A DNA stretch of 63,750 nucleotides, counting the filler, from Squatina squatina (lineage: Eukaryota), in the NCBI GenBank assembly GCA_031763465.1. It is 3 parts of 3 records of this genome, joined end to end, with 100 filler letters (N's around TTAATTAATTAA, not from the genome) between each part and the next. Parts side by side here need not be neighbours in the genome. Positions count along the whole stretch, not along the records: positions 1 to 31,297 come from JARFOE010000115.1; 2 more parts are not named here. The stretch is one strand, 5' to 3'. Position 1 is the first letter of the stretch, and each line of letters opens with the position of its first letter. The notes beneath the pieces were generated by a model. It saw only the letters and a list, made by a program, of their open reading frames with translations. It did not search any database and was not told the DNA's origin. Made by a program: the position numbers and the translations under genes. Below are positions 1 through 63,750 of the stretch, piece after piece.

Positions 1-125
1 AGTGATGTTTATTGTGGGGTAAGTATTGGTCAGATAACCGGGGAGAACTCCCTTGCTCTCCTATGAAATAGTGCCACGGGATCTTTCACGTCCACCTGAG
101 AGAGTAGACGGGGCCTCAGTTTAAT
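1..125 (-). mobile_element. DeuSINE (SacSINE1-like) fragment
   Basis: Reverse complement of the SINE body seen at 29374-29742 (tcaggtggacgt..aagagcaagggagttctccccgg..ccaatact). Confidence 0.75.
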
Positions 126-156
126 GTACCGTCTCTGCAGATTAATATGAAATAAA

Positions 157-480
157 TCAGTGTCGACGATGATAGGAGTAAACCACAGTGTCTCGGAATC
201 CAGTTAGCTCTTCTGAAGGGTTGGGTGCTTGGGGACAATTGGCAACTTGGGAAATTTGCATCAAAGGGCCCTGTGTGATCTGCAAATCTTTGAGTGATCT
301 GGCTTTGGTAAAGTTAGTTATGGAGGTAACCATATTGGAATGTGAAAGTGAGAGGCGCGAGACACAGACACCACATGATGTTTTCCTCGACCAGGACATC
401 AACAACTTCACGGCAGCAAGCCCAGAATGTTCTACGTTGCTAGTCTGGCCGTTGTTAACCCTGTCCACACCAGGACCTCT
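157..480 (-). other. Candidate terminal coding exon, unidentified protein
   Basis: Open frame RGPGVDRVNN...FRDTVVYSYHRRH* downstream of a pyrimidine-rich acceptor-like site (cttttatctgtgccttacaaag); non-repetitive. No family recognised. Confidence 0.3.
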
Positions 481-558
481 TTGTAAGGCACAGATAAAAG
501 AAGGCACTGGTATTCATCATACCTTTGAAAAATATCTCAAACTCCTATTATGTTTGGA

Positions 559-935
559 ATCATAGAATCATGGAGTAGTGCAGCACAGAAGGAGGCCATT
601 CGGTCCATCGAGTCTGTGCCAGCTATTTCGAAGAGCAAACCAGTTAGTCCCACTCCCCCGTTCTTTCCCCATATCGCTGCAATTCTTTCTCCTTCAAGTA
701 TTTATCCAGTTTCCTTTTGAAATCTACTATTGAATCTGTTTCCACCGCTCTTTCAGGCAGTACATTCCAAATCCTAAACACTCGTTGCGTAAAAACGGTT
801 TTCCTCATGTCGCCTTAAACCTGTGCCCTCTGGTTATTGACTCTTCAGCCACTGGAAACAGTTTCACTTTATTTACTCTACCTAAATCCTTCATGATTTT
901 AAACACCTTTTATCAATTCTCCTCTTAGCCTTGCT
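559..935 (-). mobile_element. CR1 LINE 3' fragment
   Basis: Begins with the (catagaat)n tail and gaaggaggccattcggtccatcgag, the reverse complement of a CR1 3' end. Confidence 0.8.
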
Positions 936-2402
936 ATTACACAAGCATTGGCAGCAGTTATNNNNNNNNNNNNNNNNNNNNNNNNNNNNNNNNNNNNNNN
1001 NNNNNNNNNNNNNNNNNNNNNNNNNNNNNNNNNNNNNNNNNNNNNNNNNNNNNNNNNNNNNATGTAGCTTTAAGCACAGGCTAATGGTCTCCATCAATAA
1101 CAACCAGCTGGTGCTGTCTGAAATCTTTACTGCAGGTCCCCTTGCACGACCTAGAGCAGCAGTCAGCACTTTGCAGTGTGCTCGGCGGTTGGGGAGAGAG
1201 CACTAATTAAAAACAGGGCCCTTTAAAACGGATTAAATTACGCATCTTTAGGTTACTGAGCTGCCAAACCAGTCGTAAACATTGTTCGTCTGTCAGAGCA
1301 GCCTTTTAGTGATTGACCCTTTCAGTTCATTTACCTCTGTCCTGTGGGTAACCCCAGCCGGTTTGAGGGGCATTTTTACTATGTTTCGCTAAACAGATGA
1401 GAAAAAAATAAATACCAAACTGGAAAGCGAAGAGCCTCGCTCAATAATAAGAGATCACAACAGAGATACACGAGCGCAGTACAAATACTTCCTTTTAGAT
1501 AGGAACCTCGCAGGCACCTGTTGTCCATCTCTATTTTTACTCCAGGAACTTCCATTAAAGTGCGTCGGGTGAAAATGATCCCCGGACTCCGTTGCGCCCC
1601 GTCGCTTGCTGTCTGCTGGTTCAGATGACACGCGATCAAATTACGTCTCCTGTAGCACTGCCCGACGCGATGCGCTGGCAGCATTTGAGCTGTGAATGGT
1701 ACCAATACCGACNNNNNNNNNNNNNNNNNNNNNNNNNNNNNNNNNNNNNNNNNNNNNNNNNNNNNNNNNNNNNNNNNNNNNNNNNNNNNNNNNNNNNNNN
1801 NNNNNNNNNNNNCCATCCATCCCGTGCAAATTTTCTCCTCGCCTCTCCTCTCCCAAAAGGCAATGCTAGGACATGGTTTCATTAGTGCGAGGCATGCTAT
1901 AGTAGCTCACCTTAAACGTTGGCAAGCTAGTTGCTCACGAGCACATTAGAACCAAATGCAACATCAATGGGTCTTCAACCGACATCTACAATTGTGCACT
2001 TTCAACCAGGGCCGGTAATGATCAGGGGTTGGAACCCTGGCTGATTTTATTTGCCCTTTCACCATCTTGGGACGGGGAGGGGGAGGCATGGTGGTGGGGG
2101 TTGCAGGATGGATTGGTGCCAACTGCACCACCCTTTACTGCCAGCTCACCTGAGACTGACTAACTCGCCATGGCATGCCAATCAATCCTGCCACCTTCCT
2201 CATTTGTGCCGCCCAGTTCTGCCCTACTCAGTGCATGAACTAGTTGAGCCATTGAGGGAATAGACAGAGCATTATTTTGCTACAGTCTAACAGCTCTGTA
2301 AAAGTGGAACAGTGCAGCTCTTGTGTTCCATTGGCACAACTCCAAGGAGTCACTGTTGAATTTTATTGAAGGTGACGCTCTTCAACATGTATGACACAAG
2401 CC

Positions 2403-2595
2403 AGCTTGGCTCAGTTGGTAGCACTCTTACCCCTGAGTCAGAAGATTGTGGGTACAAGTCCCACTGTTCCACTCTGGAACTACCTTCATTTCATGGACAA
2501 GAAGGCGGCCTACCACCACCTTCTCAAGGGAAGCCAGGGATGGGAAATAAAGGCTGACCTTGCCAGCGACGCCCACATCACAAAAATGAATAAAT
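2403..2595 (+). mobile_element. tRNA-derived SINE head joined to a CR1-type LINE 3' tail
   Basis: A-box tggctcagttgg and degenerate B-box ggtacaagtcc; the 3' part (ccaccaccttctcaaggg..gccagcgacgcccacatc..aatgaataaa) matches the tail at 36530-36610. Confidence 0.6.
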
Positions 2596-2837
2596 ATAGT
2601 TTAAAAATAACAGTCGCTGTAATTTCTTGACATTAAGCGCTGTGAGATGTTTCTGAGGGAGCTGATCAGGTTCTAACTAAATGAAAGTCTTTCATTCCTT
2701 TTCTTTTGCTACATCAGCAAATCTAAAAAAAAAATTGCTGTCAGTAATTCAGGCCTACACTCTCCCTGGGCAATTATTGTTTGGGCTGGACATCATAGAA
2801 ATACACATGAAGTATTTAATTCATTTATCACACATAC

Positions 2838-3120
2838 AAGCCCCGTACAGTGCGGGTGTCGAACAAGGAGCTTCTGTGTCAGGGTGGGCCAGCTGCCGGC
2901 AATACAGTGGACGAGCTTCATCAACAAGCCCCGTCTGCAGTCTAGTGCCTCCAATGACAGACCAACGTGGGCAGTCACAGACACGCTCCGTGTCTTTGAG
3001 AGCGGTGGAGTGATAGCGAGCAAACAGGGCGAGACGTCAATTTGAAAAGAGGTGAAGTCATAGAAGAGGTCAACTGGGAGAGTTGGCCATGATCCCAGCT
3101 CTGTGCAGGGAGCCGAGGCC
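2838..3120 (-). other. Candidate internal coding exon, unidentified protein
   Basis: Acceptor tttaacag| at 3121-3122 and donor CTT|gtatgt at 2837 bound a stop-free frame ASAPCTELGSWPTLPVDLFYDFTSFQ...HPHCTGL (94 codons). Confidence 0.3.
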
Positions 3121-3659
3121 CTGTTAAATATTTCTGCATGAACGCCATTAATTTTAATTCCTTAGGGTGCAGTTTTGCTGCAGCAACTGATCTCAACTCA
3201 GTAACTATAATATTCAGCAGGACCCTTGTGTACCTCGTCTGTTTTGTGGGATGTTTTTATTAAACAGTAAAGGTAATATATAAATGCAAGTTGTCAGTGT
3301 TGTTCAATGACTCAGGAACTCCTGGACAACTTCTTGAGGCCAAGGGGGAGCTAATTTCCAAGTGGTTAATAATGGCCAGTGATGACTGACTGCAAAGTAG
3401 TTGAAAGACTGTATGGATTATTACATCTGCTGACACATCACATGGTTCCTGTCTGTCCTTTCATCAGCAAACACAGCACTCGACAGTTGGACCGAATTGG
3501 CTGAGTGCACACCATTTATCTCGACGTGTTCCAGATGATTAATTATAAAATGTCCGCTCNNNNNNNNNNNNNNNNNNNNNNNNNNNNNNNNNNNNNNNNN
3601 NNNNNNNNNNNNNNNNNNNNNNNNNNNNNNNNNNNNNNNNNNNNNNNNNNNNNNNNNNN

Positions 3660-4178
3660 GGTTTATTTTAAATTCAAAAAAAAAATAAAAGGCTTTCTTC
3701 TTTTCAGTTTCGTGTAGAAGCAACAGTGCTATCACCGGTGAGGAGCTGTAGGTCAGACCCAGGACAAGCTTTATATTCTCAGTAACCCATTCCGCATTGC
3801 CAATTGGAAGGCCGTTTCGAAGCCTGAAAATGGGGCAATCCCTTCGCTGGAGTGAATATCCCAGTTGATTCCAGTATAGTTATTCGAAAGGCAATATCCA
3901 GCCAGCTGATTTTGCAAACGTTTTCCGGGCTGTGTAATCGATATCAATCAAGTCTCCCCAGCTGATTGCAGCAATTTAAAGGGATCAGCTTTTCTTATTT
4001 TTTGCTTTAAGTTCCCTCGATTGTTTCAGGCAGAAGGTAATCTTTTCAGCAGGGTTGGTTTATTTTTTTTTGTGTTAAGTTATAATTCTGTGTTCGTTAC
4101 AGTAAAATAGCAAGAGAGCACGCCAGGCTGATATACTGCGAAAAGTTTTTTTTTCTCTTTCTGTCTCTCTCTTTCTCT

Positions 4179-4219
<41 letters not shown>

Positions 4220-4455
4220 TCTCTTTCAGATCTAGGTGGGACTGAAGGGGAGGGGCGCGGGAGGGGGGAACAGGNNNNNNNNNNGCGGCGGAGGCGGTGG
4301 CGGCGGGGGGGGCGGGCGATTGTACTAAAGCCGAAGGGGTTGGATGTGCAGTTGTCGCAGTCTAGCTGGTAGCAAGCAAGGCAAAAAAGCAGACACTGCT
4401 CTAGAAGCTGTTCCAGGCAGCAGAGACTCCAGGAAAGGCACTTCTCAGTACCAAC
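3660..4455 (-). other. MBNL1: Muscleblind-like (MBNL1-like) long 5'UTR exon; the ATG and first coding part fall in the gap below 3660
   Basis: Acceptor tttctcctacag|GTTGGTACTGAGAAGTGCCTTTCCTG...GCTTCTAGAGCAGTGTCTGCTTTTTTGCCTTGCTTGCTACCAGCTAGACTG closely resembles the start of the human MBNL1 first coding exon as I recall it; further blocks TGCTGAAAAG..CTTCTGCC (~4030-4051) and AATTGGCA..GGGTTACTGAGA (~3778-3805) also match; adjacent to SUCNR1/AADAC as in human 3q25. Confidence 0.8.
4152..4226. repeat. (CT)n/(GA)n microsatellite inside the MBNL 5'UTR exon
   Basis: Direct inspection. Confidence 0.9.
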
Positions 4456-5020
4456 CTGTAGGAGAAACAGATACATCAACATTTTACCAACCAGTATTTA
4501 ACTCCCATCCCATAAAAAGAAACAAAAAAATAAATAAAACCCAAAAATGAAAAAGAAATTAAAAGAAGAAATTAAAAAAAAAACACCTTCCTGCATCAAG
4601 CTGGAAGTAACATGCAAAGGCAACAGTCTACCTGCGTATGTAGTGAAATCGGAAAAAAAAATACTTACAGTGCAGCATAATGCAGCCAGCCATTGTACAT
4701 TATTAAAAAAAAGGCCGTTTGTCCCCTTGTGAAGCAATGCATGATAGGGAGACACCCAATCAGGGAGAGTGTTGCAGCAATATTCTGGGCAGGGAGCCAA
4801 TAGTGGAGGCTGTCTCATGAAAGGCCGCGCCTGTCAGACATTCATTGCTATGCTATAAGCACAAAAAAACGCTCATCAGATGCGACTAATTCTGCTGCGT
4901 GAAGTCAAACCATGTGCTTTTTTTTTTGCGTCTTTTATGTTTACCCAACATGCAGTTAGTGGATTAATCCAGGCTAGCTTTTCACCAGCTTCCAGCAAGA
5001 GCCAAAGCGCCTGCAGAATC

Positions 5021-5530
5021 TCACACACACACACATATGCACACACTCACACCCATGCACCCACACACATTCACACACTCATGCTCACACATGACCTCAC
5101 ACACGCTTGCACACGCACACTCACACTCATGCACACACAGGCACCTTATGCATCCTTGCGCACTGATACACTTGCACGCACATGCACACGCCAACCTCAC
5201 ACACCCTTGCACACTGAGGCATTTGCACGCACATGCACGACCTCACACATGCTTGCCCACTGACATACTCGCACACACACACAGACACACACACGTGCAT
5301 GCACATACTCACACATGCTTGCACACTCCCTCACTCCCACACACATGCACTCACACACTTGCACGCTCCCACATGTTTACACAGTCCTATACTCACACAC
5401 ACACACACTCCCACGCTCACACACACGCACTCACACACTCGCACAAACACATTCACACACTCACACTCGCACACTCACACTCACACTCGCACACTTGCAC
5501 ACTCACACTCGCACACTTGCACACTCGCAT
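5021..5530. repeat. Degenerate (CA)n / (CACACT)n microsatellite
   Basis: Direct inspection; accounts for the His/Thr-rich ORFs. Confidence 0.95.
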
Positions 5531-5532
5531 AA

Positions 5533-5942
5533 TGGAATTTAGAAGAATGAGAGGGGATCTTATAGAAACGTATAAAATTCTAAAGGGATTGGACAGGCTA
5601 GATTCGGGAAGAATGTTCCCGATGTTGGGGAAGTCCAGAACCAGGGGTCACAGTTTGAGGATAAGGGGGAAGCCATTTAGGTGTAGATGTGGAAAAATCT
5701 TTTCACCCAGAGAGTGGTGAATCTGTGGAACTCTCTACCACAGTAAGCTGTTGAGGCCAGTTCATTAGCTATATTCATAAGGGAGTTAGATGTGGCCCTT
5801 ACGGCAAGGGGGATCAGGGGGTATGGAGAGAAAGCAGGTTCGGGGTACTGAGTGAAAGATCAGCAATGATCGTTTTAAATGGCGGTGCAGTCTCGAAGGG
5901 CCGAATGGCCTACTCCTGCACCTATTTTCTATGTTTCTATGA
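5533..5942 (+). mobile_element. CR1 LINE 3' end
   Basis: EFRRMRGDLIETYKILKGLDRLD...RTRGHSLRI C-terminal ORF2 motif, then gaatggcctactcctgc and (ttctatg)n tail. Confidence 0.92.
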
Positions 5943-6330
5943 TTCTAGAATTAACATGGATCATTTTTATAGTAAGACAGTCTTGGAGTGAACGTTATCG
6001 TAGGAAGTTGGAGAGGAAAACCGAATCAGCAGCACACTAACCGGGACTGGAGGAAGGTCGCTGGTTTTACACAGCAGAAGTGGAGGGACCAACACTCCCA
6101 CTGAACAATACGGGATAAAACCGGAAGCTTTGTCAATGATTGGAAAGCTGAACTTCACCGAGAATCCCATCAGTACAGGATTTTTACACAGTGAGAGTCT
6201 GTCAAGCTATTGGATTCCGTTTAAATTCCGGCAAAAGACTTGGCATTTGATACGGTAATGTGACTGGGGATTCATTGGTATATGAAGCTGGACCATACTT
6301 CACCTGTAATGCGTGATGCTGACATGTGCA
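5941..6330 (+). pseudogene. Decayed exon-like unit, copy 1 (unknown family)
   Basis: Homologous to 7872-8229 (+) and ~12858-13180 (-); starts gattctagaattaacATG; many in-frame stops. Confidence 0.4.
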
Positions 6331-6489
6331 GCAATTTCTGTCCTGTATTCTACCATGTTGTACGGGAGATGCTGAGCTTCATTAGCTCGTTTCAGAGGAG
6401 CTGTATGCTGCATTGGCCGTGCTTGACGAACGACTACACAGTGAGATTTAAACTTTATCTCACCCCTTCTACCTGCCCCAATAGTTATT

Positions 6490-7105
6490 GATGGGACTGT
6501 GCTTAGAGAGCTTCACTCTGTATCAAATCAGTGCTTGTACCTGACTTGTAAATGTTTGAAGGAGCAGTATAGAGGGAGATTTATTCTGTATCAAACGCGT
6601 GCTGTACCTTCCCTGTGAGAATTTGATGGCTTAGTATAGAGGGAGATTTAGTCTGTATCAAACCCGTGCTGTACATTCCCTGTGTTGTTTGACGGAGCAG
6701 TATAGAGGGAGATCTATTCTGTATCAAACCCGTGCTGTACCTGCCCTGCCAGTTTTTGATGGAGCAGTATGGAGGGAGATTTAGTCTGCATCAAACCCGT
6801 GTTGTACATTCCCTGTGAGTGGTTGATGGAGCACAATAGAGTGGGATTTACTCTGAATCAAACCCGTGCTGTACATTCCCTGTGTGTGTTTGACGGAGCA
6901 GTATAGAGGGAGATTTATTCTGTATCAAGCCGGTGCAATACCTGCTCTTGGAGTGTATGACGGAACTCTGTCGAATGACGTTTGCTCTATATATAACCCT
7001 ATGCTGGGAGTGTTCGATGGGACAGTGCAGACAAAGTTTTACTCAGGATCTACCCTGTGCTGTACCTGACCTGGGAGTGTTTGATCGGGCGATGTAGCCG
7101 GAGCT
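6490..7105 (+). repeat. 67-bp minisatellite array
   Basis: Tandem degenerate units of gtgctgtacctgccctgggagtgtttgatgggacagtgtagagggagctttactctgtatctaaccc. Confidence 0.92.
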
Positions 7106-7554
7106 TTACCGACTATTGTCCATGATAGCCCCTCTAGTTATTGGTCATATGGCGTCACCCAGTGATAGCCTTGATGATGCCGACAACGTGCCGTTGACGC
7201 TCCTTCCTGTTACAGGGAATAAATTGGTTTCAGGTCATAGAGGAGCTTGTTATATATTCATCCAAGCACCATTACCTCAAACTGCCTTTCATTGCCGAGG
7301 CGGGAGGGCGACGCACTGCTTGAGATTATGTGAGGGAGTCGTTGGTGTGCATAACTCAGCGCCATTGAATAGTGGGTCCTCCCATTGAGGGGATGTGAGC
7401 AGTATGAGTAAGGGCCAATTTGCGAGGCTGTGCTCCCTGCCTGGGGGCTCAGGTAATGGGAACTTGGACGGATCCAGCAATGAATGAACATGTGTTCATC
7501 CCCAGTGAGACTGTGCACCAGGAGCAGATCATGGTCATGTGACCCTTTGACACC

Positions 7555-7716
7555 TCGACTGGGCGGAGCTCGGCTGCTTTGTGACGTTGATACTGGCTGC
7601 TGTATGATTGGCTCCTGGCCCCTTTGTGATGTCACCTGGAGACAGGTTTCCGCCCCTGGTTACGCCCCATCAGTGGTTTGTTACTGTGGGCGGAGCGGGA
7701 GTTGGCAGCAGAGATT
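7555..7716 (+). promoter_or_regulatory. Pol II promoter-like element with short first exon and donor
   Basis: GC boxes (gggcggag at 7561 and ~7688, ccgccc ~7650), inverted CCAAT (gattgg ~7606), tgacgt, then gagatt|gtgagt donor and acceptor taacag| at 7871. Confidence 0.35.
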
Positions 7717-7871
7717 GTGAGTGAGTATCGACCCTATAAAGAGGGACAAGGAAAGAACAGAACAATTTAATTTTAATATAAGTAATTTAACCAAATGTCA
7801 ATAATTGTAAATATATTCAGATTAAATATATTCACTTTCGCAAAATTAGACCAATTGTTTTCGAGTAACAG

Positions 7872-8229
7872 ATTCTAGAATTAATATGAATCATTTCGAT
7901 GTTAAAAGATTCTTGGAGTGAGCATTTTCTCAGGAAGGTGGAGAGAGCAAAATCGAATCAGCACCACACTGGGATTAGAGAAAGGTCGAAGATTTCACAG
8001 AGCAGATCTGGCGAACGAAGACTCCCATTGAACAAGACAGGATAAAATAGGAAGCTCCATCAATGATTGGAAAGGCGAGGATCTCCGCTGAGAATTCCAT
8101 CAGCGATTGGCTGCCGTTTAAGTTATGGCAAAATAATCAGCATTTGATGCGGCAACTTGACTGGAGATTCACTGATATGTAAAGTTAGCCCACACCTCGC
8201 TTGGGAGTCCGTGATAGCTACATATACAG
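7872..8229 (+). pseudogene. Decayed exon-like unit, copy 2 (unknown family)
   Basis: Bounded by acceptor taacag| and donor TACAG|gtattt; ATG at 7886; frame MNHFDVKRFLE*AFSQEGGESK...DWLPFKLWQNNQHLMRQLDWRF with several stops. Confidence 0.45.
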
Positions 8230-8384
8230 GTATTTCTGTCCTGTCATACCATGCTGTACGTCAGATGGTCAGCTTCATTGGATAGTGTCAGAGGAGCAGC
8301 ACGCTGCTTGGGCCACCTGTTGCATTTGAATGCACTGTGCTTGATCAACAATTATACATTGAATTGTCATTGAATCTAACCCCA

Positions 8385-9095
8385 GTCTACCTGCCTGGGG
8401 AGATTTTGATGGGACAGTGTTGAGGGAGTTTTACTCTGTTTCAAACACGTGCTGTAACTGCCCTGGGAGTGTTGGATGGGACAGCGTAGAGGGAGATTTA
8501 CTAAGTTTCTAACCCGTGCTGTAACTGCCCTGGGAGTGCTGGATAGGACAGCGTAGAGGGAGCTTTATTCTGTTTCTAACGCGTGCTGTAACTTCCCTGG
8601 GAGTGTTGGATAGGACAGCGTGGAGGGAGCTTTACTCTGTTTCTAACCCGTGCTGTAACTGCCCTGGGAGCGTTGGATGGGACAGTGTAGAGTGAACTTT
8701 ACTCTGTATCTAACCCGTGCTGTAACTGCCCTGGGAGTGTTTGATGGGACAGTGTAGAGTGAGTTTTACTTTGTATCTAACCTGCGCTGTACCTGCTCGG
8801 GAATGTATGATGAGATTTGGTAGAGAGAACTTTACTCTCTATTTAACCCATACTGCCCCGAGCCTGGTTGAGTTTGGTCTGACGTTGCGTTCAGAGCTTT
8901 AGTCTGTATCCATCAAGTGCTGTAGCTGACAGGATAGGGTTTGATGTAACAGTGTAGAGGGAGATTTAGTCAGTTTCTTCCACGTGCTGAACATGATGTC
9001 GGAGTGTTGGATGGGACAGTATAAAGTGTGCTTCACATGGTATCTAACCTCTGATGTACTTGACCTGGGAGTGTTTGATGGGACAGTGTAGAGGT
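8385..9095 (+). repeat. 67-bp minisatellite array (best-preserved units)
   Basis: gtgctgta recurs at 8449, 8516 and so on, period 67. Confidence 0.95.
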
Positions 9096-9111
9096 ACTTC
9101 TAATTTGCATG

Positions 9112-10335
9112 TCATAGAGGCATAGAGTCATTCCAGCACAGGAGGCCATTCGAACCATCGAGTCCATGCTGGCTCTCTATAGAGCAACCAGTCAGTCCCA
9201 TTCCCCCGTTCTAACCCCGTAGTCCTGTAAGTGTATTTCCCTCAACTGCCTTTTCAATTTCCTTCAGAAATCTTTGATTGTTTCCGCTTTCACCACCCTC
9301 GTAGGCAGCGAGTTCCAGGTCATCACCACTCGCTGCATAAAAACGTTCCTCCTCACAGCCCCCCTGTAACTCTTCCCCAAAACTTTAAATCTCTGTCCCC
9401 CAGTCCTTGCACCATCAGCTAATAGGAGCAGCTTTTCTTTGTCTACCTGACCCAAACCTGCCATAATCTTGTACACCTCTATCAAATATCCCCAACCTTC
9501 TTTGCTCCAAGGAGAACAACCCCAGCTTCTCCAGCCTAATCTTGTAGCTAAAATTCCTCATCTCCAGAACCATTTGAGTAAATTTCCCCTGCACTTTCTT
9601 CATGACCTTCACATTCTTCCTGAAATGTGGTTACCAAAACTAGATGCAGTAATCCAGTGGTGGCCTAGCCAGAGCTTTATAAGGGTTCATCACAACTTCC
9701 CTGCTTTTGTACTCAATGCCTCTATTTATGAAGTTCAATATCCCATATGCTTTGCTAACTACTCCCTCAATATGTCGTGCCACCCTCAAAGATCTATGCA
9801 TATGAACCCCCAGGTTTCTTTGTCCCTGCACCCTCTTTAGAACTGTGCCTTCAAGACTCTATTGCCTCTCACGAACCCTTCTGACAAAATGCATCACCTC
9901 ACACTTTTCTGTATTAAATTCCATCTGGCACTTATCTACCCATTCTGCTAGCCTATCTATGTCCTGTTGCAGTCGATTAGTATCATCCTCACTGTTTGCC
10001 ACACCTCCAAGGTTGGTATCATCGGTAAATTGTGAAATTTTACTCTGTATTCGAATATCCGATCATTTTTATATACCAAAAAATGCAGTGGTTCTAGCAC
10101 TGACCCTTAGGTAACACCACTGCCAACCATCCTCCAGTTTAAAAATAGTTACAATAACTCGCTGTTTTCTATTATTAAGGACATTTTTTATCCAAGCTGC
10201 CACTGACCCTCCTTTTCCACGAGCCTCAATTTAGTTAACCAGCCTTTTAAGTGGTACTTTGTCAAACGCTTTCTTCAAATACATATAGACAACCTCCACT
10301 GCATTCCCTTCATCAACCTTCTTTGCTACTTCATC
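9112..10335 (-). mobile_element. CR1 LINE 3' portion (degenerate RT to tail)
   Basis: Minus-strand ORF2 motifs VVSKAYGILNFINRGIEYKSREV..YKALARPPLDYC, RLEKLGLFSLEQRRL, VVMTWNSLP; (catagag)n tail. Confidence 0.92.
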
Positions 10336-10339
10336 AATA

Positions 10340-10918
10340 AATGTATCTCGTACTGAACCTGACCTGCAAGTGTTTTATAGGACCATGCAGATGGAGCTTT
10401 AACTATTATTGCCATGGTTACCCCTGCAATTATTGTTCATCTCGTCCCACCCGTTGATTGACCCAATGATAGCCTCCTGCATCTCTGTGAGATGATGTGC
10501 TCCATTCGGTAGTTTCAGTGTATCTCTATGCTGCATTAGCCACATGATGTTCTGAATTCACTGTGCTTGATGAGTGACTATACTGTGTTATTTCTACTGT
10601 ATCCACCCCTGTCTACCTGCCCTGTAAGTGTTTGATGGAACATTGTTGAGGGAACTGTACTCTGTGTCTGACCTGTGATGTTCCTGACCAGACAGTGCTT
10701 TATGGGACAATGTTGAGGAAGCTTTCCTCTGTTTGTAACCCGTGCTGTACCTGCCCTTTCAGTGTTTGATGCAACAGTGTCGAGGTTGCTGTACTCTGTA
10801 TCTGACCAATGCCGATCCAGAAATGGGAGTGTTTTATGAGACCGTGTAGAGGGAACTTCATGCTGTACTTAGCCCGTGCTTTAACTGCCTTGAGAGTGCA
10901 TGATGGGACTTTGTACAG
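10340..10918 (+). repeat. Degenerate 67-bp minisatellite plus a partial further copy of the spacer found at 6365-6480
   Basis: Units such as cgtgctgtacctgccctttcagtgtttgatg; 10488-10620 aligns by eye with 6365-6480. Confidence 0.8.
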
Positions 10919-12591
10919 CAGGGGTGTCCACTATCATTTTGTAAGGGGCCACATTGCAATTTTTGCTCCACATGGGGGGCTAGTGAGCAAATTTCAGAAA
11001 CATAAAGAATTAGATTGCCCGATCACATTTTGCTTCAGCGAATTCACTCGTTCATTTCTCACCTGACCTATGACGCTGTCAAATTTACAAGATGATGCAT
11101 AGAATAATGAAAACCGCTATCTTTTCTTGACATATCAGACCTAATATGGCCCCATTGTGTTAAATGACAAAAAAATCATCGGTCCCAAGCGTTTGAAGAC
11201 TCGATATTCAGCATCAATTTTATTTTTTTTGCCTGTAATCATGGAAGCTGCCATCTTTGCAAAATGCTATGCCCCGCCCTCTTGGCACCTTATTTTAGAC
11301 GCTTTAGCAACCACGTGTTTGCCTTGGATTTTTACTTAGTTTTGGGACTATTACTTTTACTTTTAAATGATACGTCGTCCTAAATATATTGGGCCTGAAA
11401 TTGCGATCCCCCAGGTGGGAACAATATTCCCATGCACCTGGGGGGTCCTCGCAAGTGCCGAATCTACGGCAGCTCTGTGCATGCCCGCAGATCTGGTACT
11501 TGCAAACTTTCAAGATGTCTTTGATCCAACGCTTAGGTTGGAAAAGAAATTTCCTGAGCGGAGCTTTGTGAGATTTTCTCCACTCTTGCACTGGAAATCT
11601 CTTTAACTTTTTTGTGCATGGTAAAACCAAGTGCACATGGTTGGTTTTACCAGCTCAAGAGTTTAAAAAAATGTTAAAATCAAAAAAATTGATTGTGAAA
11701 TTAATTTACGACCATTCCCTTTAAGGTAAGTATGTTTTTAAACGTTTTAAAAGATGTTTCTAAAAAATTAAATTAGTCTTTATCTCATTTGAAATAAATT
11801 TTAATGTTACAATCGTTTTTAACATGTTTTTGGATGTATTTGTGGCTTTATTCATCTCTCATTCAAGCTTTGACAGATCTGTCTGAACTGTCAAAGCTTG
11901 AGTGACTGATACCCCTACCTGATTGGTTGGGGCCTCCCATGTGGCCTCTCCAGACCCTTTGCTGGACTTACCTGGGAAAGAGAAAAGCTCCGATGCAAAT
12001 CTCCAACTGTGGAGGGCATAACATTGCAAACTCAGGTGGATCCAGGACTGTCAGGTAAGTTCATAGACATTTTTGCAATTGGAGGCATCTGCATGCATGA
12101 ACCCTCTGATCACACATTCAGGGCCATTATTTGCATCATCAGAAATTATGGGACAAAACTAACCTTCTATGTGAGCTGATGCCCTCACACTCCGAATGTA
12201 ATTGGGGCCAGCCAGAAAATCTGCAAGTGAGTTTCAATGCCTGCTCATCCCCACGTAACACTCCCCCTCCAGCAGTTTGCACTGTGCATGCTCAGGACAC
12301 ACCCTCTGGGACCAGTCATTCATCCACCCCTGTGCCAGCGCATTGGGTCTCTTAGCTACGGGCTGCCATTCTGGATATTCTTTTTTAAGAAGTCGCTATC
12401 AGTGTGTTTTCCCTGAGCTCCAAATGAGCACAGAGATGGTAGAGAATGAAGAGTAGTCAAAACCTGCGATCCGGGACATGAGCGGAGCTTAGTTAGTTTG
12501 GCAGTGTGCGCTCAAGGGACCCATGGTGGACCAGATCGAAGCCTTTGTCGGGCCGGACTCTGGACCACGGGCTGCCTGTTGGGCAACCCTG
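10919..12591. mobile_element. Non-autonomous hAT (Charlie-like) DNA transposon
   Basis: Termini CAGGGGTGTCCA ... TGGGCAACCCTG form imperfect hAT-type TIRs; subterminal gggcc motifs. Confidence 0.65.
11391..12125. mobile_element. MITE (possibly Harbinger-related) nested in the hAT element
   Basis: TIRs gggcctgaaattgcgatc / gatcacacattcagggcc, AT-rich core; related copies at 28288-28510 and 48841-49484. Confidence 0.7.
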
Positions 12592-13180
12592 CTCTTTACT
12601 GTCCCATAAAACATTCCAGGATCAGGAACAGTATGTGTTAGAAACAGAATAAAGCTCCATAAACAAAGTCCAATCCAAAACTTGAAGGGCAGGTAGATAC
12701 GGTTTAGGTACAGTGTAATTCTCACTGTATCATGTTTCGTTAAGCACAGTACACACAGATGTAGCATGCGGCCAATGCAACGTACAGCTCCACTGACACA
12801 GCCCAATGAAGCACACTATCTTGCGTACAGCCTGTTATGAATACAGGACAGAACGCCCTGTACATGTAAGCATCTTGCACTCTCAGGTGAGGTATGGGCT
12901 AACTTTACAAAGGACTGAAACCTCAGTCAAATTACCGCATGAAATGCCGTGCCTTTTACTATACATTAAATGGCACCCAATAGCTTGTTAAACACTCAAC
13001 TTGAAAAACATCCTGTACTGATGGGATTCTCAGCAGTGAGACTCGCCTTTCCAAACATTGATGAAGCTTCTTGTATTATCCCACCTTGTTCCGTCCGTGT
13101 TGATCCCAACAGGTCTGCTCTGTGAAACCAGCGACCTTTCTCTCGTCCCAGTTAGTTCAAACAATCAGCACATCAGTCCA
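12592..13180 (-). pseudogene. Inverted copy 3 of the exon-like unit plus 67-bp repeat remnants
   Basis: Reverse complement contains gagaaaggtcgctggtttcacagagcag..gagaatcccatcagtacagga..agctattgggtgccattt, matching copies 1 and 2. Confidence 0.5.
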
Positions 13181-13272
13181 TTATATTATCGGCCCACGCC
13201 ATACCACCCCACCCCACCCAACACCACCCCACAAAGGGCCACAAAATCCCCCTTAGCGAGACCGCACTGGGT

Positions 13273-13456
13273 CTGGTGTGGGGATTGAAACCATGTTGTA
13301 CTGCGGGGCTCTCTGACTCTGATACTGAGGTCCATATGCTGCCTTTGACCAGTAGTACAATGGTGCTGGTGTAGGGAATGAAACCATGTTGTACTAGAAA
13401 TATCTCTCTGTTTGTTGCTGAGGTCAACATGCTGCTCTTGACCAATACGACAATAG
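13273..13456. repeat. Two-copy ~93-bp tandem duplication
   Basis: ctggtgt..gaaaccatgttgtact..ctgaggtc..atgctgc..ttgacca occurs twice. Confidence 0.7.
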
Positions 13457-13584
13457 CATCCCAGCACACTGTTAGAGTTTGCAGATAACATCGCGGGAGT
13501 TGCTGGGTAGATTCAGATTATTGCAGAATGACTGGAACCAAGTAAACTCAGAAAGTCCACCAGTGAGTTAAAGCCTTTCGCTTC

Positions 13585-15869
13585 AGGCTATAAAAGCAGC
13601 ACAGCGGGACCAGCAGTGAGCACGGGGCTGGTTGGAAATAGAGCGGAGAGCAGGAGGATTTCAGGTGCAGAGGACAGAGAGAGGCTAGACACAGTGAGAG
13701 CAGCAGGGAGCGGGGACCTGTTTGGAAACAGAAGGATTCAAGTTGCGGAGGAGAGAGAGGCTAGTCCCAGTGAGAGCAGCAGTGAGCGGGGGCCTGGTTG
13801 GAAACAGAAGGATTTAAAGTGCGGAGGGGAGAGAGAGGCTAGACACTGCGAGAGCATCAGTGAGCCCGGGCCTGGTTGGACACAGAGCGGAAAGCAGAAG
13901 GATTTAAAGTGCGGAGGGGAGAGAGAGGCTAGACACTGCGAGAGCAGCAGCAGCGCAGAGGCTCTGATTTTTGTTTTTAAAAACTCAAGCGTGGCATCAC
14001 AAGCGAGCAGGTAGGTTATTGGTTGGTGAGTATTACAGCTTTTCTTTGCTCTCGAATTTAGGCAAGAGGAATGAAGTAAGAGTTCAGAAACTGTAGCTTG
14101 CTCCTACTTATTAAATTCGTAACTTAAAAAAGATAAAATAATTAAATGGTAATTTAGAGTTAGTCAGTAGTCAGCGACAGGAGTGTGTGACTGCATGTCA
14201 GGAAGGTATGGGGACCCAGGACATAGTGCTGGAGGAGACTCAGCCCTTGACCTTGTCCAACAGGTACGAGGTATTTACTATCTGTATGGATGAGGAAAAG
14301 GGCAGTTGGGAGGATGGGCAAACTGACCACGGCACCATGGTACAGGGGGCCATTCAAGTGGGGAGAGAAGGTCGGAATGTGCTAGTGGTAGGCGACAGTA
14401 CAGTCAGGCAGAGAGATACTTTTCTCTGCAGCCACGATAGGGAGTTCCGGAGCACGTGTTGCATTGCCAGGGTTGTTGATATCTCTTCGTAGCTGGAGAA
14501 GAACTTGGAGTGGGAGGGGGGGGGGGATCCAGTTGTCGTGGTCCATGTGGGAAACAATGACATAGGTAGTACTAAGAATGTGGTTCTGCTGAGGGCGTTT
14601 GAACAGCTAGGTTCCAAATGAATAAGCAGAACCTCAAAGGTACCAATCTCTGGATTCCTACCTGAGCTACACGCAAATTGGCATATTGCCTAGCAAATCA
14701 AAGATTTAAATGCGTGGCTCAAAGAATGATGTGGGAAGAAGGGGTTTCAATGGACACTGTGGAAAGAGGAAAGTTTTCCATCAGGATTGGCTTCACTGGT
14801 ACCGTGCTGGGACCAATGTCCTGACGAATCGAATAACTAGGGCTATAGATAGGAGTTTAAACGAAATAGTGGGGGCAGTGGGAGGGTTCAGGTGAGGGGA
14901 AATTTAGAATGGACAAGGCAATAGTGCAGGGTAGCGATATGGGTAATGAAAATCAGAGAGTGACAGGAAGGGACAGAGCGTACAAGGAGAAGTGTGCACC
15001 AGCAAATAAGGTCAGAGTAAAGGAAAATGGTAAAAGGACAAATTTAAAAGTTCTTTATCTGAATGCACATAGCATTCATAACAAGATAGATGAATTGATG
15101 GCACGGGTAGAAATAAATGGGTATTTTCTCATCGGCATTTCAGAAATGTGGTTGCAATGTGACCAAGGCTGTGAACTGAATATTTGGGGCTATTTGAAAT
15201 TTTGAAATGATAGGCAAAAAGGAAAAGGATGCTGGCTAGCTCTGTTAATAAAGGAGATCAGTACAATAGCAAGAAATAATTTTGGATCGGAAGACCAAGA
15301 TATAGAATCAGTTTGGTTGAAGGAAATAACTAGTAAGGGAAATAAGTCACTGCTGGGAGAAGTCGATAGGCTCCCTAACAGTAGCTACAATGTAGAAAAC
15401 AATATAAGTCAAGAAATAATAAGGCTTGTAAAAAAGGTATTGCAATCATCGTGGGTGATTTTAATCTTCATATCGATTGGACAAATCAAATTGGCAACAG
15501 TAGCCTTGAGGATGTGTTCATAGAGTGCATTTGGGACAGTTTCTTAGAGCAACACGTTGTGGAGCTTACCAGGGAACAGGCTATTTTAGATCGGTAATGT
15601 GTAATAAGACAAGATTAATTCGTGACCTCATAGTTATCGAGCCTCTAAGAAAGAGTGATAATAATTATTTGGTTCGTATCTACTCGCTTTTATTTAGTTG
15701 TGAACGGAGACGACAAAATTTCCTGGCTCCTCTATAGATGTCAGATTTCAACCATTCACAAATGCTCCTTTTTATAAGTTTTGGTGCTAAAGTTTTAAAA
15801 AAGGAGGGAGGGAGAAAACAGGGAATTATAGACCAGTTAGCCTGATATCGGTAGTGGGGAAGATGCTCG
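13585..15869 (+). mobile_element. Degenerate 5' part of a CR1 LINE (5'UTR repeats, ORF1 esterase, ORF2 endonuclease)
   Basis: TATAAAA at ~13589; tandem 5'UTR repeats 13730-13950; ORF1 motifs LTLSNRY, VLVVGDSTVR, VVVHVGNND; APE motif LKVLYLNAHSIHNKIDEL; RT-proximal NYRPVSL at ~15825; stops and frameshifts. Confidence 0.88.
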
Positions 15870-18599
15870 NNNNNNNNNNNNNNNNNNNNNNNNNNNNNNN
15901 NNNNNNNNNNNNNNNNNNNNNNNNNNNNNNNNNNNNNNNNNNNNNNNNNNNNNNNNNNNNNNNNNNNNNTATCTGTGGAACCGAACACAGAACAGCTTCT
16001 CAATTAAGTGAGAAAGTTACATCAATGCTCCTCGTTCCAGCCCCTAGGCAACACTACTTTATCAGATATTGAGCACCATATGGTAGCATTTCAGTGCATA
16101 GGGAGTGAGGGCCTACGAGACTGGGATTTGGTACTGGTCGCAAGAGAAGCCCTAACAAATGGGACAAGGCCTACTTCATGTAAACCCATTTTGAGTTTAG
16201 AAAGTTACTTCTCTTTGGACATTAAAGAGGGTCCTTGACCTGGTTGTACGGAAGCAATGTAATGTGAGTGACAACAATTCCCGTGTGGATACAGCTCCAG
16301 ACAGGACTTGTCAGCTGGTTTGAAGGGCAGACTGGCCTTGTGCGAAAATATGTAAGAAAAGTCAATAATCAATATTGATTGCTTGCTTACACAGACTTTA
16401 TGTGACTGCTGTAGCCAGAGTCCATTTATCACAAAGACTGCAAGAACTATCTTCAGCTACGCTCCATTGAACCTAAATGTGTTTCTAATGCACCAGAAAC
16501 TGTCACTTTAAATGGTCTTTTGTGTATCAATGTGGACATGCTTCATTACAATGACTTAAAGGGCAAGAATTGGATTCATTGAAATGGTACATGTCCATGA
16601 ATGTCTTGAAAGCAGCTAANNNNNNNNNNNNNNNNNNNNNNNNNNNNNNNNNNNNNNNNNNNNNNNNNNNNNNNNNNNNNNNNNNNNNNNNNNNNNNNNN
16701 NNNNNNNNNNNNNNNNNNNATTTCTCGCGAGAGCCAAGACTTCTGCACCTGGCACAAAGTCTTGTGCCTTGTGAATGTTACCACCCCCAAACAGGGTGGT
16801 ACGCAATTTTTCTCCCTTAATTTCTTTATACCCTCCAGTAGACCTGAACTGTCCTATTGAATGTTGTGACTGGTGGCTCAGATACTGTCTCCATCTTCAC
16901 TGGGGACTATTATTTGGGAAACTACGTTTGGAATGATTATCCCATTCCAATCTGTCTGGATTGGTGACCGGAGCTCCTACTTCCGTAGTTTTGATCTCTC
17001 TTATGGTTTTGCTGAGCGAGATGTTTGCCGTGTGTGTGACCTTCTCGATCTTGTGATAAGAGAGTTTAAGTGCCTTAACTGGATCCTTCTATCGGATCGA
17101 ATGTGAGTGTACCTCCATGGGTAAGTTGAGTTTCTCTGATCTGGAGGCACGTTTATGGCAAACACTGGTTGCTCACAAAACCCGGGCCTTCTCCACAATC
17201 TTATGACTGGAGAAACCCTCCTCCATGGGGAGAAGAAGAAGTCCTGTAGCTCAAGTTCTAGAACACAACAGAACAGCCCGGCATCCGCTGGTTGCACTAC
17301 TTCCCGTCCTGCAAAATAAGGGGCCTGGATTTTCTGGAACGGGATGTTATTTGGACTTTGCAGCACCCTGCTCATAAGGATCTCTATTAACGCTGTAATT
17401 TGCTGGAGTGTAGATCCATCTATGTCGTGGTAAGGTCAATGGCGAATCAAGGACCTTGTGGAAAGCACAGCCAATAGTCATTACAATGCTTTCACCTTCC
17501 TTCTATGTAGAAATAGGTGAGGGTCCTGAAAGTAATTGCCTTTAGCCACTAACAGGAGTCTGGATGGCAAAGCTGGCAAGAAAAATGTGTCAAAAATGGA
17601 ATTTTTAGGAATAAAATATTCTTAGAACAATTTATAGACTGCTAGCTGAGCCTCCACAGCTGTAATGGTCCCTATGTTGACATCCCAGGCTGAAAGTCAT
17701 GTGTTGGCTATAAATCATGACAATACCAGGTGACCCACACCATAATTTTTCAGTCTAAATGGCTGCAGTGCGAATAATGATGTCAATCCAGCAAATTGGT
17801 ATTGCCATTGACTACAATGGAGGGCTGAGTGGCGAGAACAGACTTTTATCTGCTTTGGAGAGGCCAACTGCACAGTGGCGTAAATGTACCAGAAAACAAA
17901 CTCACTTTCTCCATTATTTCCGAGAATTTTTATGCAATAAAAATATTCATAGTAATAGATTATTCATTTTGCATGGAGCAAAGGGAGCATAATCCGACTC
18001 ATGTGTCATGCGATGTGCATATGTTAAAAATAGGCAGAAAATGATCATTCTCTCAACACCACCTCATTTTAATGGCCTGAGAGCACTCAGAATTACAAGT
18101 CCATATGTCAAGTACAGAAACAGCTGTCCACTTTAGAAATAAAAAAGAAATATGTATGGCTAATATAAATGCAATCACTGTAAAATTCATTTCCGTAAAA
18201 ATAAGTGTTACTGATTTATTTTGTAATATATATGTGCCTGAGCTTAACTGCGCTTCATTAAGACAGTCATCAGGTACTGGAGCACAGATGAAGCTGTTTC
18301 AGTGTCACAACTCAAATTATAGTGACCATGGTTACAGAATGCCAGGTATAATGTAGTTTCAGAACCAGTATCTTCCTTTTGTATTTCTTAATCAGATGTC
18401 TTTAAACGATAACCAGAATTAGCTTTTCACAATCAAATATTAAGCTTAATGGAATCATGCGATTTTTTTTTTAAACGCACGCTACAATCTGCAGTCATGG
18501 CTCCTGCATATTGGAATGACTATCTCAGCAAAAGGACTATTTTTTAAAAAAAGGACACACCGGCAAGAGTATAGGCTGAATAATACCCCGTGCACTTAC

Positions 18600-19440
18600 T
18601 TTTCTAACAGTTACTGGGTGACGCACGGCAAATAGTGGCGAGAGAGAGAAAACGAAAAACCTCACTCATGCAGGGCGTCTTCCTCCCTGTAAACTTGGCA
18701 GGGCTCATACTGTACTGAAATACAGCACTGGCCATATAAGGAAGCACAGCTAAACATGTCACGCATAATTTATATGCAGTAGGCAGAGAGTTAACCTTTC
18801 GGCGCACACACTAGGACCACATGCAATACATGCTGGTAGCAGCCCCTTCCTTTTTAAAACAAACAACTGGCCCCCTTCGCCCACCCACACCACACCACCT
18901 CCGTAAGATAGTAAACAGCTACCTGCACATGCCAAAGGCCTGACGCCAATTGACGCCTCTTAATCAGTCATTCTAATTGAGGCAATTTAAGACGGGCGGC
19001 CGCTTTTATCCACCTGTTTTTTTTTTCTCCCTTCTTTAATTACCACCCTGCAAGCAGCCTGCAGCCCGGTACGCGGTTGCATAGCCGCGCAGCTCGCTCA
19101 AGGCCGCGTAGTCCTGTTGGCACGGGCTCCAGCGCACAGGGTCTCTTTTCAATCGCGTCCCACAGGCTCGTTCTTTAGGCCCGCAGGAGCGGGCTTCAGT
19201 GTCTGCACGCTGAACCCATTTCGTTGCCTGTGCACTGGATCCATTTTGGCGCTTGCACGTTGGAACCTGCTACAGGCCTGGCCCTGAGCTCCGAGGTAAT
19301 GAATGCAAACAATGCGATTATCCACACCACCATTTTTGCGGCCTTCTGCACATGCACGCGGTATCCCAGAGCCGTACATGCGCATCACCCAACAGTTGCG
19401 GCCTTGCAGCATGGCCACATTTTCTTCAGCTCCATGAGAG
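18600..19440 (-). promoter_or_regulatory. CpG-enriched promoter-like region, possibly the MBNL upstream promoter and first exon
   Basis: Perfect CArG box CCATATAAGG (18732-18741), NRF1-like GCGCATG, YY1-like CCATTTT motifs, high CpG, donor-like gcatga|gtgagg near 18665 on the minus strand; lies upstream of the MBNL exon across gaps. Confidence 0.45.
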
Positions 19441-19906
19441 AACTGGCTTGGGGAGAAGAGAGGCTCACAAGGGGAGAGAGAGAGNNNNNNNNNNNNNNNN
19501 NNNNNNNNNNNNNNNNNNNNNNNNNNNNNNNNNNNNNNNNNNNNNNNNNNNNNNNNNNNNNNNNNNNNNNNNNNNNNNNNNNNNTTAAAAAATGTAAAAT
19601 TTATAATTTAAAAGTTGTTTTTAAAACTTTTCCCTTCTATCTCTTTTTTTCTCTCTCTTAACCTAATCTTCCGTTCCCTCTCTTTCTGTACCTGATTTGA
19701 CATTGAATTCACCCCCTCTAATTTACACTTCCCTCTCAGTCCTTGCACTGCTAATTTCACAATCCTTCAATCTGATTGGTTAAGGAGATACACAGCGGCT
19801 TGCCCTGTTCACTCAGGTCCCAGATGCCCAGTTTCCCTCGCTGCGACGTTATCAGTTCGCACTTTCAGCAACTTGTCACAAAAAAGGTTAAAAACCTAAA
19901 CGATGT

Positions 19907-20180
19907 CAGCTGTGGCTCAGTAGGTGGCGCTCTCTCCTCTGAGTTAGAAAGCTGTGGGTTCAAGTCCCACTCCAGCCACTTGAGCACAAAAATCTAGGCT
20001 GACCCTCCAGTGCAGTGCTTGAGGGAGTGCTGCATTGTCAGAGGTGCTGTCTTTCAGATGAGACATTAAACCAAGGCCTCATCTGCTCTATCAGGTGGAC
20101 ATAAAATGACACCATGTCACCAATTTGAATAAGAGCAGGGAGTTATCCCTGGTGTCCTGGCCAATATATATCCTAGCAGA
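19907..20180 (+). mobile_element. DeuSINE (SacSINE1-like), 5' part
   Basis: tRNA head with A-box tggctcagtagg and B-box ggttcaagtcc, followed by the Deu-like core. Confidence 0.85.
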
Positions 20181-20280
20181 NNNNNNNNNNNNNNNNNNNN
20201 NNNNNNNNNNNNNNNNNNNNNNNNNNNNNNNNNNNNNNNNNNNNNNNNNNNNNNNNNNNNNNNNNNNNNNNNNNNNNNNN

Positions 20281-20550
20281 AGAACCAAAGGTGACATGAG
20301 GAAAAACCTTTTTATGCAATGAGTGGTTAGGATCTGGAATGCACTGCCTGAGAGGGTGGTGGAGGCAGATTCAATCGTGGCTTTCAAAAGGCAATTGGAT
20401 AAGTACCTGAAAGAAAAAGAATTTGCAGGGCTCCGAGGAAAGGGCGGGGGAGTGGGACTAGCTGAGGTGCTCTGGCAGAAAGTTGGCACAGGCTCGACAG
20501 GCCAAACGGCCTTCCCCCGTGCTGTAACCATTCTATAATTTTATAGTTCT
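20281..20550 (+). mobile_element. CR1 LINE 3' end
   Basis: VVRIWNALPERVVEADSIVAFKRQLDKYL motif and tail. Confidence 0.88.
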
Positions 20551-21121
20551 AAGAAACCTGTGGCCTTTCCTGGTTGCCAAGGCTTCTTGCACAGTACCCT
20601 TCCTCACTGAACCATCACGTTCCATCAAGAAAGGAAGTACGCGTCAAATTATTCACCTCACGTTCTCTGTGGCGATTGTTTATTTCCTTTTTTCTACATC
20701 AGCATGAGCACTTTTTCTGGCATTGATGAAATCTCTGGTCCTGGAATGCAAGTGCCCTGCTAATTATTCTCAGTCGGAGTCTGAACACTGAATTATTTAT
20801 CTCAGGCTGCACATAACGCATTAAGATTTTGGAATGGGTAAGTTGTTTCAACTTGAACTGCTCTCCCTCGTTCCATGCAGCAGGCTCAATAAGCATTGTA
20901 AAACTGTCAGCTGAGATTTAACTTGGTAAAGAAAGGACTGCCCTTTGAAAAAGCATCCTCGGGATGTCCCAAGGTGCCATCACAGCCGATTCATTATTTT
21001 NNNNNNNNNNNNNNNNNNNNNNNNNNNNNNNNNNNNNNNNNNNNNNNNNNNNNNNNNNNNNNNNNNNNNNNNNNNNNNNNNNNNNNNNNNNNNNNNNNNN
21101 GTGTTTCTTTTTCATTTCTAG

Positions 21122-21773
21122 GCAATGAACAATACATGCTTGGACATCAATCCTCAGCTGGAGAAGTACTACCTTCCAATCATGTATGCAGTGGAGTTTC
21201 TCTTCGGACTTGTGGGCAACCTTTCTGTGATCTGGGGCTACATATTCTGTCTGAAGGAATGGAAGTGCAGCAACATCTACCTTTTCAATCTTTCCATCAC
21301 AGACCTGATAGTCATTTGCACCCTTCCCATGCTAGTATCCTACTATAGCAGAGGCAACAGATGGATTTTTGGTGTGACAATGTGTGAGATAAACAGATAC
21401 CTCCTTCACACTAACATGTACACAAGCGTCTTATTTCTCGCGTGTATCAGTTTCGATCGGTACCTGCTGGTGAGGAACCCGCTGAAACTTCACCTGTTTC
21501 AGAAAAAGTGGAATGCCATTATCATCTGTGTCGGTATCTGGGTATTTGTTACTTTGGAGTTAATTCCCATATTCCGTTTTATCAGTGCTGATGATAGCCC
21601 TAGCGCAGAGAATGCCTCCTTCCTCCAGTGTACTGATTATGCCAGCTCAGGAAATGCCTCCCGGAGTCTGATTTACAGTATGTACCTCACAGTTTTTGGT
21701 TATCTCGTGCCACTCTGCATCATGCTTATCTGCTACATCCAAACTGCCCGCGTCCTGAAGAAAATCAAGCGAC
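21122..21773 (+). CDS. SUCNR1: Succinate receptor 1 (GPR91) paralogue A, TM1-TM5; 3' end lost in gap
   Basis: LEKYYL..YAVEF, GYIFCLKEWKCSNIYLFNLS, NRYLLHTNMYTS, FDRY, FVTLELIP, CTDYASSG: SUCNR1-specific motifs. Acceptor tttctag|GCA ATG in phase 0. Confidence 0.92.
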
Positions 21774-22212
21774 NNNNNNNNNNNNNNNNNNNNNNNNNNN
21801 NNNNNNNNNNNNNNNNNNNNNNNNNNNNNNNNNNNNNNNNNNNNNNNNNNNNNNNNNNNNNNNNNNNNNNNNNCAGTTCCATACTTAGTCATGCCATAAG
21901 GTGGTTGATTATAGACAGTATAATGATAAGGATGCAAAGCTGGAGCAAGGGAAAATAGGAAAGTGTGCTACTCCACCGGCTCACTGACAAGCACCAAAAG
22001 TGCAGACCAGGAATAGGGTTACTCACACTGTTGATGCAAAGAATAGAAAAAAAGAAGGAATTCCTTTAAAATAGCATCATCAACTCTGACCTTCAAACTG
22101 TTAAGGTAGCAAATCTTTGAAGTTTGCTTCAAACTCTTTAAAGCTGCCATTTGATTATAATTGTTTCTATGAACATCCACTTGCGCTCTGTAAAATAAAT
22201 ATTTATAAGGTG

Positions 22213-22362
22213 CAAAAGCAAAATACTGCAGATGCTGGAATCTGAAATAAAAACTGGTTCGCCAGTTCTGATGAAGGGTCATCGACCTGAAATGTTAACT
22301 CTGTTTCTCTCTCCACAGATGCTGTCTGACCTGGTGAGTATTTCCAGCATTCTCTGTTTTTA
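22213..22362 (+). mobile_element. Short element with inverted ends and a hammerhead-like core (Penelope-related)
   Basis: Ends aaaatactgcagatgctggaa / ttccagcattctctgtttt; centre agtt-CTGATGA-agggtc-atc-gacct-GAAA-tgtt-aact; partial second copy at 42595-42663. Confidence 0.65.
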
Positions 22363-22461
22363 CTTATGAGCTGCAATTGTTTTATGCTAATTTTTCTAGA
22401 TTGTGATCATTTTCATTATCTGACGATATTCCTATTCACCTGTTTTTGTTTGAAATTCTAG

Positions 22462-23412
22462 GAAATGAATGAGACTTGCTCAAACATTAATCAGATCCTG
22501 GAAACCTACTACCTCACAACAATGTACAGCATTGAGTTCATCTTAGGCTTGATAGGGAATGTCACTGTGATATGTGGCTACATATTCTGCCTGAAGGAGT
22601 GGAGGTGCAGCAACATTTATCTCTTCAATCTTTCCATTTCGGATCTCATCTTTGTCTGTACACTTCCAATGTTTGTGGACTATTATGCCAATAATAAAAG
22701 TTGGGTATTTGGCAATCTTCTCTGCAAGCTGATCAGATATATTCTCTACACCAACTTGTACTTAAGCATGCTGTTCCTGGCCTGCATTAGCATTGATCGA
22801 TACTTGCTGGTGAGCAACCCATTGAGGCTCCACGTCTTCCAAAGGAAGAGGACTGCCGTCTTCATTTGTATCGGTCTGTGGATTTTTGTCACCTTGGAAA
22901 TACTCCCCATGCTGACTTTCATTGGTGCCGAAGGTAACAGTACCATCATTAAGTGCGTCGATTATGCGAGTTCTGGGAATCCTAGTCATAATCTGATTTA
23001 CAACATGTGTCTCACCATGTTCGGGTTCCTGCTCCCGATGTGCATCATGGGAGTCTTCTGCGTGAAAACCGCATGCAGGTTAAATAAATTAAATCAAGAG
23101 CAAACTCGGAATGTTACAATGGATAAACCTCTCACGCTAGTTATATTGGCAATTGTTATTTTCTCTGTATTTTTCACTCCTTTTCATATCTTGCGAACTG
23201 TCCGAGTGGTGTCCAGATTGAAAGTTATCAGCCTTTCAGATTGCACTATTGAGGCCATAAAGGCTGCTTATGCTATTTCAAGGCCTATAGCATTTCTTAG
23301 TGCAATTACAAATCCAATTTTCTACTTCCTTTCTGGAGACAAATTCAGGGAAAGAATTACAACCTGTATTAAGTCTCATTGGTTCAGAAATGTCCTGCGA
23401 CGTGCAAGATAA
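22462..23412 (+). CDS. SUCNR1: Succinate receptor 1 paralogue B, complete 7TM coding exon
   Basis: 315-aa ORF with all TMs, IDRY, CVDYASSG, DKPLTLVILA, TPFHILR, ISRPIAF, NPIFYFLSGDKFRE; acceptor aaattctag|GAA ATG. Confidence 0.95.
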   Translation, partial: EMNETCSNINQILETYYLTTMYSIEFILGLIGNVTVICGYIFCLKEWRCSNIYLFNLSISDLIFVCTLPMFVDYYANNKSWVFGNLLCKLIRYILYTNLYLSMLFLACISIDRYLLVSNPLRLHVFQRKRTAVFICIGLWIFVTLEILPMLTFIGAEGNSTIIKCVDYASSGNPSHNLIYNMCLTMFGFLLPMCIMGVFCVKTACRLNKLNQEQTRNVTMDKPLTLVILAIVIFSVFFTPFHILRTVRVVSRLKVISLSDCTIEAIKAAYAISRPIAFLSAITNPIFYFLSGDKFRERITTCIKSHWFRNVLRRAR

Positions 23413-23965
23413 GTCTGCACTAATAACCGAGGCCTGTCACTTTGGGAAGAGACAGGGCTTTGTAGCCTTAGTTTGGAGAGTGATGGCCCCTGATTACTCA
23501 AGAAAGTACAAAGTTTAATTATTCGGCCACATGTAACCTGGCAATACCTGAGGAGATATGAATTGTTCTGCAGATTCACTGAGGTAGGTTTTCAAATGCG
23601 CCATACCCGGGTCTAAAACTTGTAGTCGCGGGTTAGCCAGTCGTCATGGAAACTGGTCGTGCCAAATGAATAAAAGGGGCCCAAATCTCGACCCTACTTT
23701 GGAGGCTGCTTCCTAGCCAGTGTCTGTAGCTTGAGTTATAAGGAAAGACCGGGGAAACTAAAACAAGGAATTTTTCCTGGAGCTGGTCTTCCTCCACCAC
23801 CACACTTCAACCAGAATTGTGGCAGAAACCAGTAGATGGAAAATCATGGGCATCCTGCCCATGATTTCCAGATATATGCAACGCCTGCTGACAATAACAA
23901 CTCAGAAAAACAGATGCAAATATATTGGTATCATTACTGGATGGTTATTGCATTGTTGGGGTAAT

Positions 23966-24668
23966 TAGAAACATAGAAAATAGGAGCAGGATTAGGCCAT
24001 TTGGCCCTTCGAGTATGCTCCGCCATTCACTACGACCATGGCTGAACCTCTAGCTCATTGCCATATTCCCGCTTTCTCCCCTTACCCCCTGATGTCTTTG
24101 GTATCTAAAAATCTATTTATCTCCTTCTTGAATATACTCAGTGACCCAGCCTTTGCAGCCTTCTGTGGTAGAGAATTCCACAGGTTCACTACCCTCTGGG
24201 TGAAGACATTTTTCCTCATCTCAGTCCTAAATGACTTCCCCTGTATCCTGAGACTGTGTCCCCTGGTCCTGGACTCCCCAACTAGGGGAAACATCCTCCC
24301 TGCATCGAGTCTGTCTAGCCCTGTCAGAATGAGATCACCTCTCCTTCTAAACCCTAGTGAATACAGGCCCACTCGATCCATTCTCTCCTCATACGACAGT
24401 CCTGCCTTCCTAGGTATCAGTCCGGTGAACCTTCTCTGCATTCCTCTATGGCAAGTATATCCTTCTTAAGTAGGGAGACCAAAGCTGCACGCAATACTCC
24501 AGGTGTGGCCTCACCAAGGACCTATATAATTGCAGTAAGACATCCTTACTTCTGTACTCATATCATCTTGCAATGAAGGCCAAAATACCACTTGCCTTCC
24601 TAACTGCTTGCTGCACTTGCCAGTTTGCTTTCATTGACTGGTGTACAAGGACACCCAGGTCCCTTTGC
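23966..24668 (-). mobile_element. CR1 LINE 3' end
   Basis: QRRFTGLIP..GLSYEER..RTRGHSLRI..RVVNLWNSLP; (tagaaaca) tail. Confidence 0.92.
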
Positions 24669-24859
24669 NNNNNNNNNNNNNNNNNNNNNNNNNNNNNNNN
24701 NNNNNNNNNNNNNNNNNNNNNNNNNNNNNNNNNNNNNNNNNNNNNNNNNNNNNNNNNNNNNNNNNNNNACCCAACATCATTCCAAAAGCAAATGATTGGG
24801 CCATCATCACGCTCCTGTTTGAGACCTTGCTGTGCACAAATTGGCTACCTTGCTTCCTG

Positions 24860-24975
24860 CAGACAGTACTGCACTGGGAGCCTCGGCCCAGACTGTGTGC
24901 TGAAGTCTCTGGAGTGGGACTACGAATCCACAGCCTTTGACTCTGAGGCAAGAGTCCGACCACTGAGCCATGGCT
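24860..24975 (-). mobile_element. DeuSINE head fragment
   Basis: Reverse complement gives tggctcagtgg..gattcgtagtcccactccagagactt. Confidence 0.7.
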
Positions 24976-25068
24976 GGCTCCCTTTTTGGTCAGTTCTTCA
25001 ATGCATTTTAATCACGCGTCTCTATGTATCTCTTTCAGCTAACTCTGTTACTTGTTTGTGATTTCTAG

Positions 25069-25587
25069 GGNNNNNNNNNNGGACGAGCCTTGCAGAGATA
25101 TTAATGGTGACGTTGAAAAGTACTATCTCGCGACAATGTACATCATTGAGTTCATAGTGGGGCTGATAGGGAACCTCATTGTGATAACCGGCTATATCTT
25201 CTGCCTGAAGAAATGGAAATGCAGCAACATCTATCTCTTCTTCCTCTCTGTCTCTGATCTCCTTTTTATTTGTACGCTTCCGATGTTTGCCATCCAATAC
25301 ATAAATAACAGCGAATGGTTCTACAGCGACCTGAGCTGTAAGTTCACTCGGTATTTCCTCAACTCTAACCTCTACTTGAGTGTCCTCTACCTGACCTGCA
25401 TTAGTGTTGATCGATATTTGCTGGTGAGAAACCCAACGAAGCTCCACTGGTTCCAGAAAAAGCAGACAGCTGTCGCAATCTGTTTAATTTTGTGGGTCTT
25501 TGTCACCGTGGAGCTGATACCCATGTTCACTTTCATTGGCCCCAAGAACATCACAGATAACGACGAACAAATTATCGTATGTGTTGA
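25069..25587 (+). CDS. SUCNR1: Succinate receptor 1 paralogue C, TM1-ECL2; cut by gaps
   Basis: VEKYYLATMYIIEF, GYIFCLKKWKCSNIYL, VDRY, FVTVELIP; acceptor gatttctag|GG just before the 10-N gap. Confidence 0.9.
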
Positions 25588-25687
25588 NNNNNNNNNNNNN
25601 NNNNNNNNNNNNNNNNNNNNNNNNNNNNNNNNNNNNNNNNNNNNNNNNNNNNNNNNNNNNNNNNNNNNNNNNNNNNNNNNNNNNNNN

Positions 25688-26494
25688 CTGTCAAACATAT
25701 TGGCTCTCCTTGTGTTCTACCGTATCGCCAATAGGAAGAACGCCAGCACCGTCTACCTAATGAACCTTGCTGTCGCTGACCTCCTCTTTGTCCTCAGCCT
25801 ACCCTTGCGGATTGTCTACTACCTAAGAAATGGCGACTGGCCATTCAGAGATTTTCTGTGCAGGACCTCCACGTACATTTTCTACGTCAGTATGTACTGT
25901 AGTATTTTCTTTCTCGCTTGTTTGAGCATATCCCGCTATTTGTCAGTTGCGCATCATGTTTGGAATCAAAGAGTGTTCACTTTCCGGCGGTGCATAACAG
26001 TGTGCGTCGGTGTCTGGATATTTGTCTGTACGGCTGCAGCCCCCTTCATCTTAACAGGAAGCCAGGCCTTCAATGGTAAAATCAAATGCTTTGAGCCCGT
26101 GAATGTAGCTTCCTGGAGTCGCATCGCAAAAATGAACTACTTTGCACTCACCGTTGGGTTCCTCATCCCTTTCGCAATCGTTCTCATCTGTTATTCTCTG
26201 TTGATAAAACATTTAATGGGAGTCAGTTGGGGGACGAAGCGAGTCAAGAGGGATGTGGCCATGACTGTGTTGGTTTTGGGAGTGTTTTTTATCTGCTTCC
26301 TTCCCTACCATGTACAAAGGACGGTGCACTTGCATTTTCTGGTGCACCACCACAATAACTGCGACCTTGAAAATATCCTGCGCAAGTCTGTTGTGACTAC
26401 ATTGTGCCTGGCTGTTGCCAACAGCTGTTTCGATCCCCTGCTTTATATTTTTGTTGGGCAAGGCTGTCAAGGGATATGGAGCAAAGACGGGTAA
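25688..26494 (+). CDS. Cysteinyl leukotriene receptor family member (CysLT1-like, possibly the fish cysltr3 lineage); N-terminus lost in gap
   Basis: LPLRIVYY, YVSMYCSIFF, KCFEP, PYHVQRTVHLHFL, KSVVTTLCLA, CFDPLLY are CysLT receptor hallmarks. Confidence 0.85.
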   Translation: MSNILALLVFYRIANRKNASTVYLMNLAVADLLFVLSLPLRIVYYLRNGDWPFRDFLCRTSTYIFYVSMYCSIFFLACLSISRYLSVAHHVWNQRVFTFRRCITVCVGVWIFVCTAAAPFILTGSQAFNGKIKCFEPVNVASWSRIAKMNYFALTVGFLIPFAIVLICYSLLIKHLMGVSWGTKRVKRDVAMTVLVLGVFFICFLPYHVQRTVHLHFLVHHHNNCDLENILRKSVVTTLCLAVANSCFDPLLYIFVGQGCQGIWSKDG

Positions 26495-26582
26495 AGGAAG
26501 TTGACATACAGATCAATTATGATCTAATATAGGTGTAACAGGCTTGAAGGGTTGAAAGGCCTACTCCTGTTCCTATGTTCCT
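26463..26582 (+). mobile_element. Short CR1 3' tail overlapping the receptor C-terminus
   Basis: tcaagggatatgg..cagatc..atgatctaat..aggcttgaaggg..ggcctactcctgttcctatgttcct matches the CR1 3' ends elsewhere in the window (e.g. 5813-5942). Confidence 0.8.
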
Positions 26583-28287
26583 AGATTAAGCTTCAAATCC
26601 AGTACCTTTATTTTTGTACGTGCCTTCTTGGTACCAGTGCTTTTAGTTATAGCCTCAGGAATATATTTTAAGGAATAACTAAACCCTGATATCCCAGTGG
26701 TAAATTTGTTCTTTCCACTCCATTGTTTTGTCTTTATTTTTTATTATTCATTCTTTGGAGAACAATGGGCAACAATGGCAAGGAAGTATTTTTGCGATCT
26801 CTAGTTGTCCTGAATGCACTAAGAGTCAAGTGTGGGACATATAGGCCACATTGAGTAAGGGTAGCAGATTCTCTACTCTGAATGACATAAATGAACCAGT
26901 TGTATTTTTTGTGGGCTTTTTAAAATTCTATTTCGCATGGTGGGATTTGAACTCTTAACCTCTGAGGTTGCTAGTCACTACCCTAATATATTCATCATTA
27001 AATAACCATGGCATTTTCTCAGTTGTTTAATTTTAGAAGGAGCACTCAATACACATGTATTCAAGTCATCTGAATTGTCATGCAACATTCTTATGCTATT
27101 AGGCACTCATAGTTCTTAAATATACATCTTCCCCAATTTTAAATATGAACTGAATCTAAGTGTTGCAATTTATCCACAATTCTTAGCAGTGAAATGTCCT
27201 GCCTACCAACATAACTGCAGATTGAAGTCATCATCAAACATCTAGAAATAATTAAACTTTCAAAGTAATTAAAAGCAAAGAACAATAATCAATGTAATGA
27301 AAGGAATTACTTCAATATTGGAGTTTAGTTCCTTTTTAAGAATATAGCATAATCTCATGATTTTTTAACCTTGTAGAATTAAGTTATGCTCTTATGAAAC
27401 ACTTCCAAATGGTATTGTTTCACCTTCAGAATGAATCAGACATAACAATCCCCAATGCATGCCCCAAAAATACTCGTCTAGTCTTTAGAGCCATTTCTAG
27501 CGGCATTTGTTAATAAATCCTTTAAATCCATCAAAACTGGATGTAATTTTATACGCAACCGTTTAGGTCACCTAAATTTGTCTTTTATTACAGACTGTTT
27601 TTGTTTCTGTTCTCAAGGTTTCTAATTTTAAACCATGTGGTTTTTTTTCCTGAGGATTCTGATATCCCTAGGCAGGGCATAATTTAGTGATTATGGTGCC
27701 TCAAGGCCATTTTCATTCAAATTAATTTCTGCAATAATAAAATGTTTAAAAGGTAAAAATAAGTACATCTTGTTTACAAAGAATAGTTTAATATGGATAT
27801 CCTTTAGGAAAATTGTGAAGTGAAAAATCGCTTTGATACAATACTAAACTTGAAATGTAAATGGAGCTTTAGGGAAAGCGAAACAATAATTCCTATGGAA
27901 AAAATAGCTAATTTAGACCAGTCATACCAATAATTTGTTAGGTTACTGTGTCACTTTGTCTTAAACTCTTATGTGGGTGACGAAGTAGGGTATTTGGACT
28001 GTAAATTGGGAGTAATAATTCATTTTACAACTAATGTATGGTATATTCCTATTTTGTAAGCTATCCAACTAAACAGCACATCCATACATCAAGCTGGAAA
28101 TGAATTACTTGACCTGTATAAATTTAACACGTATTCCACTGGCAGTCGGATCTAGAAAATCACCTTGTTTTCGGAATTAAATTGGAAACAAAGCCCTGAG
28201 GTTTAAGGTGCCAACCATCTGGACAAAAACAAATCCCAGGTGCACAAGAGCCGCACAGGAGGAAATTGCCAGCTGGTTAAACATAAT

Positions 28288-28510
28288 GGCCCTGAAGTTG
28301 CGATTGGAGACTTCCTGCGTGCAGATGCTTCCAATCGCAAAAAAAGTTACGTACTTACCTAAGGGTCCTGGATCCACGTGACCTTGCGATATTCAGCGCC
28401 CCACCCGAGTTGGAGATTCGGAGCGGGGCTCTCTAATTTCCCGGGCAAGTCGAGCGAAGAGGCTGGAGAGGTCACATGCGAGGCCCCAGCCAATCAGGTA
28501 GGTGTTTCTT
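28288..28510. mobile_element. MITE end (same family as 11391-12125), truncated by gap
   Basis: Reverse complement of ~11915-12125. Confidence 0.7.
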
Positions 28511-28610
28511 NNNNNNNNNNNNNNNNNNNNNNNNNNNNNNNNNNNNNNNNNNNNNNNNNNNNNNNNNNNNNNNNNNNNNNNNNNNNNNNNNNNNNNNNNN
28601 NNNNNNNNNN

Positions 28611-29079
28611 TCTTCAGTCTCGTGGCGTACATGGCCCCATCGTCCCGCAGCACGTCGTACTCGCAGGTCACAATGTAGGCCTGCGGCAGCGCCTTGAGCT
28701 TCTCGTCCCCCGCCAGGAGGGGGGCGGCCCTCGGGTCGAAGACCCCGGGGACCCTCGCGGAGGAGTCCGTGTTCTCGCGGCCTGGGACGGCGTACTTGTA
28801 GTCCTTCCTGAATTTCTCCGGCAGGAGGACGCTCCAGTTCACAAAATCGCTCAAGCCCCTCGATTCGAGGGTGGTGTGGCTGTTGGTCATCATGTTGTTC
28901 AGCAGCGACTTGTCGCAGCTAAAATATTCACTCCAAAACCTGACCATTAAGGACTTGGGGAGGATAGGCATGTTCTCATTTTGCTGGTAGGAAGGAGTGT
29001 TAAAGTCAATGGTCTGAAGTGCAGGGTAGACTAATGCTTGAACCTTGATCTCAACTTCAACCCCTGGATCCTCCTGGAT
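28611..29079 (-). CDS. AADAC: Arylacetamide deacetylase family esterase, last coding exon (3' end in gap)
   Basis: QALVYPALQ..PSYQQN..KSLMVRFWSEYF..FVNWSVLLPE..RAAPLLA..TCEYDVLRDDG (catalytic Asp region); acceptor ttgtcttgcag|ATC. AADAC versus AADACL2-type is not resolvable by eye. Confidence 0.88.
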
Positions 29080-29373
29080 CTGCAAGACAATCCCTTTATT
29101 ATTAAGTATTCAAAGAATTACACAAAGGTATTAACATAGACATGTTTGTATGATAATATTTTGTAATCTTAATCACGAGACCATTTTCCAGGCTAGATAG
29201 AAAAAATTGCAAATCTGAAACTGAAGCAGAAAATGTCAAATACCCAACAAGCCCATCACTTAGATCTGACTAANNNNNNNNNNNNNNNNNNNNNNNNNNN
29301 NNNNNNNNNNNNNNNNNNNNNNNNNNNNNNNNNNNNNNNNNNNNNNNNNNNNNNNNNNNNNNNNNNNNNNNNN

Positions 29374-29742
29374 CAAGCCCCACTCCCGAGACTTGAGCAC
29401 AAAAATCCAGGCTGACACGCCGGTGCAGTGCTGAGGGAGTGCTGCACAGTCGGAGGTGCCATCCTTTAAACCAAAGCACCGTCTGCTCTCTCAGGTGAAT
29501 GTAAACGATCACTATTTCATAGAAGAGCAGGGGAGTCCTGGCCAATATTTATCCCTCAACCAAATTCACTAAAAAAAAATTATCTGGTCATTATCTCATT
29601 TCTATTTGTGGGACCTTGCTGTGCATAAATTGGCTGTCACGTTTCCGACTGCAGTTCAAAAAGTGCTCCATTGGCTGTAAAGCGCTTTGGGACATCCAGA
29701 GGTCGTGAAAGGTGCTATATAAATGCAAGTCTTTCTATCTTT
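29374..29742 (+). mobile_element. DeuSINE (SacSINE1-like), near complete
   Basis: Deu core gtcctggccaatatttatccctcaacc..ttatctggtcattatc..gtgggaccttgctgtgc..aaattggctg and tail gaaaggtgctatataaatgcaagtc. Confidence 0.9.
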
Positions 29743-30324
29743 TGAACGTTTCTACTGAATCTGCTTCCACTGCCCTTTCAAGGCATGAAAATACTGGTCA
29801 ATATGACGATGTACATATCATTACTTTTGCTCTCAAACTCTAGCCCAATCCATTGGTTTTACTCATAGCTTTAAAAAAAACAGATAGACCACACATGTTT
29901 TGTATTTGTTAAGTGTTTTAAATGCCCTTTGTGGTTCTTTGTGAGTCTGCTCATTATTTAAAGGATTATTTAAACCCTATGTAGTGTTTACAATATAAAA
30001 CTGTTCTCCAGTGCTCTTCCTAGCAGACACTCGCGTCACCACAGTGACATTAAAGAACCACTGAGCCTCGGTATTAGCTTTGCCTCTTGAAGCGATCATT
30101 TCCAGATGTTTTATACGACCTCTGTGGTGCCGACCTTGGCAGTGATGCTGTAAGGAGCAAAGCACATAATAAATTCAGTGTCACATCTTTACATGTTGCA
30201 CCCTTTGAGAATTCCTCTCTATAATAACGATACTGCAGTGCAGCCATGATCAGGTTAGTGGCATCGTTAACTGATTAGTGGCGTCACACAATTGTTTTTG
30301 GACGGAATCCTGGAATGCAATAGC

Positions 30325-30705
30325 AACAACTTGTGTTTATATAGTGCCCTTAACGGAGTAAAATGTTCCAAGGTACTTCACAGGCGCATTACCAAACAAA
30401 GTTTGACACCGAGCCACATAAGGAGATATCAGGACAGGTGACCAAAAGTTTGGTCAAAGAGGTAGGTTTTAAGGAGCATCTTAAAGGAGGAAAGAGGGGT
30501 AGAGGCAGAGAAGTTTAGGGAGGGAATTCCAGAGCTTAGGACCCAGGCAGCTGAAGGCACAGCCACCAGTGGTTGAGCAATTAAAATCAGGGATGTCCAA
30601 GAGGCCAGAATCAGAGGAGCGCAGGTATCTCGGGGGTTTGTGGGGTGGGAGGAGATTACAGAGATAGGGAGGGATTTGAAAACATGGATGAATATTTTAA
30701 AATAC
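30325..30705 (-). mobile_element. L2-clade LINE 3' end
   Basis: Minus strand ..SSFKMLLKTYLFDQTF motif and tail ctatataaacacaagttgttg; second copy at 37881-38093. Confidence 0.75.
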
Positions 30706-31129
30706 ATTTGAAGTAAGTTTTAAATGCAGGTAAAAACACAGGTTAAAGACAGATTTAATAAAAAAGAACTTGATCAGTTCAGTCACTATAAACCAAAAAC
30801 CCCATCTCCAAAAACACCAGTCAAATCTGGAATTTGGTGTAATCAAAGACGGAATATGACAGATTCGGTCACTATAACCCGATAGCCCAAATTACAAGCG
30901 GATGGAATCAGGAATGTGATCTCCAAAACAACAATAAAAAAACCCCATATAATTGAAACGGGATTTGCTTTTTCAGTCACAGTAAATCAGTAGCCCTATG
31001 TTTAATGGTAAGCAAAGGCAAGTACAGACAGAATATTATTACCTGGGATTAGCGTTTAGGACAAAGGACTGAAAAAATAGCAACAGAAAGAACTGCCATT
31101 AAAATCAATGATATGGCAGTGAAAGTATG

Positions 31130-31297
31130 TGAGAGTGTGTGCGTGTGTGTATGTGTGAGAGAGAGTGTGTGAAAGATTGTGTGTGGGAGTGTGTGTAAAA
31201 TGTATGAGAATGTGAGATAGTGTGTTTGAGAGAAAGTGTGTGAAAGAGTGTGTGTGAGAATGTGTATGAGAGTGTGAGATAGAGTGAGTGATAGTGT
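31130..31297. repeat. (GT/GA)n low-complexity repeat
   Basis: Direct inspection. Confidence 0.9.
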
Positions 31298-31397
31298 NNN
31301 NNNNNNNNNNNNNNNNNNNNNNNNNNNNNNNNNNNNNNNNNTTAATTAATTAANNNNNNNNNNNNNNNNNNNNNNNNNNNNNNNNNNNNNNNNNNNN
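31298..31397. other. Artificial scaffolding linker 44N-TTAATTAATTAA-44N
   Basis: Exactly 100 bp, stop codons in all six frames; identical construct at 51526-51625. Confidence 0.95.
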
Positions 31398-33212
31398 CTT
31401 CCCACGCATTTTGGGTACGGAAAGAAAAATCACGCTGTGACCAGGTGAGTAGCAGGATCGGCTGTCAGGACTGTCCCATGGGGGGGGGTTCACGACTGGT
31501 GGCCATGAGCCTGTCACAAGAGAGGCCGGAGCTTTACTCATGCTCCTCCGGACTCCATAAGGAAAATTAAAAAACATTTTAACTCTGATTTTTGGCTCCA
31601 ATCCTTTTCCCTGCTCGGTTGGCCTTTCAGGAAACTCACCGCCGTTTCCCACCTGGGCCTCCTAATGAAAAATGCAGTCTGGTCCCAATGACATCATCGG
31701 GACCTGACATACATATGTTAAAAAAGAACCTGGCTTGCTTTGGGTGGGTGTCCTTGCTCCCAGCTCAGGAGAGCAGGTGAAAATCACAATTGATCAGCTC
31801 CTGGCGGCTACAGAAAGAAAAAAAAGACTTGCATTTATGTAGCGCCTTTCACGACCAGTGGACGTCTCAAAGCACTTTACAGCCAACTAAGTACTTTTGG
31901 CGCATAGTAATTTGGGAATACAGGGCGAGTAATTAATCTGGGTGATATCCACCCACTCAAGTTCCACTGTATGAGTTGGGTTACAATCGCCCCCCAAATC
32001 GCACGTTGCATGTTCTTTGAACTTCATGATATTGCCAGAAGGATTTTATGTCTTTTTTTAAATTTGGGCACAAACAGTGCATTCTTTGCTGTTTGTATAA
32101 TATAGTATCATTGGCATATTTGCTGAAATTGTCCTTTGAGGGGTTCGTCTCCAAACAATCAGTCAGTAATTAAATTTAATTATTCTTATTGGTGTGATAT
32201 TTTCCATTTCCTATACCAGCCTTTCTTCGACCTCAATGAGTAATATTCCTCAATTAGTGTCAATTTATGCTTCATTTCAGACGGTGAACTCAANNNNNNN
32301 NNNNNNNNNNNNNNNNNNNNNNNNNNNNNNNNNNNNNNNNNNNNNNNNNNNNNNNNNNNNNNNNNNNNNNNNNNNNNNNNNNNNNNNNNNNNNTTCTTGT
32401 ATGCTCGGTGTCAAGTTTTGTTTTATAACACTCCTGTGAAGCGCCTTGGGACGTTTAACTACATTAAAAAGGTACTATATAAATACAAGTGGTTGTTGAG
32501 ATGGCACAAAGGAGGCTACACCCAAAAATACAACATAGATCCTCACTGCAATAACCACAAGCCTAGAGGCTGGCTGTTGCAGTATCTTTGCTTGCAGTTC
32601 TCCTACCTCAGACCAGATTCAGTCAGCCCAGACAGATGGGATAAAAGCCTTGTTTCTGTGACAGCTGTTATGGGTCTTAAGTGAAGTCAGTCAGTGTAGG
32701 CTCAATCTGGTTTCCCATGGGACAGGAGTCTACTACATAAAACTTTCCTTTGGCTTTGACTTATAATGGGAACTCAGAAGTTACTGAAGACTGGTAATTC
32801 ACCCGTTCCAATCTTGTGCCATTATAGTACACCTCAAGGCTAGACACAGGTTGATAACTAGATTACTGATACTTGAATTGTACTCAATAGCATTGGGGAG
32901 TAGGAAATATCTATGTAGAACTTCCAATTAGGAGATGAAATAGATTCACAGAGTCCACGATAGGGTAAGCAATCTGTGGGAGGAGGAGACTTGATGAACT
33001 GAACAGTCTTGTNNNNNNNNNNNNNNNNNNNNNNNNNNNNNNNNNNNNNNNNNNNNNNNNNNNNNNNNNNNNNNNNNNNNNNNNNNNNNNNNNNNNNNNN
33101 NNNNNNNNNNNNCTGGGTGTGGCAACTCTTGGCAGCTGACCAGGGACTGTCATGAAGTCAAGGAAGTAGAATATTTGCAGCACTAGAAAGTAATGAAGTA
33201 TTCACTGTGGTG

Positions 33213-33325
33213 CTAATCTGTTTTGGTGGTATTATTTGAGGGATAAATGTTGGCCAGGACACTAGGAGGACTCCCTGCTTTTCTTCGAATAGTGCCATGG
33301 GATCTTTTACGTCCACCTGAGAGGA
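33213..33325 (-). mobile_element. DeuSINE fragment
   Basis: Reverse complement of the Deu core. Confidence 0.75.
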
Positions 33326-35039
33326 CGTCCAGTAGAGGAAAGAAGAGCAATATTTTTCTGCTGATTCTAACTACTGTCAATCCTAGAGTTGAATCACCCA
33401 TATACCATTTGGCTCAGTTGTGCTTTTCTATAAAAATATTTTAAATTGGGTGGAGTTAGACTTCTACATCCTTGGGTAAGCTAAGCCTGTGAATACAAAT
33501 TCAATGCCACATCTTCTTGGAATTGTGATTAATAGCTATGTCTATATTATCAAACTTTCTGAATCACTGTTAATGAAGCATGCATTAAACTGGGAAATGC
33601 ATTACTGTTAATTGCTGAATGTNNNNNNNNNNNNNNNNNNNNNNNNNNNNNNNNNNNNNNNNNNNNNNNNNNNNNNNNNNNNNNNNNNNNNNNNNNNNNN
33701 NNNNNNNNNNNNNNNNNNNNNNNNNNNNNNNNNNNNNNNNNNNNNNNNNNNNNNNNNNNNNNNNNNNNNNNNNNNNNNNNNNNNNNNNNNNNNNNNNNNN
33801 NNNNNNNNNNNNNNNNNNNNNNNNNNNNNNNNNNNNNNNNNNNNNNNNNNNNNNNNNNNNNNNNNNNNNNNNNNNNNNNNNNNNNNNNNNNNNNNNNNNN
33901 NNNNNNNNNNNNNNNNNNNNNNNNNNNNNNNNNNNNNNNNNNNNNNNNNNNNNNNNNNNNNNNNNNNNNNNNNNNNNNNNNNNNNNNNNNNNNNNNNNNN
34001 NNNNNNNNNNNNNNNNNNNNNNNNNNNNNNNNNNNNNNNNNNNNNNNNNNNNNNNNNNNNNNNNNNNNNNNNNNNNNNNNNNNNNNNNNNNNNNNNNNNN
34101 NNNNNNNNNNNNNNNNNNNNNNNNNNNNNNNNNNNNNNNNNNNNNNNNNNNNNNNNNNNNNNNNNNNNNNNNNNNNNNNNNNNNNNNNNNNNNNNNNNNN
34201 NNNNNNNNNNNNNNNNNNNNNNNNNNNNNNNNNNNNNNNNNNNNNNNNNNNNNNNNNNNNNNNNTATCATGTCTTGGAAAATGCCTTATGTATCTGAATG
34301 TTACGAACACAGTTGGCTTGATCGACAAGGGAAAAATGTTTTAGCATTGAGCTAAATGCATGCCACAGTGGCTGCTCCTCCCAGGAGAGTTCCCTCGGAA
34401 AAATAAAAATTGGGAAAAGACGTAATGGTCCGTGTGCTCGAGGCTAAAAACGAATGACAGCACATGATCTTGTTATAAATGCTCAAGTAGTTTTTTGCAT
34501 GGGAATTGTTCCAATTTCAGAAACTCTGGTTAAGTGGGTGGAAGCTCTCAGCTCTGTGATAAAGGTGCTTGACAGAATTTAAAACCATCCGACTCTAAAC
34601 GTTTCACTGGAGCCTTGCAAAGAAGCGGGAGGGAATTTCAAGTGTTGTTGTTCATTAGTGAACAGTTGAGCAGAAGCTGAGCTTCCAGTGGTTTTTTGGC
34701 ATTCACTAAGTTGTGTTAGGGGCCAAGGCATTTCAACATTGAAAACAGCACAGCAAACATTATGATGCAAGATCCAATTCATATTTATTGCATGTATAGA
34801 CGGCTGGGGAGATGAGGAAAAGAGGTTTTGTTTCCTTAAAACTGGAACATTTTAATCTGAATCGTCAGCCAAAGCAACAAGCCGCAGCCAAGGGGCCACA
34901 TGCAGCCTTGAAGCCTGGACAACTCAGACATATTTGCATTTATATTTGTATTTCTTATTTGTTTGAAATTCGTGGACCTGGAGGCTTGGAAAGGGCTGCT
35001 TATAACACTGCTTGCCTCATTGGTGAACACATCAGAAAG

Positions 35040-35246
35040 GAAGAAAGAAAGACTTGCATTTCTATAACGCCATCCACGGCCACCGATCACCCCAAAAGGC
35101 TTTACAGCCAATGAAGTACTTTTGGAGCGTAGTCACTGTTGTAATGTGGGAAATGCAGCAGCCAATTTGCGCACAGCAAGCTCCCACAAACAGCACTGTG
35201 ATCATGACCAGATAATCTGTTTTAATATTGATTGAGGGATAAATAT
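35040..35246 (-). mobile_element. DeuSINE 3' half
   Basis: gaaagacttgcatt..gccaatttgcgcacagcaag..ccagataatctg..gagggataaatat. Confidence 0.85.
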
Positions 35247-35999
35247 NNNNNNNNNNNNNNNNNNNNNNNNNNNNNNNNNNNNNNNNNNNNNNNNNNNNNN
35301 NNNNNNNNNNNNNNNNNNNNNNNNNNNNNNNNNNNNNNNNNNNNNNTGGCTGTGCAGGAATGAGAAATCTGGATGCACTGTGCTTCCAATGCAAGCCTGG
35401 AGGTCCTGCAAATGCACAGCACGGATTGCTTTCGCGTTGAATCATTTATAGCTGGCATCAGGAGAACTTCTGGTTTGGCTGTTGTTCTTTAGAACTGCAC
35501 TAAGTGTGATAATAAGGCAGCTCCAACCACCGTACCTGCTGCAAGGGCCTGTGATAATGTTTAATCGGCATGTTGCTCATTCATAATTCAGAAAATCACA
35601 TTTTTGGCGTGAGTTATGCAATAGACCACAATGAATAAATAAATAATNNNNNNNNNNCAAAGGCATTTCTTTCAATTACCTATTGGAATATTAATAATTG
35701 ATTTCCATTCATATCAAAAAATAAACAAAACCTGGATGCTTGCTGCTCATTCGAGATCTCTGAGGCAATTATATGAGCACCTTTGATGCTATATTGAGGT
35801 GTACAGGTGTTTAGCAATCAAATAGAAACAGCGGTATAATTGATGATTAATACCCGTGAATAATAATGGCAGGTCGTCCAAGGTTTGAAAACAACTTGCG
35901 CTGGAACATGTTGTATTGTGTTATTTCCCCCCGACCCCGCAATCTCTCCTGAAGCTGAAGAGGAGAAAAGGAAGGGAGAAAGGAAGGAAAAAGAACGAA

Positions 36000-36225
36000 A
36001 GCTTGTATTTATATAATGCCTTTCATGAACTCAGGATGACTCAAAGCTCTTTATAACCAATTTACATTTGAAGTGTAGTCAGTGTTGTATTGTAGAGAAA
36101 TGTAACAGCCAATTTGCGCATTGCAAGGTCCCACAAACAGCAATTTGGCAGTGACTAGATAATCTGATTTAGTGACATTGCCAGGACAATGGGGAGAACT
36201 CCCCCTCCTCGTCTTCAAAATGTGG
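36000..36225 (-). mobile_element. DeuSINE 3' half
   Basis: Same motifs as 35040-35246. Confidence 0.8.
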
Positions 36226-36325
36226 NNNNNNNNNNNNNNNNNNNNNNNNNNNNNNNNNNNNNNNNNNNNNNNNNNNNNNNNNNNNNNNNNNNNNNNNNNN
36301 NNNNNNNNNNNNNNNNNNNNNNNNN

Positions 36326-36612
36326 CCTCCGAAACCCACTACCTCTACCATCTAGAAAACAAGGGCAGCAGGTGCATGGGAACACTACCACCTCCGAATT
36401 TCCCTCCAAGTCACACACCATCCTGACTTGTAAATATATCAGTTGTTTCTTCATCGTTGCAAGGTCAAAATCCTGGCACACCCTCCCTAACAGCGCTGTG
36501 GGAGTTCCTTCACCACACGGGCTGCAGTGATTCAAGAAAAGGGCCCACCACCAACTTCTCAATAACTGCTGGCCATGCCAATAATGCGCACATCCCAAAA
36601 ATGAATTTTAAA
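36326..36612 (+). mobile_element. CR1-like LINE 3' end (second family)
   Basis: FIVARSKSWHTLPNSAVG motif; homologous minus-strand copy at 42012-42285. Confidence 0.7.
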
Positions 36613-37880
36613 GAAACAGAGGAAGGAAGAGAACGATACACAGGAACACGGTATTAATCAGCTCAGTCAGGCCTCATTGAAAAATAAATGCTGCAGACCA
36701 ATTAATTGAAGGAATGAACTCTTAGATATTTACCTTTTGCTCTCTTAATTTGACATATTATGCAAAATGGATGCAGTTGTGCTTGTAATATTTAATAATC
36801 TGAAATGCAGCCAAATGCAATATTAAACTGGAACTATCTTTTGGCAGAATGTAAAATTCTTCACTAATGACTGCATGTCCTATTTTTAGAGATCCTATTA
36901 TTCTAATGTCTAGACCTGGCTTCACAGTTCTGAATGATAAGACTAACGTATCACGGAAGCCATGGTAACGAACCAGACCCTCAGTTTCTACAAATAGGCA
37001 GCACCTCCCACAGTTAATGTGAACACAATTAAGCGTGATCAGTGTCTGTCCTCACTTCGAATTGATGGGTAAAAAAAATTNNNNNNNNNNNNNNNNNNNN
37101 NNNNNNNNNNNNNNNNNNNNNNNNNNNNNNNNNNNNNNNNNNNNNNNNNNNNNNNNNNNNNNNNNNNNNNNNNNNNNNNNGAGAAGGAGAAAGCTATCAT
37201 CACAGGAAGCTGTGTACAGGCAATTAATAAACGCTGGGATTGTTCTGGAGCCGGGTGCCAATTGCTTTCTGGGGTGGGGTCAAAGGTCGTCAGTAAGCTC
37301 ATTCGTTGTACTTAACCTCATCTGTTACCATGTCATCACCTATTTGTTTAAGTAATCCTAGCTACTGAAGTTTACTTGTTGCTATGCAGTATTCTCCATA
37401 GCCTTATTGGAAATATTTTTTTGATGACTTTTCCATTCTCTCCAACTTTTATCGTGATGTTTATGTAGATGTTATGAATTTTGTTCCCAAGGCAACAGGC
37501 ATCATTGCTATTCAACAAAAAATATATATTTTTCAACATATTTCCACATGTAACGTGAAGAAAGGAAATACCTTCCATCTCACATTGGGGGAATTGCTGA
37601 CCTATAACCAGTTGCTGTCATTGGGAAGGTTTTTTTTTGTTTAAACTGAACTAAAGGAGTGAAGAATATTTCTAGCTTTGGTTCCCTGTTGTGGTAGATA
37701 ACATCACTTTACCAAAACTCAAGTGGATCGTTGACATCATGGATCCACGGAGGAATGAAACACTCAAGAAGCTGAATCATTAAATGGAATCCTATTTCCT
37801 GAAACCTCTACCAGGATATGAGGACGTAACCAGTGTTGACAAGTGATGAAGCAGAAGGCATGATGGATCCATCCAACAAT

Positions 37881-38093
37881 CACAACTTGTATTTATATAG
37901 CGCCTTTAATGTAGTGAAACATCCCAAGGCACTTCACTGAACTTTTTTGAGACAAAAATTTGACACAGGAGAAATTAGGGCTGATGAAAGAAGTAGGTTT
38001 TAAGGAGCATCTTAAAGGAGGAAAGAGAAGTAGAGAGGTGGAGAGGTTTAGGGAGGGAATTTCAGAGCTTAGGGCCTAGGCAACTGAAGGCAT
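37881..38093 (-). mobile_element. L2-clade LINE 3' end
   Basis: Matches 30325-30560. Confidence 0.75.
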
Positions 38094-38149
38094 TGTACTG
38101 AATCCGTGGTGCTAAGATATTTGGTTAGAGCTGCCCCAATGGTTTAGGG

Positions 38150-38327
38150 GGTATACACAGTGCTTGGTGCAACACTCAACTATAAGGACCAAGAACGTCC
38201 CAGATTCCAGGTTGCAGGGATGAGGGGTTACAGTTACGTGTTTAGACTGGAGAAGCTGGGATTGTTCTCCTTAGAGTAGAGAAGACTAAGAGGAGATTTG
38301 TTAGAGGTGTTTAAAATCATGAAAGGG
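38150..38327 (+). mobile_element. CR1 LINE fragment
   Basis: RLEKLGLFSLE*RRLRGDLLEVFKIMKG. Confidence 0.85.
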
Positions 38328-41300
38328 NNNNNNNNNNNNNNNNNNNNNNNNNNNNNNNNNNNNNNNNNNNNNNNNNNNNNNNNNNNNNNNNNNNNNNNNN
38401 NNNNNNNNNNNNNNNNNNNNNNNNNNNTTAACATAGCTGTATAGTCAGTGTACTGTTGTCACTAAATTCAGTCACCTAATTGTCTTATTACAATGGAAGT
38501 TTTTCTGGTTGTATTTTCTTTGACATATAATTGTGAAAACTAGCTACTGTGCACATGCAATTTAAAAACATCGTGAAATGGATTTGGAAAAAGTCAGCCA
38601 TGGAATACACAAATATATATATATAAACAGTGATTATTGAATATTTGGGATAGACGACTATCAACATAGTGATGTATATGAGGGCAGATTGACATGGAAA
38701 TAAAAGTAGATGTATGTTAAATAGACGAGGCTATTGACTGGGTGAAAGGAATACATTGGAAAATCAAGCTGGTGGTGGATGAGCAAATGGGCAGAGAAGT
38801 GTACAATGGTAATGGTAACAGATACATTGAGAAATCGGCAGATGGGCAGGTATATAGAGAGCAGTCGACAAAGAGTACATGAGTAGGAGATCACCAAAAA
38901 ACATTTATAAAATTCTATATAAATCAACACACATTATGACAAACTCCTTCAGAAATAGAAAAGACTTAACATAAAATTATTCAACAACACACCTGATGAC
39001 TGAACGTCGCCAAAAACAAAACTCCACGGCAACATTTTAAAACATTCCAGAGACAAAATGGGATTTTGGGTTCCAATAGATACCAACCAATGAGGAACAT
39101 AGTAATGGTCTGTAACACACTTTCCTTCACACCTGTGATTATGTTCCAGACCATGTTTCCCTAAAGCCAAATCTATTGAGCAAGCACAAACTGGATAATC
39201 TGAGGATAATAATCGTACATACCTGATGTGGAGCTCTTACAGAATTGAGTCATTATAATGTCAAGATGTGCATCAGGCAGGTAATTTAATATTTCCTGGT
39301 GCACTAACTGACTTGCGGCATAATTTAAGATGAAGAGAGGGGCCTTTTGAATTTGTAAATGCCATAAATGTAGTCTCTGTGGCTGGCCTACTGATGAGGA
39401 TTGAACAATAAGCACCTTACACAAGGCAAATTTGTGATGGTAGCTACACACATCCTTGCAGACTGATGGAACCAGATAGATCTGATCCTAAGCTTCTGAG
39501 TATTCAAAATTGACCTTGTACTGACTGACTCATAACATGTGCAGGCTCAGTGATAGTAAGGGAATCTCTAAGAATTCAAAACACTGGATTAAAGGTCAAA
39601 TAAGTCACTTGTTTAAGATAAGTTGATATTTGGACCCAATCAGCAATCTGAATTGATACATAGGCATTAGATTGTGGTCCATTCCCAAGTCTTTTCCTGG
39701 TTATCAGTTTCCTTAAACCTGTTTCCATTATCACCAGTTTGTTCCAGTCCTTGCTAACATTGTAGCAGAAAAACATTGCAAGTAGCTGCTTATCAAAGCA
39801 GGTTGATTTTGAATAAATCCTTCCTGCAGAAATAAGCACTAAAAATAAGCTGCGGAAGACGGCGCTTAAAAAAAACTCATCTGAGCAAACTACAAAAACA
39901 TATTTTTAAAAATTCTCTGTTTTCAGTACTTTAAGTTTGATTTTTGTTTTGCAACTGTCTCACAGGAAAGGGTGTTCATCCTTCACTCCCAGCCGATTAG
40001 TCATGCTAAATCTGTGATGTCATCAGAAGAAACCACTGGAAGGAACAATCAACATGAGGGAGTGACAGCCACTAGAAATATAAAAGGATGCTTTTTTGGG
40101 GGAGGGATTTTTGGCATTTAATATTCAATACCAATCTGGGATAGTTTCACGGTCACATAATAATCAGACTGAATCATTACCTCTGTAATCTTTAACGTCA
40201 CACACTCTAATTACTATTTGAACTTCAATAACAATCAACTGATGTGAATATCTAGTAGTGACCTTTCACCTCAAGCCCAATCCTGAGCAAATTTCTCTCT
40301 TGTAGGTGCTGACTCTGCAACTAGCAATCCTTCGGTATCCTACTCAAATGGTCATTCTTCACAGGTAACGAGTGTGAGCAGGGTATTCACCCGTTGAGCC
40401 AATTATGACCTCATCTGAAATTCACTATCCAAAAAAGGCCACTGGGAAACAATTAGGAGCAGGAGCCATCTCTGATTTCCTTTATCTGCATCTGACCATC
40501 CATACCCCATCTGGGGCAAAGGCCATTTGTACAGTCCCAGCTGTTTACTTTAAGTAGGACACACTTAAGAAGGTGATCTAATTGTGATTGTTAAAATGAT
40601 AAAGGAATTTGATAAGGTAGATACAGAGAAACTATTTGCTCTGGTGGGGGAAATCAAGAATGAAGGGACATAATCTTAAAATTATTGCTTGGCCATTCAG
40701 TGGCCCAGGAGATTCATCTTCCAATCTGGAGGTTCAGAGCAGCATGAATTACAAAATCATCCACCTCAAAAAACCACAACATCTTCATAACAGATGATAC
40801 TAGGAAGAGCATGTTGAACAGGCAGCCTTCCTTACATTGGTAACCTATTTTCCAACAATAATCGGTCTCCAGAGCTTCAAATTGGAGGTTTCTGAATCCC
40901 AATATAAATATAGGAGGGAAATGGAAACTGTTGTGTCTTTCTTTCAAGTCAGATTTCACCCATTACTAATAATTAATGAGGGGAAGATGAAAAAGACTTA
41001 AGGAAATGTAAAATTCCACTTGTATGTCAGAAGTAATAAATCATAGCCTCTCCACCTTCAATGCTGATTGTCTTGCTTCCAAGTGTTGAGTATATATAAA
41101 GAAGTCAGTTTACGATCCACCTGTACTGAAGGGGTCTTCTTTTACTCATACTATAGACACAGGAGCTGACTTTGAGACATTATTGTTTATATGGTGTCAG
41201 ACACCATTGATTTGTTACCCCTTCCCCAGTGTGTCTCCAAGTTTATTTCCATTAACCTTGCTGCATCTGCTATGTGGTGACATTGCCGAGCAACCCAGGA

Positions 41301-42011
41301 ACTATAGCACAACAGAAGACTTTTCTGCTCCAGCAAAAGCGCAAAAGGCCTGTATGTATCTGAATAATTCTCTGCATGGGCTGATTAGGAGCCAGTGAAA
41401 ACAAAGGTCTCAAGCTGTGATCTAAGCACTTCTCGTATAATGATGATTATCAATCATCTTGTGCTTTTCTCAGCAGTCCAGACACTATGCAGTCTGTAAT
41501 CAGTGCAGTACTTCAACACTGAGTAACGAGTTTCATCCAGCCTACTTGTCTCCCTCAATAACCCACAGAGCTATTTGTGGGGTAATGGTTTTGATCAGGG
41601 CAGAGGGCTAAGGGGAGAAAAAAACAGCCAGAGATCCCACTTATGGTAATTGACTGGAGTTGATTGGTAATTGGTTTGTTGGACCTAATGGCTGTGTCCT
41701 GTTCCTAAGAATTTTTATGCTCTTTCCTGATTAAGCTAAACTCGAACAATTTAGATTCAATCTAAAAGTTTAAAAAAATGAAGGTGTGAAATATTTAAAA
41801 CAATAAACATAAAAGGGCCGATTCCTTAATGTTGCACTCAGGAAGTGATCCCTCACAGCCAATGTGGAATCTAGATCGTTTTGCTATTTTAAACACCTAA
41901 AATTGAATGCAGTAGGAAAATAGGTAAATGCCACCCTTTCCACTTCCTTGTCTCTTGATTTTGGAGCTTATTGGACACAACATTTATTTTTTATTCACGA
42001 CTGAGTTGTGT

Positions 42012-42285
42012 TATACGAGAGATTGCCCGTCCCTAATTGCACTTGAAAAGGTGTTGATGAGTCTACTTCTTGAACAGCTGCAGTCGTACGGTGAAGGTAC
42101 TCCCACAGTGCTGTCGGGGAGGGAGTTCCAGGATCCTGACCCAGCGACGATGAAGGAACGGCGATATATGTCCAAGTTGAGACGGTGTGTGACTTGGAGG
42201 AGAACTTGATGGGTTCCCATGTACCTGCTGTCCTTGTCCTTGTCCTTCTTGGTGGTGGAGGTCATGGGTTTGGGAGGTGCTGTCA
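42012..42285 (-). mobile_element. CR1-like LINE 3' end (second family)
   Basis: RSFIVAGSGSWNSLPDSTVG on the minus strand. Confidence 0.7.
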
Positions 42286-42594
42286 AATCAACTATCTGCA
42301 CTACCTTGTTGCTGGCTGACTTAGATGAAAGTGAAGGTAAGCAGAAGGCTGCACCAGCATAGGGTATTCTAGGCTGTCTCCCAACTAAATGCCACAGGCT
42401 TCACTCGTCTTTGCTGAAACTATCAAGACGTTGTGAAGATTTGAGTGTCCTGAAACAATTACAGCTGCTGAAAATAACGGGGGCCGAAATTCCCNNNNNN
42501 NNNNNNNNNNNNNNNNNNNNNNNNNNNNNNNNNNNNNNNNNNNNNNNNNNNNNNNNNNNNNNNNNNNNNNNNNNNNNNNNNNNNNNNNNNNNNN

Positions 42595-42663
42595 AACGTT
42601 GACTCTGTTTTTCTCTCCACAGATGCTGCCTGACCTGCTGAGTTTTTCCAGCAATTTTTGTTT
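42595..42663 (+). mobile_element. Partial copy of the Penelope-related element at 22213
   Basis: aacgttgactctgtttttctctccacagatgctgcctgacctgctgagt. Confidence 0.7.
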
Positions 42664-43265
42664 GTAAGGTAACAAGCATGGTGCCTGTGGAACTGAACTA
42701 CAGCAAGTCAGTGCCTCAAGAAAAGAATGATGAAAATTGGAGTGGAAATGTCTTTTAAAAACGTTAAGGCATCACAAAAGCTACAGACTGAGAAATGAGA
42801 TGCTGGAAAATGTAGCAAGTGCTATAGTTAATACTATTGTATTTAGAAATGCATGGATATTTAATGCCCATAATATTTAGGTAATTACCTGATTGTGTGT
42901 GTCTGACCCTTGCTGACCCAGATAGATTATAGAGCCTTTTGTTGGGTAAATTATTATGGAGATTTGATTTGATGAGATGAGATTGGTTTAGTAATTTCTT
43001 AGCAAATAACACAGTACATGTTGTACCAACCAAGAAGGTGAAACAAACATGGAGATAAAGTAATGGCAGCATTTACACTGACTTAAAATAGGAACTTATA
43101 GGAACCTATAAAACTGTTGTCCCACAAGCTACATGCATGTTGTCACAGAGTCTGTCCTGTAAAGGATCAAAAATAAAGGAGCTCATTCTGAAGATCTAAA
43201 TTTCAGTTTAGTAGACACTAATAGTACTATTTTTCATTTTTCTTACTATTCTATTTTGAATAAAG

Positions 43266-43348
43266 AAGGAGCAGAAGGAACTCCGACACCATCAACAGAA
43301 GTACCCCCTGAATCAACAGAGAGCCCAGAGCTGAAAGATGCGTCGTAA
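43266..43348 (+). other. Candidate terminal coding exon of an unidentified gene, followed by 3'UTR-like sequence
   Basis: Long pyrimidine tract, then taaag|AA GGA.. frame (E)GAEGTPTPSTEVPPESTESPELKDAS*; AATAAA at ~43388, ~43522 and ~44187. Confidence 0.4.
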
Positions 43349-46336
43349 CATGTCGAGGGAGGACCTTTACACTAAAGACTGTGTGTCAATAAAGCTTTAA
43401 ATCAAGTGACCTGAAAATCATCAGGATTCCTTGGCGCTATGTGTCAAGTTCACCTCTGAGCCTGGCGGGTCAAAAGGGAAGGAAAGGTGTGGAGAAAATT
43501 TACAGAACTGAACAATCTAAAATAAATAAATAAATCAACATTATGGCTTGGACAGGAAGCCTGGAAGACTATCGAGATGAAAATCAAATCGAGAAGTAAA
43601 TCTTCAAGCCTAACATTTAATGAACTATCACATGGATTAAGCCCTAGAGGATGATGGGAAAGATAGTTTTACAGTTTAATTGCCAGCTGTCAGTCACTGA
43701 CCGCTCTGGTGCAAGTTTTTTTTTTCTCTCCATGTAAACCTTTATAGTCTGTCAAAGCAGCAAAGATAACCACATGATAACAGAAGCATTGCTATATGTA
43801 TATCAGCCTGTTTTAAATTCACAATCCAATTTAAGGACTTTTTCTGACTTTAAGCCACTGAAAATATTATTTTAAAAGACCGTGTCTAACTAATGTCAAC
43901 GTTTTGCCTTCATCCTTAAAATAGCCCATTTTGTATGCTTGTGTTTTAGTTAATTTGAAACATCTGAGGTTTTCAGTTTAAAAGCAACAACTTCATTGGG
44001 GCAAAATTGTGCTAATTGTATGAAATTCTTCTATCTGCTATTTTATCAGTGTTGTCAAGCCTCGCTATTTGATATTAAAGGGAAGCTGATAAATTAAACC
44101 TTCAAAAATTCTAATAGTCCCTTGAAAATCGCAGTTTGCATGAAGATTACAAACTTTTTGTAGCAACCAGAATAATATTCTGAAGGAATAAAAGTAGAGC
44201 CTAAATCTTCAAGATTGAAATTGATCAGATGTGCATATAGTAATTGGCTACTGGTGAAAGTTACATTTGTGCACCAATTACCTCCTTCAGTTGGCTTGAA
44301 TCCTTACCCGTTAGATTATCCACAATTTTATGTTAGCAGTTGTATTTCTATATTGCCTATCATATCAAATATCTCAGAATGTTTTACCAAGGCAGAAGAN
44401 NNNNNNNNNNNNNNNNNNNNNNNNNNNNNNNNNNNNNNNNNNNNNNNNNNNNNNNNNNNNNNNNNNNNNNNNNNNNNNNNNNNNNNNNNNNNNNNNNNNC
44501 TGACCATCTTGCTGCCATGGCTCAGTAATGGCTACCATGTCATACCCTCCAATTTGAATTTGTGTCTGCAGTTCATTCAATTTATTCATTTTACTCCATG
44601 TGTTTGTATTATTTTGTTACTTGTTAGCTAAATACTGCAGTTTATACAGCCCTCCACTGCTTGTCGTTTAGTTAATATGGCATTACACCACCATAAGCTT
44701 AATCAATGGTACTTCCCTCGATCAACAATTTAAAAATAGCTTTCAGCCCAGTATTTGAGGAGATGTATAGTTCTTATAGAGCTACCAACACCATGGAAAT
44801 GTTAGCGGTGAGATTTATGAACAAAAAAAGTGAGACAGATGATAAGCCCACAAACACATGAGTTATGTTTATTTTTAGGAGTGAAATACATCAAAGTAGG
44901 CTCAATTTCTAAATGAAAAATGAATGAATCTGGTTTCAACTGAGTAAGAGTTTTCTAATACTGCTCCAACAGTAAGACTGCTATTGGCAGTGGAAGCTTT
45001 AATTAAGCTCCAACTTTGCTTCATATTCCAGCCTTTCACAGCTCTGAATCTGGCTAAGAATACTTTGAAGCTGTGAATGTTCACATTGACACTGAAGTGA
45101 CCTGAAACTTACCAGACTGGGTTAACTTTCTGCAGTGTTTTCAGATCATGTTCCTCTCTTGGAAAGCATGCTGGAACAGGAAATGATGAAATGAGTTGCA
45201 TATATCAAAAAATTGTGACATACACATATGATAGGTTTGCAATAATGGAATTTCATGGAAATATCCCAGCTGGGTATATCTAAAGATTCTGGATAATTTA
45301 CAATAGAGATTTTGAACAGACTCCACCTCTCAGAATATGTAAAAATTTTAAAGGCTGTTTGTTTTGATGTTTATACCCAAAAGGAGTAATGCCTTTAAAT
45401 AGGTTGTAACTCCCAAGCATTAGGAATTTAATTTTGGGTTGTAGATTTAAAACCCTATGAGAATGGAGATGGCTGGGAAGTTAACAATACTACACACTAA
45501 ATAAAAGGTAATAACTCATGCTGTAGAGCCAGCGCACTCCTCGGTGTCAACTCCTGTACATTGTAAATTGGGTAGGTTGTGCCTATCGTAACAGGGGAGC
45601 TGATAGTTTAGAGTAGAACAACCTACGTTAAGTACTGCTGGTGCTTCTATCATCTGTCCGGTATCTCAAATGCATATGAATGATGAATATATATTGTACA
45701 AATTGTATATGAATCTTGAANNNNNNNNNNNNNNNNNNNNNNNNNNNNNNNNNNNNNNNNNNNNNNNNNNNNNNNNNNNNNNNNNNNNNNNNNNNNNNNN
45801 NNNNNNNNNNNNNNNNNNNNTGAAGTTTGTGGGGGGGGGGTGGGGTTTGCGAAAGTCCAGCTTACTACACAAATTAACATTTGGCTAATAGTGTGTGTAT
45901 AATAATGAATATACAGTCTAAAGTTGGCTGGGGGTCATGTGGCAGTATTCTGATGCAGGCAAGTTGTTAGCAAGGCTCAGTTGTGATGCCCATTTAAGAA
46001 ATAATAGTGTAACTGACCTGTTAAAACTTGTTTGACCTGACCACTTGCATTGAATGAGATTTGCAGTGCATTAACTAATGATTACAAGGCAGTGATCTAA
46101 GATTTCACCTAATGCCTTCAATTAGATCAGTAGAGTAATCCCAAAAAGGAAACTAGAAGTTAAAATTGTGTGTTTGTGTGTGTATTTTATATTTAGTGAG
46201 GGCAGTTTTTTCTCCCCACTTCCTGTCCATTTATTTTATTAGCTAGAAGTGACTTGATGGACAGCTGTGCCCTGTGTTCTTGTAGTTGATGTAGTAATTG
46301 GTTCAGTTGGTCAAGGAATAATCTGCAACTGTCTGA

Positions 46337-46594
<258 letters not shown>

Positions 46595-47824
46595 TAAGTT
46601 ACATTTGAAAACTTTAGTCACTATACCCTGGGCCAACAGTTCCTTTTGTACTTGTCAGGTTTACGTTAATCTTCCCTTTCTTTATCTTCTACGCTAAACT
46701 TTCTCCATCATTGGTGATAACACAAGCAAACACAGATTGGAAATTCCATGTGAATCTAATTCTAACAATCACTGAAAATCTTGCTGCACTTGACAGCAGT
46801 ATTTGACTTTATTACTTTTCAGAATTCATGTTCTGCGAACCATTCTTGCAGCTTTACTGAGAACAGTAAAAATTAAGCATTGAATTTTTTAGTTAACAAA
46901 TTATGACNNNNNNNNNNNNNNNNNNNNNNNNNNNNNNNNNNNNNNNNNNNNNNNNNNNNNNNNNNNNNNNNNNNNNNNNNNNNNNNNNNNNNNNNNNNNN
47001 NNNNNNNTTACGAGCTTCTGAGCAAAGTATTGGATGGAATTTTGGCCTTGTTATTGCCAATGGGAGAATTTTTTTGTTGTAAAAAGTGGCTCCAAGAATG
47101 AACTTTTATTTTGCTTTCAATTTTTCTACATGAATGTACCGGCAGTTCACTGTTGATTTATCTTTCGCGCAAACCATTTCCAAAAGCAATTAAGGGCAGA
47201 TGATGAGAAATGTTACATTAAATTCCTTCCCTTGCTGTTTGCTGACTCTGTCTGATGGCCCCTGGTAATATTAGTCCACACACACAATGCCAAATACTGC
47301 CTTTAGACACTACATTTGGCAGATACGCAAGGCAATATTGAAGAGAGCTGACATGCCTGCCTCTGGGGATTCTGCAGAAGCTCATGTGAATCTCTACTTA
47401 TCTTACACTTAATTGTGGCACTGTAAGTGGAACCATTGTATTTAAGCTGCTTTGATATTTTAGGTATAACTAATGAATGGGTGAATAAGTCTATGTTTCA
47501 GTGCACTTAGCAAATGATTATCTGCTTCAGTGGTTTGTCTTTTATGTTGATTTTTTTTCCTGATCTGGCCTTTGTGCTTGTCAAAGTGCAAAAATGATTA
47601 TGTGGGGGTATTAAAACAATTCCAATTCATACACAGTGACAGTTGTGGAGCCACAGTTCAGGTACTGTCCTGACACAGTTGCACATATAATGATGCATCC
47701 AAACCATCTTCAGTGGTACAGCAGCTTCTGTAGCAGTGTGAAAGCTCAGTATTGTACACCTATTGGTGTTAATTCATGTGTGATTTAATATGTTAACTTG
47801 TCTTCCTTGACAATTAGACTCACA

Positions 47825-48359
47825 GGGGGAGAAATTCGGCAGCGGGCTGTTTTGAAAGTTTGAAAATTTAGTGCAGGCGCTAATGATTTCAAACCTTTTT
47901 AAAAAATTGGCATTTGTGGGGTGCTAAAGCAAGCGCTCCACTTCCTTCCTGGAGCGCAATCAGAGCAGGCGGGGCACTGAGTTCAGCAGCACTGCACACT
48001 GGGCCGAGCCGTGCTGCCGTGTTGAAAGGCTCCTTCCTTCCCTGAAAGGGAAGGGCCATCGCTGCAGGCTCTGCGAAGGAAAAACAACTTACCTTCTCCA
48101 GGACGGCAGCCGTGATCCCGCACGATCAGGTTGATCGCGGGCAGGAAGCCGCCAAAAAACCTGACCTCGGCCACATTGCCGTGAAGCATTGCCCCTGAAG
48201 TGGCCGGCTGCCCGATGCATGTCTCCGGGTGCTGTTGGTGTTTTCGCCCGGCGCTGAAGCGGCGGGGGGAGCGGACGGAACGCAATTTCGGGTCCGGAGC
48301 GTTACCAGGGTGATCCGCACGGAAATGACGTCACGATCTCCAGGCGAAGGAGATTGGGG
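47825..48359. mobile_element. GC-rich interspersed repeat (probable non-autonomous DNA element)
   Basis: Starts gggggagaaattcgg, similar to termini at ~55824 and ~42480; CpG-rich with no convincing ORF. Confidence 0.45.
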
Positions 48360-48840
48360 NNNNNNNNNNNNNNNNNNNNNNNNNNNNNNNNNNNNNNNNN
48401 NNNNNNNNNNNNNNNNNNNNNNNNNNNNNNNNNNNNNNNNNNNNNNNNNNNNNNNNNNNAAAGTTCAGCTTCCTTTTCATATTTTTCCGAGACTGGATTT
48501 CAAGCACTACATTCGATTTCCGAATAGCTTGAAAATGCGAGAGATTAAGACTAGCCATGTTCCTGTTTCTTGAGCTATACACATCTGCAAACTTGTTCTT
48601 CCAGCCATCAAAAAGGGACTTCATTTATCAGCTCTCTTTCCCTGCAGAATGCCATTTTCTAAATTAGTGCCCCCCTTCATTTTTGATCTGACTTTTTTAA
48701 TCTTTTGTGACAACCGCAAGCCAAATTGTGGAACATAATGCATATTTTTAACAAATAAATGTGCTTTGAATAGAGGTGAGAAGTTGGAGTACACCTGTAC
48801 AGGGTGTGTAGTAGCAATATCTTTGACTATCGTTTACATT

Positions 48841-49484
48841 GGCCTGGACTTTACAGGGCCTGTGACTGTGTACGCCGAAAACCCGGAACTTATCATCTGT
48901 CAAATTTCTGCTTGACAGATGTTACGCTGGTGCAGAGTTGGGTGCTTTGCCCAACTACTGCCTAGCAAATACCCACCAAACCCTTGTGTCTGATAAAAGT
49001 AGGCATAAGGCCGCCTTTTACCAGCATAAGGGTTTAAATAAATGTTAAAATAAAAATTTTAAAATCATTGCAACATTCCTTTGCATTTCAAATGAGTTTA
49101 GGTTATTTTTGTCCTGTTTAAAAAAAAAAGTTTACTTTTTAAAAAAAAATTTAAATGGTATTTTAATTAATTTTGAACCTGTGATTTATTTTTATTTCAT
49201 TGTTGTGAAAAATTATCTTTTAAGGGATTCCTATTATGCTTATGGGGATATGGAATCCCCATAGGCATAATGAAAATTCCCCTTTTGTCGTTGGTTGGCC
49301 TGGCCCACGTGTTCCCAGGGACGCTTGTGTCCCTGGGGTCCATGGGCCATTACACAGGCGGACGGGACACCTCAGGCCCAGGACCTAAAGAGTCCGAAGC
49401 TCTGGAGGCACCAGGTAAGTTTGTATTTTTTTCCGATTTGGAGGCGTATTCTTCAGGTACACCTCCAACTGCAAATTCAGGGCC
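48841..49484. mobile_element. MITE, same family as 11391-12125
   Basis: TIRs ggcctggactttacag / ctgcaaattcagggcc; AT-rich core; shared ttggttgg and caggtaagtt motifs. Confidence 0.65.
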
Positions 49485-51525
49485 ATTATATATTTTAAAA
49501 AGAGGGTTGCATAATTTTGGCACCTATTAACCCTAGAACCTGCCTTTAAATCCATCTGAGAGAGAAGAGACGAATGGCTCGTCCACAGAGGATTTGGCTA
49601 GTGTAATTTCACCTCTGGGTCCTGGATTCATATTCCAGCCGAGGCAATCTGGAGCCAAGGCTTCTCTGATGAGGGACTGGGTGGTGCAATATGTTACAAT
49701 ATACTTTCTGCTGATATCCTGCTTTAATGTTTAGCCTGGACAGAATGAATGAAGGTTCCTGTCTTTGATGATGTCCAGGTTGGTACAATGTTTTGGAACA
49801 TTACCCTTTCATCTCTGTTTTCATTGAGTTCCTATAGATGGAGTCTTCTCTGCTGCAATTAAGTGAAATTAGTTGGACTAGCTTTCGTCTACTTCCCAGA
49901 AGTCATGTATCTACAACACTAACACAGAACATGTAGTCATTTGTCTGTCTGACATAAATATATGGACTGTAAGAAATTACAATCACTGCTTGCAGTAGCA
50001 TGGTAGGTATGTTCTTCTGAGTTTGAACTTGAGGACGATTGCTCAGTTATTGTGTTCCAGTTGATCTGATGTACACCAAATCAGAATGTGCTAATGGTGT
50101 CACTGAGTAGAAAGTAGAAAAACATTCCATTCTTTCATTCTTCTCTCTGATGACCACCAACGCACACAGCGATAGTCTTGGACTGAAGCGAGTTACCAAT
50201 CGGGGCTTGATCAATACCTTCACCGTTTATTGCTGGAAAACCTTCAGTATTCTGGATCCAGCAAACATTAACAACAGTTCCTTTTACAGTTGTTCTTCTA
50301 CAGTTTCACTCACAGTAGTTCTGCTAATTTGTAGCATATGCTCTGCTCAATTCTTTTGTTGATTCCCTTTCTCCATTTCTTGTCATTAGTCTTTCTGTTA
50401 ATCCAACAACCATCTGTCCTTGGCAAACAATAGTGCTGGACCTTGCTCGTATGGAGCCTGTACAATTGCCAGACTGAAACTATTTCCCACTCTTTGCCAT
50501 TCACATCTGTTGAACAGCTGAAAAAATTGCTAAGGATCGTTGTGTCTGAGGCAGGATGCAGTGCCACTGCAGACTTAGTCTGACCAAACATTCTAGTCTG
50601 CACTCAGAAGCGTACAGATTTATAGAAGTTTTTTTGAACCGCTTTGCCTAATGTCTGTGAAAATTAGGCTGAGTGCTAGAAACGTTGAAAGCATTTATTG
50701 CAGGAAGAGCACGCCAATTCTGAATTAGTGTAGGTTAGATGACAGGATTCCCTCCTGCAGTCTGCTGTAGAGATATTTAAGAACTATCACGATTGGTATT
50801 GACACTCCACCTGTTTGCACTTGTCTCAGTCATTTTACTGAAATTTGAGAATTACAAACAAAACCATTTTTAACTATCTAGAGTCTCGTAGCACCTTCAC
50901 ATGAACGATTAATGTCACAGCTGAATAGTTTCACTCAAAGAGAAACCTTCTTGAATATCTGTATTTTGTTTCTGTGATGGATACAGATTGGCCAAGAACG
51001 ATTAAAACAGCCAGACAGACCAGGCATGAGCATTGCACCAATCCAAAAACCTGAAAGCCTTTCAAATGTGATGACTGTGAGGGTAATTCATAACTACTCA
51101 GATTAAGCCTAATTTCCCACTATTTCCTTTCAGGGCCTCCTGTCCTTTTTTGATTTCGACGTGTGGTGCTTGTGTATCATTATTTCCCCCTTGGTGGAAT
51201 CTCTCTGCACTGTGCAGCTTTGTTATTCAAGACTGGAGATAAGTTCACAAGCCATTAGCCACTGCTACTCTTGGTGAATGATTCCATAGCGCTGTACTGG
51301 AGGAACCAAACCTCTTGGCTGCTCCACGTTCTGCTTTGACAAACCATATGAGAATGTCCAGGGGTAACTGTGCCTCTGGATTTTGTTCCTCCTTGGGGAA
51401 ATGCTTCTTCTTCATTTACTGCTTCTCCAGTACAACACAGTTGGACTTGACAACTAACCATGACTGGACTAACAGACTTGTATTTCTACAACGCTTTTCA
51501 CAACCTCAGGACATCCCAAAGCACT

Positions 51526-51625
51526 NNNNNNNNNNNNNNNNNNNNNNNNNNNNNNNNNNNNNNNNNNNNTTAATTAATTAANNNNNNNNNNNNNNNNNNN
51601 NNNNNNNNNNNNNNNNNNNNNNNNN
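51526..51625. other. Artificial scaffolding linker 44N-TTAATTAATTAA-44N
   Basis: Identical to 31298-31397. Confidence 0.95.
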
Positions 51626-53931
51626 CAGGCACACTGAGCAAAAAGGCTGTGTAATGTGGGTGAAAGGTAATAAAAGTGATGGTAATATAGAACCAAAAGG
51701 TATATGGCACCAAGTTACAGGTGCTATAGTATTATAAAGTGTTTTTGTTTGGTAATGGATTACCAGTAAGTTAACTATTCAGGACACGTCATGCAAATAT
51801 ATACATGTTAAAAACTGGTTGGTGGGAATAGTCATTTAAGAGCCACACATCATTCTCTAATAAATACACAGTAATTTGCTCTCTACAGGAGTATTTTCGT
51901 CAAATGACTTCTATATGATTTATCCAGTTATTCAGTTACTTTCACAAGGAATTAAATAATTAATTCTTCATTTCTAGTCTTGCTTATTAGTGTGAATGTA
52001 GTTCCTGTTTGTAGTTTTGCTGTTGCGGGCTGCTAAAGTAAATTTGGGCCTTTGATGGTTAAACTGTAGGCAGTTTGCATTAGTGGGATGAATGATGCAA
52101 TTGTTTGTAGGTTATGAATGTGGGCCCCATGCTGTGATGAGGATGGGTCAGAGGTTGGAGAACATGAAGGAAACTTTTTCTTGGCACAGTTGCCTTGGTA
52201 TAGCATAGCTTGGCAGCCAATTTTCTTTCGCTTTAACTACCAGCTGAAGCATCTGGTACTGTGGAACTGTCTGGTACAGACCACAAGTGTCACTCAGCGG
52301 CCAGTGTCTCTGCGTGGGGCCCTTTGTTGTATGACAAAGAAAGATNNNNNNNNNNTCATGAGAAGGACTCTTGAGTTGCACGGGTACAGTGTTATTGCTA
52401 AATTATGCAGTAGTCATCGAATCTGGATGGTGTATTCACTTGGCCAAGGGATGCCAGTGTTTGCTGGATACATTGGCGAATGGGAGTTATGTAGTACAGT
52501 TAACTACTTGACTACTGAACTCCAGTTGCTGCTTTCTTTTTCTTAGGTTTGTTAACCTCATATGCTTGACAAATCAAGTCATGTGCACAGTAGATGCAGA
52601 GTAAATCTCTTTCTACTTAGTTGCAGCAATGTTCCTGAGCCCTAACCTCAGAAGATCATCCGTGAAGTAACTATCCCCACACTGGCCAGTCTTTTTATTA
52701 CTCTGAGTGAATTTGNNNNNNNNNNNNNNNNNNNNNNNNNNNNNNNNNNNNNNNNNNNNNNNNNNNNNNNNNNNNNNNNNNNNNNNNNNNNNNNNNNNNN
52801 NNNNNNNNNNNNNNNTGGAATTTTGGTCGCCTCCCCTAAGTCCCTCCCGCTACTCCTGCTCAAGTCTAGCCCATCAACTGGGAAGCTCCTTGAGGCAATT
52901 TGTCACATGAAATGTGCCATCTAAATTTAAGTTGTTGTCAATGCAAAATACTTTTGGTTTTGCATTAGCTGAAACTGTGTGGTGTATTCCAAGTGTGCAG
53001 TCATCTGAAGTCCACCTGGACAAGAGATGAGACAACCTCCAGGACGTAATCTCACACAACTTCACCACTGCATTATATGGTCACTTTTTAAACTTATTTA
53101 GATACTTTTATCATGAGCAAACAGCATGTTCTATTGCCTGTTTTTGACATTAAAATTTAACCAGTAATCAGGTACAAGTGAGCACCTGTCGCCTCCCCTA
53201 ATTCCCTCCCGGTCAGAGAGGGGTGAAAACCAGGCAGTATTACTCAAGTCTGCCAGCTCCTGTCATTCTCAGCAGGTTCCATTCTCAAACTGGTACCTAC
53301 AAACCAAGTGATTTGGTGCATCATTACATATTCACTGTTTTAAATGAATTCAGAAGCATTCTTTTCCTGTGTCCTCCTGAATGCTGACGAATTGCACTTG
53401 GCAGCACGGAGCAGTAATTTATAAACTTCGAGGGCAGGAAACCTGACAGAAGCAGGTGGACAACCAACATGATACCTCTGCAACTAATGTCCAAGAGCAA
53501 CACCTACTGGGATCTGAGTGGCCAAGTTTAGTATTTCTGGAAACAGCACAGAGCTTCTTGTAATCTTTGTATACATCTGCAGCTCAACCGTTGAAGAATA
53601 TTTTAAAAATTCTGCTCTTAATCTTTTTTGTATTCATTCTTTCTACTTGACAGCTCACTGGACAAGAGCTAATATTGCAAGTTGAATCTACTTGATTTTC
53701 CCTCTACGACTACTCTAGTGTAGTTTCTGGTTTCTTGTTGTAATCTGAATCCTTCAACTCTCCTGTATCCATTTGCCTGAAGCGTCGAGTATAGCCAAAG
53801 AGTAATTATTCCTTGTCAAGATTAATTTCCTNNNNNNNNNNNNNNNNNNNNNNNNNNNNNNNNNNNNNNNNNNNNNNNNNNNNNNNNNNNNNNNNNNNNN
53901 NNNNNNNNNNNNNNNNNNNNNNNNNNNNNNN

Positions 53932-54200
53932 CAGTCCACTTTGGCTAAATCACATCTCAGCTTAGTAAAATTGGCTTTTCCCCAATTGAGAACTTTTATT
54001 CCTGGTCTCTCTTTGTCCTTTTCCATAACTACCCTAAATATAACTGAATTATGATCACTACCACCAAAATGCTTTCCCACTGATAGCCTTTCCACAACTT
54101 CATTCCTTAAATCTAAGTCCAGAACCACCCACACTCTTGTTGGGTTTGCTAATACTAGTTAAAAATGTTCTCCAGAATGCATTTTAAGAATTCTGTTTCC
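53932..54200 (-). mobile_element. CR1 LINE endonuclease-region fragment
   Basis: LDL..HFGGSDHNSVIF..LNWGKANF. Confidence 0.85.
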
Positions 54201-54589
54201 TCTGTACTTTTCACTTCTTTTACTGCTGTACTAATACTTTGAAGTGTTGCTCTTCACTAAATTCTCTACTGTCAGGTCTGAATGTCAATTAGACATTCCT
54301 TTTGATTATAACGTGTGTGTGTAATTTTGCATAAGTTTTTCATGATTGACCTTTAACAAGATCTGAATATGTTAAACAAATGCTCTTTTTCTCAGTTTCT
54401 GTTGTTATTCATGAACCCATTTTTGATAGAAATAATCATTGCTGCAGCGCTAACCACATACAAATAGGCCTACATTTTAGCTGTAGATGCCAATGATTAA
54501 AAAATCTCACTTGGCAACACATATTGCAAAATCATAGGCAACGTACCTGCAATTTTGTATTATGCACTGACAATGGGCAAGGTCCATTG

Positions 54590-54951
54590 CCATGCTTCAA
54601 ACATTTGGAAAGGTTTTGATAGAATAAATAAGGAGAAGCTGTTTCCATTGGCGGGTGGGCTGGATATCATAGGAGACAGATTAAAAATAATTGTTAAATG
54701 TACCGCAGGGAGATGAGGAGAATTTTTATTTTACGTAGTGAGTTGTTATGATCTGGAATGCATTGCCTGAAAGGGTCGTGGTAGCAGATTTAATAGCAAC
54801 TTTCAAAAGGGAAATGGATATATACTTGAACAGGAAAAAATTGTAGGGCTCTGTGGAAAGAGCAGGGGAATGGGACTAATTGGATAGCTCTTTCAAAGAG
54901 CCGGCACAGGCACGATGGGCTGAATGGCCTCCTGTACTGTATGATTCTATG
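54590..54951 (+). mobile_element. CR1 LINE 3' end
   Basis: VVMIWNALPERVV motif, gaatggcctcct..atgattctatg tail. Confidence 0.85.
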
Positions 54952-56307
54952 GTGGGTATTCAAAAAAAATTAGATCATTAACTGTGTTCTCTTCCTACCG
55001 GTATCGCCCCACCGATTACACAAGTCTACTTTTTCACTAATGTTAACAAATACAGAAAAGAATACCTAAATTTCTCACTCCTGAAATTTATGTCCACTGT
55101 GAAAACATAGATATATCTTTATAGAAATAGAAAATGCTGGAAATACATAGCAAGTTAGTCAACATTGGGAAAGGGAAAAGACAGATTCTGACATTTTGGA
55201 TGCAGACTAAAATGCTTAAAATATTGTTTTCTTTATCTAAAACTACAAAAAATATTACTGTGGGGTTCTACAGCTTTAATATGTACATGAGATTTTGCAG
55301 TTTTTTTTTGTTGAGTTCTGTGGAGGTGTCTAAAATGCCATGACTACACTCTCTGAAATATGTCGATGTGGGAATTTATTACTTCATCCCCAGTAGGTCT
55401 TAATAGGCCTCTCTCAACTGTTTAGATGTTTATTCTATTAACTGATGTTCATTCTGGTGGCTATACCTGAATATTCATGATTTTAAGAATTCCCATTGCC
55501 TCAAAGTAGCAGCTGTTTAAATCGACAGCAAATGTTCAAGGGAGCTCCGTAAATATAAAGATCCGAGCAGTTGAACATTTTGGGCCCACACAACTCAGAA
55601 GCTCACAATGAAACATTGATGCACTGTATTTTTTGGGGTTGTCTTGTCGAAGACTAAAATAGTGTTCACGCATTAAGGAACAATTCGCCGTGAGTGGGTC
55701 TTGGTCATTATGTGCAAAGAGANNNNNNNNNNNNNNNNNNNNNNNNNNNNNNNNNNNNNNNNNNNNNNNNNNNNNNNNNNNNNNNNNNNNNNNNNNNNNN
55801 NNNNNNNNNNNNNNNNNNNNNNCAGGGGGAAAATTAACTCCTGGCCAGGAAGCTAGTGGGACACATGGGCCACCTGCCCAGGTGCTGCAATGAGAGGCCT
55901 GGTCTGTTTTCATAGCTGGGCCTCATTAATCCCGCTGGCCAGCTGCCCAATGAAAACAACTTGCCAGCTTTGGGCCCATGAAGCCAGGAAGGGAGGGAAA
56001 TCAGCCAATGTTGCCACTCCTGATTGCAACTCATGCTGGTACGTGCATGCTTTTAGATGTTGGATAAAGACAGGATTGGGCTCAACCATGATGCCCCCAT
56101 GATTGCAGGGCCTGCCAATGCTTATGATCTGTTCTCTTGTGTAGAAAAGCAGCTGCTAGGGTGAGTTATTGGATGGCTTGTTGTTGAACCAATCCCAGCA
56201 TGTGTCAGTCACTTCAGAAGGGGACGGCTAAGGGAAGAAAATGGAAAAAGAGAGAAGGAAAGAAAGGATACAAACCATATAAACCCAATATCATCCAAAG
56301 CCATATC

Positions 56308-56431
56308 AGCCTTGGTTAAGAGGTAGCACTCTTGTCTGAGTCAAAAGGCTGTAGGTTCAAGTCCCATTCCAGGACGTGAATACAAAATCTAGCCTGACAC
56401 TTCAGTGCAGTCTTTCAGATGAGATATGAGA
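56308..56431 (+). mobile_element. DeuSINE head
   Basis: B-box ggttcaagtcc plus caaaatctag..gacacttcagtgcag. Confidence 0.7.
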
Positions 56432-56969
56432 NNNNNNNNNNACATCTATTATGGCAGTAAATAATCTGTGATTAAGATTTGCACTTCCAAAATAAATGTG
56501 CTTATTTTATTTTGCAAAATTTGTTTTAATATTTATAGCAATTTTTTACTGTGGAAAACTTTACATTTGTCCTCCGTTTACTTGAGTTTCTAACATACCT
56601 GCAGCTTAAAGTGAACTGTTGGTGATGTCACTGTAGGCTGCTGTGCTGCTAATTGTCTGGAACTCAGCCCTCATTGTGCAATTGGAAGGAATAACAGGCT
56701 ATTAATTAACTATTTGGTCCCCACTGATACTGATAAGATTATCCCAACTCTTACTGAGGACATGTGGTACTTCAGTAAACATCAGCAGCTGTCATCTATA
56801 AATTTGTGGACTGTAGAATTCCAGGGAGGAATCTATTTGTGCATGTATAATTTGGTATCATACTAAGGTNNNNNNNNNNNNNNNNNNNNNNNNNNNNNNN
56901 NNNNNNNNNNNNNNNNNNNNNNNNNNNNNNNNNNNNNNNNNNNNNNNNNNNNNNNNNNNNNNNNNNNNN

Positions 56970-57580
56970 TTATGCGGGCACAGTCACTTGAGGTGGAGAA
57001 TCCTGAGGCAGACAATGAGGAACGAGAGGAGGATGAGAATGAGCAGCTGGAGGAAGAGCAGGCAGAAGTTCATGAGGATGCGGCACAATGCCCTGAGGAG
57101 CATGAGGAAGCGGGGGAGAAGGCATTGAGCTCGCCAGAACCCTGCCCGAGAAGCTAGACAGAAACTTATTAGAGATAGTTTCAGTTGAACACGAGTCTCA
57201 CATTGTGTTACATAGTTGAGGTAGGAAGCAGTAGCATTTGCTGAGCATCACCCTATGACAATCCTCACAAAGTTAAACATGGACCATTAAATATGTATTT
57301 AATAACATAATTTGAAAAACAATAAACACCGTTAATCACCCCGCTCCCCCGCCTTGTGCAGTACCTTACCGCCCTTTTTTTTCCAAACCTACTCTACTGC
57401 TTCTCTTCAGTGGGGGTGATGTGGTTACTGTATGGCTGGGACCAGGCGGCTGACAGTCATGAGATGTGGCAAAAGATGGCCCTTTGGGACGCCCTCGAGG
57501 AGCTTTGACTCTAGATGGGTCAGCTAGCGGAACCTGAAGGGTTGGTTCGGCAGCCTGGGGTGTGCCAGTCGCAGGCATTA
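56970..57580. mobile_element. PIF/Harbinger transposon relic: transposase C-terminus (+) convergent with a partner gene end (-)
   Basis: MRAQSL + acidic tract + (frameshift) AREARQKLIRDSFS* resembles Harbinger transposase C-termini; the convergent minus frame ends ..KAPRGRP..KRSSRVGLEKKGR*. Confidence 0.55.
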
Positions 57581-59149
57581 TTTTGAAATTTCTGTCCAGC
57601 AGCAGCCAACAAGCCCTAATTTTGGCAGCAAACAGTGAGTGTCCTGTTTCCTGCCCTGCTTTTTGGTTTCCAAACTAGTCATGGGCAGACCTGCTCTGGG
57701 AGTAGTGCCAGGCCATGTAATTCCAGACTGCCCAGGTGCAGTGCACCTCAGGTACACTGTGCCTGTCAGGCAGCCAATGAAGAGGCCAGAGGAAACTCTA
57801 TCCTAAAATTACAAAAAACTTTTGTTATTCTTCCTTGCTCCAGAGGTTGTGCTGTTACAACAAACACAGTTAAAAGATTTCATCCAACTAACCCTGAGTA
57901 GTGCCAGGTGAGACTCAGTTGTATAGAATAACACATTCTGCATTTTTAACATAATTATGCCTTGAAATCCCTTATTAAATATATGTCTTCCAGACTAGTC
58001 GCACTGAATTTTAATTGAAAGGGTTCATTCTTAATAAGCCACAATAATGAAACTTCCACTATGGAAAAAGTGGTGTGGAACATCCTAGATAATTAGTGTT
58101 TCATTTTTTCTTGAACAAGTGGTAGATTTGATATTTTAATTTTCATTGCATCATCTTCAGCTGTATCAACACTCTGCAATTCAGTAAATCCCTCTCCTGC
58201 ACTAGAGTGAAAACCAAGATGCTGTGCTGCATAGTCTTGGACAATTGCCACATGCTGCTCATGGTGGATACCAAGATAGAATCCATTATCCTGTGCTCAT
58301 ATCAATTGACACAAGTTGCAGTGTTGGGTGAGAGGTTGTGGTGCCATTCTGTTCTTGCCTTCACTTCAGCTTCTACACACACTATTTCAAGCAGGTGGCA
58401 CAAGATACTTACAGAAGGAAGGTCTTCAGTGCGGAAGATTTGTGCCTTTCAAATTTATTCTTGTAGGAGGCAACAAACAAAGCATCCGTTTTACATTAAA
58501 AATCATGGGCTCCCTGATGACTCAGTTGGTAAAAGTATTGCCCAGATCGGAACTGAGGAATACAAATAGTAAAATTTTGAGCTGCTTTTCATGGTTGTGA
58601 ATACAATGGATGGCAATATAGTGACTTATGGCACCACACTGACATTCTCGTGCAATTAACTTCAACTGCTAAATTGCAAGGTTCAACTTGGCACCTAAAG
58701 TTGGTCACGAGAGTCACTCCAGATACTTATGTTAAATACAGTAAATTACATTCTTCTGGGCTCCTGGCAAGTATTTGTTAAGCTGCTAAAAAGAAATCAT
58801 TGTTCTTGCAACTAACAATATAATCTACTTACATGTGTTAAATTTAAATGAATGTGACAGTTTGCCAAAAGTTTAATGAGTGCTTTTGGGCAAATAAACT
58901 TGAATAAAGTGAGCCCTTTTTCTCAGAAACATTTTAAAATGGCACATTTGACTTGATCAGTTTTTAAAAATATGCTGTTTTGAGAGATACTTAAGAATGC
59001 TTAACAAAGTTTTAATTTTAACTATTGTCCTAATGAGTATGACATATTGCTATATATCTGTGAAAAGAATAAATGTATTCCTAATGACAGGATTTGACCT
59101 TGATATGGTGTCAGACTTGGCAAGTGTAACAAAATAGCCTTGAGCTCAA

Positions 59150-59358
59150 ATCTTGACTGATAAGTTAGGGCAGTTAGTCCTATACTACAGGAAGGTTTTT
59201 TGGGCTTTCCCAACCCATACGATGGGGACCCACACCTATTGGACAGAAAATTCACAGCCGAGTTCCGAGGTCCACTCACTGGGACTGTCAGAAGCAGGGT
59301 TTGAACCCTTCGCCTTCCGACTCCGAGGTTGGAATGCTACTACTAAGCCAAAGGCTCG
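59150..59358 (-). mobile_element. tRNA-derived SINE with a body distinct from the DeuSINE
   Basis: A-box tggcttagtag, B-box ggttcaaaccc; head resembles the DeuSINE head but the downstream sequence differs. Confidence 0.55.
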
Positions 59359-61244
59359 CTCTGCTCATGGGTTACAATATCACAAAGACAGAAATCTAAC
59401 TGTGTATCCTCCATATAATTTTAAAATCCTAATTGATTGACATTTGAAAACAGTAGTTTTCAAGTGGAAGTTCCTAATTTTATAACAGTCTGCTAAGACT
59501 GATGAATAGGTGTGTGTATTTATAAAGAATCAGATTTTGTGACTGATGGATTTTAACTATGATATAAATTCTGCCATTTTTGCCTTTGTCTGACCTTTTG
59601 TTCTGTTAATTTCTGTGAGGAAGATTCGGGATGAATTAATCAAAAGTTTGGTTCTCATTGCAACTTCAATTCTGCTATATCAGAAGGTTAGATACAAGGT
59701 TAACTGTCAGGAGAAAAAATGGAGGAAATAATAGAGAAGAGTGGAGCTGCACATAATTGATGTGACAAAGCTCAACCCACCTTATCACTGAGCCTGAAAT
59801 ATGTTTGCTTCATGTGCAATAATGCATCTCAGTTTAGTAGCTGAGGGCATTACAGACTCAGTCAAAAAAAAATTGTGTCAAAGCTCTGATGTTAGTGTTA
59901 TTGCCAAAATAGCTGACTAGTGGAATAACAAGCAGGCTTTTTAATGGAATGCATTAAACTTAATAAATCTGTAGCTAGAACATTGGGTAAAAGGACAATT
60001 TTCCTATTTGCTGGCCTATATAAACTGTTTTTTGAAGTTTAAGTTTCCCTTTCCTTGAGCATTAGCTTTCAAAATGTGCCTGTCTTTCCTTTCATGTAAC
60101 ATCTGCAAAAGTGATTTTCTGTAAATTTATGAGAAGTATTATACAGTAGATTAAGAGGAATGTATAGGTCTGTTGGGCATTTTGTAATTCTTAACCTTTT
60201 TTCTGGACTAAGCCAGAGATTTGGCTTTGTTTTGGCTTTGGTGCAGAAAAGCCACTATATTCCTCAGAACATTAATAAGTCCCTATTGAAATCTTAATTA
60301 AATAAATTTGAATCTCCTTAAGGTTTTCATCCTTTAAGTGATTTGGATTTTAATCAAAAGTATTATTAATTAAACTTCTTAGGGCAGTTGAGGCCCCAGA
60401 GGGACCTGCTGCTGTCTGTGTTTCTTCTGCAACTGTAAGAGTCGCCAGGCTCTGGCTGCATTCTGCCATATGTTTGAGGATCTGAAGGGGCTGGCAGAAA
60501 GATTCTGTCCTGCAAAGCAGTGTCACTGTCAGAGCACACACCTGTCAGGCAAATAAAACTCGGCCTCAAAATTAGTTGGCCACTAAGCAGTGAGAAAGCT
60601 GCCCAAGTGGTGCCAGTCAGATTGTTGGAGCCCTGAGAGGTACTTGTCTATATTCTAGCCCCAGTATCTTGGAGACCAGAAAAAGCAGATCTCTCCGCTC
60701 TACCATCCAAGGCAACAATGGCAGTTGTCACGTCTTCAATGCAAGACAGTGGGTCTCCTGCTAGACCTCTTTTGGAGTTGTAACGAGCTTCAGAATTGAC
60801 TGAGTGCTGAACACACATCCATCATGGTGCCATAGATGCAGGTAGTAAACGCCTACAACTGAGCCACCATCTGCAGCACATTTTGGGACACTGTCTCCAG
60901 TGCTTGTGCATATGTTTATGATGCTCTACAAGCATCCTCCTTTTAAATGCAGGAGCCCTGAGATCTTGGTGCCAAGGTTCCTTGAATGAGGACAGATGTC
61001 TCCTAACCAGCAACAACTGTCTCCTTATTTTACATCTCTAGTTCCTCCAGGCCATTGGTGCTCTGTTTGATGCCTTGTGCATTTGCCTTAGGCTCCAATT
61101 GGCCCCGGCTGGGCTAGTGCTTGAGAGGGAGGACTGAGGTGGGCAGCCTGAAGCAGTGAGGCCAGACTGCTCTTCCTGCATTTACTTTGCCTGTTTCTGT
61201 GGCATATCTAAGAGGGAACAAAAAGAAGAGAGGTAAGCAGGGGT

Positions 61245-61408
61245 AGATGAGCCACGCACTGGCTACCTCCCCATTTCCCACTGCTACCCCTGTATGCCTG
61301 CTCATTAGTGCCAAGTCTTCCCGTATGTGGGGTGACTTGCGGGAGATGGTGACAGAACGTTCCATCACCTGTAGTTGTTCTTTGCTGCCAGTTATTGGCC
61401 ACCTTCTC
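61245..61408 (-). mobile_element. Degenerate Harbinger-associated Myb/SANT-like gene exon
   Basis: Acceptor ttctttag|GAG; EKVANNWQQRTTTGDG..AVGNGEV resembles the K.AHN.RER..TGGG motif of these proteins. Confidence 0.4.
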
Positions 61409-62734
61409 CTAAAGAAGAAAGTGAATAGTGTGAAAGCTCTCTACTTCCCATCATATGGAATGCAGCCTAGGTGTCAGTAGGCATTCTTTAATTAGGTGAT
61501 GATAAGAGCACAAAAAGGGAACTTTGCGCTATGTGAGTTTTTACTGTTTGCCTTTATGTTAGGCTGGGAATGAAGAGACATTTGCAGGCAATGGAAAGGG
61601 GTGTCAAGGATCTCCGTNNNNNNNNNNNNNNNNNNNNNNNNNNNNNNNNNNNNNNNNNNNNNNNNNNNNNNNNNNNNNNNNNNNNNNNNNNNNNNNNNNN
61701 NNNNNNNNNNNNNNNNNTCTTTTTAATATCATTTCCTAAAAGGACTTCCCCTGTCTAAACTTGTTACACTTTAGAAATTATGCAGATTTTGAACAGGCTT
61801 CTAGCATTACCTGTTCAGACAACCTTTAGGCTGTGAATTTTGAGGAACAAAGGGAGCATTGTAAGATTTTAGGCCTCCCTTTCAGGCCTTTCCACGGTCC
61901 TATAAATCTGGTTTTGCTGCTCATTAACTTCAGATGTTTAATTCAAATCCCTGGAGTGTCATTCAAGCAGGATCCTTCCCTGCTCTGTGGCATTAATGTG
62001 AAGCATGCTCACATACTGTAGCCAGAATAAGTACACCAGGGGGGTTTGGATTTCTTATTGGAATTGAGTTCAAGCATCTCTCTGGAGATTTGGTCTGAAG
62101 CCATGCACCAAGATAACCTGTCTCTCTTTGAGNNNNNNNNNNAGCATTGTGCAGCTGTAGATTATTCAGTCTTGCAGCAGGTGGTGTGGTTGCTTCATTT
62201 TTTTTAACTATCGAGAATCTTGGCAGACAATGCCAGTTTCTGATATAACTATTTTTAAGTTGGGGAACAACTTATTTCTTGACCTTAGTTTACTGATATT
62301 TCTGGGGAGACAAATTCAGTAGTTTTTTTTATTGTTTTCTTTTTCAACTATCTGCCTATTTCTTCATGAAGGTGCCAAATTTCTCGGGGTACAGTTCTGC
62401 AAGTGCCAACAGTTCTCGAGTACCTTGCCGATGAAGCCATTCACCATACATGAGTCTAGACAGTGAGGACAGGGTGTTTCACTTCTGCACTTGCCAGCAC
62501 ATGAATTTCCACCCATTTACTTTCATGGATTAAAAAATTGCAAGCTGGAAAATGCAGGGGGTCCATTCTCCATGCAAAGGCTAAAGATGCACCAGATATT
62601 GTCTAGACCAAGAGAAGTGCCGACACTTCTCATCATTAATTGGAGTTGTTGAACATCAGAAATAGGAGCAGGAGTCGTCCATTTGGCCCCTTGAACCTGC
62701 TCTGCCATTCAATAAGATCATTACTGACCTGATA

Positions 62735-63750
62735 GGTTGGGGAGAAGATGACTAATTGAAGTGGGAAGATTTTGGAGACAGCTAGTAGCTTTTATCAAGA
62801 GTTGTATACAAAACACATTTCCAAATTGGCGATGGAGAAGGGGTGAGTGCTTTTATTGAAGAGGGTTTAAAGGAGGATGAGAGAAGCACGTGTGACAAAG
62901 AAGTAGGATTAGCGGAAATAAAAGTAGCAATAAGTGGAATGAAGGGGTGGGGAATGCCCAGGGCCCAATGGACTAAGTACAGTATTTTATAAAGGATTTT
63001 TAGAGGTTGTAAGTCCTTTGCTCTTAGAGGATTTTAAGGAGATTAAAATTGAGGGAAGCCTGGCCTCATCTATGAGGAGACGTGTCATAAGCTTAGCTTT
63101 TAAAAATAAAGGTGATAGAAGGGATCTGAAGAGTTGGAGGCCCATCACATTATTATATGTGGATTATAAGATCTTGGCATGGGTTAAAGCAAACTGTATA
63201 AAGGAGGTAATATAGTTTCACCCACTCAGTCATAGGCCGAAACATCGCAGACTCTGTGGTCTCAATCCGAGATGTGATGGAGCTCATGGAAGAGAGTGCT
63301 AAAGATAGATCAAGAGAAAGCCTTTGATAGAGTCTCTTATGAGTTTTTATAGATGGTTTTGGAAGCATTTGGTTTTGGGAAAGATTTCATTGAGTGGATA
63401 AGGATTTTTTTCTTCAAACATATTCAGCTGTGTTAAATGTAGTGGATTTTTTTTCCAAGTATTTTCCGATAGAGGTCACTGAGACAGGGTTGTCCCCTGT
63501 CCCCATTATTGTACACATTGGTAGCAGAACCATTAGGTTACATGATGCAAAAGGAACAAGGCACAGTTGAGATTGGGGTTCCTAGTTCTAGGTGGGTGTC
63601 AGTGATACATCAATGTGCAGATGACCTAATCTTAATGTTGGGAAATGGGGAGTCAGTGAGGAAAGCTATGGAAGTATTGGAGGAGTATTGTAGAGCTTCA
63701 GGAGCCAGAGTGAATTATAGTAAATCCCAATGCCTGGTTGCGGGAAGGGG
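62735..63750 (+). mobile_element. L1/Tx1-clade LINE reverse transcriptase region, degenerate, runs off the window
   Basis: KGDRRDLKSWRPITLLYVDYKILA, DQEKAFDRVS, RQGCPLSPLLY, CADDL; frameshifts and stops. Confidence 0.88.

What the first reader, a model, noticed from the sequence alone, without database searches (positions are those of the whole stretch)
21122..25587. Three SUCNR1 paralogues with different residues at a key succinate-binding position
Seen: three divergent SUCNR1-type exons, too different to be haplotypes. At TM3 they read NRYLLHTN (A), IRYILYTN (B) and TRYFLNSN (C). Known: human SUCNR1 is single-copy, with R3.29, H3.33, R6.55 and R7.39 implicated in succinate activation. Only A keeps His3.33 (B has Tyr, C has Asn); B also has Phe for Tyr6.51 but keeps all three Arg. 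Inference: a lineage-specific family of carboxylate sensors tuned to different metabolites.
Basis: partly seen in the sequence, partly recalled or inferred. Interest (0 to 1): 0.72.

Follow-up and report, generated by a model that had tools for sequence, protein, structure and literature searches.

The report
Three ancient shark succinate-receptor copies
Sharks and rays carry three old copies of the succinate-receptor gene, a triplication already reported; one keeps the standard binding pocket and two carry fixed changes in the pocket and in an activation switch, so they likely sense succinate-like acids with different strength or signalling, which is untested.

Summary
Three SUCNR1 exons (55-63% identical) read His, Tyr and Asn at 3.33; B has Phe6.51 and all three Arg. 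They are not haplotypes and not peculiar to this genome: each falls in its own shark-and-ray clade beside a sawshark orthologue, and the triplication is already reported in a Squalomix preprint. Not found in print: 3.33 is fixed by clade (A His 17 of 18, B Tyr 12 of 12, C Asn 10 of 10), and B and C also lack the activation tyrosine 5.58; C adds Asp5.46 and Tyr7.43. The carboxylate anchors (Y1.39, Y2.64, R/K3.29, R6.55, R6.58, R7.39) are kept in all three clades, so retuned dicarboxylate sensing is likelier than new ligand classes. Against the ligand-switch reading: one cryo-EM model gives His3.33 no contact with succinate, horses carry Tyr3.33 in SUCNR1, pocket enrichment of fixed differences is not significant (p 0.09), and Phe6.51 is private to this assembly. 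A and C are cut by assembly gaps; their 3' halves were not found, but orthologues are whole. No pharmacology exists.

The parts
21122..21773 (+). SUCNR1 copy A, main coding exon, TM1-TM5, cut by an assembly gap; ancestral-type pocket
   Evidence: groups with Pristiophorus P0023; AG acceptor at 21120-21121
21407..21409 (+). Copy A His3.33 codon
   Evidence: His in 17 of 18 A-clade proteins
21734..21736 (+). Copy A Tyr5.58 codon (activation switch kept)
   Evidence: read; Tyr in 16 of 18 A-clade proteins
22462..23412 (+). SUCNR1 copy B, whole main coding exon (316 codons, 7 TM, stop)
   Evidence: groups with Pristiophorus P0001; AG acceptor at 22460-22461
22747..22749 (+). Copy B Tyr3.33 codon
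   Evidence: Tyr in 12 of 12 other B proteins
23002..23004 (+). Copy B Asn5.39 codon (Ser in A, C and 126 of 126 lobe-fin/tetrapod rows)
23059..23061 (+). Copy B Cys5.58 codon (activation tyrosine lost)
   Evidence: read; Cys in 12 of 12 other B proteins
23182..23184 (+). Copy B Phe6.51 codon, private to this assembly (recent change or consensus error)
25069..25587 (+). SUCNR1 copy C, main coding exon, TM1-TM4 and part of ECL2, with a 10-N gap at 25071-25080 and cut by a 100-N gap
   Evidence: groups with Pristiophorus P0017; AG acceptor at 25067-25068
25241..25243 (+). Copy C Phe2.45 codon (Asn in A, B and tetrapods)
   Evidence: read; Phe in 8 of 10 C proteins, Asn lost in the clade
25361..25363 (+). 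Copy C Asn3.33 codon
   Evidence: Asn in 10 of 10 other C proteins
28612..29109 (-). AADAC exon, neighbour of the SUCNR1 cluster (context, not part of the receptors)

Best explanation
These are three orthologues of an old triplet of succinate-receptor (SUCNR1) genes shared by sharks and rays: copy A keeps the standard pocket and is likely the ordinary succinate receptor, while copies B and C keep the carboxylate anchors but have fixed changes in the pocket and activation path, so they likely still bind small dicarboxylates with different potency, selectivity or signalling strength. Shown: three clades, each with sharks and rays; shared anchors; clade-fixed residues. Inferred history: a first duplication split A from the B/C ancestor, on whose stem His3.33 became Tyr, Tyr5.58 was lost and (by parsimony) Leu2.60, Ile3.40 and Asn7.45 changed; C then took Asn3.33, Asp5.46, Tyr7.43, Phe2.45 and Gln2.63. 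Inferred mechanism: one carboxylate is still held by R7.39, Y2.64 and Y1.39; the residues near the second carboxylate and the linker (3.33, 2.60, 7.43) differ, which would shift the rank order among succinate, malate, oxaloacetate, itaconate and oxoglutarate; loss of the R3.50-Y5.58 bond would lower or reroute G-protein activation.
For: Trees: each window copy is sister to a Pristiophorus protein at 80-87% best identity, in three clades with full or near-full support; the three copies as one clade are rejected (p-AU 7.6e-7). Eleven named species yield all three types (seven of the assignments by 90% cluster membership and motif, not by tree). Anchors Y1.39, Y2.64, D45.52, R6.55, R6.58, Y7.35, R7.39 are invariant in 40 of 40 elasmobranch proteins, 3.29 is R or K. 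3.33: A His 17 of 18, B Tyr 12 of 12, C Asn 10 of 10, lobe-fin/tetrapod His 124 of 126; it is the only column aligned to the rat reference where the three clades are fixed for three residues. Y5.58: A 16 of 18, B 0 of 12, C 0 of 10, tetrapod set 123 of 126. Of 127 columns conserved in the tetrapod set, A has lost 13, B 18, C 23 (counted). B and C are well conserved within clade (mean 76% and 79%, against 67% for A), so they are under selection. Literature: His103 mutation abolished activation (review PMC3355999, passage); His3.33 holds a carboxylate in OXGR1, and changes at 3.32, ECL2 and 7.43 shift SUCNR1 towards itaconate (PMC13372822, passages; PMC12714840, passages); R120-Y207(5.58) bond stabilises the active state (10.1101/2024.02.03.578529, passage).
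Against: No functional data at all. One cryo-EM model finds no direct contact of H103 or R99 with succinate, and a modelling paper treats His103 as part of a structural plug shared with P2Y receptors (PMC5699910, passages); P2RY1 and OXGR1-like outgroups also have His3.33. Tyr3.33 occurs in horse, donkey and zebra SUCNR1 (4 of 4 Equus proteins), in the Narcine A copy and in 2 of 3 Callorhinchus genes; a caecilian has Phe, so the change may simply be tolerated. Clade-fixed differences are not significantly enriched in the pocket (4 of 14 pocket columns, 10 of 92 others, Fisher p 0.088). Tyr5.58 is also absent from 3 of 3 teleost SUCNR1 proteins examined and 2 of 18 A proteins. The residues that separate OXGR1 from SUCNR1 most clearly (3.32, DRY, NPxxY) are SUCNR1-like in all three. 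The 3' parts of A and C are not in this assembly, so their TM5-7 residues are taken from orthologues.
Confidence: 0.52

Rival explanations
1. All three are succinate receptors with much the same pharmacology, kept because they divided tissues or stages of expression; the fixed residues are tolerated, mutually compensating changes.
For: All direct contacts of the cryo-EM model (R7.39, Y2.64, Y1.39, ECL2 main chain) are kept; Tyr3.33 in Equus SUCNR1; the three Callorhinchus genes retrieved have no His3.33 at all; pocket enrichment not significant; teleosts lack Tyr5.58.
Against: His3.33 is kept in 124 of 126 lobe-fin/tetrapod proteins, and its mutation abolished activation in the first study; B and C differ at several pocket and switch positions at once and hold them fixed across sharks and rays.
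Confidence: 0.3
2. B or C has switched to another class of ligand, for instance an amino-dicarboxylate such as aspartate for C (new Asp5.46 as counter-charge) or a ketone body.
For: C is fixed for Asn3.33, Asp5.46, Tyr7.43, Gln2.63 and Phe2.60 (10 of 10 each); an acidic residue replacing an almost invariant Gly (125 of 126) is hard to explain for a pure dicarboxylate; L-aspartate is inactive at the human receptor, so a change would be needed. That 5.46 faces TM3 and the deep pocket is recalled class A geometry, not measured here.
Against: Four Arg and both Tyr anchors are kept, unlike the single-Arg pocket of the monocarboxylate receptors HCAR2/3; Asp5.46 may instead pair with Asn3.33 or Tyr3.37 inside the helix bundle; no coordinates were available to check.
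Confidence: 0.1
3. B and C bind dicarboxylates but signal weakly or differently (biased, partial or constitutive receptors) because the activation path has changed, the pocket changes being secondary.
For: Loss of Tyr5.58 in 22 of 22 B and C proteins, Ile3.40 to Met/Val, Asn7.45 to Ser in 20 of 22, Pro7.50 to Ser in 6 of 12 B, Asn2.45 lost in C; these positions are named in the activation path.
Against: DRY, N7.49, Y7.53, P5.50, F6.44 are kept; teleost SUCNR1 lacks Tyr5.58 as well.
Confidence: 0.07
4. Assembly artefact, haplotypes, or A and C are pseudogenes.
For: The scaffold is gap-rich, an unrelated receptor fragment sits in frame after C, and the 3' halves of A and C were not found in G000.
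Against: 55-63% identity; separate orthologue clades; whole reading frames in orthologues; two runs of related organisms hold separate contigs for all three, running past the breaks; no stop or frameshift in the parts present.
Confidence: 0.01

Closest known systems
Elasmobranch SUCNR1 tandem duplicates (Squalomix preprint 10.1101/2025.06.08.657570, Fig. 5B; RefSeq 'succinate receptor 1-like' genes)
   Same: Three copies from two duplications in the cartilaginous-fish lineage; the window's copies are orthologues of annotated genes of 11 or more sharks and rays.
   Different: The passages read give copy number and phylogeny only and call for future work; they name no residues. The figure and Table S6A were not seen.
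Mammalian SUCNR1/GPR91 (PDB 6ibb, 8wog, 8ykw)
   Same: Best sequence and fold matches; anchors Y1.39, Y2.64, R3.29, D45.52, R6.55, R6.58, Y7.35, R7.39 and L3.32 kept; neighbour AADAC.
   Different: B and C lack His3.33 and Tyr5.58 and have Phe2.60; B has Asn5.39; C has Asp5.46, Tyr7.43, Phe2.45. Ray A copies have Lys3.29 (6 of 18 A proteins).
OXGR1/GPR99
   Same: Same polar dicarboxylate anchors; Phe6.51 of window copy B matches OXGR1 F257.
   Different: OXGR1 keeps His3.33 and has F3.32, A7.43, FRY and NLxxY; the shark copies have L3.32, F/Y7.43, DRY and NPxxY, and fall outside the OXGR1-like rows in the tree.

Membership tests
SUCNR1/GPR91 (by descent) | Rhodopsin-family 7TM receptor whose closest solved relatives are SUCNR1 | tested here: met
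   PF00001 for all three; B: top seven PDB sequences are SUCNR1, E 7e-100 against 7e-53 for P2RY1/OXGR1; model of the C orthologue P0017: top eleven folds are SUCNR1
SUCNR1/GPR91 (by descent) | Groups with bony-vertebrate SUCNR1 apart from OXGR1 and P2RY1 | tested here: met
   99-100 support in the 45-row tree; the paddlefish row falls outside this group on a long branch
SUCNR1/GPR91 (by descent) | Linked to AADAC | tested here: met
   AADAC exon 3 kb from C in the scaffold; AADAC and A, B, C share record lengths in Heterodontus, Mustelus and Heptranchias (inferred from equal lengths). The human linkage is recalled.
SUCNR1/GPR91 (by function) | Carboxylate anchors R7.39, Y2.64, Y1.39, R3.29, R6.55, R6.58, D45.52 | tested here: met
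   Met in window B and in 40 of 40 orthologues (3.29 Lys in 6 ray A proteins); TM6-7 positions of window A and C are missing
SUCNR1/GPR91 (by function) | His3.33 and Tyr5.58 | tested here: not met
   Met in A only; absent from B and C clades
SUCNR1/GPR91 (by function) | Activation of Gi/Gq by succinate | not testable with these tools
   Needs cell assays
OXGR1/GPR99 | F3.32, A7.43, FRY, NLxxY | tested here: not met
   L3.32, F/Y7.43, DRY, NP(S)xxY in all clades (features)
HCAR2/3-type monocarboxylate receptor | Pocket with a single arginine | tested here: not met
   Four basic pocket residues kept; feature

The most novel reading that the evidence does not exclude
Copy C is a de-orphanable receptor of sharks and rays that was remodelled from the succinate receptor to read an amine-bearing dicarboxylate such as aspartate (Asn3.33, Asp5.46, Tyr7.43, no Tyr5.58), with B tuned to a third metabolite: a three-member metabolite-sensing panel kept since before sharks and rays split.
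Probability: 0.1. Interest if true: 0.7.

Novelty: new member of a known kind. Interest (0 to 1): 0.36.

Why it matters
The triplet is known but uncharacterised. The fixed differences make it a ready natural experiment on a disputed point, whether His3.33 binds succinate or only shapes the pocket, and on how a class A receptor works without Tyr5.58. If B and C have other ligands, they would show how metabolite receptors diversify and what sharks and rays monitor in their unusual intermediary metabolism (recalled: reliance on ketone bodies and amino acids). If not, it is an ordinary retained gene triplet.

Tried and rejected
Search for the missing 3' halves of A and C in G000 with five protein queries: none found; the search scores only the best candidates and the assembly is fragmentary, so this shows nothing about loss. 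The 483-codon frame joining C to 25688-26494 was rejected as a chance join to a CysLT1-like receptor across a gap. Phe6.51 as a paralogue marker: rejected. Dating the duplications against the chimaera split: unresolved; the free tree nests Callorhinchus with B and C, but an elasmobranch-only clade is not rejected (p-AU 0.119; B+C without Callorhinchus 0.22). The first tree rooted inside A through two long outgroups and was replaced. dN/dS between the copies (0.12, 0.22, saturated) shows age and purifying selection only; no test for positive selection was possible without orthologue coding DNA. Expression: no RNA holder listed. The structure model gave no coordinates, so the orientation of Asp5.46 and Asn5.39 was not measured. 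Two Cell Research structure papers were not held; a simulation preprint gave no passage on these positions. Earlier findings of the scan: none. Pfam scan of 56 other frames of 75 or more codons in the first stretch: 0 hits.
Full report
Observation. The window's first stretch is a gap-rich scaffold of short contigs. Three SUCNR1-type exons lie on three different contigs: A 21122-21772 (217 codons, then a 100-N gap), B 22462-23412 (316 codons and stop) and C 25082-25585 (168 codons, then a 100-N gap). Each follows an AG acceptor. All match PF00001, and B's best solved relatives are SUCNR1 structures (E 7e-100; P2RY1 and OXGR1 7e-53). The codons at 3.33 are His, Tyr, Asn; B has Phe6.51 and keeps R3.29, R6.55, R7.39. 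Identities are 55-63% and synonymous sites are near saturation. G000 holds no further SUCNR1-like match and the 3' halves of A and C were not found, so their intactness in this individual is open.

What they are. Two homologue searches (best 120 of 190 and of 328 hits) returned 40 elasmobranch, 3 chimaera and 126 lobe-fin/tetrapod or unnamed tetrapod-like proteins. In a 60-row tree (55 of the 120 hits, the three window copies and two outgroups) and a 45-row hand-picked tree with ray-finned fish, lamprey, OXGR1-like and P2RY1 rows, A, B and C each pair with a Pristiophorus protein inside its own clade of sharks and rays; the host is therefore likely a squalomorph shark. The three window copies as one clade are rejected (p-AU 7.6e-7). 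The cartilaginous-fish genes form one clade (96/96), A being sister to B + C + Callorhinchus (96/93); A with bony-fish SUCNR1 is rejected at p-AU 0.0125. Whether the duplications precede the chimaera split is not settled (p-AU 0.119 and 0.22), and the paddlefish protein, which shares a contig length with paddlefish AADAC, falls outside on a long branch, a warning about the root. Eleven named species yield all three types; Heptranchias has a second B, and Carcharodon, Scyliorhinus canicula and Leucoraja a second A. Two of four runs of related organisms hold separate contigs for all three exons that run past the window's breaks, a third holds A and B, the fourth none of the coding parts. An AADAC exon lies at 28612-29109.

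Prior report. [quoted passage not shown] 5B) and leaves function to future work. Four searches on SUCNR1/GPR91 with shark, elasmobranch, cartilaginous or duplication terms gave this as the only relevant paper; a fifth on orthologues gave nothing relevant. The library lacks most subscription journals, and the preprint's supplements could bear on whether residues were examined.

Residues. Counted over all 169 proteins (numbers for 2.45, 2.60, 2.63, 5.39 and 5.46 are counted from D2.50, Y2.64 and P5.50): Y1.39, Y2.64, L3.32, D45.52, Y6.51, R6.55, R6.58, Y7.35 and R7.39 are invariant in 40 of 40 elasmobranch proteins; 3.29 is Arg except Lys in the 6 ray A proteins. Position 3.33 is His in 17 of 18 A, Tyr in 12 of 12 B, Asn in 10 of 10 C and His in 124 of 126 tetrapod-set rows. 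Of 127 columns conserved in the tetrapod set A has lost 13, B 18 and C 23. Phe6.51 is found in no other protein, and 3 of 3 covering runs read Tyr there (a fourth run gave no cover): it is a recent change or an error.

How much weight 3.33 bears. A review states that mutating His103 abolished activation (PMC3355999, two passages). In OXGR1, His3.33 holds one carboxylate and its Ala mutant loses activity, and SUCNR1 gains itaconate response through changes at 3.32, ECL2 and 7.43 (PMC13372822 and PMC12714840, passages). Against that, one SUCNR1 cryo-EM model finds succinate held by R7.39, Y2.64, Y1.39 and the ECL2 main chain with no direct H103 contact, though H103 moves towards the ligand on activation and R3.50-Y5.58 stabilises the active state (10.1101/2024.02.03.578529, section 16 and passages); a modelling paper places His103 in a structural plug shared with P2Y receptors and reports that human SUCNR1 already answers to oxaloacetate, malate, itaconate and oxoglutarate at lower potency but not to L-aspartate (PMC5699910, passages). 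Natural variation cuts the same way: Tyr3.33 in 4 of 4 Equus proteins, in Narcine A and in 2 of 3 Callorhinchus genes, Phe in Microcaecilia; Ser5.58 in 3 of 3 teleost proteins examined. Clade-fixed differences fall in 4 of 14 fixed pocket columns and 10 of 92 others (p 0.088; the pocket list was drawn from the papers after I had seen the alignment).

Mechanism. Shown: an old, conserved triplet with an intact dicarboxylate anchor set, A conservative, B and C derived at pocket and switch positions together. Inferred: A is the ordinary succinate receptor; B and C still take a small dicarboxylate lying across R7.39/Y2.64/Y1.39 and R3.29, but a changed second site and linker wall shift potency or rank order, and the missing Tyr5.58 changes efficacy or coupling (0.52). 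Rivals: same pharmacology with divided expression (0.30); a true ligand switch, most plausibly an amino-dicarboxylate at C (0.10); mainly altered signalling (0.07); artefact (0.01).

Verdict. Real, ancient and already reported as a triplication; the clade-fixed pattern at 3.33, 5.58, 5.46 and 7.43 was not found in print and makes a cheap, clear assay possible, but nothing here shows different ligands. Interest 0.36.

Noticed in passing
window 25688-26494 (+): A 268-codon fragment of a different GPCR, closest to cysteinyl leukotriene receptor 1, sits right after copy C and in frame with it across the 100-N gap; likely placed there by the scaffolder, and a trap for gene callers (a false 483-codon fusion).
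   Followed up: partly
window 28612-29109 (-): AADAC exon, 75-85% identical to shark and ray AADAC; lies tail to tail with the receptors in this scaffold.
   Followed up: partly
P0089, P0170-P0172 (Equus): Horse, donkey and zebra SUCNR1 have Tyr3.33 where rhinoceros keeps His; Microcaecilia has Phe. Natural test cases for the role of His3.33.
   Followed up: partly
P0031, P0174, P0177 (Callorhinchus): The chimaera has its own three recent copies reading Tyr, Asn, Tyr at 3.33, none with His; the Asn copy also has Gln for Arg7.39, and all have Ala4.56 and Gly5.58. Asn3.33 thus seems to have arisen twice, or by conversion.
   Followed up: partly
P0039, P0045, P0121-P0124: All six ray A proteins have Lys for Arg3.29 and lie on a long branch; the Narcine one also has Tyr3.33.
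   Followed up: no
P0005 (Heptranchias): A second B-type gene on a record of different length from the A/B/C cluster, so possibly a transposed copy; it has Asp7.49.
   Followed up: no
P0201 (Polyodon): Paddlefish 'SUCR1' has Tyr3.32 and branches outside all other SUCNR1 although it shares a contig length with AADAC; long-branch effect or an older tandem paralogue.
   Followed up: no
P0197, P0198, P0202 (teleosts): Teleost SUCNR1-like proteins keep His3.33 but have Ser5.58.
   Followed up: no
window 22210-22362 and 23966-24668: High-copy repeats flank copy B (very high contig depth); the second has a LINE-like reading frame on the minus strand (label recalled, no Pfam hit).
   Followed up: no
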